A stretch of 63,047 nt of DNA, counting the filler, from Olpidium bornovanus S191 (taxonomy: Eukaryota > Fungi > Olpidiomycota), in assembly GCA_017911155.1 (NCBI GenBank). It is 28 parts of 28 records of this genome, joined end to end, with 100 filler letters (N's around TTAATTAATTAA, not from the genome) between each part and the next. Parts side by side here need not be neighbours in the genome. Positions count along the whole stretch, not along the records: positions 38,504 to 40,330 come from JAEFCI010007319.1; 27 more parts are not named here. One strand, written 5' to 3'. Below are positions 1 through 63,047 of the stretch, piece by piece. The first letter of the stretch is position 1. Every line of letters starts with the position of its first letter. The notes below the pieces were generated by a model. It was not told the DNA's origin. It did no database searches and was given only the letters and a program-made list of their open reading frames with translations. The translations under genes and the position numbers were made by a program.

Positions 1-581
1 CGGCGGAAAAATGTGGCGCACGGGGTCACCCCCTTTCCGCCCCCCCCCCCCCCCCCCCCCCACCTCCATCCCCCGCTCCCCGACCGACCGCGCGCCGCTG
101 ATTGGCGCCCGCATTGGAAAAAGCTTGACGCCGAGCGCAGAATCGTTTACCGACTGGGCCGCCCTTGACGTTTACTCGACGGGGCGACGCTGTTTTCCCT
201 TTGTCCTTTCTTTTCTTTTTCACCCGGTAAGAAACGTCCGAGAAACGCCGCGCGGCCGTCAAAGCGGTTTGGGTGCTGCCGCGCGATCGCGATTGCCGTC
301 GCTGTCGCGCGCGTCGTCTCCCGCGGCGAGGTGACATCACAGCCACGCCGCTCTCGCGCGCTCGCGGCGCGAACACGGGGCGCCGTATGATATTCCCTGC
401 CCCGGCGCGCGCGCCACACCCCCGCCCACGCCGCCATCCTTCAACGGAAATAAGACCCAAAAAAAAATAAAAAAAAAACGCCGCGTGACCCGGAGCCTGC
501 GAGTGCAAAAAAGGGAACAAAAACACAAAACCTCTCCCCCGGCGACGGAAAGGGATAAAAGGAGGAGGAAGCGAGCCCGCG

Positions 582-1181
582 ATGGCTGAAAACGAGATCC
601 CGATGGCTGACTCCGACGGGGTAGCCGCAGCCATCGCAGCAGCGGCGGCCGACGCGGCGGCTGTCGCCGACGCGGTCGCCGATACGGTCGCTGCGGCCGA
701 CGCCGCCGCTGCGACCGATCCCGCCGCTCCTCCCGCCGGTCAGCTCATCGACGAGCAGCAGCAGCAGCAGCAGCAGCACGCGCAGCAGCTGGATCAACAG
801 CCGGAGCCGGACAAGGAGCAGCTGCGTCAGCAGCCGGCCGCTGAAGACGCCGGCCGATCGCCGCCGCCGCCTCCGAACGCCACAGCCCGGAAGCGCCGCG
901 CTCGCAAGCTGGCCGTGGCGAAAGAGGGAGACGGCGCCGGCAAGCCGCCGGCCAGAAAGAAGCGGGAGGCGAAACCGAAAGCCGAGGAGGGAGGAGGAGA
1001 GCAAGGGGGACGAGAAGAGCAGGGCGCGGCGAAAGAAAAGGTCGTCGGGTGGACCGTCGAGCAGAAGAGGCTCCTCGCGGACCACCTGGCTTTTTCGGTG
1101 AACCTCAAGAGCGGCAGTCGCGACGTCGCGAAGCCCCTCGGGAAGACCCCGGCCGCCGTGTCGGTGTTTGTTCAATGGTAA
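582..1181 (+). CDS. First exon of a low-complexity nuclear protein with a possible Myb/SANT-like helix-turn-helix
   Basis: ATG at 582 follows a GC-rich promoter with CCAAT-like ATTGG boxes. The protein has Ala/Asp, poly-Q and basic segments, then GWTVEQKRLL...GKTPAAV (Myb-like W-T-x-E-x-x-x-L-L). A likely GT donor near 1178 precedes a T-rich intron. Downstream exons are unresolved. Confidence 0.5.
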   Translation: MAENEIPMADSDGVAAAIAAAAADAAAVADAVADTVAAADAAAATDPAAPPAGQLIDEQQQQQQQHAQQLDQQPEPDKEQLRQQPAAEDAGRSPPPPPNATARKRRARKLAVAKEGDGAGKPPARKKREAKPKAEEGGGEQGGREEQGAAKEKVVGWTVEQKRLLADHLAFSVNLKSGSRDVAKPLGKTPAAVSVFVQW

Positions 1182-2347
1182 AACTTTCCTTCCCCTCTTT
1201 TTCGTCTGTTCTCCCTTTCTCAACTTTTCTTATTTTTCCCCTTATTTTTTTTATTTTTTTCTTTTTTCTCTTTCTTTCTTCTTTTCTTTTTTTGTTATTC
1301 TTTTTTTCCTTTTTTTATCTTTCCTGTTTCTTTCATTTTTCGTTTTTTTTTCTATTCTTCTTTGTTTGCTTTTACCACTTTTCTACTGTTCTTTTTCTCT
1401 CTTGGAAGAAAACCGTTGCGGGAGGGAATCCTCGACGTCCTGCGTGGGAGGAAGGAGGTGTTATACAAGAAGGCTAAGACGGGGCTTTCCGTTCAAAAAA
1501 AAAAAACAAAACAAAAAAAAACTCATCGACCAGTCTGGCTGGAAAGGTCGAACAAGATTTCAGGACCGGCATTGGGCTCTAAAAACCGAAGTCGGCGCGG
1601 GGGACGTTGACAAATGGGGAAATCCTGCGTTCTCAAAACTTCGTCTTTTCGATTTTGCTTAGTGTAGATCAACGTACTCTCTGTTTTCATCGGCGAAGCG
1701 GGACCCGGACTTGTAATTTTGCTTTCCTTTTTTTTTCTTCTCAAAACGACGAACCGAAACGACGGATTGCCGGACTTCCCCTTGCTTGAAACTCGCGTCG
1801 AAATTTTGATACGCCATTTCCCAAGGGCAGCTCAGGCGGTACCAGTGGACGTTTTGAGTTGCGGTGCTTGGTCGAATGAATAACGGAGAAGGAGAGGAAC
1901 GGAGGGGGGAAGCGGAGTCATTTTGTGATCGAACGGGGGGCACGAGTTGCTCAAGCCGGGAACGCGGCGCAGGGCTGCCGATTGGGGCAGAGGCGCTGGG
2001 CCGCGTCGAACGCCGGGAGGACGATGTGCGGCCTCAACGGCGGCGAAATCACCGGCAGGCGCGCAAAAATCGTTGGGAAGTGACGGATCACAGTGCTGAG
2101 CCTTAGCGCGTCAATTTCGCCTTTTTTCTTAATAACGACGTCATTCTAACGGAAAAAGACGTCTTAGTTGCAGTAAGTAGGTCTTTCGTTCAAATCGCAC
2201 CTGTTCCGTTTTCTTTTTTGGTGTGATTCCGTCGCAACCTGCCTCCGTTCCAGGTGGTGCCTGAAACAAAAAAATAAAAAAATTATGTCGGCGGTTCTCG
2301 CGGCGATCTCCCTCGCGCGAAAAGTAATAAAAAAAAAGTCGCCGCGC

Positions 2348-2353
<6 letters not shown>

Positions 2354-2391
<38 letters not shown>
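2354..2391. repeat. (GT)n microsatellite
   Basis: Perfect TG/GT run. Similar (CA/GT)n and (CT/GA)n tracts occur at about 2550-2582, 6504-6572, 9590-9618, 29177-29201, 35980-36012, 43500-43545 and 46912-46950. Confidence 0.95.
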
Positions 2392-2394
<3 letters not shown>

Positions 2395-3230
2395 AGGGTG
2401 GAGGAGAAGGCGGTCCTCGTTTGAAACTTGCGAAGCCGCTTGCCCGCTTTCGAGCCTGTCCGGGACGTTCGTTTCCGGCTCGGGGCTTGTTTCTCGCGTG
2501 AGCGGCGACGTCCCGCGCGAGTGCAGGCTGGTGAGCGCTCCGGACGTCCCTCTCTCTCTCTCCCTCTCCCTCTCTCTCTCTCCCTCTTTTCGCTCCTTTC
2601 TTCTCCTTCTTCTTCTCGTCGGTCGCACCTGTCTCGAAAAGGCGCGCGGGGCGTGGGTCCTTTCCCCTCCCCGCTCCTCTCCGCCTCGAGCGACAAACGC
2701 GGACCGGGGAAACGCGGGCAAGGAAGCGGTGCCGTGAGGTCGTTCTTTTTTCGTTTTCGACCACCTGTCGCTGACAAAAGCAACAAAAAAAAAGGCGCCC
2801 GCAGGTGGCGCCGCAGTTGTGGCCGCGCCCGGCGACGCGCGGAGAAACATAAAGGCGGCCGGCGCCGCCCCGCCCCCCCTCCGCTCGGAACGATCGACCT
2901 CGTCCCCCTTGACCCCCCGCCGCCGTCTTTCTCCCTCCCTTTCTCCCTTTTTTTTTGGCCGCGTTTGTGACGACGACGAAAAAACCCAGGGGGGGGGGGG
3001 GAAAGGAAGAGGAGAAGGAACGCCGAGGTCCGCCTGGCTGGTCTCTCGGGCTGAGTTTTTTTTTTCGCGGCATTGATCTCGCCCGGGCCCGAAAACTCTC
3101 GACCTCCCGGCTCGTCCTCGCCGGGTCCGGGGAAGCTCTCTGACTCTTGTCTCTTTCTCTCTTTTTTGCTACCTCTGTCGCTTTCGGTTTTGCGCGCTCG
3201 CCTGTGGCAAAGTTGGCCTGCCAGCCCGGG

Positions 3231-3283
3231 GTCACGTGACCGTCACGTCCAGTGGGAAGTCGCTTGGCGAGCGGTCACGTGAC
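3231..3283. promoter_or_regulatory. Pair of palindromic GTCACGTGAC E-boxes (bHLH-ZIP site of the Cbf1/USF/TFE type)
   Basis: Exact GTCACGTGAC at 3231-3240 and 3274-3283. The motif recurs in other intergenic regions (see findings). Confidence 0.55.
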
Positions 3284-4264
3284 ACTTTGCCCGGGAACAA
3301 GCAGCGTTTCCGCCGCACACAACCACCCCTCTCCGCCCTTCCGTCGTCTCCCAAACGGTGGTCAACGTGGGAGGATCTCGGCTGTTGCATCGAAATTATT
3401 GCGCTGGCGACAGAGCCAAGGCACGTTTTTTTTTTTTTTCGGAAAAACGCTGCAAAGCGTTACGAAAATGTCTTCTTTCTCGACCGGGTCTCGGCAGCGG
3501 AACTCCCGTCGAGCGAAGAATCTTGATCACGCGACCGTCGAGGGTGATAACCACGAGAAGCCCGTTGACACCTGGAGTGTATGTTGTAGGTAGGTTTGGA
3601 CTAGCAAAAGGGATTTTTTGGGGATACAGGGCTATATCAACAGAGGGTCGCGGACCTGCGATTTTCCAGATCAGCAATAGAAGTAGGGGGCCGGCTTCAA
3701 CTCCTTTGCCCGGGGAGCGGACTTGCTGACTCTTTTTTTTACCGGAACAATAATGATATATTTAGTAACATAAATAAATAACATATCATGTACTATTGGC
3801 ACACTTTAGTGTAAACTACTGTACGGATAGGCTATGGTGATTTTATATAATACAATATATGGTAATATGATACAAATCAAACTCTTTCGCTTTCTTTTCT
3901 CTCATAAAAACACGGGGTGAAATTGCTTAACACGATCGGGTTGTTGGTCATGCCCGCCAACCTTTTTCCAACCTCGTCGATTCCAACGGCCCGCCCGGAT
4001 CGCGCGGGGTGGACCGCGCGGCGACTCCTCCATCGGCTTGTGAACCGTTTCCGACGCTGCGGCGCCAGAAGACGGGTGGTCGGTCGGCCCGGCTTGCGCT
4101 CGCTGGCGCTTTTCTTCCTTTTCCCTGCGCCGGAACAGCTTTCTGAGCTTGGCGAGAAGCCCGGGGAATTTGGTCTTTTTCTTGGTTTCCCCGCGGCGCC
4201 TCCTTCTCCGCCACCTCCAGGCCCGGCCCGGCGGACTTCTGAGGACCGGGCAAGACGTTCGTCC

Positions 4265-4685
4265 GGGTCGTCTGCCTCCGTCGCGACCGAGGATGCCGCA
4301 CCTTCCTGCAGATTCTCGGCGGGCGCGGGGGAGCGAGTCGGCCGTTCGCCGCCGTCGGCGCCGTGCAGCGTCTGCGAAGACCCCCGACGGGGCCGCTCCT
4401 CCGGATCGTCTGCCTCCGTCGCGGCCGAAGATGCTGTACACTTCCTGCAGGTTCTCGGCGGGCGCGGGGGGAACGAGTTCCGGCCGTTCGCCGCCGTCGG
4501 CGCCGTGCAGCGTCTGGGAAGAACCGCCCCGAGGGGCCGCTCCTCCGTGTCGTGTGCCTCCGTCGCGGCCAAGGATGCCGGACCTTCCTGCAGGTTTTCG
4601 GCGGGCGCGGGGGAGCGAGTCGGCCGTTCGCCGCCGTCGGCGCCGTGCAGCGTCTGGGAAGAACCCCCGACGGGGCCGCTCCTCC
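4265..4685. repeat. Three degenerate tandem copies of a 138-144 bp GC-rich unit
   Basis: Copies start at 4265, 4403 and 4547 (138, 144 and 139 bp). Shared core: TGCCTCCGTCGCG...CTTCCTGCAG...GGCCGTTCGCCGCCGTCGGCGCCGTGCAGCGTCTG...GGGGCCGCTCCTCC. Confidence 0.9.
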
Positions 4686-5494
4686 GCGGGCTCCGGGCGG
4701 GCCCCGCCGCCCTTCAACCGCGGCCGTCGGCTTTTGCCGCTGTCCACCCCCGCTTGAGGAGCAGCAGCAGCGGGGGGACGGGGTTCCCGTCACGGGATTT
4801 GCGATCTCCGCGCTTTCTCAAGAGCGGCGCTCGACCCGATTCGCCGCCGACTCATCCCGGGGGGTGAACCGAGGGCGGTTGTTGCGGTGAAGGACGAGGG
4901 CACGTTTGAGCGACATGCCGTGCAGGAAACTGCGTCGTGATCGCCTTCGTCGTGTCCAGCGGAGAAGAGGCAGAGCCGGCGCGGGTTGCGTAACCGCAGC
5001 AGGGAGGGCGTTCTGGCTTTTCGGAAAAAATGGCCCATCGCACCGGGGGGCGCGGGCAGAGAACTTTGTGACGTCACGCGCACGCGATCTCCGGGCGCCC
5101 ATGACAACTCGGCTCGCCCCGCGTCCTCCTTTTCCCCCTTCCCCCGTCCCCGCCCCCGCACTCACCCGCGCACCCGGCCGGAATACCAGATTCAGAGCGC
5201 CGCAGGAAGGCGTCCGACGCTCGACGGCAACAGGAAGGGCAAGCAGCGGAAGGGCGCCGCAGGAAGACGAGGAGGCACCTGCCCGCTCGGGGTTGGGTTT
5301 GGAACAGAAAGTGGGGCCCTGGGAAGTGTTCAAGTGTCTAATTGTGGTGCGCTGGACGCCGTTTCGGGTCGTGCCCGAAGGAGGGTCTGTCGAACGAAAA
5401 GGCGGCGACCGGCTGATAAGCAAGCAAAGGCGAAAGCGCAGCCGGCGAGAGGGCCGGCGAGGTGCCTAGCAGGGCAAAGAAGGACGAGAACGGG

Positions 5495-5690
5495 AGGAGA
5501 GGAGCAGGGCGAAGGAAGAGGCCGAGAAGCAGGGCGAAGGCAGGAGCAGAGAAGGACGAGGAGCAGGGCGAAGGAAGAAGCCGAGAAGAACGAGGCGCAG
5601 GGCGAAGGAAGGAGCCGAGAAGAACAAGGCGCGCAAGGCGAAGGAAGGAACCACGAAGAACGAGGAGCCCGGCGGGCCGGGGAGGCAGAG
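5495..5690. repeat. Degenerate purine-rich tandem repeat of about 30 bp
   Basis: Recurring GAGCAGGGCGAAGGAAG(A/G)AGCCGAGAAGAAC variants. Confidence 0.7.
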
Positions 5691-6271
5691 CAGGTGAGCC
5701 GCGTTTTGGGCGACGGTGGCGCCGGGGGAAAGAAGCGGGGGTGGGAGGGGAGCAAAGCGAACAGAGCGCAGGGCGGTTCTGTTCTATGGTTTTCCCGCCC
5801 GGCAGGCGCAGGTGGACACGTGACCGGCAAGCCGACCCTTTTCCGCCCCCTTTCCCCCCCTTTTTCCCCGTCCCCCCCCCCCCCCCCCCCCCCCCCCCTT
5901 CCCCCCCCCCCCCCCCCCATTTTTCCTTTGCGCCCTGCGGACCAGGCGGCAGGAGGGGCCGACCGAGCAAAAGGAGGGGTGCATCCGCAGTCCGCAGCAG
6001 CTGCCCCTTCTGCTGTTTTTGGCAGGTTTTCTGTTTCTTTTTTTCCGCCGTGGCATGACGGATAGGAACCAAGGGGCTCCATTTTTCCACCCGTTCTCTT
6101 CCGCCACAACAAACAAACAAACCAATAAAAAAATTTGTCCCCCCTCCCCCAGCCCAGGTGCCCCCCCTCCCCCTTTGTCCCACCGGACTGAAAGCGGAGA
6201 GGGAAGGGGGCATTTGGAAACCAAAAGAAAAGACAAAAATGGAAAACAAAAACAAACATGCTTCCCCCCCC

Positions 6272-6371
6272 NNNNNNNNNNNNNNNNNNNNNNNNNNNNN
6301 NNNNNNNNNNNNNNNTTAATTAATTAANNNNNNNNNNNNNNNNNNNNNNNNNNNNNNNNNNNNNNNNNNNN
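6272..6371. other. Artificial contig-joining spacer (first of 27)
   Basis: 44 N + TTAATTAATTAA (stops in all six frames) + 44 N. Identical 100-bp spacers start at 6272, 9202, 11803, 13429, 14705, 16265, 18841, 20327, 22371, 24256, 26421, 29686, 31058, 32955, 35331, 36603, 38404, 40331, 42019, 45003, 47789, 49999, 52395, 53688, 56333, 59312 and 60958. Confidence 0.99.
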
Positions 6372-6411
6372 CACGCCCACGCCCACGCCCACGCCCACGC
6401 CCACGCCCACG
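6372..6411. repeat. (CACGCC)n hexanucleotide repeat at a contig start
   Basis: About 7 copies are directly visible. Confidence 0.9.
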
Positions 6412-8362
6412 CGCCGGAATCCGACGGGGTGCAAAACAACCCCCCGCCCGGCACGCGACGTCACGTGACTGCGTTCCAAAAACGTCTGCTCCTCCGGCTC
6501 CCACACACACGCACACACACTCACACACTCACACACTCACACACCCGCACTCCCACGCGCACACGCACACGCACCCACCTCCGCGGCCCCGACGCCGAGC
6601 CCGGCTTGTGGGTGAGCCCGCGCGCGCCCAGGTCACGGCGGAGCGACAGCCGGGGGCAAATGCGGCAACGTCGGCAGGGCGATCCGACGAGCCCCGGGGT
6701 GAGTGTGTGGGGGAGGCGGGGGGGGGGGGAAGGGATCAAAATATCGCACTGCGCCGCCCCCGGGCGAAAAAGCCGGCAGGCCTGTCCCCGGCTCTGCAGG
6801 ACCGACGAACAGCGTCTCCTCTTAACGAGGAGAGCGCACCGCCCGCTTCCGTTTGCCCGGCATCTCGGGGTCTTTTCGGCGTCGATTGCTCCGGGGTGCC
6901 TGTGCCACTTTCGAGTCTGCATCCTGCCGGCACTGCCTCTGCGATTCTGGACCCTGGGCTCCCCCCGCCTCCGAAGTCCACAAGCGAGGTTCCTCCGCGC
7001 GAGAGACGCCGCCCTGCAGCTGGCGGTGGCGGATTCCTGCGAACGGCTCGAAGCCCTCCGAAAAAAAAGATGCTGCCGCGATTCTCACGCCGGAACCAAG
7101 GACGCCCGCGGATATTTGACGCAGGCGCGAACCACCTTGGTTTCCGCAAAGGTTAAAACACGTTCTTCTACCAATCCACCACGGTTTTTTTTTATCCTTA
7201 TTAGTTGCCGCGAGAGGTGAGCCGCTGCGCTGTACTGCACATAACTAACTTTTACAACGGCCAACAAGCGTTTCCCGACCAAGCGGTATAAACACGACAA
7301 AACCGGTCGGTGTAATGACATAACTTTGAAACCCCGCCCTTTCCTGCAAACCCTTCCCGGGGCCCAAGTGACCTGTCCAGGGTTCCTTTTAGGACCGTGA
7401 CGTTTGATTCACGTTTTTGTACGGCGTTCTTTGTGTCGCGCCTGTGAGGCGGTTCGGGCGCGGCCAGAATCGCCTCATCCGCGCAAACTCGGCGCACGGG
7501 CCTTAAGACTGCTAGGCGGACTTTTCCTCAGGTAAAAAGGCGACCTCGAAGAGCTCGGGCCACGCCCGAAGACCACTGCACACTTACGCAAATTGCCCGG
7601 AACCCTCTCACACCCCCCCTTCGCCTCCAACAGGTTCCTGAGGTGACGTTGTAAGAGGCCAGCGGGGAACTCTTTGAGGTCGGACCCAGCGAGTGACAAC
7701 TAACTGTCTGTGCCGTAAGCAGTTTTCCTGCCGCAAATCCCCGCTCGGGCTTCAGATGATTCCGCCCGTCCAAACCGCGCCTCCAAAACGTTGTTATTAT
7801 TCACGGCGCCTACCAAGTAAATCCGAACACGTGTTTCGGAACAGACGGTGCAAAACATTTTTTTTTCGAAACCGGGATGCGAAATACGCCCCCTAAAACC
7901 TCCAGTATTTTCGAATTTTACGACCTCCCGTCCAATTCTACTTTCCCGGAAGGGGAAAAAGGGCGGCTCACCCCTCGTCAATCCCGGCGTCTCGTTTCCT
8001 CGGCAGGACGGGGTTCGAAGTCAGCCGGAGGCACCTGGCCCGATATCGACAGCCGCTGGAACGGGGTGACGTTCGCGGACGGCGACCTGACGAGCTTGCC
8101 TGCGGTACAGCCGCACCAAGGAGCGACGGGCAGCGTTGCGGAGAAAGGTGGGAAACGCCGGAGAGTTTAGAAGCATCGATGAGTTCACCACATCAATTGG
8201 GTGTCGCCGCCGAAAGCGGAAAAAAATCTTTGCTTCCCGAAAGCAGAAGACGGAGCGAGATTAAAAGTAGGCAAAGTTCCAGTACAGCGCGGCAACAACA
8301 AAAAAAAATAATACGAGGAGATGTGGTACAATTCGAGTGGTGTGCTCCAAGCGCGGGCCAAT

Positions 8363-9201
8363 TCAGAATTGCTCCCAGGGGTTGCCACGACTACAGTGTT
8401 TACCGATCAAGAGCGCCGAGCCAAAGCAGATAGCGGGCTGATCCCCTGCGCCGGAATCGGACACGCTCGCTTCCTCTGCTTCGGGAGAGGGACTCAGGTC
8501 GACCAGCGGCGCGGCAGCCGTCTCGGAGACGGTCAGGCATCTTGTAAGGGGCGATGAGAGGGCGGTCCGCGACTGCGGGTGCCGCGGGCCGGCGTCTTCG
8601 TCATCTGGCGAAAGTCGAAGACTCTTCGACGCCGACTCGTCGGACATCGAGTGGCGCTCGCAGCTGTGTGGCGACGAGAACGTTGCCGGCGCAGGATCCT
8701 CGGAAGAGCGTCCGGAGCTGGACGCCGACGCCGTTCTCGGAAATAATGAACCGGCCGTACCGGAATCGCTGGTCTCTAAAGCGCGTTTTGTCGACAACAG
8801 GGTCGCCGGCACACTGGCGACGACCTGGACGGCGGGCGCAGCTCCCGCAGGCGGCACCGCCGCCGCGCAGACAACCGCCTTCCCCGCGACTGATACGGCA
8901 GTTGCGTTGCCCTCAGGATTGCCAGCCGCCGTCGCCTGCGTGATTCCAGTACCAGTTGCCGTATCCATGCTATCCGCGGCCGCAATCCGGCCATCTGCCA
9001 AGTTGTCCGGCTCCATTTCTGCCTGCGTCCGCGCCGGCGCGGCCGTCACTTCTCTCCGGAGCAACCGCCTCAGCTCCTCGGCATGCGGCCCCCTTGCGAG
9101 TTGCCAAGGTGATTTCTTGAGGCCGTTCTCCACCCCTCCCGAGGCCACCCCTTTGCGCAGCAGCGCGTTCACGATATCCAGGTCACCCAAGAAGGCTGCC
9201 A
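8363..9201 (-). CDS. Ankyrin-repeat protein, 5'-partial, with a disordered Ala/Ser/Pro-rich tail
   Basis: The frame is open at the contig edge: AAFLGDLDIVNALLRKGVA...ENGLKKSPWQLAR, matching the C-terminal half of an ankyrin repeat. The 3' end may be spliced. Confidence 0.65.
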
Positions 9202-9587
9202 NNNNNNNNNNNNNNNNNNNNNNNNNNNNNNNNNNNNNNNNNNNNTTAATTAATTAANNNNNNNNNNNNNNNNNNNNNNNNNNNNNNNNNNNNNNNNNNN
9301 NAGATCAGCAGGCCTGGCGCAGGGCCGACGAGGGTTGCGGGCGGAAGTTGGGTCCGGCTTTTTCCTTCCCGGCGCCGTTGGAACGTTAGAGCCGGACAGT
9401 GCCGCCTTTGCCTCATCCGCCCTCCCCCCCTTCCCCCTTCCTTCCCCGCCGCCGCCGCCGCCGCCCCCTCCCGCCCGCCACCCCCGCCGCCCGCGCTGCA
9501 GCAAAACGAGAGCGAGACGGAGGACGAAACCGCGCAGGCGAGCGGAAGCGCGCCGCTCTCTTTCACACACTCTCTCTCTTTTTCGCC

Positions 9588-9619
<32 letters not shown>

Positions 9620-9745
9620 GGGCGCACTCGGCACCCGCGCCATAACCCCTCCTCCTTCCGCGCGACTTCGCACCCCCGTCCGTTCGCCCCCCCGCGGCGT
9701 GTACTCTTCTGTTCCCCACGAAGCGGCGTCGTCATCGTCATCATC

Positions 9746-11802
9746 ATGGCGGACGGCGAAGGAGCGGCGCGCGGCGCCGCGTTTGAGACCACCTTCGTCC
9801 TCGGCAGGCCTTCCCTCCTCACCGGGTACGGCCTCGTGGGGAAGGGAGGCTGCTTCGCGAGGGACGTGCTGGCGAACGTTCCCGCGTCCACCTACGTTGT
9901 CTTCACCGACGCCAACCTCGCGGACCTGGGCCACCTGGAGAGCTTGGTGCGCTCGCTGCGCGAGGAGAGCGCCGCCGTGCGCGCAGCCGGCGAGCCGGAG
10001 CCCAGGGTCCTGGAGTACGTCCTTCCGCCCGGAGAGGAGTCCAAGTCGCGCAGGGCGAAAGAGGAGTGCGAGGACTTCCTCCTCGCCAGCGCCTGCTCCC
10101 GCGACACGTGCCTCGTCGCCCTCGGCGGAGGCGTCGTCGGGGACCTCGTCGGCTTTGTCGCCGCGACGTTCATGCGCGGGGTCAGATACGTTCAGGTCCC
10201 CACCACGCTGCTCGCGATGGTCGACTCGGCCATCGGAGGAAAGACCGCCGTCGACACCCCGCGCGGCAAAAACCTCATCGGCGCGTTCTGGCAGCCGGAG
10301 AGGATTTTCGCCGACCTGTCCTTCCTGAAGACGCTGCCGCCTCGAGAGTCTGCCAACGGCATGGCGGAGGGGATCAAGACCGCCGCGTTTTGGGATGAGA
10401 AGATGTTCACCACTTTGGAGTCGGAGGTCGAGTCTATTACCGAAGGTACGTTTTGCTCGCCTCTTCCCCGCGCGCGCGTTCGTTCCCCTCGGTAAAAAAT
10501 CGTCAGCGATCTGGAAGATTTCGCTCGCGCCGCGAATGTCGATATACGACGCGGGCGCGTTTGCCCGGGCGTCGGGATTCGTCTGCGACTTCCGCTCGCC
10601 CCCGTTTGGCCGGCCTTGAACGTGCGACGCTCCAGGGTTGCTGACCGCGGCGGTCTGACGGCGTCTTGCAGGGGCCACGTCGGACGACGCCTCCTGCCGG
10701 AAACTGTTGCACGATGTCATTCTCGCCGCGGCGCGCGTCAAGGCGCACGTGGTAACGGTCGACGAGCGCGAAACCGGACTGCGCGGTCTTCTGAACTTTG
10801 GCCACACTGTCGGTCACGCGTACGAGGCGCTGTTGTTCCCCGCCCTCCTGCACGGCGAATGCGTCAGCATCGGCATGGTCAAGGAGGCGGAGATCGCCCG
10901 CAGACTCGGGCACCTCCACCAGGCCGCCGTCAGCCGGCTTGTCAGGTGCCTGCGGGCGTACGGCCTGCCCGTGACCATCGATGACGAGCGCGTCGCCGGC
11001 CTCACTGGCGGCAAGCGCTGCGCAGTGGAGGACCTCATGCGCACGATGGACGTGGACAAGAAGAATTGCGGCAGCAGGAAAAAGGTTGTCCTCCTCGCGG
11101 GCATCGGCAAGACGGTGGAGCAGCGGGCGAGTTTCGTGCCCGACGACTGTATCCGAAACGTCCTTTCGCCTGCCGTGGTGGTCCGTCCGCCCTCGACCTC
11201 GGAACGGCCCCGCCCGCCGGACGTCGTGATCTGCACCCCGGGCAGCAAATCCGTTTCCAACCGCGCCCTCTTGCTCGCCTCGCTCGGAACAGGAACCTGC
11301 AGGCTGAAGGGCCTGCTTCACTCCGACGACACGCAGGTGATGCTGGACGCCCTGCGCAGGCTGGGCGGCAGTTCGTACTCGTGGGAAGACGGCGGCGACA
11401 CCCTGGTGGTGACGGGCTGCGGGGGCAAGTTCCACGTGCCGGACCGCGAGCTTTATCTCGGCAACGCCGGAACCGCGGCGCGGTTTGTCACCACCGTGTG
11501 CGCGCTTGTCGAGCCGGCGCCGGCGGGTTCGCTGCACACCGCCACGGTTCTCACCGGGAACGCCAGGATGAAGCAGCGGCCGATCGGGCCGCTGGTCGAC
11601 GCGCTGCGCGAGAACGGCCAGCAGGTGGAATACCTGCAGTCCGAGTCGTGTCTCCCCATCCGGGTGATCCCCTCGCACCAGGGCCTCGCCGGAGGAGAAA
11701 TCCGCCTCGAGGCGTCGATCAGCTCGCAGTACGTCTCCAGCATCCTGATGTGCGCCCCGTACGCCCGCGAAAGCGTGGTGCTGCGGCTCGTCGGGGGCGC
11801 GG
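9746..11802 (+). CDS. ARO1: Pentafunctional AROM protein (DHQ synthase + N-terminal EPSP synthase), 3'-partial
   Basis: Exon 1 is 9746-10445 and exon 2 starts at 10672, across a phase-1 GT-AG intron at 10446-10671. Motifs: GGGVVGDLVGFVAATFMRG, PTTLLAMVDSAIGGKTA, GLLNFGHT, then in-frame PGSKSVSNRALLLA, YLGNAGTAARF, RMKQRPIGPLVDAL and SSQYVSSILM. Confidence 0.97.
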
Positions 11803-11985
11803 NNNNNNNNNNNNNNNNNNNNNNNNNNNNNNNNNNNNNNNNNNNNTTAATTAATTAANNNNNNNNNNNNNNNNNNNNNNNNNNNNNNNNNNNNNNNNNN
11901 NNCATGCAGAAGAACGGTTAGTTGACGCCGCCAACGGGGGCGAACCCGTGGCCTGATGTACAGCCATTTTTCCACCCAAATTCCT

Positions 11986-13428
11986 CTACTCCAGAACAAA
12001 TATCGCCCACTGTTCCGGCAGGACAGTTGTTGGCTTAGTGGTCGGTAAATTCCGAAACTCCTCGTCCTCTTCTGCGTTCTTTGTCAGGTTGGAAAAAAAA
12101 AAGAGGTGCTTGGTCAAACCGAGCCCCGCCGCTCGCTCGCTCGCTCGTTGACGCTTACATTCTTCACTGCGCGCGCAAACTCCTCGGTGAATATCCGACC
12201 TGCCCGTCCGTCGAACTCCCGCAGAACGGCCGCGTAGCGCTTCTGCAGGTCGCGGGCCTCCTCGGTGTAACCGAAATGAACCAACGCCTTGAGACAGTCG
12301 GACACTTCTCCGGCCTGCTTGTTCCCGCGCTCTATCGCCCGGTACAGGGAATCGACCAGGTAGGCCTCCTCGTGCGCGCTTCCCTTCTTGCCTCTCCACT
12401 TTTTCCTCTGCTGTTTCTTCCGGCTTTTGATCGTTTTTCTGAAAAAAAAGAAAACGAACGGGTGCGCCGATTTGGAAACGATGGCCCGAGTCAGAACCGC
12501 AAAAGAAACAAAAAAAAAAAAAAAAAAAACCAAAAAAAGAAAAAGAAAAAGAGGGATGGGGAGGGATGGCTTTTTTACCCAGTTCGGACACTCGAAACGC
12601 TCGCGATCGAAGTCGCCTCGGTCGCCCTGGAGAAGCTTGACGCGGCGGAGGTCGCGTCGTCGCTTATGGTTTCCACGTTATCCGGCACGCTCTCGATGTC
12701 CTGGTGGTCTGGCGGGGTCAACACGCGAGGAAATCTCCGGTCAGCAAAGCGCGTAACACCCCGCGCGGGTTCCTCCCATCTGAATGACGACTGCGAAGCG
12801 GCTTACGTCGGCGGGCTTTCCTTTCCGTCCGAATTTCGTCCAGGCGCGCGGATTGCTTCTCCAGGAGCTCCCTCGCGTCGTCGATGATCTCGCACAAGAG
12901 CTCGTATCCTAAGAATTCGCGTCGCGCGAATGCTTTAGCCCTTCGGGAATTTGCGTCGCGCCCCGGGACGCTGCTGCGTATAGGAGCTGTTGAACCATAC
13001 CGTTGCGCACTGCAGGCTTGATTTGTTGCCCGATGAGCTCCTCCCGGTTGTGGAGCCACGCCTGCAGGGTATTGCGCGTGAAAACTCTTAGACACGTAAT
13101 TGTCGCCTATCTGTCCCTCCACTACTCGGGCAACCAAACTCTACTGACGATCCTAGAAGCTTCCATCCAACAGGAGCCTTGTATTAGCGCTGCCACGGCA
13201 CCGTCGACATCCTGTACAAGGAAAGAAACGGTTAAGCCACCCGGGTCCTACCGCAACCGCAAGCCACAATAACGGTGACACCCTAAGCGCGGTACCTTCA
13301 CGTGGTCCAGGAGAACTCTTGCCGCCTCTTCAAACCTTCCTTTGTCAAATAGCCTGTCCACCACCTTGCGCGCCTGTGCCTCGATCTCCTCCGCAGGCAA
13401 GTTCTCCCTGTGCGCCAAGGAGAACATG
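11986..13428 (-). CDS. ELP1: Elongator complex protein 1, 5'-partial, multi-exon C-terminus
   Basis: Spliced segments FEEAARVLLDH, DVDGAVAALIQGSCWMEASRI, AWLHNREELIGQQIKPAV and KSRKKQQRKKWRGKKGSAHEEAYLVDSLYRAIER match the Elp1/Iki3 basic C-terminal region. Stop at 11986. Confidence 0.8.
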
Positions 13429-13528
13429 NNNNNNNNNNNNNNNNNNNNNNNNNNNNNNNNNNNNNNNNNNNNTTAATTAATTAANNNNNNNNNNNNNNNN
13501 NNNNNNNNNNNNNNNNNNNNNNNNNNNN

Positions 13529-14611
13529 CATGCTAACGCAGGGTCCCTGCCCGCGCCGGCGTCACTCTGCGAGCCCGTACTTTGTGATCGTTGGATGTGG
13601 ATAGCTTCACGGCCAACACAACGGGAGAGGACGTGATGTCCGAGTTCGCGAAGAGAAGGCCCTCCACGTCTTGGAGATTCCCAGGTGAAGCCTGGAACCC
13701 CGGACGCAGTAAAAAATAAAAAAATAAATAAATAAAAAACAGTATTATATCGCGATTTTTTCCGTTCTCTGAAGCATTACGATACGTGTCCGGTACCTGC
13801 TGAATGATTCGCCATTTCTGCTTTGACTCCAAGCCCCATATCTCCACTCTCAACTGCTGGACCAGCAGCGCTTCCCGGAGGAACGTTTCCGCGGTTAGCC
13901 TGGTGAGGGTACAACTGGGAATCCCGCTATTGGAGTCGCCTGCAAAATGTAGCCCACGCGCCGCCCACGCAACAGATATGAGTGGTCGTCTCCCAAGTCC
14001 GGCAATTTTCCGAACGCAACGATTTCATGCGTCGGGGCCCGCGGGGGTCCTCACCGCCGAGGTACTTGATAACGGACGACGTCTTGAACACCTTCTGCGC
14101 GACGTAAACCGCGTCGTCGCCGTGCACGCTGAAAAAGTCGCCCTGTCCGCGCTCAAATAACCTGACGACATTCTCCGGTTTCTGACGAAAATGAAAACGG
14201 AACGTTGGGGTGCGGTGCGGTGGGCGACGCCGGCGTCAAAAACGATTCTGTTCTTGTCGGTGAGAGCCGGTCGCTCCGAAAACGCAAAGTTCCCGACTCC
14301 TCTCCCTTTTGTCCGCCCAGCGGTCCCCAAGCCGCGAACCGGCGCGTTCCGCGCACCTCTGGCATCGACCGGAAGAACGCGCAAAACCCGGCCTGATCGC
14401 GGTTGTCTGGGATCAATGTTGCATGGCGGGGGAAACGGAAGATGAGCTCAGCCTGCGTCCCGCCGCACGCGACATCGTGTCCCGTGAGCGCTACGCGTTT
14501 CCTTCGCCCGCTGTAATCCGAGTCTATGTGAAAATCGGGCACACCCTAGTTCGCTCGCGCGTTTGGCACCTTACCAAGGTCTAAGCTCGGTGCCTCCGTA
14601 GAACTCGCCAT
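13529..14611 (-). CDS. MSH2: DNA mismatch repair protein MSH2, 3'-partial
   Basis: ATG at 14611 (MASSTEAPSLDL|GTAAG). Exons: DNRDQAGFCAFFRSMPE, KPENVVRLFERGQGDFFSVHGDDAVYVAQKVFKTSSVIKYLG, ETFLREALLVQQLRVEIW and ASPGNLQDVEGLLF. Confidence 0.93.
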
Positions 14612-15608
14612 TGTTGATTGCGCTACCGTTGAACGCCGCCGAACGTCGATGCCCCGCAGTGGTTCGTGTGTTTCCTGCGACCTATCCAGACGCCAGAGGC
14701 ATGANNNNNNNNNNNNNNNNNNNNNNNNNNNNNNNNNNNNNNNNNNNNTTAATTAATTAANNNNNNNNNNNNNNNNNNNNNNNNNNNNNNNNNNNNNNNN
14801 NNNNCATGGTAAATTATGGAGAGAAGCAAAGGCAATGCTGAAGCTGCTTGGGCAGAATACTGAAAACCCAAGATATAAGCATAAAACGAAGCTTCCCACG
14901 TTGGGCATACAAAGAAACACCTTAAGAGCGCTTCCGGAGGACCTTCGAAAAGTTTGGTGTGAATACCGAAAAAGATCTTCAGTGTCAGATTTGGCCTGGC
15001 CTTTCTCTTATTTTCTTTCGTTTTGGTTTGGTTTTGCCTTGGGAACTCGGGCATCCTGCAGAACCTGGCAGGATCCAGCTCGCTGCCAGACACGCCCATT
15101 GTTTCCCATAGTAACTGGCACTAAGGATAACCGGTCGCACCCGGCCAAATGCCGCCGTCCATCACTTTCTCCCGAACATGCAGACACACACGCATTCACA
15201 CAGAGAAACTCTTTGCCTGTTCGTCAGACTGTTACACCGAATCGAACACCTGCGGGCGGGAAGCCCTCTTTACTGCCCTTGGGGTAACTTCTACCTTGGG
15301 TAACATCCGGCGTTAAGTTATCCAAGGCAAGGACTGTGTATGGCGTCGGCGACCAGTCAAAATTCGGTGAGTGCCGTCGGCCGCGGGGCCGCATCAGGCC
15401 CCAGCGTGGGCCTGGTCCGTGCGTTTGTTTCCCCGCTCCCTCCCCTCCCCTTCCCCCCCGTCCTTTTCCTTCCAGCCTCCCGTCAAAACGACAAAACGTC
15501 CTACCAGATCTCACCGGCCGCCCGCGCGATCGCACCCCCCGGAAACGAGGCCGGGGCGCGCGCCTCTGAGGATTCCCTCTAGCCTTGCCCCGCCCTGTAG
15601 CCGCACCG

Positions 15609-16264
15609 ATGGTCGCCGCCGGGTCTTCGTCTTGCTGGGATGGCCCCGCGGACGCCCTGCGACGCCCGCGCGAGGAGGGCCTGGAAAGCGTGGGCGGCGG
15701 CGCCCTTGCGGAGGGCGGAGGGTCCTCCTCGCGCTCGTTTTCCGCGGACAGCGGCGCCTCGGCGTGCGGTTCCGACGAGGCTTCTGGGGCGGCGGCGGCT
15801 CGCGAAGCGCTTTTGTTGCTGTCCCGCACGCTGCTGGACCTTCAAGACCATGTCTCCTCCGTCGGGCGCGGCAAGGACGCGAGCGGCGCGCTCGCGGCCT
15901 GCGCCGACGCGCTGTCGCAGGAACCGGTCGGCGGCGGCGAGCAGCAAAGCGACTCTGCGCAGCAGTTTGCTTGCTTTGACCTGCGGTTGGCCGTCAAGCT
16001 GCTGGCTGCGCTGGCGAGCCGCAGGTTCGAGGGGCTGCGGTCGGAAATCGCTGAGGTCACAATGCTGCTGATGCGGTTTGGGAACCCCGGAGGCAAGCTG
16101 GACTTCTTCGCACACGCCGAGGCCGCGGACGGGATTGGAGGGTCTGCACCACGGTTTTGCATCCGCTCTGTCGTCGTGATCTGCAACAGTACGCGGGGAG
16201 CTTTCTACGTTGCGCATTATGGGGATTGTGGGGATTACGGGAATTATGGGGATGGGCACCATGG
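15609..16264 (+). CDS. Hypothetical protein, 3'-partial
   Basis: GC-rich ORF from ATG 15609 that runs to the contig end and has a helical, Leu/Ala-rich composition. No family recognised. Confidence 0.35.
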
Positions 16265-16478
16265 NNNNNNNNNNNNNNNNNNNNNNNNNNNNNNNNNNNN
16301 NNNNNNNNTTAATTAATTAANNNNNNNNNNNNNNNNNNNNNNNNNNNNNNNNNNNNNNNNNNNNAAAAAAAAAAAAAAAAAAAAAAACCACCCCCCCCCC
16401 CCCCCCCCCACCCCCCCTTTCTTTTTCCTTTCTTGCCCCTTCGGGGGGCACGGGAAAAAAAAAAAGGGGGGGGGGGGG

Positions 16479-16518
<40 letters not shown>

Positions 16519-17636
16519 AAAAACAAAAAAAAAAAAAAATGCAGAAACGGCGAGAAAGAACCCCGCTGCACGTCACGTGACCCCGCTCACGAAATTTGGG
16601 GGGCCTGTCCCCTCCCCGCTCTCCCCGCCCCCACCCCCTCCCCCTTTTTTCAGCAGAAAAATTGTTGCGAAAAGGGGCTCTCTCTCTCCGTCTTCCTTCT
16701 TCTCACCTTTTCCCTTCCGTTGTTTGCGTTTGACGGCGGGAGGAAGAGCTCCAGGGGGAGCTCCCCTCCCGGTCTTGGCATCTTTGATCACGTGACCGTA
16801 GAGCGTACTCTTTTCGGTTCACAACAAAAATCTTGGCAAAACGGATTTGACTGTGCGGGGGAAGGGGAAAGGGACCCTAAACAGCCCCGTATTCAAATGC
16901 AGGAGTAAGTCGACGAGCGGCTGGCCCGTGCACCTTAACGGGGCGTGCTTCCCCAATTCGGGCGTTTGAAATTCTCTTCTTGTCTTTTCCGTATTGCAGC
17001 ACCCTCACCCCCTTAACGGGCTCAAGAAGTGAATCAACTCCTATGCCAGTCGACCGTGCGGCAAATCAGCCCGTTGCACAACGCGCACGTTGCAGCGTCC
17101 CCGCCGCACATAGAACCTGACCCGAGGCGGAAATTTCCCCGATTCCCAACCAGCGAGAACACGGCCAAGGACTGCATAAACGCAGCGCCGCTTGCTTCCC
17201 GAACCGAAAGCTCTCCAACCCCACGCCATTGCGTGTGTGTGGACATCGACCATCAGGGACGCCGTACGTGAAATGCGTTTGCCATTGTAGGGCAAAGGTC
17301 ACCAGCCTATTTTCTCGTGAAATTGCCTAGAATAGTGGACAAATTGAACGAGTTCAACCCCGCCCGGGGTGCTCGGATAAAACTGCGACGCGTTCCGCAA
17401 GAGTTCTCCGCCGACCGACAAGGGCTGGTTTCCAGCTCATCCGGGACTGACTGTGCGTTGAGCGCAGTCGCAAATCCAACCCTGCAAAGGTCGCGTCTGG
17501 CTAGTAGACGGTGGTAGCGGCATCGCCCAACCTCTCCCCCCCCCCCTTTCCCTCCCCGCGGCGTATTTGGCCTATTGCGTTAACGTCCGGGACACCAGGC
17601 TCGGATGCGGAGAAAAACCTAGCCATTACTGCCTCG

Positions 17637-18701
17637 TCACGTCGCGGTCATTTTCCGTACAACGTATTCCTTCTTGTCGCCAGGGTAGTCCTCTGTGAGC
17701 TCTCCCGGCTGGAGAACATCGTATCCCGCACGCTTAAAAAATACGAGCACGCTCTCGTGCAGCCCCGGCTCCTCCCCTTGGTCCGGGCCGGGCACGCGGG
17801 CGTAGATCTCGAGCACGTCCCTGCAGTTTCGGACGGCGTGCTCGGCGTGGCGGAGCAGAGCCGAGCCAAGGCCCAGCCGCCGATAAGGGCGCAGCACACC
17901 CAGGGCCACGATCCGCAGACGGCAGGGACCAACCGCCTTTGGCTTCGCGGACGACGACTCGTCCTTCGTCGGGCCAGGCGGGGGCAGGAGGGGCGTGCCC
18001 TCGGCCGTTTGCTTCTCTTTCCGTGTGCAGATTGCCGAGACGTTTATGCCGTTGAAAAGGGCTGGAAGAGAGGGGGTAAACGTCACCGGTGTCTTTCTGC
18101 CGGAAACACTATTCCGGCAGACAAAATGGAGCCCGTGGCGCGGGCAGTGGACGGAGGGGGGGGGGGATGGAAGGTGCCGGAATATTAGCCGTCATTCCGA
18201 CTCACCAAACTGCGCCAAGTCGCCGCTCCTGACCGCCGCCTCCGCGAACTTGTCATCGTACTCCGCCCGTCCAGGCAGAGTTCTGCTCAGAATGAGGTTG
18301 AGCACCTGCGAGTTGTGGTGCTCGACGGACCAGTAACTGATTTCCTAACGGGGAGGAGGGGCCCGAGGCGGGAAAATCCAGGTGAGCGAACGGCCGACTA
18401 GAGGCAAAAAAAAAAGGCGAGGGCGGGTCAAACCGTGGCTTCGTGACGGTTTACTCCGTCTGCCGTGCCCGGCAGAGGCAAGCGAGGGGTACAGCGGGAG
18501 GGAGCGCAGCGTGAAGGTTTCGGCGGAGCAGGTGCGCGAGGGACGGTGAACGGGGAGGGTAGAAGAGTTTCGGCTGTTACTAATATTACTCACCCCTTCC
18601 GAGACCTTGGAGGACGTGGTCCGCGGCAGGGCGAGGTTCAGGTCCAGTAGGGCGGCGGCCATCGCGGCGAACGACCCCTGGGCGAGCGCGGAAGCGGCCA
18701 T
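17637..18701 (-). CDS. GNAT N-acetyltransferase, NAA50/Nat5-like, three exons
   Basis: ATG at 18701 and two GTGAGT donors. ISYWSVEHHNSQVLNL...EYDDKF...GDLAQF and RLRIVALGVLRPYRRLGLGSALL align with NAA50 (PHN...YNDKF, TLGCLAPYRRLGIG). Confidence 0.75.
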
Positions 18702-18940
18702 GACGACTGGTGCGCGGTGGGGCGGAGGCCGCGGGAGCGAGGGGGTTACGGGGGCCGGCTTGTTTTTGGACGCGCGCGGGGGCAAACTGTTGTACGCATA
18801 AGGTTCCTACCCGTAAACCCGAACCCGGTTCGGGTAAGGGNNNNNNNNNNNNNNNNNNNNNNNNNNNNNNNNNNNNNNNNNNNNTTAATTAATTAANNNN
18901 NNNNNNNNNNNNNNNNNNNNNNNNNNNNNNNNNNNNNNNN

Positions 18941-19854
18941 AAGCTCGGCAGGAAGGCACGTTTCAAGGTCGGCCGGCCTGCCCGGCACGCAGCGACGCTC
19001 GCGTGATGTAGCAGCTTTTCCCGGGGCGGTCGCAAATCCCCCGACCTTGTGAGCCTCATGGGCGGACCTGTCGGTCTCCGTAACTGGTTCGAGATTCTCC
19101 GACTGAGAATTCTCGAATTCTGCTGCCCCTTCGTCTGCAATTTGATTTGTTTGCCTCTCTCCACTGGGGGCCGCCAGTGAAGGTGGGTTCGCAGTAGAAT
19201 TCGCAGGCTGGACGATCTCGTCGGCTGCAGGTCCGGTATTGAGGGGAAACTGCCGGGTATCGACGGAATTCGCCGATGATTCGTACGGCGACTCGGACGG
19301 CGAGAAACCAGGAATCACGCCAGCAAGATCCCTCCGCAGGCGGTTGACGTCTACTTTCACCAGCTTGTTAACCTTTTTAGCACCAGTCGGGGCCGAGTAC
19401 AAAAGGTTTTTTGGAATCCTGCGGGAATGATTAGCCCGTTGCCAGTGGGCTAGATCGTAATGCTCCTTCGCAGGCTGGTCCGCACAGTGCAGGTAGTATA
19501 GTATTAGTGACGACGATCTGTCACAGGATGGATTTCGCATAAAACCGCTTCAAGCAGGAATGCAAAGCAGGCCTTGGAAACTACATCACTAACCTTCCTA
19601 TTGGGCCAACGCAAGCCGAATATGTCGCGATGTCGCGTACATCGCGCGCAATGCCACATCGCTTTCGCATCGACTTGTTTCTCGCCCGGAGTCATAGTGG
19701 CGGAGCATATTTGGCATTTCGTCGTTTTTACCTTCGACTTACTCGCACGGCGAGATGACGAATCGACCTGTTCCGCTGCGAAATTCGAAAACAGACCCAA
19801 GATGAAATGCGGTGTTCGCGTAGGATTAGACATTGTCCCTCTCTTATACATCAA
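18941..19854 (-). CDS. Hypothetical protein fragment with a CxxC...CxxC (zinc-ribbon/PHD-like) segment
   Basis: KCQICSATM...WHCARC lies in one frame and YYLHC plus a disordered tail in the adjacent frame. Splicing is unresolved. Confidence 0.25.
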
Positions 19855-20528
19855 CCAAGCAGGTTATTCGCCGGAGGTTTACCTAACATTCGACGCGCCG
19901 TCCGTCTTCGTGTCCGAAAGTACGCGGGAGGATTTTGCCGGGCGAAAGCCCCGCGGCACTCACTGCCAGAAGAATGACCAAGGAGGCTAAAGTCAGTCTG
20001 CAAGACTGGAAGTTCGGTAATAACCGGTCAACAGCTTCTCGGAACCCACGTTTCGCAAGTCGCGCATCTGCACTCAGAATTTGAGTTCCCAAAGTAGTGG
20101 TCGCCGTAGAATGTCGTAATCTCCTCTCCCTTGCGGAATTTCCTGATAACAGCCAGCATCACGGAGGCCTTTCCCGCGGGAACGAACTTGCAGTTCGCGT
20201 TACAGTCATGCTTCGGTAATGCAAAACGGGATCCTGGAGGACGTCAGCTGCAGCCAACAGCAAACACCACGGATGTTCGCAAAAAAATCCTCACGTTAGC
20301 AAATCGAGCCGGCCCGGTCATCACCCNNNNNNNNNNNNNNNNNNNNNNNNNNNNNNNNNNNNNNNNNNNNTTAATTAATTAANNNNNNNNNNNNNNNNNN
20401 NNNNNNNNNNNNNNNNNNNNNNNNNNAGAAACGAGAAACCGCAATTCTTACTGGGGCTGCGCCAGCCTTCCCTCGGTGTCGCTGATGCAGTTATTTACCG
20501 CGACCGTGCGAACGATGCTCAAACCTAG

Positions 20529-21271
20529 GTTTACTATTTCGCCATGATTTCCAATTTCTTTTTGCGGATCAGCTGGGTGTACAACATTGCGCCGAACTCG
20601 TGGAGATCCATCGTTGACAGCCACTTTCTGGTGTACATCATTGCGGTTCTGGAGGTGTTTCGCCGATTTCAGGTACGAGACCGGGTTTCCGGTTTCACAC
20701 CAGAGCTACCTTGCTGCGTTGTGTCGCGTCCTTGCTGAAAGAGTCGGCGGCCCTGTCTTGCGGCTCATCATCCACGCAGTGGAATTTTTTCCGATTGGAA
20801 AATGAGGTGAGAATACTTTTTTTTTCTGTTTTTCTTTGTGCTAGCCCGTCCGCACAGTTCAGATGACCAATTATCCCAATTTCCGCTTGGAAATCTGCAG
20901 CACGTCAACAACTGGTAGGGGTGCAGGAGTTTCTTGGATCCTTCAACGTTTTTCGCGCGTTCCTTTGTTGAAGTGTTATCTCCCTCGCCAGCGGGCAGTT
21001 CCGGGCCACCAAGGAGATCCCGCTGCCGTTCGCCGTGCGGCGGTACGGCCGCTCGGACGACATCGGCGGCCGCTCAGAAAACGACCAGACGGATGATGTG
21101 AAGCCATCGTTGGCCGGGAGGCTAATTTTCGACGGCAACTCGGCCGTCGAGGACGAACAGGACCGCGACCGGCGCTTCCAAAACCGCCGCGACTTTGAGG
21201 CCCGCCGCTCGCGGCCCGAGGACAGGGTCCATTCGGACGACGAGGACGACGGGGATGAGACAGACAGGTAG
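20529..21271 (+). CDS. SYG1: EXS-domain phosphate exporter (SYG1/XPR1 family), 5'-partial
   Basis: Exons 20529-20672, 20780-20806, 20901-20914 and 20992-21271 splice to ...LRISW...LEVFRRFQ|WNFFRLENE|HVNNC|GQFRATKEIPLPF, the hallmark EXS C-terminus. Confidence 0.93.
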
Positions 21272-23042
21272 AGACTCGCGCAGGGCAGACGCTGCTGCAT
21301 CGCTGCCGCTCACCGAGATGACGTTCCCAAGGGCGAGCCTCCACCCACTAACCGGGTTGTTACGGCCGCGCAGCCGATGCGGGGCTGTGCGATTCGGAAT
21401 CCCACGGCCAAGGTGATTTTTTTTTTCCTAATTTTGAGCGGAAGTCAGATGCTCGTTGGTATTGTAGACGGGCGCAACGGAAATTCCTTTATCACGTGCT
21501 CCGGGGCCCGCGACCGGGGCCAAAAAGGTTGGGATCGGACATGCACTTTGCTCCAAGGCCGGGCAGTTGGCGTCAGGAGCTTGTGCCCACGGCATCTGCT
21601 TCATGCTCCGCGAAACCGCGGTCGTGATCTCGCCTGCAAGGGTATGTTTGCCCGCCGGCCCAGGGTTGCCGCGCCGGCGGCCGTAGATCTGCGAGAGGCA
21701 AACGATGCGCCCCGTTGTAAAGTGGGTCCAGTCACGTGCGCTCGGCCGAAAGCCCACTCTGCCGGAACTGAATTCAAACTTCGCCGCTCACGTAGCGAAC
21801 GAGCGCGCAGCGCTCGCTGGATTCCAGCGTGCCAGCACGCGAGATGAATTCTGACACCTCAGCGCCTAATCGACAACATCCGATAGGCGCCTCTCATCGG
21901 CCGCAAGCGCCGAAAAACCACAGCCAGCGGTTGCTTTGGTTTCTCGTACGGTTGCCCAAAGCTCCGGCGCACCAATAATTTCAAAGTGATGCTCAAACAG
22001 CGACACCGTCAACCGCAGACAAGCACACAAAATTTAACACCTGGGAATGATGGTGGATTTGCTTTTCGTCTTTCATTCCCAGTAAATCCGTCTGTTTACC
22101 CGCTCACAGTTATTACAGTTTCTGTCACGGCGACCTTGTGGGGGGAGAACTGGAAAATTTGACGCGACCGAGAATTTCCCGAATACGCCATCGACAAAAC
22201 GCGTACTGGCAGCGTAAACTGACAACTTTGCGTAGAAACAGTTGCACGTGTGTCATTTTTTAATTCGAACACGGCTTCGTTGCTTTCGTGGTTGCCCCAG
22301 ACGGTTGCCCGAGACAGTTGCCTGAGAGAGAGATGCGACACAACTCGGTCGCGTTTCTTTGGTTGCCATGNNNNNNNNNNNNNNNNNNNNNNNNNNNNNN
22401 NNNNNNNNNNNNNNTTAATTAATTAANNNNNNNNNNNNNNNNNNNNNNNNNNNNNNNNNNNNNNNNNNNNCATGGGTGACCGTGAGGGTGGCAATTGCGG
22501 CCGTGAGGCCGTTCAGCTGCTGGAGAACTTTGGTAACTTGTCATTGCGCGCCTGAGGAGCAGCAGCAAAAATGGAATCGCGTTTGTCTTGCTCTGCGGCA
22601 CGCTGGGCAAGTTCACGACAGAGGTGTGCCAATTCATCTGCGTGTTGTGCCTTGACAAGGCTGGCGTGTTTTTTGAAACGTCTGCACCTGCATAGGGAGC
22701 GACGTTGCTGTCGGTGTTAGTCGGTGGTTAAGCGCCGGTTGGAGGAGGGAAAGGCTAAAGGCGCTAAAATGGCAGTTGTGGACTGCTCGGCGGGAGGAAA
22801 GAATGGAAAGATTGAAGGCGCCGTTGGTCTCGGATTATCCTGCCAAAAACTGGGGTTCGAACTTTTCTTTTGTTCGTTGTCCTTGCGCCGGCGCGGGTAG
22901 AATTTGAGTGGGAGATCACGTGACTCTTTATGGCGTAACAGTTTCCGCCACCCGCGCCCGCCCGCTTCCAGGCACCGCCCCTTCCCCGCCGACGCCACGC
23001 TTGGCCACCAGAGAGGAAGAGAGAAAAGACAAGCGGGTTGTC

Positions 23043-24255
23043 ATGGGACAGGTCGAGAAGCGCGGAAAGGAAGCGGGCATCCTCTTCCCGCGCCTACCCT
23101 TTGCGGACGTCGGAGCTGCACGCGGGTCCACATACGGCAACAAGGGCGCGTGGGCCGCAGCAATCGGCGCCGTCGACCGCGCGGAGGCAGAAAAGATTTT
23201 GAAGGAGAAGAACTGGAGGGCCAACTACCGCTGGTGGGTGCGACAAGCCGCGTCCTACTGCGACACCGCTCTGGGGCCCTGCCTGACAAAGTGCCGGCAG
23301 AAGGGCGCCTCAACGCGGGCAGTCCCTACGGTTGTCCCTGCGTGATATTGGAACCCGCGTCCGCACGTTGCCAAAAAATCTGCCGGTGCAGAGCGCGTCG
23401 GCCGTGGCTGTAGCCGGTGCGCCATCCTTCGGCGACTCCTGGTCGGCTACATTCTGACCGCGTTTTTCGGTACCGAAACTTTCAGCCATGTCCTCAAACA
23501 CGTTCAAGAGAGCGCGAAGAGCCGTGCAAAGGTGCGCCGCGCTCTTCGAGCCGCTGTCTGCCGTTACCCGCCATCAAGCCGGCATTCGCTGACCTTACGT
23601 ATCCGCCATAACAGGCGCTAAAAATTGCGGAAGCAGGCCTCGCTTACTGTTACGATAACTTTGAGTTCGCGCGAGACGGCAATATCACGACCCTTGGCCA
23701 GGCCATGGCGTCGTACACAGACAATGTCTTAAAAACGGGATTCATTAAGGGTACGGGCAAGAAACCGACCAAAAACGCTTTTTCCGTAAGTTTCCCGGAG
23801 TCGCCCGGCAAATGAGCACTTTGCTGTCGGTTCCGGAAAGCGTAGTAAATCGCTTTCTCTTCAGGTTCCTTACAAAGGAAACAATCTCGCTGGCGAAGAT
23901 CTCCTTCGCCAGTTGGATGTGTGGGCGGAATACGGAACGATCGAGCCGTCCGCGCGCGATGCGATCGCCGCTGTTGTGAGGCATCCCGATTGGCTTGATC
24001 TCTCCGACATGTATTTCTGCCTGCTGGGTGCGGTAGGTCCATAAGACGTCAACCACCGTCTCCGACAGGAATCAATTACGCGTTCTAATCGACATGGGAC
24101 CTTAGGCGTCTGCAATGGGGCCGTTTATGACGCTCATGGCGCTCGGGGCGAACGTGATTGCTATCGATCTGGACCGGACACGTATCTGGAAACGACTAAT
24201 CGACGTTGCGCGCTGCTCTCCGGGGACCCTAACTTTCCCGATGAAGCGGGAACAG
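23043..24255 (+). CDS. Conserved uncharacterised protein with a Rossmann-like motif, multi-exon, 3'-partial
   Basis: Spliced product: MGQ...GILFP...EKNWRANY|HVLKHVQESAK|ALKIAEAGLAYCYDNFEF...|VPYKGNNLAGEDLLRQLDVWAEYGTIEPS...HPDWLDLSDMYFCLLGA|ASAMGPFMTLMALGANVIAIDLDR. GT-AG introns. An ATCACGTGAC motif lies about 120 bp upstream. Confidence 0.8.
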
Positions 24256-24884
24256 NNNNNNNNNNNNNNNNNNNNNNNNNNNNNNNNNNNNNNNNNNNNT
24301 TAATTAATTAANNNNNNNNNNNNNNNNNNNNNNNNNNNNNNNNNNNNNNNNNNNNAAACATTACGCGCGCACTTCCCGCCTCCCAAAAAAAAAAAAAAAA
24401 AAAAGTTTGGCGCTTTTCTTTCTTTCCCGGAGGGTCGAAAAGTTTGTGCCTCTTCCTACGCGGGACGAGGGACGGGAGAAGAGGGGCGCGGGGGAGGGGG
24501 AAGAGGGGAAGGAGGGAAAGAGAGCGGGAGTGGATCAACGAGCGACGCGTTTTTTTTTTTTTTTTGGCTTTCGTTTTGGGAAACAAGGCCACTCTGCGAT
24601 AAAACAGCCGCGCGCGCACGCAAACACAAAACAAACGCGAATACAGTCGTCCCTCTCATACTTTATATCCCAATTCTTAATAACCTCTGCTATTTTATAC
24701 ATTTCGGCTTCCACCGACAGAGTTCTACGGCTGATACGTTATAATTAATAACTTATAAGAAAATGGGGGCTTATAAGACAGTAGAGGGAGCAGTTTGTAT
24801 GGATGGCGGAGATCAGCTAGCGAAAATTTAGGAGCGGGAAGGATAGAACACTACTTTTGGATCCAGGAAGCAAGAGTGCGTTGA

Positions 24885-26420
24885 GTTACGGACATATGGC
24901 GGTTCAAGCTGCACGTTACAAAAGGATTTTCTGAGCATTGCGGGGCTCCTCCTTGGATAGATCAAGAAGGATGCAGCAACTTCTTGAAGGAGACGCAGGA
25001 AAAGCAGAAAACCGAAAAGAAAATGAACGCGCTTAAGGCGAAGGCGCTGAACGCAACGAAGCAGAGGCTGCGCAAGCACAATAGGGAGTACGAGGACAAG
25101 ACTGAGGAGTACCGGAAAAACCCTGTTGAGTCGGGCGCGGAAGAAGAGGAGCAGGAGGAGGAGAAACAGCCGGTGGCGCAGGAGATCCTACCGGAGGGGG
25201 GCGGGCGTAAAGAAGGCGAAAAAGCCCGCTCCTCCCTCGAAGAAGAAGCCCGCGAAGGAGGATGAAGAAAGCGACTAGTCTGATTGGCCGTCCGACTCCG
25301 AGCCCGAAAGCGAGTCGGACGAAGAGGTCGTCAGGAGTGCCGGCAGATCCTTCTGGCTCAACAAGCCGACGACCGTTTCTGCGGCATCAACAGCAGCAAA
25401 GAAGCCGGTCAAAAAGGAGGTTGTCAAAGAGGCGAAGCCGAAAGAGGTTTCGGCGCCGGTCGCGGCCGCCGGCCCCACGTCTTCGGTCTCCGAAACGGAG
25501 GGCGCGGATGGTTTTACCCAGGTGGGGAAGGGAGGCAAAGGCTATCGAGATCAAAAAGGAGATTTTTTTCAAGCTACTCCAGGAGACCATTGAAGCTCGG
25601 GGCAGGAAAAACACGAACCGCGCCCAGCAAATCCAGATCTTCCAGAAACTCCTGAAGTTTGCGCCAAACACGTTTTGTAAAATTAAAGTGCTACTTGCTC
25701 TCGTCTCAAGCCAGTTCGATTACAATTCAGCAGTAACGACATACCTGAACATCGAGCAGTGGAAGAGGCAAGTATTGATTTTGGATTATCGTTGGCTGTT
25801 TGCTGAAAGTTACCAGCTAACTCGGCATTCACCGCAGCGCTTTTGAAGGCATCAACTCTTTGATCAACCTTCTTGAAAGTCACCCTGAAGTCTCCGTTCG
25901 CCCTGACTACGACGAGCCAGTCGACCTTGACAAGAGTAATCCGGAGGTGAACATTTAGCTGAGGACTACACATTTCAAAAACCAGTCGCGGTCCAAATAG
26001 GGTGTTCTAACTTGTGTCGCTTGCTAGGATTGTCAATTTGACTCGAGTAAACGGCAGCATTGTTCCATTTGTCGAGCGCTTGGACGACGAATGGACGAGA
26101 TCACTTCAGGCCATCGATTCTCACACGACAAAGTACGTTGACCGGCTTCGGGACGAGACCGACCTTTATGCGGTCATCATCCGTACCCAGGTGTACTACG
26201 AGAAGCTAGGCGACGACAAGGAGGTGATTTGCCGGCCGATAATGCGCCGTACTGAGCATCTGTACTACAAGCCTGATGTTGTCACGCAACTTCTGGGGAA
26301 CGCTGCCGCCCGTCTACTTCCTTCGGTAGCCAAAGAGTCCGGGATTGTCGCCTCGAAGGAGGGCGCCGTTGACACGCAGAAACTCGCACACCAGCTGTGC
26401 GCGTACCAGTACAAGCATGC
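24885..26420 (+). pseudogene. NIP1: eIF3 subunit c (NIP1) copy with frameshifts and an in-frame stop, partial
   Basis: KKMNALKAKALNATKQRLRK, SDWPSDSE, DGFTQVGKGGK, IEARGRKNT and VERLDDEWTRSLQAIDSHTTKYVDRLRDE identify eIF3c. There is a TAG at 25276-25278 and frameshifts near 25195 and 25540. These could instead be assembly errors. Confidence 0.7.
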
Positions 26421-26520
26421 NNNNNNNNNNNNNNNNNNNNNNNNNNNNNNNNNNNNNNNNNNNNTTAATTAATTAANNNNNNNNNNNNNNNNNNNNNNNN
26501 NNNNNNNNNNNNNNNNNNNN

Positions 26521-29450
26521 CCCGTCCACAGCTTTCTCGGCTTGAGGATCGCGGGCGGCAGCGTCACCACTCTCCCTCCACCCGTGCCGTCCTCGTCAGG
26601 GCGCAGCGCACCATACAGGACCTGGTGGTACTGTTCGCGGGTGAAGAACGTGTCCCTGGCAGTCATGTGCACCCCCGTTACGACGTGATCTTGGATCAGA
26701 CCGCGCAGCGGCGACCCCGACGTCGGAACAAGATACTGCTCGTCATTGCTGGCGATGAACATGGCTTCGGCCCGAGCGATTTCGTTTTGCGGCAAATGCA
26801 TGTTCATCTCGTCCCCGTCAAAGTCTGCATTGTACGTCTGAGTGACGCGGCAGTAAACGCTCAGTTTGTCGCCCTCTCACGAAGACACGACAGAGCAGAC
26901 AGCAGTGTCCCCCCCCCCCCCCCCCACCCGACTCACGTTACAGTTCGCATAGTGCATTCGAATCGTCTTCTCGCCGGGCAGGACCTTGACCCGATGCGCC
27001 ATGATGGACGGCTTGTGCAGCGTCGGCTGCCGATTCATGAGAACCACGTCGCCGTCCCTGAGGTGCCGGAGAACTTTTTTGTTGATGCGGACGGCAACTC
27101 CGGCGCCGGCTTCCTGACCGGACTTGAAATCCTGAGGGGTAAGCAGCTGGTTGGCGAGCGCGATGCGAGACTCCTTCGAAAGATGTTCGAGGGCGGTGAC
27201 TTCGCCATCTTCGTGCTGCACGTGCGTGGCACCCGGCCACACTTTGGGCCCGTTTATGACGGCCTGCCGAAGCTCCTTGACGTTGTGGTACGTCACCGGC
27301 TCTGGGTAGGTGAGCTTCACGGCAAACACCGGAGGCACGCCGATCTCGCTGGTTTCGATGTTTGGGTCGGGCGAGATGACCGACCGCGCGGCGTAGTTGA
27401 CACGCTTGCCCATCATGTGTTTGCGAAAGAGGCCCTCCTTCTTCTCCAACGCCTGCCTAATCCCGGGAACCGGCTCGATGTTCTTTGCCGCAGGTATCGC
27501 CCGGGTCGAGTCGATCAGGGCGTTGACGTCCGACTGCAGCTGAATCCAGGCGTCGACTATGCTAGCCAGGGCCGGCTTTTTCGGGGCGGCGTTCGGCGTT
27601 CCGGGTCCGGCGGCAGCGGCTTCCGGTTCCTCCTTGGCCTTCGCCGACGCCTGCAGCTCCCTCAGCCGTTCGCAGCAGTTCAGAATGGCTGTCAATTGGA
27701 CGGTCTTCGGGTTCTCGAACACCTTATCACCCATCACCGAGGCCGGCCGGAACCGGGTCGGCGTCACGGGGACGACGTCGACAAAAAACATCTCCGCAGA
27801 CGAGGCTGATCTCTTCCCCGACGGCAGAAAACGGCCGAACAGCTGGTCCAGCGCCTTTCCCTCCTTCTCCCAGAGAAGCTGCAAAATGCCTTTGACGTGC
27901 ATTGGGGTCATGAGGGTTTGCTTCTCCGACGGAGGGTCCTCGCCGGGAGCTCCGACCTCCACCTCCTCGTCTCCGTCTTCTTCCGGCAGCTCCTCCCCAT
28001 CATCGTCCATATCCGACCGGTCGCTGTCGGCGCGCCTCGCCGGCTTATCCCGTCGCATCCGGGCCAGGATCTCCTCGTGCTTCTTCACGCCGAATTTCCT
28101 CGCTTCGTTCTGCGCCGCGAGCTTCTTGGGCAGCGGCTTTTGGAAGATTTTCACGTAGCCGTCCTTCCGGTATTTGGGCGAGTGCCTGAAAAAGAAATTT
28201 TGCGAGGTTTACGGTTCAGGGGAACGGCGCTTGACATGATTTTCGAAAAGAGCAGGCGGCGAGCTGGCCGCCGGGGGGGGGGGGGGGGGGGGGGGGGGGG
28301 TGGTGGGGGGGGGGGGGGGGGGCGGGGGGGGGGGGGGGGGGGGGGGGGGGGAGTGCGCGTGAGTTATCGGCGGCGCGGGCGGACGCGCTGGAGGCTCGAC
28401 AACGTGTGGGTTATCGGCGGTGGGAATGCGCGCGCGGAAGGCGCGACAAACGTGGGGTTATCGGCGGTGCAAATGTGCGCGCGGAAGGCGCGACGACGTG
28501 TGGTTATCGGCGGTGCGCGGCGCGGTAGGGGCGACGCATGTGTGGGAGAGAGGAAGAGAGACGGAAGAGAGGGAGGGGGGAAGAGCGAGAGAAAAGTAGG
28601 GCGAACTCACGCTCCGCAGTTCTCGCATTTATTCTTGGCCTGCAGCCGCCTAGTGAAGTCGTTCACGGCCCGCCGCAGCTCGTCCTCCTCGACGGTGATG
28701 CGGCGGCGGCAGGCGCGTCCCCGGGCGCGCGCGCCCGCGAGGCACTTTTCCACGAAGTCGTCGACGCGGCGAAGGTACGCGTCCTCGGACTCCTCCTCCT
28801 CGTCGTCCCCGCCGCCCTCCTCGTCGCGGCCCGGGTCCAGCGCTTCCTCTTCCCCTGCCGCCGGGGAGGGCGCCGCCGCCCGCTTGGCTTTTACCTTGGG
28901 CAGCATGGCGTCCAGGTCGCCCGCCTCAACCACGGCGCCGGCGTCCAGCAACCGCAGCTTCGCGACGGCCTTGCCCACTTCCACCCGCGACATCCGGAAG
29001 CGGTGACAGTTCATGCAGGCGGAACGCAGAAGCGAAAACATGCGCGGCAGCCATAGGGGATGGAACACCGGTAGCGGCAGGTCGATGTGGCCAAAGTGGC
29101 CGGGACAGGAGAAGTGGTCAAGCGAGCATGTGCCGCAGCTGAGGAACGGGCAGGACGGGAAGGCGAGTGGGGAGGGGTGTGTGTGTGTGTGTGTGTGTGT
29201 GTCAGAACGGGCGCGCGGCGTTGGCTTTCAAAAATTTGAACTGGGCGCCGGAGAGGAGGACCCACAGGTGGTGCTTCGAGTAGGGCCCCAGGGCGGGGTC
29301 GTACAGGCCGCCCTTGGCCGGGTGGCCGAGGTTGTCGAGCAGCTGGGGGTTGACGATCCTGCGGACGCTGGTGCGCCTGACCTCGTCCGGGCGGTAGACG
29401 GAAAAGGCGACGGAGGTGATCTCCGAGCCGACGGGGTTCGCTATGTTCAT
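26521..29450 (-). CDS. RPA190: RNA polymerase I largest subunit, 3'-partial
   Basis: ATG at 29450. GGLYDPALGP|CGTC...CPGHFGHIDLP zinc motif, GLFRKHMMGKRVNYAARSVISPDP, NRQPTLHKPSIMAH and the catalytic YNADFDGDEMNMH split by an intron. Confidence 0.98.
28363..28530. repeat. Minisatellite of about 47 bp (4 copies) in an RPA190 intron
   Basis: Core GTTATCGGCGG at 28363, 28410, 28457 and 28503 (periods 47, 47 and 46). Confidence 0.85.
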
Positions 29451-29543
29451 GTTGCGGGCGCGCGCGCGCTGCTGCGCGCCGTCTTCCTGTCCTGCCCGTG
29501 TCGGCGGGGGCTTTCTTCTTCTTTCTTTCTTTCTTTCCTTTTT

Positions 29544-29584
<41 letters not shown>

Positions 29585-29619
29585 CCCCCCTTGTTTTTTT
29601 TTTTTTTTTTTTTTTTCCC

Positions 29620-29675
<56 letters not shown>

Positions 29676-29977
29676 CGAACGCTCGNNNNNNNNNNNNNNN
29701 NNNNNNNNNNNNNNNNNNNNNNNNNNNNNTTAATTAATTAANNNNNNNNNNNNNNNNNNNNNNNNNNNNNNNNNNNNNNNNNNNNTTCTCTTCCCCCCCC
29801 CCCCCCCCCCCCCCTGCCGAAAGCTTCTCGCCGGAAAATAGCGCTCTTTCCCCTCCTCCTCGTTCACACACGATTATGGCCAGGCGCCTGGACGCCCGAC
29901 ACGCCAACGGGCAGCGGCAGATCTTTGGATCAAACCAGGTCAGAGCGCGGGCTTTCTGCCGAAAGCGGGAGGGAGGA

Positions 29978-30008
<31 letters not shown>

Positions 30009-30474
30009 AGGGAGGGGGCGGGAGGGGGGAGGAAGGGAAAGCCGCCAGGCGAGCTGGAACGACGAAGGGGCCGTTATCTGGGTCACGTCGACGCACACGG
30101 ATTCCTGCCGTCGCCGTTCGGAGAGACGGAGAATGTTCCAAGGAAAAAGAGACGTTGGATTTCCGCAAGTAATTTTTTCCTCTCCGTTGCAACTCGGACT
30201 GGACCTCGGGAACGAACTTTGACTCGTACACGTTGACAACAGGAAGAAAGATATTTACCCTCAGGTCACTCCTGCCCTTGTTTTTTTTTTTTTTTTTTTC
30301 CTTTTTTTTGACGTCGTCTGTCTGAAGCCCGACGCCGCCGCAGGCCAGCAAATTTCCACTTCCAAAGCCGACTTCGTTCCCCACCGGCGCCCGCACCGGC
30401 AGGGCCAGGCCCAGGCTCAGGGCGGCCCAGAAGAAGCCGGTTACGAGGCCGTCCCTGCGTCCGTCGAATGCAGG

Positions 30475-30988
30475 ATGAACCAGGAGAAGGCGAGGCACAC
30501 TTTCGCAGAGGACGCGCGGAGAGGTGACGGGGCGCAGCAGCAGGGGCCGTCCGGGACAACTTCCCAGTCGAGCTACGTTCTCCACGCAAACGACCACGAG
30601 AGCCAGCTGGCGTACCAGCGGAACCGAGAACGGGGCAGGCACGTGGACGACTGGACGAACGGTTTTGGCGAGGTTAGTTAGGTGGCTCCTCCGCATCTCG
30701 AACGGCATCCGGCGGTTCTCTGACCTGGTGCGCCCTGGAAAGTTGGCGGCGGGAAATTCGTGGGATGGACTCCGGGGGGGAAGGGGGGGGGGGGGAAAGG
30801 ACGAAAAAGTGGTTGCCGGTCTCGGGAATTTCGGTTTGACGCTGGCTTATGCGCTCTTCGTTATTCTCAGCAAAAAGCCTTGATGCAGAGCTCCTACGCC
30901 ACCAACTACGCTGCGGCGTCGGGTCAAAATCCGCAGCATGACGCCGCAGGACCAAAGGCCGGCGCTACACACTACAACATTCTGACCG
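30475..30988 (+). CDS. Hypothetical spliced protein fragment
   Basis: ATG at 30475. The exon ends at ...WTNGFGE|GTTAGT, and the next exon QKALMQSSYATNYAA...YNILT ends at a GTACGT donor. No family recognised. Confidence 0.4.
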
Positions 30989-31210
30989 GTACGTCGCAAA
31001 GCCTGCTTCTCGCGCCTTTCTCGAGGCGGCAATGACCGGAGGGGGTGTGGGGGAAAANNNNNNNNNNNNNNNNNNNNNNNNNNNNNNNNNNNNNNNNNNN
31101 NTTAATTAATTAANNNNNNNNNNNNNNNNNNNNNNNNNNNNNNNNNNNNNNNNNNNNGGGTGGGGGGGGGGGGGGGGGGCGCGGGGCGGGGCGGGGGGGG
31201 GGGGGGGCAA

Positions 31211-31251
<41 letters not shown>

Positions 31252-31425
31252 GGGAGGGCGTTTGGGCCTTTGCGTGGTCCCTTGCAGTTCGTCCAACGGA
31301 ATGGTGTGGCGGAGCGTCGTGACGCCGAGTCCGAATTTGACGCCGGGAAACCGTCTGCCTGACATGCGCCGCGCTGACGTGGTTGGTTTTCGCCTGTTCT
31401 CTCTTTCCGGCCGTCTTAGAGCTCC

Positions 31426-32954
31426 GTGTCGCCCGAGGACTTGACCGCGTCGCTCTTCAACCTGGCCTCCCATGCCCTGCTCAGCACCGGCCGCAGCAGC
31501 CGGCTGAAGTCCCAAGCTTATGCGGAGGCGCTGGTGCGGCCAAAGGCGGCCGACCTCGTTGAGCAATGCAGGTCACCGGGCGACTCCTTTTCGCCCGGGA
31601 GCCGTCGCCAGGCCTCGGTCACGATTCCCGTTCACCATCTGCTCCACCACCTTTCGCTTCCGCCCCATTCCCACCGCCTGTCGCTGGCCGTGCTCGGGTT
31701 CTGCTACGAGTTGGGGTTGACCGGTGATGTCGTCGAGGTCCCCGTCTCCACGCTCACGGGGTTGTCCTCCGCGCCCTTCCTCCGGGCCGGCACGACTGAG
31801 GCCGTGGTCACCGCTCCCACCTCCTGCCCGCCCCTGTCCGCGCGGTGTCCGCGGACTCCACCCGCGTCTGCGCCGACTTCCCCGCTTCGGCCGCCTCCGC
31901 CGCTCTCGCCTGCGTCGCCAGCTCCGACGCCCTCTTTCAGGAAGGCGGAATTGTGCTACATCGCCGCGTCGACCTTCCTCTCGGCACCTGCCGCTCGCCG
32001 CGAGCGGCCGCAGAGCGCGCTTGGCAGCGGCCTGCCAGCGAGCGGCCGCGGAACGCTCGGCCGGACGGCCAGCCCGCTTCGCGGACCCCAGACCCCGCCG
32101 AGGTCCCCGACCCCGCTTCGACCCGTCGCGGCGGCGCAGCAGCAGCCAGATCGCCTGGCCCTGTCGCGCCTGGCGTTTCTCAGGAGATACGGGCGCCCCG
32201 GCGTTCGCATCGACCAACGCGAGGCAGAAGAACTGGCCGCGCTCGCGAACGGCGCCTGCGCGCGTGCTCTCGGCTTCACCGCCCCCTCGAACGCCACAGT
32301 ATCTGAAGCGCCCGATAGCGTTGTGACCGCCATGACCACGATGTGCCGTGTCGCTGACGACGACGATAACGACGACGACAACGACGACGACGACAACGAC
32401 GACGACGACGACGAAGACATGATGATCCCGGATCGGCAGGGACCTGCCCTTTTCAACCGGCGGAAGAGGACCGGCAGTGGAGATGCCGAACATATCTGTC
32501 GAAGGCGCCGGTTTTCACGTAACGGAAAGAGCGTCTCCCCCGACCGACCAGAATGCGGGTTTGAGGGCCGGGAGCAGCGGCCAGAACCGTCAATGGTGTC
32601 CCACGCGTTCGACACGGACGGACTTACGTGGCTCATGATCGCGGCCGCACACTACCAACACCCGGCGTCCCAGTACGCGCTCGGTGTCTGCTATCATGAT
32701 GGTGTCGGATTGCCCAGGAACCCGAAGCGCGCATTCTCGTTGTACTGCCGTAGCGCCGCCGGAGGAAACCCGCGGGGAATGGCCATCCTGGGCTACTGCT
32801 ACGGACAAGGATTTGTCGCCGAAAAGAACGGCGCCATGGCGCTCGAGTGGTACCGGCGCGCTGCTTTGCACAACGAGTCGAGTGCCATGTTCAACGTCGG
32901 TTATTGTTACGAAGACGGGATTGGCGTCGAGAAGAACCCTCAGGAGGCCGTCAA
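31426..32954 (+). CDS. SEL1-repeat protein, partial
   Basis: ASQYALGVCYHDGVGLPRNPKRAFSLYCRSAAGGN, GMAILGYCYGQG...ALEWYRRAA and AMFNVGYCYEDGIGVEKNPQEAV. The N-terminus is Pro/Ser-rich with a poly-Asp tract. Confidence 0.88.
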
Positions 32955-33537
32955 NNNNNNNNNNNNNNNNNNNNNNNNNNNNNNNNNNNNNNNNNNNNTT
33001 AATTAATTAANNNNNNNNNNNNNNNNNNNNNNNNNNNNNNNNNNNNNNNNNNNNCAAAACAAAAAATCAAAACGAAAACGACAGAAAAACAACAAAAATC
33101 AACCAAAAAACATAACCGGCAACAAAGGCATCGAACGAGAAGGTAATCGTATTTGTTTATTATAACTGGCATGAGAACCATTACACTGCGTTACCCGGTA
33201 GCAGGTTCGCGACGAGCAAAGAACTGGCCCCTCTGCTCTCTCCGCCGCATCCAAGCTCGCAATCAACCCTGACATTCTGTTATAATTCCAGATAAACGGT
33301 TCGCCAAGCAGATTAAAGCAGAGATTAACGCGTCCGTTGGTCACAGCGGCACCATCGGTCAGTCCCGGTAGCAGGAACGCCGCTTGCCGCCAATGACCCA
33401 TATATAATCATCACTAGATCGACACCGGCAGCCAATGAGGCGGCGCAACTCAAAAATGTGCCCGAGAACAGATGTCTTGCTTCTATTCACACCGTCAGTT
33501 GACCGTTCCGTGACGATCCTGTGACTGCTCGATTGCA

Positions 33538-35330
33538 TTACCCGTCCTCTTCGTCGTCCTTCTCGTCTTCAGAACCGAACACATCTTCGAAATCGTCTAA
33601 ATCGCCTGCGAGCGGCACGTCCTCGTCCTCCTCCTCTGGGGTAGGCAAGACAACCCACATGAGCGCGGAGTGACCCTCTTTATCGCGAGGAATAAACCGC
33701 AAAAATGGTGCAAAAATCGAACGCGAGACGACAAGAAATATGCGGATTCCCCACCATTTTCCTCGTTCCCCTCTCCGATTCTGTTCTGCTCACGGCGGAG
33801 ATTTCTCAGGAGCATATCCACCTGGCAAAAGTTTCCGCAGAAGCCCCTTTCGACCCTCAAAATCTGTGCGACTCTCGTCATCCTACGCTCCACGGAACAC
33901 AGAAACCGAGCACAGGAAACTCACACGCCGGTCAAGATGGCTCTTGGGGACCCCTTCATCCTCTTCGCCTTCTTCTTCCACCTCCCGGGTGGCTTTGAGG
34001 TCGTCGCCGGCGTCGTCGCCTTCGTCATAGCTGCCATCCTGTGGCGGCAACTTGCCCTCCATCAGGTCTTGATACTTCCGCCGGAGCATGTTGCGCAGTC
34101 TATTTATCCGCCCGTGCGTGTACCAGCCATCCCTAGGCTGGGAGGCAAAAGACGCAAGGTCAAGAAACGGAGAATGTCGGAAACAATCGCCAACGGTCAG
34201 ACAGAAACAAGCGCCAGGTAGCGATGTGGCGAAGGGCGGGTGTCAAGCCTAGCAAATTGTACACGTACATCGAAAGCTGCTCTCACACCACCGCTGCTGG
34301 TGTCGCCGGCGATCGTCAGTAGCTCGGGATCAGTGATGTCGCACACCTGGTAGAACGGCGTTCCGCCTACGGGCCTGTTGACGCCGTCGAACAGGTGTGT
34401 CTCCCACATCTTCTGCTCCGGGATTTCCAAGCTCGCCCGCGAAGCGACGCCATCGGGAGCCCAGCCGAGCGGGACCGGGCCCGCACCACCTGGCCGGCGC
34501 GGGGCGCGGGCAGCTTTCCTAGCGATCTGATTTCGAGCGACGAGCCGTTGCCAGCTGGAATTTATTTGAATAAAAAAAAAATTTTGATTAAAAGCAGCCG
34601 AAAGGAACAAGGGAATAGAGAAGCCCATGAATAAAACGTTAAACAGAACGTAACGAACATCAGTGATCCGGAAACCCGAGAATACGCGGTGAGTAATCTG
34701 GACAAGACTTACAAACGGGAACTTGGGTCTTTGCGCGGCTCGTAACCAAAACGGATCCACAGATCCCTGAAGGGTCCGCTGCTGCAGAAATAGGCCACCA
34801 GCGGCAAGCACTTGCGGAGGATCTTCGCATCGTCACCGAGCCGGTTGCCTAGCGCCAGCCTTGACCAAATCGCCCTTTCCGCAAACAGCGAGCGGACACG
34901 TTCGACCTCAGCCTTGTCCACGTTCGCCGCAGCGGTGACCAGTTCCGGTGACGGCCCGTTGGGGATCGCGGTGTTGCGGTCCAGCATACCCACGGATTCA
35001 ATGATGTGCCTCTGATGCTTCCCCCGGGATACGATTTTTTCCTGCAGCTCAGATGAACCCGGAGCCCGCGCAAAGATCCTTATGGAGTCAGGGTTGGGTT
35101 TGTATTGATACCGGAGGCTGATCTCGATGCGCGTAAACGCCGGCGGAGGCAAACTGAACGGGTCTGCCCGCCCGGTGGCGTCTGCCGGTAAGGTGGGGCC
35201 TCCTGGTTGTGCTATTTCGGTGCAAAGTTCCTTCATTTTGTGCGCTTCAAAAAACCTGCGTCAATGGAGAGGGCAGGGCCACGCGCAATCCCTTTCCATC
35301 AACAAACTCCTACCGTTCCCGGTCTCCATG
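33538..35330 (-). CDS. TFC1: TFIIIC subunit tau95 (Tfc1/GTF3C5), 5'-partial
   Basis: LFAERAIWSR...LPLVAYFCSSGPFRDLWIRFGYEPRKDPSSR, LFDG...FYQVCDITDPEL and LRNMLRRKY, with an acidic C-terminal tail ending at TAA 33538. Confidence 0.85.
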
Positions 35331-35478
35331 NNNNNNNNNNNNNNNNNNNNNNNNNNNNNNNNNNNNNNNNNNNNTTAATTAATTAANNNNNNNNNNNNNN
35401 NNNNNNNNNNNNNNNNNNNNNNNNNNNNNNCCCCCCCCCCCCCCCCCCCCCCCCCCCCCGCCCCCGCGCGCGCGCGCG

Positions 35479-35977
35479 ATGCTCCCCTACATCGCCGCCG
35501 CCGCCGCCGCGCTGGCCCTGCTGGCGCCCCCCGTCGCGCTCGTCCTGCGCAACACCGCCAGGGAGCCCGCCGCGGTCGCCCGCGCCCAGTTCGCCCTCAA
35601 GGTCCTGCTCTTCGCCCTCTCCCTCGCCGCCTCCTCGCTCGTCGGCATCCTCGCCGCCCCCTTCCTGCTCCTGGCCGGCCGCAGGAACGACACCTGCCGC
35701 GTCGTCGGCAGGACCTTCCGCGCCCTCTGCGCCCTCTTCGCCGGCGTCTCCGTGCGCCTGCAGCTGCCCCACCACTTGGCCACCCGCCCCGCCATCTTCG
35801 TCGCGAACCACCAGAGCACCCTCGACGTGCTCGTCATGGGCGCCGTGATCCCCGGGGACTGCACCGTCATCGCCAAGACCTCGCTGAGGAGGGTGCCCCT
35901 GGTGGGCCAGTTCCGTGAGTGGTTTGTTTGGTTGTGCGTCCGGAGGAATTGTGGGAAAAGGGGTGGACGTCGAGAGA

Positions 35978-36017
<40 letters not shown>

Positions 36018-36353
36018 GGATTGGGGAGAGAGACGGGGAGGGGAGAGCGAGCGAGAAGTCATAACAGGGAGTGAGAGCGACCGCACGATACACCGTGCCC
36101 CCCCGCCCGTCCAAGAAACGCTAAGTCCCGCCCCTATCCGCGTTGCTTTCGCCGTCCCGGCGGCCCACCTCCTATCTCGGCTCAAGTGTGCCTCGCGAAC
36201 GCAGTCTGGATCGACCGGAAAAACACCGCCAGCGCCAAGGAAGCCATGGCCCGCGCCGTGGACAAGATCAAGGCGTCCAAGATGAGCTGCTTCGTCTATC
36301 CCGAAGGAACGCGGTCGCACCTGAAGAACGCGCAGCTCTTGCCTTTCAAGAAG
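35479..36353 (+). CDS. SLC1: 1-acyl-sn-glycerol-3-phosphate acyltransferase, 3'-partial
   Basis: Exons 35479-35914 and 36187-36353. Motifs NHQSTLD, WIDR and YPEGTRS...LLPFKK. Confidence 0.93.
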
Positions 36354-36726
36354 GTATCGTTCCCGCCGCCGGCACTTTTTTTCCTGGACCTTGCTCGGAA
36401 CGCAGAGGTGGTGGTGGTGGCGGCGGCGGGGGGGGCGGGGAGGGGGGGGGGGGGTGGGGGGGGGGGGTGTGGGAGGGGGGGGGGGGGGGGGGAGCGGGAG
36501 AGAAAACGGGAAGCCGCCTGAGAGGGGCGGTCACTCGTGTGGGAATATATCAAAGATGCAATCGACTGTCGCATGGAAGATAAAAACCACTCTCGATGAT
36601 CGNNNNNNNNNNNNNNNNNNNNNNNNNNNNNNNNNNNNNNNNNNNNTTAATTAATTAANNNNNNNNNNNNNNNNNNNNNNNNNNNNNNNNNNNNNNNNNN
36701 NNCGGTATTTGGTCCTTGCCTGCGAA

Positions 36727-36940
36727 GGAGTGACGAACTCAGTGTGCATTAAGCAGATAAAGGCCTGCTTAATTAAAGGGGACAGAAAGAAGCACATCTT
36801 GCCGAAATTCTACTTTGCTCATGAGCTCATTGGCAAAGATATCGATCTGTAGCGCACATCTGAAAACTGCGCGGATCTCTTCACCAAGGCACTCATTGTG
36901 CTGGCCGATGAGTAAGTGTGCCAAATGATTGGCTTTGAGA
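36727..36940 (+). mobile_element. Degenerate Ty1/Copia RNase H C-terminus
   Basis: NSVCIKQIKACLIKGDRKKHILPKFYFAHEL...*RTSENCADLFTKAL, with in-frame stops. Confidence 0.8.
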
Positions 36941-39042
36941 TGGTTCTTATGCCTCCTGCGGGATTAAGAGATGGAGATTTAGACGACTTGTCTCATGCGT
37001 GGGGAAGCTGCCCTCTCTGGAGGAGCCTAGGGGTGTGCACCTCTCTGAATGCTACTCAGGCATCAGCTGAGTGCTTGATGTGTCGCCTTGCGCAGCTCAG
37101 GCTCTGGAATTTTTCCTGATGCGCTCCGTTTTTACCATTGCCGCGCATGGAGCCAAACTCTCCTCTCTAACACGCGAAGGTTTGAGCACCAAAAGGAAGA
37201 TTCTTTGTGAAGGACGGAGCCATGGACGCCGGCCTTTGAGCAAGGAGGAGTGTTGGGAACTACGTATGATGCACTGTGCGGGTCACGGGATCCTCAATGT
37301 GCTACTCCTTTGGGGGAGGAGCGTCCCCGACAGAACAGCAAACAAAGGAAGAAGAGAGCAAAAAACTGCAGCAATCAAAAAATCGGGCGGCCAGATTTCG
37401 TTCGACGGGAAACGGATTATTGCCGTAGCGGTATCCAAAAAATACATTAGGCTTTGAGCTCCATTCCCCACAGCTGCCAGGGGGGAAAAAATGGCCCCCT
37501 TCACTGGGAACGAGCGCGACCGCCGCACTACAAACCGCTTCTCGCCGGCTTCGCTTTGCGCGCTGGGGGGGGTGGGGTGGATGGGCGGGAACGCGGCTAT
37601 CTGCAAGCCTTTCATAGTTCAGATTTCCAAAGCGTCGGGTTACGTATGCTGTAAGACTCGCTCGACGGTCACGCTATCGAATCTGGCGTTGGTTTTGGAG
37701 GGCGGAGCGCACAGAATTCTTGGAAAAAAAATTTTCTGCAAGGTGTTTAGTGGCTATCTGCAGGCTTTTTCTTTTGTATAAAGGACGCACTCTACGGTCA
37801 CGCCATCGAATCTTGCGCTGGTTTTTGGCGGGCGCGGCGCACATAGCTCTGCCCTCATCGCAGACGCGAAAACCCAAATGAAGACCGCTTGTCCCGGCTC
37901 CCCATAGTCGTTTGGAAGCTTTTCGGCCCTCCCGCGCGTAACATAAGAACCTACAGGGGTACGGCAGCGGTTGGTGCTCGTGGTGCGTTCAGGCCAAACG
38001 TTCCAGGAGGAGCGCGCTCGAGAACGGCGAATCCGCGCGGAACACGGGGCGAACCAAAGGCAGTGAGCAAAATTGAAAAAACTAGCGGCGTTGCCGCAGG
38101 GGAGGCTGGGTCGCCGAGTCGGACGCGAACAGGAATCCGCCCTCCCGCCCAACCCCCACAAACGACGGCTTTTACGTCGCCGGCGACAAAAAGAACAAGG
38201 CGCCGCCCTATTCCGGGCCAAAACAAGGACGCTCGGTCGTCCCGCGGCAGATGCAAGAAGAAATATAGCCCTAAAACAGAGACGGAGAATTGTATATGTA
38301 TAGCGGCGGCGGAGACAGCCTCGACGAGCGAAGGCCAAGCCTCCGCCGGGAATTTCCGCACCAAAAATTGTGTTCGCGAAATCTCTTGATGGCGATTCCG
38401 CACNNNNNNNNNNNNNNNNNNNNNNNNNNNNNNNNNNNNNNNNNNNNTTAATTAATTAANNNNNNNNNNNNNNNNNNNNNNNNNNNNNNNNNNNNNNNNN
38501 NNNAAGCACTTCCACTTTCTTCCATACCTTTTAGAGCAACAACGGTCAGACCCAGCACAATGCCACCTTCCGTAACTGCTTAAACAACAAAAAAAGAGAT
38601 CGGCGGCACCGAAAAAAAAAGGGAGAGGAAGGGAGGGGACGGGGGGCGGCGGGGTGGGGGGGACGGGGGGGTTCGGGTTGAAGGGGGGGTTCGGATTGAA
38701 GGGGGGGGGTTCTGGTTGAAGGGGGCCGGGGGGGGGAGAAGGGAGGTTAAGGTTGAAGGTGGAGGACAAGGGGGGGGGAGCAGCTCGGAAATTTTGGGAA
38801 GGAAGGCCAAAATAAAATTCCCCGAGGGGGGATATTCGACGGAAAAAGGCACCCCAGGAAAAGTTTACCGGAAATGGAACCCCCTTGAAAATAGACCAAT
38901 AAAATCCATAATAAAATGTCAGCGGGGCTTCCTACCTTTTTTAAGCTTAACCTAAACCTAATACTCGATGAGTATTTGGCGCCCACCTGGCTTTTTTTCA
39001 CGGTTTATACCAGGGTAACCCTGGCATAAATATAAGAAACCT

Positions 39043-39761
39043 TTGCCGGACACACCAACCACTACACTTCACGAGTACCTCACGAAGCCAGCTCTTCGAG
39101 CTGAGTCGGAAGGACTAACCAGGCGCGCCAATTGCACTGCGCAACATGGCCTTGTTCGCGAGTTTTTGTCCTACGTCGAAGCTCACGATTTGTGCCTGAG
39201 CGATGAGCTCTCGGCCTTCCACAAGGTTTTCCCTGCGGCACCGCCGCTGATGTGGACGGTGCACAATGATCAGGTGAGATAGGTCTTGATTGCGCGTCTC
39301 TTTGTGCGGTTTAGCGACGCTTTGATCGCGGGGGCTAACGAAAGCCATGCTGTTAGCCCCGCATGCACGTCGATGGCGACGCCAATCACCTGTGCCTGGC
39401 TTTCTGCATGGAGGAGCCGGGCATTTCTGGAGGCAAATTTGTCTTGCCGGCCCGCGGCGTGTTCTTCAAGCTGGAGGACAACCTCCTGTTCTTCTTTGCA
39501 AATGAGGAACCGCATGGGACGGCCGTTATGGACCTCCCGGAGGGGCATGAGGGCCGCCTGACGATGGCTCATTCGATTCCGCGGCGTCTTTGGTCGTTCG
39601 TGACGACCAGAGGTTTTGGACCTGCGCCGGGTCTTCGGTGCTCTGAGCCTGGAGGCGATGAAGACGTTCTCAGGCACTCTGAGCCCTTGGCCGATGACGA
39701 GGGCAAAGCCTCGGGTGTCGTGGAATTAGCTGAGCACTTGGCGACGACGACGCTTGTTTGA
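39043..39761 (+). CDS. TET/JBP-like 2OG-Fe(II) dioxygenase, 5' end unresolved
   Basis: Exon to 39273, an 83-nt intron at 39274-39356 (GTGAGA...GCTAAC...TTAG), then exon 39357-39761. Spliced protein: WTVHNDQPRMHVDGD...CLAFC...GGKFVLPARGVFFKL...LLFF...HGT...GRLTM, giving the HxD...H...RxT set. Confidence 0.7.
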
Positions 39762-40330
39762 GGTGAGGGGCGAATCGGGATTACGGTCAAGGTATTTGGC
39801 GACGGCGTCTCGGGCATTGACGGGGTTTTCCTCGTCTTCCCAGGTGGCTTCGGCCCTGTCGTAGCCAAGCCAAAGGACGAGGTATTGTTTTTTTCCGCGC
39901 CGAACACGCTTCCCAATTACCGCTTCTACCTTGTACTCGTCGTTCTCGGAGCGTGGCCGGCTGACCTTCCTTCCTTTGCCCGGTTCCTTGTACTTCTGCA
40001 GGAGCGAGACGTGGAAGACAGGATGGATCTGGGCGAAGGGTGGAGGAAGTGCCAGCGTATAGTTGTCCTTTTTGTCTTTGTCGGTGACAAGAAAAGGGCT
40101 AACATAGGGCGCTGCGTATTTTCGGGATAGCGGTTTTTCCTCGTGCCGGAGGCCTTCTCGGAGGAGAAGTGGATGTCTTTTCGCCGTGAGTTGCACGCCT
40201 TGGCTTGTCGGGCTTGAGCTCTCTTCAAGGCGTCCTGCGCCTTTTGGAGCTTGGCAGATAAATTGGCCAGGGGACTGTCCTTCCGGATGCCGTCAAGGCC
40301 ACGAAAGTCAGTCCCGAAGGCCAACATGTG
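39726..40330 (-). mobile_element. Ty3/Gypsy chromovirus remnant: integrase C-terminus and chromodomain
   Basis: AQDALKRAQARQAK, a frameshift, then YVSPFLV...YTLALP...IHPVFHVSLLQKY and EYKVEAVIGKRVRRGKKQYLVLWLGYDRAEATWEDEEN. Confidence 0.92.
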
Positions 40331-40454
40331 NNNNNNNNNNNNNNNNNNNNNNNNNNNNNNNNNNNNNNNNNNNNTTAATTAATTAANNNNNNNNNNNNNN
40401 NNNNNNNNNNNNNNNNNNNNNNNNNNNNNNCCGCGGGGGGGGGGGGGGGGGCCC

Positions 40455-40494
<40 letters not shown>

Positions 40495-40756
40495 TCTCGC
40501 GTCAGAAGCTCTTGAACTGAAAACGGGCGAACCGGGCCTCCCCGTTCGACGCGAACTCTTATACCGCGTTCCCCGTTGCGCCCTCGTATCCCAGAGATCG
40601 CCCCGGCGCTGAGGAAGGTTCCAAAGTCTGAAGGAGCGAGTAAGCCGGGCGGACGCGTGGTGCGCGGGCGGCGCGCTCGTCCCCCCTCCGCTTTGCGCCG
40701 CACCAGTCGCAGCCTCCCGGAGACCAACGGTCCCGATTGCGGGAACCCCCCACGCT

Positions 40757-40788
<32 letters not shown>

Positions 40789-40829
40789 TTCCCCCCACCC
40801 CCCCCCCCCCCCCCCCCCCCCCGCGCGCG

Positions 40830-40860
<31 letters not shown>

Positions 40861-40901
40861 CGCTGATCCTCGTGTTTCTCCCAAAACGAGGCTCGTCACA
40901 G

Positions 40902-41634
40902 CCGTCGAAGGGCCAACCGTGACCAGCAACATCGCTCCGGAACTTCTGGGCCGCCTGCGATCCATGGAGGCGGATGCCGTTCTGCACGCTGAAGCCGGCC
41001 GGCTCGACGAAGCTATCGACGAGCTGAACAAATGCATCAACGTCTGCGGGGACTACGCTTCGGCCTATAATAACCGGTACGCGGTTCTTCGGGCCGGAAG
41101 GCTTGTGGAATCGATGGTTCGGACATCGGCCTGCTTTGTTGTTGTTCGTGCCTGCCAAAACTCCATGCACTTCTTTTTTTCTTTTTTGGGACCGCCACAT
41201 CTTTGGGAATTCTCCCGCAGAGCCCAAGCGTACAGGTTGAAGGGCGAGAACGACAAGGCCAAGGACGACCTGGACAAGGCGATATTGCTCGCGGGGGGAG
41301 ACAAGGCGGTGCTGAACAAGGTTTGTCACAAAGTACCGGACGTATTCGAAAGGGAGTTTTCTCGGGAAAAATTTTTTCCGTGCCGGGTCGCTGGGCAACA
41401 CCCTCAATCCCGAGTCTACAGGCCTACACCCAGCGAGGTGCATTGCACAAAGCATTGGGCAACGAAGACACCGCCCTCGCAGACCTGGAAAAGGGTGCCG
41501 AGTACGGTAACCCGATCGCATCGGGCGCCGCCGTCAGCATGAACCCCTACGCGAAGTTGTGCAACGCCATTGTCAGCGAAGTTATGGAGGCGGAGTTGAG
41601 AAAAGGGCTCGGCAAAGATAAGGCGGAGCAGTAA
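40902..41634 (+). CDS. TTC36: Tetratricopeptide repeat protein 36 homologue, first exon unresolved
   Basis: Spliced AEAGRLDEAI...ASAYNNR|AQAYRLKG...DLDKAI|AYTQRG...GNPIA...MNPYAKLCNAIV matches TTC36 (SAYNNRAQ, NPYAALCN). Confidence 0.88.
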
Positions 41635-42118
41635 TCAAAAAAGAAAACAAAAGAGGAAAAAAAAACAAAAAAAAGGAAAAACTGAGGTGCGAACAATGGA
41701 AATAGGAACAGAACGGACCACCCGTCTCGCGACTGAACCAGTCGTGTGCTTTACGGGCCGAAGAAAAGGTTCGTATTCAAGTTGGCCCTCGAACGGCAGA
41801 CATCGAGCCCACTTCAAAACAGTACTGCTGTGCTGGTAGTGATAATGATTTGGCTTTCTCCCAATAGTGCTGAGGTTACCCTGGGTTCCCACTTCCGCAT
41901 GAGGGCGTGAGGCTGACTTACCAGGGGAAATAACAGGCGACCACGATTTCTGTTTAGTCGATTGCATTCATTCACTTACTAATCCGCGTTATCTGGAACG
42001 GGCGATTATTTTGTCCACNNNNNNNNNNNNNNNNNNNNNNNNNNNNNNNNNNNNNNNNNNNNTTAATTAATTAANNNNNNNNNNNNNNNNNNNNNNNNNN
42101 NNNNNNNNNNNNNNNNNN

Positions 42119-43040
42119 CATGGATAACACAGCGGGCGCTGCGCGGAGGGGCACATCATCGACGGAAGAGTGAGCGGAGAGCAACGCTTTTCCGCGACCG
42201 GCAGATTTTACCTCACGAAAAGCATACCAAACACCAGAGATCTTAACCTCGGATCCATCGGGTCGATGTCGGCGTCGGGATTGCTATCTGTCGTTGCCGT
42301 GCGAAACCCGTCAGCGGGGCAGACGGCCTAATTTACGCGCTTGACGCGCCTCTCGACCACACACACCTGTTAAAACTGTTTGGTAAGGCATCGACTCAAT
42401 CTTGTCCAAAACGGCGGTGCTGAAGAGACATCCTTTTCTCCACATCTTTACCACTCTCTGGACCTTGTCCTTAGAACGACGGTCAAAGCGAAAATCACGA
42501 CGCTTTTGGTTAACTACCGTAGCCGACGGAAAAACACGTTCACAACGCTTGACTGACTTACCCAGTCTTTTCCAGAGCAGTGAGTGATGTGAGGATATAT
42601 GTCCGGCAGCCTCTTCTGGAAGGCCTCGACGTACTCCGAGTCCGGAACAGTTTTCTTGTTGGTAAGGATCGCGTGCAAGACGTAAAGGCCTGCCAGCTTA
42701 TAGTCCGCCGGGCAGGCGGTGAGAAACTTCTCGACGCTTTTTACGACGAACCAGTGATGCTGCGTTCGGTTCGATGGGAAGTGGTCGAAGGACGAAGACG
42801 AAAAGTAAAGGGCCGGATGTCAGGTAGTGTGCGAAACCGCGGGACGACGGGACAACGGCGTTTGAGTTGACGCGGAAGAGTCCAACAAGGGTGGCGTGCG
42901 TGAGTCGTCCGGGCAGCAAGGGCCCGACCTTCGAACCCGCGCGTCGTTGTCGACAAGGACTGCGGGCGGCCGAGGCCAGCAACAAGCCAACTCGACATCA
43001 AAGGCGCGGTCCGAAACGGTCGCCCCGAAAGGGGGCGGCG

Positions 43041-43072
<32 letters not shown>

Positions 43073-43414
43073 AGGGGGAAGTTGGGAAGACGAAGGACAG
43101 GAACGCGAAACAAGCGTGAAGGCGACAGACTTTCCGGCGCCGACTGGAAAAACCGGGGAACGAGCAAAAAGCCACCGGCGTGCGCCCCGGCCTCTCGAGG
43201 TTCTCTTTTCCCGACCGCCCCTTTTTCCCCGGAGGCCTCTTTCCGTTTTTTTTTTTTTTTTTAATTCCTTTTTCTTTACCTGCAGGTTCGTCGCCGCAAG
43301 GGTCGTCAAGCGGTCGATCTTGGACGCCGACACGGGAAGCCTCGAGTCCAGCAGGGCGACCATTTCCCTGTCGAACTCTGCGCAGTCCTCGGACGGCGGC
43401 GCGGACAAGGCCAT
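42119..43414 (-). CDS. CTD-interacting domain (CID) protein, Seb1/Nrd1/SCAF8-like, 3'-partial
   Basis: ATG at 43414. EFDREMVALLDSRLPVSASKIDRLTTLA|VVKSVEKFLTACPADYKLAGLYVLHAI|DKVQRVVKMWRK. Confidence 0.82.
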
Positions 43415-43497
43415 GGTTTTTGCGGCTCGCCTCGCTTTGGAAGAGGGGGGAGGGGGGAGGAAGAAAGGGACCCGGAAAAAGAAGAAAGGCGACGGGA

Positions 43498-43550
<53 letters not shown>

Positions 43551-44674
43551 GGTGGGGCGGGGCGGGCAGAAAGGGAGAGGATGAGGAACAGGAAGAGGAA
43601 GGAAGAGGGAAGAGGAAGGAAGAGGGAAGGAGAGAGGAAAAAAAAAAGGGGGGGGGGGGGAAACCACCACATACACGGCGGGGGTTTTTTGTGTTTGCGC
43701 CCGAGACGTGATCGGGAAACTTTATTTATTTATTTTTTTTTATTTTTAATGCTCGCCCCGCCACACCACCACCCTCTCACACCCTTTTTTTTCACGCCCG
43801 CTCTCAGCTGAGAGAGGGACGAGGAGGCCGGGAAGCGCGGAGGGGCACCCGCGAGCTTCCCGCCGTCCTGACAGCGCCTGCGGAGAGCATCGCGAAGGGA
43901 ACACGTCGGTCGTGCGGCCGGAAAGCAACGCGCGGCGCCCAGCGGCGCCGCCCCCGAGATCGTGTCTGCTGCGCGCGCCCATCCGTCTCCCTTCGGGTTC
44001 CCGGCGGGGAAGAACACCGGCGGCGACAATCACGGTCTGGCCCCGAAACTGCCGCCGCCCGATCGTCGGCAGGTCGCACGCGAAAAAAACTTTCCTCCTT
44101 GCCGGTGGGAAGTCCGCCTAGGTTCCGCCTAGGCCTGGGCACCCGCTCCCGCTTAGTTCGACTAGTGTTTTGCGGGGCGGGACAAAGCTCTGATGCGCGG
44201 CTGTCTCCTTCAGCGTCTTGCAGGCGAACGCGCCGTGTTCGGGTCCACCACCGCGTGCCGCGTCCGTGTCGGTGCAGCGCTCTTCCCTTGCCTTTTAGCA
44301 TGCTGTCCCACGCGGCTACGCCGGTTCGACGACATGGACCCGAGGAACGGAACAGAGACAAGGCGACACTTTTGGAGGAGGGCGGAGCCAGGCGCGGTCA
44401 CCGACGGCCCGGCGATATCCCCACGAAATCGTCGGGCCGTTACGAAAGCCGTGCTTCGCCAGCCGCGCTGCCGTTGTCGCATGCAGCGGCCGGAACCGAC
44501 CACCGTATCAGCTGGAGCGGGAAGCGAAAGCAACGGTTGGGTGCAACCCAAAATGCGTCCCTTCGCGCCGAGTGTCTGCGACGCGTAAACGGCGCTCTCA
44601 GGCGATCTGGGTCGATAGCGCCACCGCCAGAAGCTCCCCAACCGCTGTCACGCATACCGCTCGCACTCACCAGG

Positions 44675-45002
44675 ATGGGCAGTCACCCGCCGCCCATGAT
44701 CAAACGACAGGGATACCACCCGGCAAACCTCCGGCTTCGACAGCCGGACTCCGCTGCAGTCAATCGAATAGTGAAAGCTGTTTCTCAAGCGTGGATTCGT
44801 GCGGCGCGAAAATCCATTAAAGCGCAAGATCACGCCCGCAAAGCAGCTTTGCAGCGCGCCTTACTAGCTTGGAAGCTTGGCGCCGATGCGAAGCGGCGCC
44901 AGTGGCGGAACGGCATTCGGGCCAGTGCAAGGTTCCGCAGTGTAGTCACGCGGATTGCTTGGGAAGCCTGGACACGAGGCGTGATCTTGCGAACGTCCAT
45001 GC
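44675..45002 (+). CDS. Possible Sfi1-like centrin-binding repeat protein fragment
   Basis: AQDHARKAALQRALLAWK and ASARFRSVVTRIAWEAWTR fit the Sfi1 spacing A-x7-LL-x3-F/L-x2-W. The frame is open to the contig end. Confidence 0.4.
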
Positions 45003-45116
45003 NNNNNNNNNNNNNNNNNNNNNNNNNNNNNNNNNNNNNNNNNNNNTTAATTAATTAANNNNNNNNNNNNNNNNNNNNNNNNNNNNNNNNNNNNNNNNNN
45101 NNCCCCCGCCCGGCCG

Positions 45117-45179
<63 letters not shown>

Positions 45180-45472
45180 CCCGCCGCCGCCGCCGCCCCG
45201 CCCCGCCTGCAGCGCCCCCGCTCTCTCTCTCTTTGCTCTGTCTCCATCTTGCCGTCCTCGTTTCTCGGTCGGTCGGTCGTCGCCGTCGTCGCCTTCGCCG
45301 TCCTCGTCGCCCCCCGCCCTCCTCGACGTTCCTCCTCCCCCGCGGGCCCCAACGCCGGGCGCCCTTCCCGCCCCGCCGCCGCCCACGCGTCGCGTGTTCG
45401 GGTTGTGTTTCGGTCCGGTCGATAGAAAAGAGTGGCTGACGGAGAGAGAAACAGGAGAGAGAGCGGGGAAAA

Positions 45473-45508
<36 letters not shown>

Positions 45509-45837
45509 CCCCCCCCCCCCCCCCCCCCACCCCCCCCCCCCCCCCCCCCCCCCCCCAACGGCCTGTCGCGTAACAGCCCGAACCGTCCGCGCCGCTGCTG
45601 CTGCCCGCTTCAAGGGCTCCCGAGGCCTAGAACGTCGTTCCCCGGGCCCGCGGGGAAAAAGCGGTTCCCGAATCTTGGGCCGCGGAAAGGCGCGCAGCGC
45701 GCAGCCCGCTGAGCGGCCGCGTCGAAACCGCCGCGGGGAGCGGGCGGGGGTGGGGAAAGGGGGAAAAAGGAAAAGAAAAAAGGGAAGGGGGCGAGCGGGG
45801 GGGGGGGGAAAGGGGAGAAGACGGTCAGCCGGTCGCC

Positions 45838-46440
45838 ATGTTCGCCCGCGTCGGCTTGCTGTCGACGGCGCACCGCGGCGGCGGCGGCGCTCGGCCGTTC
45901 AGGATGCCAGAGTACAAGAAGGGCCTGCACCCCGTCGAGATGGCGAAGAGGGCCGCGGCGCGGGCCAGAAAGATCGCGCTGAAGAACAGGCCCGGCGCCG
46001 CCGCGGCGCCGGCCGACCACCGGATCGAGCTCCAGAAGCAGTACCTCTTCGACGCGCCGAGCGCCCGCCTCGCGCAGCACCGGGCCCGGCCGCCGCCGCC
46101 GCCCGAGGACAAGGTCCGCCGGGCCGTTGTCGAGGCCGCGTGGAAGGCGCACTCGGACGCGGTGCGCGAGCGGAGGGCGGAGAGGCTGCGGTACCAGTGC
46201 GGGCGCGTCCGCGCCGCGCTCGACGAGCTGCGCGCAGAAGACCCGGAGCTCTTCACCGGCGCCGCCCGGAGCCTCGACCGCGAGGTGTTCGAGGACCCCG
46301 TCCTCAAGGGAGACGATCCCATCCGCACCGTGGTCGGCCCGCTCTTGCCGCACTGGAGGAAGGCGCCCGTCCTGACGCCCGGCCGCGGCGGCTGGCAGCA
46401 CGAACCCGTCATCAAGCTCAAGGCCTCAAAGACGGGGTGA
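45838..46440 (+). CDS. Mitochondrial ribosomal protein mL40 (yeast MRPL28 family)-like
   Basis: Intronless 200-aa ORF with an Arg-rich presequence-like N-terminus and VVEAAWK...RVRAALDELRAEDPELF...PVLTPGRGGW. Confidence 0.65.
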   Translation: MFARVGLLSTAHRGGGGARPFRMPEYKKGLHPVEMAKRAAARARKIALKNRPGAAAAPADHRIELQKQYLFDAPSARLAQHRARPPPPPEDKVRRAVVEAAWKAHSDAVRERRAERLRYQCGRVRAALDELRAEDPELFTGAARSLDREVFEDPVLKGDDPIRTVVGPLLPHWRKAPVLTPGRGGWQHEPVIKLKASKTG

Positions 46441-46579
46441 AGTCCCCCTCCGGCAGGGCGACCACGTTATTAGCGCGGGGACGGTGGCTTCGAGCAGCGT
46501 TAGGCGGGAGACGGGGGAACGCTTGTCGGTGCACACTCCATTCGGTAGAAAGCGAGAGATAGAGAGAGAGAGAAAGGGG

Positions 46580-46622
<43 letters not shown>

Positions 46623-47059
46623 GGGAGCCTCAGGCCAAATGCGAGTTTTCTTGGGGGGGTTTTATTTTGCCGTGCAACAATTTCGGCGGAGCGTGCTCCA
46701 TATTGCACCAAAAAATAAAATGAAATAGAAAGGCACAATCGACAAATCCCGCTACCCCATTTAATCTCTCCTAAAAAAACGAAAAAAAAAAAACAAGAAT
46801 AGAAAAAGCGCGTCTGCGGCGCGGCAGGACGTTAACACGTCAGGGTTAGTGCGTTTGGTTCCCCCCCCCCCGGCCCCTTCCTTTGCGGTTTGCCGGCCGA
46901 GCTGATGGGGTGGGTGTGTGTGTGTGTGTGTGTGTGGTGTGTGTGTGTGTTTAGGGGGAGATAGATGGCTGGAATCGGCCTGGGCCTCCTCCTTCCCACC
47001 CTATAATCCTTACTGCCTTCCGTCCCTCCCCCCCCCCTTTCCCCCGCCCCCCCCCACCC

Positions 47060-47290
47060 TGTTATAAAAGTAGAGCCGAGAGGGTATTCGGGAACCCGCA
47101 GGCGGAGGAGCGGTGAACCCGTAAGACCGGTAGAAGGAAGAAAACTATATTTTTTGTCGACTTTCTAGCTCGGCGAGGCCTACTTTATATCTCGGGGATC
47201 TGGCGATTCTACAAGTGCGCACAGGGACTGGTGTGCGTAGTGTGCCCGCTGCGCAGCGTCCCCCTTTATTTTTACCCCTTTATTCCAACA
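47060..47290 (-). repeat. Putative 231-bp Copia LTR
   Basis: Ends are TGTTGGAATA...CTTTTATAACA (TG..CA, TGTT/AACA inverted termini). It contains an ATATAAAG TATA-like box and follows the PPT-like tract. Confidence 0.75.
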
Positions 47291-47788
47291 CCCAGCCTCA
47301 CTAGCATACCTGGCCCATGGTCGCCTTGTAATCTATGACTATTCGCGCGTCTTCCTTCGGAAACTTCCCTTCGGACGGTTTCTCGTTTGAGCCTTCCCTT
47401 CGCCTGGCGAGCGATGCTTAGACCAACCTTTCTCGGAATTTCTCGAATTTAACCCGATCGAGCGGCTTCGTGCATATATCGGCAATATTGTCAGCCGAGG
47501 CTATGCGCTTGATGTCGATCGTCTTGTCCGCTGTGCACTTCCGGAGGTGGTGGTATCTGATGTTTATGTGCTTCGACCTTCTCGAGGCCTTCGCGTTTGC
47601 CGCCAATTCCGCTGCCCCTGAGTTGTCTATGAACAACGAGGTCGGTTTCTCGACGACGCCGTAGTCAATGCTTTTGAACATGGATCTCAACCAGGTGACT
47701 TCTTGTGCCGCCGCTGATCCTGCTACGAACTCGGCCTCGCATGACGACGTGGCCACGCACTTTTGGCGGGTTGATCTCCAAGAGATCG
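47060..47788 (-). mobile_element. Ty1/Copia element 3' end: intact RNase H ORF, PPT-like tract and 3' LTR
   Basis: ISWRSTRQKCVATSSCEAEFVA...IDNSGA...SKHINIRYHHLR...NIADICTKPL ends with a stop at 47418. AGTGAGGCTGGG is followed directly by TGTTGG. Confidence 0.93.
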
Positions 47789-47888
47789 NNNNNNNNNNNN
47801 NNNNNNNNNNNNNNNNNNNNNNNNNNNNNNNNTTAATTAATTAANNNNNNNNNNNNNNNNNNNNNNNNNNNNNNNNNNNNNNNNNNNN

Positions 47889-48300
47889 TAGACAGTCACC
47901 TATTGTCCCTCGGAATATGCTCGAAAGTCCCCTTGACAAGAAGAGACATTCATCCATAACAACTCCATACTGTAACACCGCCACGGTATACTGCTGTGGC
48001 AGCGGCATGTAGTCAAGTGCAAATGTAGGGCGATCGAATTCTGGTCTGATATATTTCGGAATGCTCCAAACGCCGTTTATCGTGCCGTCGTACGTGCTTA
48101 ATGAAATGCTGGAGAGGAAACAGCCCACGCAGGACCGCGCGCGACTGGAGCCAATTTTACTAAACTTTAAGGCAACGGGGAGTCGCTCACGGCATATGAC
48201 GAGTCGTACATAGAGGCAGCAGCACTTGGTAGGCGTGGTGCATTCCGTGGGCCAGTCGAAGTTGGCGTAGGGGCCCTGTCGCACTTCTTTCACGTGCCCC
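47889..48300 (-). CDS. Hypothetical coding fragment divergent from the PX gene
   Basis: Protein-like segments VRQGPYANFDWPTEC and YDGTINGVWSIPKYIRPEFDRPTF in a frame that is open to the contig edge. No family recognised. Confidence 0.25.
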
Positions 48301-48633
48301 GCAGGTGGAGGAGCACCCCCTATCGTCTGGCCAGCGCGTTCTGGTTTCGCCAAACAGGCAACGACGGCCCACATGCCGCCGCCGCCATGGGAGGGCGGGC
48401 CGCGCACCCTGGCAGCCCCGTCAGCCCCGGCGCAGGAGCCACCGCAATGTCCGCGCTGTCCACGCGCCGCCGCCGGACTGACCGCACGCCGAGGGGCCCG
48501 TGCCGGATCGCCGTCGCCAGCTCGCCGCCCAACCCCCGGAAAAGGGACCCCGCTCACCCGATCGGGAGGAGGATCGGCCGCCCCGTCGGGCTTCCCCGTC
48601 GCCGACGGGGCCAGGTATCCGCCGCTCGCGTTC

Positions 48634-49998
48634 ATGGCGATGGTCTCGCACTTCTCGAGGCGGGACGACGGCAAGGTTTGGTACTGCGTTGCCGTGGTGC
48701 CCGCCGCCGCCCCGACGGCGCTGGCGTGCGGAGCGGCGGCGTACGCGACCGAAGCGCTCCGTTGGGAGGATAACCGGACACTCGCGTCCGAAACCCCCCG
48801 CCGCCGGCGACACGCTACGTCATACTTCCTTTACCGCCGCTACGCTGACTTCTGCGCCCTCGACGCGAAGATCCGGCAGGCGCTTGGCGAGGCGGACGGC
48901 GGCGGTCGGGACGGCCGAGGTCGCAATGGGAACGGGCCTCTCCCGTGGTGCTCTCGGCGCCATGACAATGACCTCCTTTCCAGCCGTCTCCCGACGCTGA
49001 AGCGCACAAAATTAGCCGTCATCACCACCAACTCTGTGCTCAGAGAACGGCAGACATCGCTGAACGCGTTGCTTTCCGCAGTGTTTGAGGAGACCGGAAC
49101 AGCGCCGCTGCTCCGAACGCACTCGTTCTTCGCAGACTTTTTCCGCGAGTGGAAGACGGACACGCCAAATCCTCCGGACGACCTCCAGGTGCTGCAGGTG
49201 CGCCGAGCAGGCGCCCGGGGTCCCCAGCGGCGCCTCGGCTCCTTAGCCGGCCGGCGTGGGCAGCCGGCGACCATGGCCACCTCGGTTGCGCTCGATTATC
49301 GACCCACCCGACAGGAATCCTACATCACCGGCACAGAACCGAAAACGGAGGGCGCGCGGCTTTGCGACAACGCCAATTATGGCGGCACATGTTCGGCCGA
49401 ACGCAGCCGCACAACGAGTCTTTCTTCTCTGGCCGTCACTTCGCCGGCATTTTTTGACGCAAATGCCACGGAGCAGCAAGCCGGCGGAACGCATTCCTGG
49501 CAGGGTAAAAGCGTCGTCGTCTACGAGGCGGAGCCGGCTGCGCCGGATACGTACGTCGCCGGGTCAAAGTCGGGATCCACCATAGCAACTCGGGTCCTCC
49601 GCCTCTTGCGGCAACGGTGGCCATGGTCTTCGCCGAGCGCGGCCTGCAACAGATCTCGTCGCGAAGAAAGTGCTTCGTTCCCTCTAGCGGAACTACGAAG
49701 TGTGTTCGAACCTCACCCACATGCAATTAGCGATGCTGCAAACGCAGAATGTACGGCAATGCCGATAATTTCCCGAAGCCAGAGCATTGAGGAACAGCAG
49801 GCAGAGGCGTCCGGTGCGGGCGGCCTCGGCTCTCTGCCCCCTGCGATCGGATTCCAATGTTTTCTGTTTGGACACAACCATGCGGTTCCCGAAAAGATCA
49901 AGCGGGACGCGGAGGTTTTTCCGGCGGAGGCTGAATTGCACCACCAGACTGAGATATTTCCCGGGATCAAACGGGACGTGGAACCTTTTTCCGCGGAA
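48634..49998 (+). CDS. PX (phox homology) domain protein, 3'-partial
   Basis: KVWYCVAV...YFLYRRYADFCALDAKI...LPTL...LRERQTSLNALL...FFADFF, which is the PX RRYxDF signature, followed by a disordered tail. Confidence 0.75.
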
Positions 49999-51216
49999 NN
50001 NNNNNNNNNNNNNNNNNNNNNNNNNNNNNNNNNNNNNNNNNNTTAATTAATTAANNNNNNNNNNNNNNNNNNNNNNNNNNNNNNNNNNNNNNNNNNNNAA
50101 AAGGCGTTCGAAGTATTGTGGCTCGGAGCGGCCAATGTTCCGGTGGGATTCCACCGACATAATATTCTAGAACGCTCGGTCGTGCCGATGAACGCGCGTC
50201 AATGCGGTCCGGTTTCATGTGCATTGTCCTGTGTTTTTCCTGTTATTCGAGTCGAAGAGGCGGAAGGCCGGGTGGGAAGGGTTCGGTTTACGAACTTTTC
50301 GACGCAAATGGGCGCAGAATGGTGACGAGAAGTCGTTCCCCGGGCCGCCGGGTCACGGCCGAATCATGGCACAACTTCGATTTTCGGCTCCCAGACTCGG
50401 ACGGCAAGCCCTGCCGGGTTGGGCGCACGACAGGCATCAGACGCAGAACGTCGGGGCTTTTTTTTTTTTTTTTTTTTTTTTGGCCCGCCCTGGAACATGC
50501 TAGCTTTCCGTTTAGCTGCTTCCCACGAGCCGGGGTTGTGCAGTCTCGTGGTTGCCGGCTGGAAGGAGCGGGACGGGCGCGGAAGGGGGGGGGGAAGGGA
50601 GGGCACCAGGATGAGAAATTTCCGGCTCAGCCGGTCAAAAGAAAGGAGCGAAGCGGGCTCTTCTCGCTACCAACGCGACTCCCCCCTCTCTCGCCCGGCA
50701 CGCCCGACCCCTCCTCGGCGCTTCCGGAAAGGAGAAAAAAAAAAGAAGTATTCGCGGCCGGTGTTTATTGCAATCGACGGGGGACGGTTCTTGGGCCTCA
50801 CACAAAGGTGTTGAGGGGGCGGGAAGGGTTTTGAATTTTGTGGTTCACGGCACGCGGCCGTCACCGTATGACGCTCTTGCGGCTTACGTTTACGCGTTCT
50901 GATCCCAACGCGGCGCAAAATGCGGAGCACGCCAAACCGCCGCTCGGGTTTTGGTTTTTTTAAAAAAGAGATCATTTCTGTTTTTTCACCGTTTCCCCCC
51001 GGCGAACGGGACGCCAGGTCAAAAACTCGAACGGACAATGGGTAAAAGTGCAAACTGGACTGCGGGGCGAAGGGTCCCCCACCTTTCGCCGTCTCTCTCT
51101 CTCTCACTCGCTCTCGACCGATCCCTTTCCCCACCCTTCCCCTCCCCGCAAACGAACCGAAGATATATATATATATATATATAAAAGAGAGAGTTCGGAG
51201 GAGGCCAGCCTCTAAA

Positions 51217-52394
51217 ATGCGCGAGGCCCGCAGCGGACCGAGGAGCGGCGCGTCCGCGCGCAAGGCGACGTCCCCGGAACCGCCCCCGGCCCGGCGGTCG
51301 GCCGAGAAGGAGAATCCCGGACCCCGGGCGGGCGGAGCGCGCCCCGCTCCCGGAGAGGGCGGCAGAAGCGGCGCCGCCGGCCGCCCGGCGCGGCGCGAAC
51401 CGGTCGTGCTCATCGAGCCGCCGCGGAAGCCGCCGGCGCCGCCGGTACGAACCCCACCCCCCCTCCCTTTTCCCCTTCCCCGGGAGCCGGAGTGGGGAAG
51501 TTTCGGGGAGGGGGAGCGTTTTGCGTGCGAGCTTCCGACGGGGTTTGCTCAACGCCCCTTTTCCGGCTCCGCTTACCCCGTTTCAGCACCAAAGCGCCCC
51601 TGGCGCGCGAACAGGGACGCGAGTGGAGGTTGTTGTCGGCGCGGAAAAAAAGCGAGAAATTCCTCGACCGTTTGCGCAATCAAACAAGCAACCGGTGTCA
51701 GCGTGTTCCACGACTTCCGGGAGCTCTTCCCTGATATCATGTCGAAGGTTTGAGCTGCTCACGTCAGCTGCTAGATGCTCGCCGTTGTCGCGTAGCTTGT
51801 TGTCGTCTAACCTTTGCCAGGATGCCTCGGCCGCAGGGGACCGCAGTCTGCAAAGGACGTCGCGGGGCTGTCACAGAACAGTCGGGTGGGAAAGGAAGGA
51901 CGCGCCGTGCTTGTTGAATCCACGAACAATATGTGCTCGCGGAGTGCGGCAGACTCGAAGGAGGACGGGCTGTTGAAAAGCGGTCCAAACATTGAACGGG
52001 AAGAGCGGCTTGAGAGAAGGGGCAGCGACTCTCGTCAGAGGTCGGACGACTTCAAAAACGTGCCCACCGTAGCGTCCGGACGAATCTCCAGTTCGACGGA
52101 AGACGCGAGGGCAGCCCCCGAGAAAAAGCCGCGGGACCACCACGACCCTACCGTCTGCTCCGAGCACGACGGTGGCAGTGGAGATCTCAAGGCACTCGTA
52201 CACAGGTGCAGAGAATTCTCCTAAACCTCTGCTGACGACTGCCCGCCGTCGCGACGACTATATTGTTACCAACCCTACCTTTTGCCAGTGTCCAAAAGTT
52301 GGATATATCCGGCGAGTTCCTCCAAGAAGGGCCTGAAGATGGCAGTCGCGGAAGCCTCTCGCCGAAGTTTGCGAACCACCACATCGCTACCATG
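51217..52394 (+). CDS. Hypothetical disordered spliced protein, 3'-partial
   Basis: ATG at 51217 after a (TA)n tract, a KEN motif and a GTACGA donor, with further Ser/Arg-rich exon-like segments. No domain recognised. Confidence 0.3.
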
Positions 52395-52816
52395 NNNNNN
52401 NNNNNNNNNNNNNNNNNNNNNNNNNNNNNNNNNNNNNNTTAATTAATTAANNNNNNNNNNNNNNNNNNNNNNNNNNNNNNNNNNNNNNNNNNNNCCCACC
52501 TCCCCCGACCCAAACACACATCGCCGCGCAAAACGGCGCGCACTCTATTTACTTTCGCCCGCTCTGATCATCACGTCCCTCCAACGTGCCACCAGGGAAG
52601 CGTCTGGCCTTATAAATGGAGTAAAGCGTTTTTCTTTTTTTTTTATCATTTTTGGTTTTCGGCAAGCCGGGTCGAATTTTTATAAAATTCCGGGATGGAA
52701 AAGAAACCAAAAAAGATACTGGCGGGAAACGTACGCGCCTGTTCAACAGAGGGGGGAGTGATGCAGTCAGACGTTTATGTCTAATGACAGTTGGGAAACA
52801 TCTAGTCTTTCTTCTT

Positions 52817-53425
52817 TTATTCCTCCTTCTCTTTCTCCTTCTCCTCCTCCCTCTTCTTCTTCTTCTCCTTCTTCTTCTCCTCCTCCCTCTTCTTCTCCTT
52901 CTTCTCCTCCTTCTTCTTCTCCTCCTCCCTCTCCTTCTTTTTCTCCTTCTCCTTCTTCTTCTCTTCCTTCCTTTTCTTCGCTTTGCCGTCTTTTCCGAAG
53001 ACTTTGCGGTAGCCGTTCTTCACGCCTTCTTTCGCCTTGGTGTAGGCTATTTTCGCGGCCTTGGCGAGCTGCTTCGCGAGTTCCTTGGTTCCCCCGTACA
53101 CTTTTTTGGCGACGCGGCCGGTGGCATAGACCAGGCGGTTGCCCTGCTCCTTGGCGTACTTCCCGGCCTTGACCGCGCCAACCTCGGTCGCTTTCGCGGC
53201 GTTGACCACGCCGTTCTTGGTCGCGTTCGCGGCACCGCTCAGCCACCCACCGAACGAGCGCTTGGCGATCATCGTGGCGCGCTCGATGACGTCGCTCTCG
53301 GAAACAGGAGCCCCATCGGGCCGCTTCTCAACGCCGGGCGGGGCAGCCTGCGCGGAGGGAAAGAAAGAAAGGCGCGCGGCGGCGACGGCCAGCACCCCGG
53401 CAAAAACGAACGACGAGAAACGCAT
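52817..53425 (-). CDS. Small secreted protein: signal peptide, KR sites, 11-mer amphipathic repeats and a K/E-rich tail
   Basis: Complete intronless 202-aa ORF. It begins MRFSSFVFAGVLAVAAA and has dibasic VEKR and IAKR sites. Confidence 0.85.
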   Translation of the reverse strand: MRFSSFVFAGVLAVAAARLSFFPSAQAAPPGVEKRPDGAPVSESDVIERATMIAKRSFGGWLSGAANATKNGVVNAAKATEVGAVKAGKYAKEQGNRLVYATGRVAKKVYGGTKELAKQLAKAAKIAYTKAKEGVKNGYRKVFGKDGKAKKRKEEKKKEKEKKKEREEEKKKEEKKEKKREEEKKKEKKKKREEEKEKEKEE

Positions 53426-53903
53426 ATTTGGGAGAGATTAGGGGAAGGGGAAGGTGGGAAGTGAGAAGAGCGGATGGGCTTGATCAGGTATGCTCTACAG
53501 GTATTAGGGGAAGAGGGAACTTCCGCCTAGGATAAGGACGGAAGGTAAAAAAAAAAAAAAAAAAAAAATCAAATGGCAGCAAGAGATGTGTTTGGGTTCG
53601 GAGAGACGGATTTGCGGTGGGCCCGGCTTTCCTTTTTCGAACTTCAAAATTTCTTTCTCTCGGCCGGCGCGGGGAGGTGTGGGGGAGNNNNNNNNNNNNN
53701 NNNNNNNNNNNNNNNNNNNNNNNNNNNNNNNTTAATTAATTAANNNNNNNNNNNNNNNNNNNNNNNNNNNNNNNNNNNNNNNNNNNNCGCCAGATCCGCT
53801 TTGCGCTTTTCGCAGACTTTATAACTATACAAAAACAGACCTTGCACTCTGAACGGAACGCGGTCAGCAGAAAAAAGCCTCAAAACAAATGTTGAAAACT
53901 CAC

Positions 53904-55077
53904 CATGCGACGTTGTGCGTCCAATTATCGGCCAGGAAAAGAGCGATATATTGCGGGCCAGTTCGGATGTAGCATAAAGAACCCCATCCTGCATTTTTCT
54001 TCCGACGTCCAACGTTTCCAATGAAACCTTCTCCGGGCTGGCGGCGTTGTGTCTTGAAAAATTGCGGAGCGTCCCACGTCAACTCGTGCCAGGAAGTACT
54101 GGAGTAAGAAGAGGACCGTTACCTTTTCTACATGACATTTTTACACCTTATTTCTACTTCCAAAAGATGCGCCGTTCTACCTTCATACAAAAGACCGCCG
54201 GCCGTCTTAAAGCCCGGCCAATTTCTTCCCAATCGGTAGGCGGACAGGTGGAGCGAACTTATATAAATTTTTTTTATTGTCTGTGGCCCACCAACGACCA
54301 TGAAGCCCATTCTGCAGGGAAGCCGCTGGGGAGGCAAACAAAACTGGGAGTTGGGCGATCACGAAGGTCAAAAAACTGTGTTACTATGCTTAACAAACTC
54401 AAAGTTTGAGTTGTTACCCATAATGGTGTGGATGCTTCGTTGCGTTTTCGGACCATCTACGAACTTCTCAAAAGGTTCACCAGTTAACGACATTTGGGCA
54501 GCATTTGCAAGATCCAATTATCCCAAGGGCAAGGGTGAAACTTCCGAGCAGCGGGTCCGCACTTGTAATACCGATCTATTACAGAGCGCAAAGTCCGGCC
54601 AGGAATGCTTGCAGCTATGTTTGGCCAGCACGCTTTACCAGATTCCGACAGCCGGCGATCGACGATTGTAAGGAGGGTTAGAGTTTCATTATCGGTCCAC
54701 GGCTTATACGATGAGCGATTCCACAGGCCATGTCTGGCCGCCGCGAAGACACAGCTACGGGAAGGCCTGCCAACGATTATTGATAACGCCGCCCAGTCTA
54801 GCTGGGCCGCGTTTCGCCCGCCGGCTTTGGTGATGGCATCACGAAGAACATTTAGCTCTTTCCTTTCCCACGACTTTTTCCAACCGAAAAGTCCTGCAAT
54901 TTTGAAGGAACAAGCGTTCGGAGTCCAGCCAATTTTCTGTGAGAAATCCTTCCAAGCGAAAGCTTGCGGATCACGCTGCTTTGTCCAGTAAGCATCGAGT
55001 AAGCAGCTGACGTCCGCATCGCTGCACAGCCGACTGCTCGCCGGTGCCCCAGGACGAGCGTTTGGTGGGGGCGTCGG
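53904..55077 (-). pseudogene. Multi-Myb-repeat gene (5 or more repeats), 3' repeats disrupted
   Basis: A stop-free stretch at 55077-54487 (absent from the ORF track) encodes LLDAY...WKDFSQKIGWTPNAC, SWERKELNVL...LDWAALSIIVGRPSRSC and PWTDNETLTLL...CWPNIAASIPGRTLRSVIDRY. Downstream, PTDWEEIGRALRRPAVFC and KRWTSEEK...NWPAIYRSFPGR* carry stops or frameshifts. Confidence 0.72.
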
Positions 55078-56433
55078 CTACTCTCCGTCCGGTGAGCTTG
55101 CGGGACGTCCCGCATGGCCACATTCATTGCCGCCCTCTGCACCGGCTTCTCGGCGAACAAGCGAGATCGTCGGGTTCGCGAACACGGGAAAAGCGGGCCC
55201 CGGAAACTGTTGTGTTCGGAGCGGGGGCCAGCGCGCTTGCCGGCATCCGTAGGCCAGAGCGCGTGGCATTCCCGAGCATCGTTCCTCACTTTTTTTCCTC
55301 CTCAAAAAAGCCGCAAAGGAGAGGAGGGACGTAACGGAGACGGGAAAGTCTGATTTTGGTTGGGACTCGCTCTTGCCTTATACGCGAGAGGCAAACGCCC
55401 TTTTTTTTGTTCAAATGCTAATTGGTCGAAATCAGCAAGCTTAAAAAAGATATGCAGGAGGCCTGACGCCAGACCTAACGCAACGGCGAGGATTACGCTT
55501 TTTTGGCCGCAGCGCCTTGCGGCGCCGGGGCATATTTGACGCAGACTCGAAACCTGCGAACAATCACACGTCTCGGTGAGAAATAGACTCGACGTACGCG
55601 CTTTCAGTGTTTGTTTTCCTTTTTTTCTTTTTTTACTGCAGCACGCGCCTTTGCTGTTGGTGCACGTGACTTCGGACACGAGCACTCGAAGCTTTTCGCG
55701 GAACGCGCGACGGATTCACTACGGCACGACCGGCAGCTCCTCCGGAAAACAGATCGCGAGCCTTTGCGCATACTTTTTGGCTGCGTGACTTCAATATTTA
55801 CACTAGTAAACTAGTACTAGTAGTATACGCCTGAACAGGTTTAATCCAGTAATATCCTATTTAAGTCCTGTAGGAATAACCGCAGCTGCTGGCACCGTAA
55901 CTCAGGGTGCGGGGCAAATGTGGGGAATGCCAACGGAGTGCTCGTTTCTCCGCGTGTTTGAGATGATGGAGCCTGCTGCGACAGCATGATTCCGACGTCA
56001 TTTCTTTCCCGCCGCCCCCATTTCCCCCCCCCCCCGGCAGCAGCAGGTCACAGTTGGGGAATGGCCGGGCAAACGGCTGACACGTAAGACTCACAATCAT
56101 CCACGTTTGCTTGAAGGAGTTTTTGGCCAACCGTTAGCTCCGGCGATATGAATCTGGTTGAACCGTTTCTGGAAAAGAAGACGCCGCCCTACTCAACCAC
56201 TGGGCAATAAACCGCCGCAGTATCTTCCTTCACCCGGGGAGCGGATGGGTCGGGGTGTGGGGGGGGGGAAGGGGGAAGGGGGGGGGGGGGGGGGGGAGAG
56301 AGGGGGGGGGGGGGGGGGGGGAGGAGGGAGGANNNNNNNNNNNNNNNNNNNNNNNNNNNNNNNNNNNNNNNNNNNNTTAATTAATTAANNNNNNNNNNNN
56401 NNNNNNNNNNNNNNNNNNNNNNNNNNNNNNNNG

Positions 56434-58560
56434 AGGAACCTCACCCTCCTCCCGACGACGTTCCGGTGGCAGTCCGTCCCCACGGCGCAGAACGCCAGGT
56501 TCGACGTCCAGTTCGCCCCGGCCGGCGGCGTCCTCGGGCCGGCGGAGGACATGAAGATCAAGATCGGCCTCCTGCCGCGCGCCATCGGCGTCTTCGACGA
56601 CCTGCTGTTCGCCTGCCACATCAAGGGCATGGCGGAAGGAAACGGCGTCATCGGCCTCCGCGTCGCCGTGAACGTGGGCGGGCTGGAGGTCGTGTTCGAC
56701 GCCTGCCCGCCGGCGCGGCCGACGTCCCCGCCCCTGCCCGACCCGGCGGGCGCGTCCGCCTCGCGGCAGGGGTCCGGTCTGAGGCAGCCGGCGCGGTTGA
56801 GGACGCTGGCCGAAGTCGAGGGGTCCATCGTCCGGAAGGTCGACCAGGTCGACTACACGCCTTCGGAACTGACGCTGGACCTGGGCGGGACGTGTCCGAT
56901 CTTCCAGCGCCGCTCGATGACGCTCGTCATCCACAACCTCTCGGCCATCGCCGCGAACTTCGAGCTGGGCTTCGCGAATTACCCCGCCCCGGACCAGGAC
57001 GGCAAAGGCAAGGCCTCGAAGGGCGAGAGGGGCGGGCGCGACGCCGCCGCCGGGCTGCACCGGGCGCCCGGCGAGACGGCGTTCGACGGCGAGGCGAACC
57101 CCGCCGCGGTCGTCGAACAGTCCAAGGATCCCCCGAGGCTTCTTCCTTCCTCGACGACGCGGGCGCCGAAGGCGCTGCTGAAGCCGACGTCGAAGGACCA
57201 GCAGAGGTTCCATTCCGTCACCGGCCAGACGTACAGCACGGTCGTGAAGGAGTCGCGGCACGCCGGCCTTCTCGACCAGGAGATGCTGCAAGCCGGGCTG
57301 GGCGCCGCGCTGCTCGCGGTCCCCTCCCGAGGCAGGCTGGAGCCCCGCCAGAGCGTGCAGGTGCAGATCACGAGCTTCAACAATCTCAGCGGCCGCTACC
57401 TGGACCAGCTCGTCGTGAAGGTCGAGCACTGGCTCCAGCGGTCCATCCCGGTGCGCATGAGCGTGGTGGGGTCGCCGACGCGGTTCGTCGGGCGGAGCAT
57501 AGCGGCCGACTCCGCGGACGGCAGCAGCCTCTGCCGCGTGAACTTCGGGATCCGGGTCGTGAGCAACGAGCTCGGGCGCCTCCCGCTCAGCGCCGAGGTG
57601 GGCGGGGTGGTGACCAAGATCGCGCAGGTCGAAAACCAGTCGCCGAAGGCCGTCGTCCTCGACTGGCGGGTGTACAGCGTCAGCAGCGCGTCCGCGAGCG
57701 CGGGCGGCGGCGGCGGCGGCGGCCAGCAGGGGGACATCGTCGGCCGGGCGGACGTCGAGCTGGGGACCATCCTCCAGCGGGCCAACAGCACCGGCGACGG
57801 CACGCCGCCCTTCGACATCTCGCCGCGCTCGATCCTCATCAACGCGTTCCAGACGCAGACGATGTCGATCAGCTTCGGGTCCCCGACGCCGGGGATCTTC
57901 AACGGCGCCATCTGCGCCGGCGTGCAGGTCCGCGAGCGCGACGGGAGCGCGTGGCCCAACGCGCACGAGCCCGCCACGCGGCCCGGGTCGGCGTCGATCG
58001 ACAAGAACCTCCTGGCGCTGGTGCCCGTGATCCTGCGCGTCCACGGCAAGTCCATCGCGCCGCACGTCACCCTGGACTGCGGCGACCGGGTCCGCATGAA
58101 AGTGCGCGGCAGGCCCGACCTCCCGGAAGCCGGCGCCGCCCCCGCCCCGGCCCCCGTCGTCTCGCGGGTCATCAACGTCAGCAACACGACCGACGCCGAG
58201 TTCGGCGTCGAGCTGCGGTGCGCCGCCCCCTTCCGGGCCGTCTTCAACCTCTCGCCCGAGCAGCAGCGCAGGCGCGACCGGCGCGCGGCCGGGGGGGGGT
58301 TCCACCCCGGGAGGGAAGTTCAGCACGCGCCCACCGAGTACAGCTTCATGCCGAAGGAGGAAACGGTCATGACCGTCTACTTCGACCACCAGGCGCACCT
58401 CGACGCCCTGCGCGGCGCCGCGCGCCGCCCGGCGTCTCCGGCCGCCGCCCCGTCGCAAACTCCTCCTCCCAGCGCCCACGGCGAGCTGACCGTCGTTTTC
58501 AGCAACGGTTCCACTCAGGTCATCCCGCTCGCGGTCGAACTGCAGTCCCCGGGGGCGTAA
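56434..58560 (+). CDS. DLEC1: DLEC1/CFAP81-like ciliary ASH-domain protein, 5'-partial
   Basis: NLTLLPTTFRW...GVLGPAE...FACHIKGM, GRLEPRQSVQVQITSFNNLSGRYLDQL...IPVRMSVVGSP and VENQSPKAVVLDWRVY parallel DLEC1 C-terminal motifs as I recall them. Confidence 0.8.
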   Translation, partial: RNLTLLPTTFRWQSVPTAQNARFDVQFAPAGGVLGPAEDMKIKIGLLPRAIGVFDDLLFACHIKGMAEGNGVIGLRVAVNVGGLEVVFDACPPARPTSPPLPDPAGASASRQGSGLRQPARLRTLAEVEGSIVRKVDQVDYTPSELTLDLGGTCPIFQRRSMTLVIHNLSAIAANFELGFANYPAPDQDGKGKASKGERGGRDAAAGLHRAPGETAFDGEANPAAVVEQSKDPPRLLPSSTTRAPKALLKPTSKDQQRFHSVTGQTYSTVVKESRHAGLLDQEMLQAGLGAALLAVPSRGRLEPRQSVQVQITSFNNLSGRYLDQLVVKVEHWLQRSIPVRMSVVGSPTRFVGRSIAADSADGSSLCRVNFGIRVVSNELGRLPLSAEVGGVVTKIAQVENQSPKAVVLDWRVYSVSSASASAGGGGGGGQQGDIVGRADVELGTILQRANSTGDGTPPFDISPRSILINAFQTQTMSISFGSPTPGIFNGAICAGVQVRERDGSAWPNAHEPATRPGSASIDKNLLALVPVILRVHGKSIAPHVTLDCGDRVRMKVRGRPDLPEAGAAPAPAPVVSRVINVSNTTDAEFGVELRCAAPFRAVFNLSPEQQRRRDRRAAGGGFHPGREVQHAPTEYSFMPKEETVMTVYFDHQAHLDALRGAARRPASPAAAPSQTPPPSAHGELTVVFSNGSTQVIPLAVELQSPGA

Positions 58561-59264
58561 AAAACCGCAACAAAAAAAAAAAAAAGAAAAAAAAAAAAAA
58601 GAAAAAGAAAAAAATTCCGCGCGCGATGCCCCGGGCGGGTTCGCCCCAAGTATCACGGTCCTGTAAATATTGCGTGTTTTTTTTTTGGCATCTCACCCGC
58701 AACGAACGTGTTTAGAGTCGATTAGACCTTTTTTTTTTTTTTTTTTTTTTTTGCACCCGAAATTTTCTGGTGCGCAATTTGCCGGTCGCGGGAGGGGGGG
58801 AGTCTGTTTCGGAAAGGTCGAAGACGACCGCGGTGCCGCGCCGTACAGACGACGGCACGCAAGGGCGCGGCCTGTCCCCCCCTCCCCCCTTCCCCCTCCC
58901 CCCCTCCCGGTCGGCGTGCAGTCGCCGGAACAGAAAAGCGGACGCTTGGACACAGAAAACCCCCCAGAATAAAATAACGTCGGGCGACGTCCGGATTCTT
59001 TTCGACGGGGAAACCGCTCGTGCAAAAAAAAAAAAAAAAAAAATAAAATAAAATAAAATAAACCGACCGCGCGGGTCGTGTGTGTGTGTGTGTTTTTTTT
59101 TTTTTCTCTCTTTTTTTTTTTTCTTTTTTTCGGTTCGTTTCGGCGATGTGGGCTTTTTTTTTTTTTTTGCCGCCCCGCCGTCTCCCTTCCTCTTCCTCCC
59201 GCCTCAAAAACTCGCCCGCGCTCCCGCTCCCGTCCCCCCTCTCCCTTCCCCCCCGGCCTTCACC

Positions 59265-59299
<35 letters not shown>

Positions 59300-59411
59300 A
59301 AAAAACAACACNNNNNNNNNNNNNNNNNNNNNNNNNNNNNNNNNNNNNNNNNNNNTTAATTAATTAANNNNNNNNNNNNNNNNNNNNNNNNNNNNNNNNN
59401 NNNNNNNNNNN

Positions 59412-60402
59412 CGCATGTCTTGGTAGTCAAAGTTTTCCGTAAATAATGCGGGGACCTCCTTGCTGCACACGTCGATCTGGCAGTCAATCAGGTCGTTGCG
59501 CACGACTGTGTGCACCTGTCCTGTGCGGAGCACCTCTTCGTAATCGACCGTGAACTTGTGCTTCGGTGGGTGGTACTCCATTGGTTCGTGGTGAACGCAC
59601 ACACTGGTTTCCGGATTGATTACAAACAGTGATGATTCTCCATGCGCTCTGCGTACCAGGAAAGCACCAATGGGCATTTGCCGAGTTATTCAGGCCGTTC
59701 CCTCGTTTCGAAGTATCCGGTTCCGTATTTACTTGAGATAGAAATCCGCACCTCGTTCGGTGGTCATGACTTGCCTCTTTCAAAGCCATGCTCATGATAA
59801 TGTTCTTGTCTGCCTTCCTCTTCTCCTTGAAATCGTCCACGATGCGGTCGGCCTTCAGATTCGATACAACATCGCCGCCCACGAGGATGAAGTCCTCAGG
59901 TATGAGTTGTTTTCTCCTGTCGATGTCTCGTAACACGTCGCCCACCGACAGGACCTCCTGAGACACGATGAGTTCCACTTTCAGGCCCGCATGCAGCTTG
60001 CTCCAGCGCGATTGCCTGAACAACGCGCCCCGTGGCCAGGATATTCCGCGCGTGTTAAGACGGGCGCGCAAAAGATGTAGGCCGCGGTTCGACGGGAGGC
60101 AGCTGCTCAACGTGAACAGCTGCGGCACAGGCGCACACCATGACGGACGCCATTTACCGGATGTACTCCCTGATTTTCTCGGCTAGGTGGGAGCAGAAGA
60201 CAAACACTTCTTCCACCCCACATATGGCCAGAAACTCGAGGGTGTACTCGATGAGCGGCAGATTTACCAAGGGCAGCAGGCAATGCGGCTTCTCGAGCGT
60301 GAGGGGCTTGAACCGGTCGCTGGAAATGTCCGCAAGCACGACCGCCTGCAATACCGGCTCTGCGGCCTCGAGCTTGTTCCCGCCGTCCTTCTTGGGGCCC
60401 AT
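59412..60402 (-). CDS. GCD6: eIF2B epsilon subunit, 3'-partial
   Basis: LQAVVLAD...RFKPLTLEKPHCLLPLVNLPLIEYTLEFL, SVGDVLRDID, DFILVGGDVVSN and RNDLIDCQIDVCSKEVPALFTENFDYQ. Confidence 0.95.
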
Positions 60403-61057
60403 TCTGTCAGGCGGGGCGGTTCGTCGCGCGGCAGCAGGGCCTGGGCCGCGCCTCGGGGCTTTTAGCGCGCGGCGCTTGGCTTACCTCCGGTGGCGCCGAG
60501 CATTTCTGGGCCAGCCAGGGTCACGTGAGGCATGTCTTCCACGAGAACCGGCGTGCTGGTCGCCGGCGCCTCGAAGCATGTGTTTACCGGCGGCAAGGGA
60601 GGAGCGCGGTCGAGCGGGCCCGCTTCGAGTGCAGGAAACGCACGGTTGCTGGATGCCACGCAGTCGCAATACGTACGCAAAGTGTTTCGGCCGCATGGTC
60701 GAATATGATCATCGCGCAGCCGAGCGTCCCATCCACGAGCCGGTGGAAAGGCTCGAGGCGGCAGAGGGTAAGGCCGCGCGGTTCACGGCCATGCAAACAA
60801 TTGTGTTGCAGACCAATGTCTTCAATGCGATTCTACCATGGTGCACCGTGAGTGGAAAGAACAAAGGATGAGGCAGTACGTGAGGACAGGGCATTACATA
60901 TTGCAAAGCCACTGAACTGACACATTCCTAAAAGGTAACACAGCGGCATTGCTAACANNNNNNNNNNNNNNNNNNNNNNNNNNNNNNNNNNNNNNNNNNN
61001 NTTAATTAATTAANNNNNNNNNNNNNNNNNNNNNNNNNNNNNNNNNNNNNNNNNNNN

Positions 61058-62749
61058 CCATGTCACCTCTCACGACCGCGCCGCCCTTTACCCCACGTAC
61101 CTCGACCCGAAGGATAAGATTGTCGTAGCCGTATCCGTTGATAGCTTTGAGGGCGCGAGCTGCATCCTCGTTGAGGTGGAATGACACAAACGCATACCCT
61201 TTGCAAGTGTTCGTTTCGCGGTCTATCGCCACGTAAGTCCGGGCCAAGCTTCCAAAACCTCTGAACAGTTCCTGCATGTCCGCCTCCCGGACATCTTCCG
61301 AAAGGTTGGTGACGCGCAGTGTGTTTGAGTCGTCTGCGTGAGACATGGATGACGCAGGAATGTAACGGACGGCGAAGGACATGTGTCAACACAGTATACC
61401 ACATCCTCGTCGAGTCCCCACGGGATGCGAAACGGACACTGCCGCATTCAACGAACCTCTCTGCTTATCGCCAAACCGAGACCCGTCAGACGGCTCTGCA
61501 CCCTTGTTGCGCAGACCGGGGGGAATGTATTTGCCAGCTGTGGCGGGGCCTGAAGCCGCCTCGGCGGCTGAGGAAGGTTCTCCGCCGGCGGCGGCGGACG
61601 ACGCAGCGGGCTTCTCGGGTTCCCCCATTGGCAGCGTGTCCTTGTAGGGACACCTTGCGGTGAAGTGGTCGCCGTTGCACCGACGGCACTGGATGCCCTT
61701 GCTTGCTGCTAAGGCCGCTTTCACCTTGTCCTCCTGGCTCGGCTCCGGTTCGGCCTGCAACTTGGACGTCGGACGCAGGAAGACCTGTTCGCCGACAGTC
61801 GTTGTTCGCGTGTCGGGCCCGGGTTTCGAGTTCTTCTCTGCGCCAAACTTCGCCCATTTCTGAGCAGGAAACCGCGACCGGAAGCCGTCGAGCGAGCGAA
61901 ACGTCAGCGGCTAGGTCCCGTCTTCCTATACGAAGCCGCAAAATGCCGCACATTTCCCACGTGGGCCGCCGGACCGCCGTGAGACACAGCACCCACCTTC
62001 CTAGAAGCGACAGCCTTGTTGACATGCTCCTTAATCAACGTATTCTTGACCTTCCTCACCATCTTGAACCGCTTTCCGTCCTCCATTCGGTACTCGACAA
62101 AAGTTTGTACGCCATTCTCGTCTTTCGTAGAGTAACTATGGTACTGGTCTTTTTCTAGTGCGCGGTATCGCGGACGAAGACGTTCGCCCGGAAGGAGAGT
62201 CAGCAGGGACGGTGCCGGACAGAATCCCATAAGGATTGTCATGAAACGCACCCCGTCCCGGGGTGAGCGCTCACCCTGCTCATCAACTTCGTCAGCCCAG
62301 CTGCTCTTCGGCGGAGCACTATTTACGTAGTGGAAGTCGAATTGCCAGGACGCGGCGTCCCAATCAGTGTGCGAGCTTTTTTGAAAGCGGTTCGGCTGCA
62401 GCAGCCTCACGGCGAGACAGCAGCACAGCCGGGGCCGCGGCTGCGGTCTGCAACTGCTCGCTCTCCCGGCCGGTCATCCCCGCGGCAGAACGTCTCCTCC
62501 CGCGGCGCTAGCGCGCTCGGTCTACGGCGCAGAGAAGGGGGTAGAGGCTGAGTCGCCGCCGCGCTTCCAAACGCGGGCGGCGGCACACACAAGTCTGCCG
62601 GAGGACTCCAAGCCGTTCGCTCACGACTCCCCCCCCCCCTTTCTCGGCGCCGGACAGCGCCTTTTCCGGCAGCACGGCAGGCCCGCTCTGGACGCCCGCC
62701 CGTGTGCGCACACCGAGCGTGGAGGAAAAACGTACGTGTCGGCCGGCAT
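61058..62749 (-). CDS. TIF35: eIF3 subunit g, 3'-partial
   Basis: A 14-nt first exon (ATG 62749) splices to SSWADEVDE. Then KWAKFG, the CRRCNGDHFTARCPYK zinc knuckle, GKYIPPGLR and the RRM TLRVTNLSED...CKGYAFVSF. Confidence 0.95.
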
Positions 62750-62896
62750 GGCTGGTCGTCCTACTTCTTTGACTCTTTTTTTTTTCCTTGGCAGCCGGCG
62801 AGATCCGCACGCGGGGGGTGACAGGAAGAGGGGCAGTTGGGTTCCGGCCGCGCGGTGAACGGGGGAGGGGGGGAAGAATCTCGCGGGGGTCCGAAA

Positions 62897-62939
<43 letters not shown>

Positions 62940-63047
62940 GCCCCCTTTGTGGGGGGGTTCTTTATACGAAAAGCCGGCGCCCCCCCCACCACCCCCCCCC
63001 CCCCCCCAAAAAACACCCCCCCCCCCCCCCCCCCCCCCACGCCCCAC

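Follow-up and report, generated by a model that had tools for sequence, protein, structure and literature searches.

We analysed a window of 63,047 nucleotides (the whole stretch of DNA under study, made up of joined parts of the Olpidium bornovanus S191 assembly) and focused on a piece of 1,827 bp at 38504-40330 (JAEFCI010007319.1), both strands of which were read. This piece holds a predicted two-exon gene with a TET-like catalytic half on the plus strand and the 3' end of a retrotransposon pol gene on the minus strand. The features are as follows, with positions counted along the window.

38504-39066, no strand assigned: upstream stretch in which nothing resembles the 5' regions of the paralogues
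39067-39273, plus strand: exon 1, conserved part (LHEYL...HNDQ), with ungapped matches to the paralogues P0020 and P0006
39274-39356, plus strand: predicted spliceosomal intron of 83 nt, phase 0, based on the sequence, junction enumeration and relatives
39357-39761, plus strand: exon 2, comprising the putative TET-like catalytic half, an acidic tail and the ..TTL end (stop codon 39759-39761)
39726-40330, minus strand: terminal 3' portion of a Ty3/gypsy chromovirus pol that runs off the contig (stop codon 39726-39728)
39726-39761, both strands: 36-nt tail-to-tail overlap of the frames of the TET-like gene and pol, from ORF coordinates

A search of the piece at 38504-40330 for tRNA and Rfam families identified none. 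The upstream stretch contains a G-rich tandem array at 38619-38725 (period 18-20, unit about GGGGGGGTTCGGGTTGAAGG, ~3 copies), which sits within a longer G-rich tract (38600-38800) and is quadruplex-prone in appearance. A perfect 15-nt palindrome, CCAGGGTAACCCTGG, occurs at 39010-39024, just 5' of the point where homology to the paralogues starts, and a TATA-like AT-rich box, GCATAAATATAAG, follows directly at 39024-39036.

The locus is represented in GenBank by KAG5459137.1 (P0004; BJ554DRAFT_499, 'MAG: hypothetical protein', Olpidium bornovanus), which was recovered at 99% identity to exon 2 in the exhaustive protein search described below. This public gene model, which maps to 39363-40127, is a mis-annotation. 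It begins at M3 of exon 2, without exon 1, and, past a predicted intron of 48 nt, goes on along the strand antisense to the chromodomain ORF. The resulting C-terminal extension was rejected, being the antisense of that ORF, and the ..TTL end that it replaces is kept in distant relatives. The public model of P0006 likewise enters the antisense of pol; in addition, it runs on into the intron and leaves out the HxD region.

The earlier note on this DNA had proposed that two disconnected ORF pieces are joined by a canonical 83-nt intron. The first plus-strand ORF (39043-39282) opens with TTG and ends in ...WTVHNDQ, followed by VR and a stop, and the second (39363-39761) lies in another frame. Removal of 39274-39356 fuses the two exons in phase 0 (...HNDQ/PRMHVDGD...), and the removed interval carries a GTGAGA donor, a GCTAAC branch site with the branch A 18 nt before the acceptor, and a TTAG acceptor. 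Fifteen GT..AG pairs restore the frame, and in the junction enumeration all the residues conserved in relatives were kept by 39274-39356 only. Two distant relatives, P0012 (..NYQPKTHQD..) and P0014 (..LQPRIHVD..), run across the position of the exon junction without interruption. The same donor also occurs in the paralogues, as P0020 ends in ..NYQVR-stop and P0006 continues as ..NYQVSG.. into intron-like sequence. Exon 1 aligned without gaps to residues 200-270 of P0020 (80% identity) and to residues 68-136 of P0006 (62% identity), and the first ten intron-frame residues diverged more between the paralogues than exon 1 did. The proposal was thus borne out by the sequence itself, by the junctions of P0012 and P0014 and by the donor shared with P0006 and P0020. 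The 83-nt intron and the spliced reading are confirmed, as far as sequence comparison goes, as real and as more than chance.

To place the predicted protein, relatives were sought among 1.84 billion protein representatives. An initial word search gave two relatives and the exhaustive search gave 14, one of which was spurious, leaving 13 credible relatives. The rejected sequence, P0017, is bacterial chemoreceptor-like and its match was confined to the acidic tail. The relatives consisted of three Olpidium models and short ORFs from ENA, JGI and Logan contigs, and those of exon 2 shared 31-77% identity with it and kept the H, D, H and R. Exon 1 alone had no relatives among proteins of 42-135 aa, and related-locus scans of metagenome contigs and viral contigs found nothing. 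There are at least three further paralogous copies (P0005, P0006 and P0020). In P0005, H-I-S replaces H-x-D and the exon-1 region is absent, and none of the copies seen so far is demonstrably intact. Beyond the catalytic core, an acidic stretch and the C-terminal end ..V-E-L-S/A..T-T-L-stop (39620-39761) were kept even at ~40% identity. Their conservation suggests that the acidic stretch and ..TTL end may form a functional tail motif.

The neighbouring minus-strand ORF (39726-40196) matched SH3_Tf2-1 (E 6.7e-11, 42.6 bits, cut-off 30) and Chromo (E 1.2e-13, 51.1 bits, cut-off 25.1). By these domain matches, the minus-strand pol end is the integrase C-terminal SH3-like domain plus chromodomain of a Ty3/gypsy chromovirus. 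The earlier note had mentioned that fungal TET/JBP expansions are often linked to KDZ transposons; by the Pfam results, the mobile-element partner here is a chromovirus on the opposite strand and not a KDZ DNA transposon. Three-frame translation revealed that the pol frame shifts once near 40150-40200, where the integrase C-terminal region gives way to the SH3-like/chromodomain part. Unless this frameshift is a sequencing error, the retroelement copy is damaged too, alongside the truncation of the TET-like gene described below.

The stop codons of the TET-like gene and pol face each other, so that the gene is antisense to pol. This tail-to-tail layout and its spacing are common to P0006 at 62% protein identity: residues 147-344 of P0006 aligned in one frame to 39438-40025, a match that continues past the C-terminus of the TET-like protein along the strand antisense to pol. 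The linkage of gene and pol is based on these two contigs, and no pol was found after the gene in P0005. Within the 1.8 kb of the piece (1.2 kb past the pol stop), no LTR, direct repeat pair, polypurine tract or element boundary was defined. There was also no purine-rich tract directly after the pol stop, which fits the presence of extra internal sequence before the LTR. On this evidence, we propose only tentatively that the TET-like gene is carried inside the chromovirus element.

Elsewhere on the minus strand, a purine-rich run, AAAAAAGGTAGGAAG, was observed at 38928-38942, with TGACATT.. a few bases on. That this run could be the polypurine tract and LTR start of a minus-strand element is purely speculative.

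The alternative that survives best is that gene and chromovirus are linked by history, through an old insertion next to the gene (or one guided by the chromodomain into the same repeat-rich chromatin) and subsequent segmental duplication. The gene would then lie outside the chromovirus and could be a host gene or the cargo of some other transposon that was not seen. The preservation of the tail-to-tail spacing, with its 36-nt overlap, at 62% protein identity speaks against such a history, as does the single collinear homology block that spans both genes. The antisense orientation and the kept intron also fit carriage by a retroelement, and no transposase is visible in the piece. On the other hand, the layout was seen on two contigs only and P0005 is without it, no LTRs were seen in the 1.8 kb, and the mobile elements known to carry TET/JBP genes in fungi are DNA transposons, with no retrotransposon among them (PMC12730594). 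Taken together, we consider linkage by history possible, though unlikely.

The 5' end of the gene was compared with those of the paralogues. A search with the exon-1 region of P0006 identified P0020 as a 270-residue uninterrupted ORF on five Logan contigs. Residues 139-269 of P0020 shared 66% identity with residues 1-137 of P0006, with a Met at the same place, and both proteins have ~61-67 residues, including a start codon, upstream of the motif L-H-E/S-Y-L. The homology of the present copy to both starts abruptly at 39067, and tblastn of P0020 and P0006 against the piece gave nothing credible upstream of this position. The exon-1 frame has a stop at 39016-39018 and its sole in-frame ATG at 39250. 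With nothing 5' of 39067 to match the N-termini of the paralogues, and with 39250 as the position of the first in-frame ATG, this copy appears to be 5'-truncated or interrupted rather than intact, provided that the break did not arise in assembly, as it could have in a short-read metagenome bin. The earlier note had described a spliced gene; in this copy that gene is not whole, as the N-terminal residues and start codon present in the paralogues are missing here. By comparison with P0020, a full-length family member would comprise ~270 residues.

Two ways of extending the gene upstream were considered and rejected. One was an intron at 39015-39036 that would take out the stop at 39016; at 22 nt, it falls short of spliceosomal size. 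An upstream exon in the G-rich region had as its candidate a match of P0006 to 38591-38701, which is of low complexity and which P0020 is without. Separately, residues 5-54 of P0020 and residues 6-55 of P0005 shared 52% identity, a region that lies upstream of the putative start Met.

The same comparison bears on whether this is an intact, free-standing host gene whose N-terminus lies in a further upstream exon, the retrotransposon being a mere neighbour. The contig is 1.8 kb long and such an exon could lie off its end, and exon 2 of this copy retains every catalytic residue. Residues 29-66 of P0006 also weakly matched the upstream stretch (38591-38701, E 0.048). However, this match falls in low-complexity G-rich sequence and has no counterpart in P0020. 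In that paralogue, a single ORF runs from the N-terminal part into LHEYL, so that an intron would not be expected between them. The stop at 39016-39018, the lack of an ATG and the recurrence of the gene-pol layout in the diverged paralogue P0006 also argue against a host gene, which we regard as improbable.

We further investigated the kinship of the catalytic half, using as reference CMD1, the TET homologue of Chlamydomonas reinhardtii (PDB 7cy4-7cy8). The iron ligands of CMD1 are H345, D347 and H397, its base-stacking residue is Phe416, and the distal Arg by which TET/JBP enzymes hold 2-oxoglutarate at its C5 carboxylate is R410 in CMD1, equivalent to R1896 in TET2 and R289 in NgTET1 (PMC7854593). 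In exon 2 (residues numbered from the P at 39357), we identified H4-V-D6 (39366-39374), G25-G26-K-F-V-L-P, H53-G-T (39513-15), R67-L-T (R67, 39555-57) and H72-S73 (S73, 39573-75). The HxD...H and distal R reported previously for the spliced product are therefore present as H4-V-D6, H53 and R67, and all catalytic residues are intact in exon 2 of this copy. Among the family members covering each column, H4 was kept in 12/13, D6 in 11/12, H53 in 13/15 and R67 in 12/15.

TET enzymes carry an aromatic residue six positions after this Arg (R+6) that stacks on the flipped base (Y1902 in TET2, F295 in NgTET1 and F416 in CMD1), and the double-stranded beta-helix also has an N-terminal Arg (R1261 in TET2 and R244 in CMD1). 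At R+6, exon 2 has S73, which aligned to CMD1 Phe416. Ser occupied this position in 13/15 members, the usual aromatic being absent, in agreement with the previous observation of Ser at the stacking position with His one residue earlier. This preceding residue, H72 here, varied between H, S, C and T across the family. A15 aligned to CMD1 Trp358, and the family residues at this position were Ala, Gly, Val, Ser or Asn.

Exon 2 scored weakly against two TET-like Pfam families, PF12851 Tet_JBP (E 0.11, 12.1 bits, gathering cut-off 34.9) and PF20515 Tet-like 2OG-FeII_Oxy_6 (E 0.27, 11.6 bits, cut-off 27). When family members were scanned singly, 8/15 matched PF20515 (best E 6e-5) and 3/15 matched PF12851 (best E 9e-4), with best scores of 23.6 vs 27 and 18.9 vs 34.9, respectively. 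All matches were confined to the GG...HGT segment. As every Pfam score was below its curated cut-off, these matches denote remote homology and not family membership. The member-by-member scans returned no oxygenase family except PF20515 and PF12851, no rival family appeared in PHROGs or NCBIfam, and there was no AlkB signal in the Pfam scan of the locus. The earlier note had also raised the prospect of a better match to a metabolic 2OG oxygenase family, and none was found in the Pfam or PDB searches.

The sole PDB match of the family profile was CMD1 (7cy4), over ~85 residues, with an E value of 1.7e-4 for alignment A1 and 4.8e-5 for the cleaner alignment A3. The structures of TET2, NgTet1, CcTet and JBP in the PDB were not matched by this profile. 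In both profile alignments, H53 corresponded to CMD1 H397 and R67 to CMD1 R410. The HxD corresponded to H345/D347 in A1, and A3 starts two residues out of register there. Exon 1 on its own had no match in Pfam or the PDB, and the longer N-termini of P0006 and P0020 had no Pfam family and no meaningful PDB match. Two AlphaFold models of exon 2 alone reached a pLDDT of 43.5 and, for the core, 59.5 (seven strands and one helix), and a Foldseek search against the PDB returned no match below E 0.16, the top matches being generic cupins. These weak models are compatible with a double-stranded beta-helix and are not diagnostic of one.

Collectively, the comparisons support remote homology to TET/JBP-type oxygenases. 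The original designation as TET/JBP-like stands in so far as the sole family signals (Pfam and CMD1) are TET-like, and needs to be weakened to remote homology in view of the sub-threshold Pfam scores. A different explanation is that the protein is no TET/JBP relative, and that some other cupin/2OG-type beta-sandwich or a non-enzymatic protein acquired the HxD...H...R set by convergence. The Pfam matches, all sub-threshold and limited to the GG...HGT segment, leave room for this, as do the generic cupins found by Foldseek (E >= 0.16) and the unmatched N-terminal half. Convergence would nonetheless have to account for two family profiles whose sole PDB match is a TET homologue, for a distal His and Arg that line up with CMD1 in each of the two alignments and an HxD that does so in one, and for independent members that match only two TET-like Pfam families, with no rival family in Pfam, NCBIfam or PHROGs. 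We therefore judge it to be quite unlikely that the resemblance to TET arose in this way.

The source given earlier, a zoosporic fungus, agrees with the record, which names Olpidium bornovanus. The genome was recovered by metagenomic binning, the sample being non-axenic zoospores washed from the roots of cucumber plants, and its working assembly comprises 13,695 short contigs and 29 Mb (PMC7865070), so that the fungal assignment of the locus is likely but not certain. An origin outside Olpidium, either from another eukaryote in the zoospore wash or from a chimeric short-read assembly, would suit such a fragmented, metagenome-binned genome and the relatives on ENA, JGI and Logan contigs, but has little probability given that P0005 and P0006 are in the same filtered bin (the third paralogue, P0020, being a Logan ORF), that binning required fungal similarity (PMC7865070) and that a second contig shows the same junction of gene and pol.

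We conclude with moderate confidence that the locus is a decayed, 5'-truncated copy, probably a dead one, of a gene from a small and very divergent TET-like branch, and that this gene moves with an LTR retrotransposon, antisense to it and probably inside it. In the mechanism we propose, the TET-like gene would be an antisense passenger (accessory ORF) of a chromovirus lineage, located in the interval from pol to the 3' LTR. A passenger gene of a retroelement keeps its intron only if it is antisense to the genomic RNA, and the antisense orientation found here makes intron retention compatible with carriage by a retroelement. In intact copies, Fe(II) would be held by H4, D6 and H53 and 2-oxoglutarate by R67, and the enzyme would oxidise a modified base in nucleic acid. 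By analogy with what has been proposed for the TET genes of fungal DNA transposons, such oxidation would plausibly erase a silencing mark on the element. As the active site is without the base-stacking aromatic, the substrate may differ from 5mC and could be, for example, 6mA, the dominant mark in early-diverging fungi. The most far-reaching form of this proposal, in which the pol and 3' LTR of a Ty3/gypsy chromovirus lineage in a zoosporic fungus flank an antisense gene with an intron for a TET/JBP-like dioxygenase, is one that we regard as doubtful at this stage.

Among fungi, Basidiomycota and Pezizomycetes are the groups from which TET/JBP genes have been reported. The present family, of which 1.84 billion proteins yielded 13 credible representatives, would constitute a very rare, previously unnamed TET-like branch. 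The locus also hints at a retrotransposon carrying a TET/JBP-like enzyme, which has not yet been reported and, if true, would be the first retrotransposon known to encode such a dioxygenase.

The closest system with a known structure is CMD1. Its GGxFVLP...HGT core aligned with that of exon 2 and the spacing is similar, with 49 residues from H to H here and 52 in CMD1, and 14 residues from H to R here and 13 in CMD1. In contrast, overall identity was low and the N-terminal halves did not align. The stacking residue Phe416 of CMD1 is replaced by Ser, and CMD1 Arg418 aligned with Pro here, with an Arg one or two positions further on. Trp358 blocks the 2-oxoglutarate site of CMD1, which for this reason uses vitamin C (PMC7854593), whereas the residue aligned to Trp358 is Ala here and small in most members. 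For the family, 2-oxoglutarate rather than ascorbate can reasonably be inferred as the cosubstrate.

The transposon-borne TET/JBP genes of fungi resemble the present family in being multi-copy, TET-like and tied to mobile elements. These include the PU, AG and PE types and CcTet of Coprinopsis (Kojima 2025, PMC12730594), some being so divergent that sensitive methods find only CMD1, NgTET or CcTET, and their proposed role is to counter methylation-based silencing (PMC12730594). The fungal carriers in the 2025 survey were DNA transposons and Helitrons only, and according to that survey no retrotransposon encodes a TET/JBP enzyme (PMC12730594). Here, however, the partner is a Ty3/gypsy chromovirus, the organism is a zoosporic fungus and the Pfam matches, including that to PF20515, are below threshold. 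If the tie to the chromovirus is real, both transposon classes have taken up a base-oxidising counter-defence.

Additional antisense ORFs between pol and the 3' LTR have been described in the plant Ty3/gypsy elements Grande, RIRE2 and Retand (PMC7264820). The gene found here likewise lies downstream of pol on the opposite strand. The plant ORFs have no recognisable homology, whereas the present gene has an enzyme-like catalytic set and an intron, its placement inside an element being the part that we infer. Should that tie be real, it would provide the first enzymatic example for the antisense extra ORFs of LTR elements. Finally, Gypsy elements of Phalaenopsis contain an ORF for an AlkB-type 2OG dioxygenase, an m6A RNA demethylase (PMC9289625). 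Unlike the present family, in which there was no AlkB signal, that enzyme belongs to the AlkB family; it acts on RNA and is found in giant elements of a plant. The two have in common a 2OG/Fe(II) dioxygenase acquired by an LTR retrotransposon, as proposed here, and presumed to remove a silencing mark of the host.
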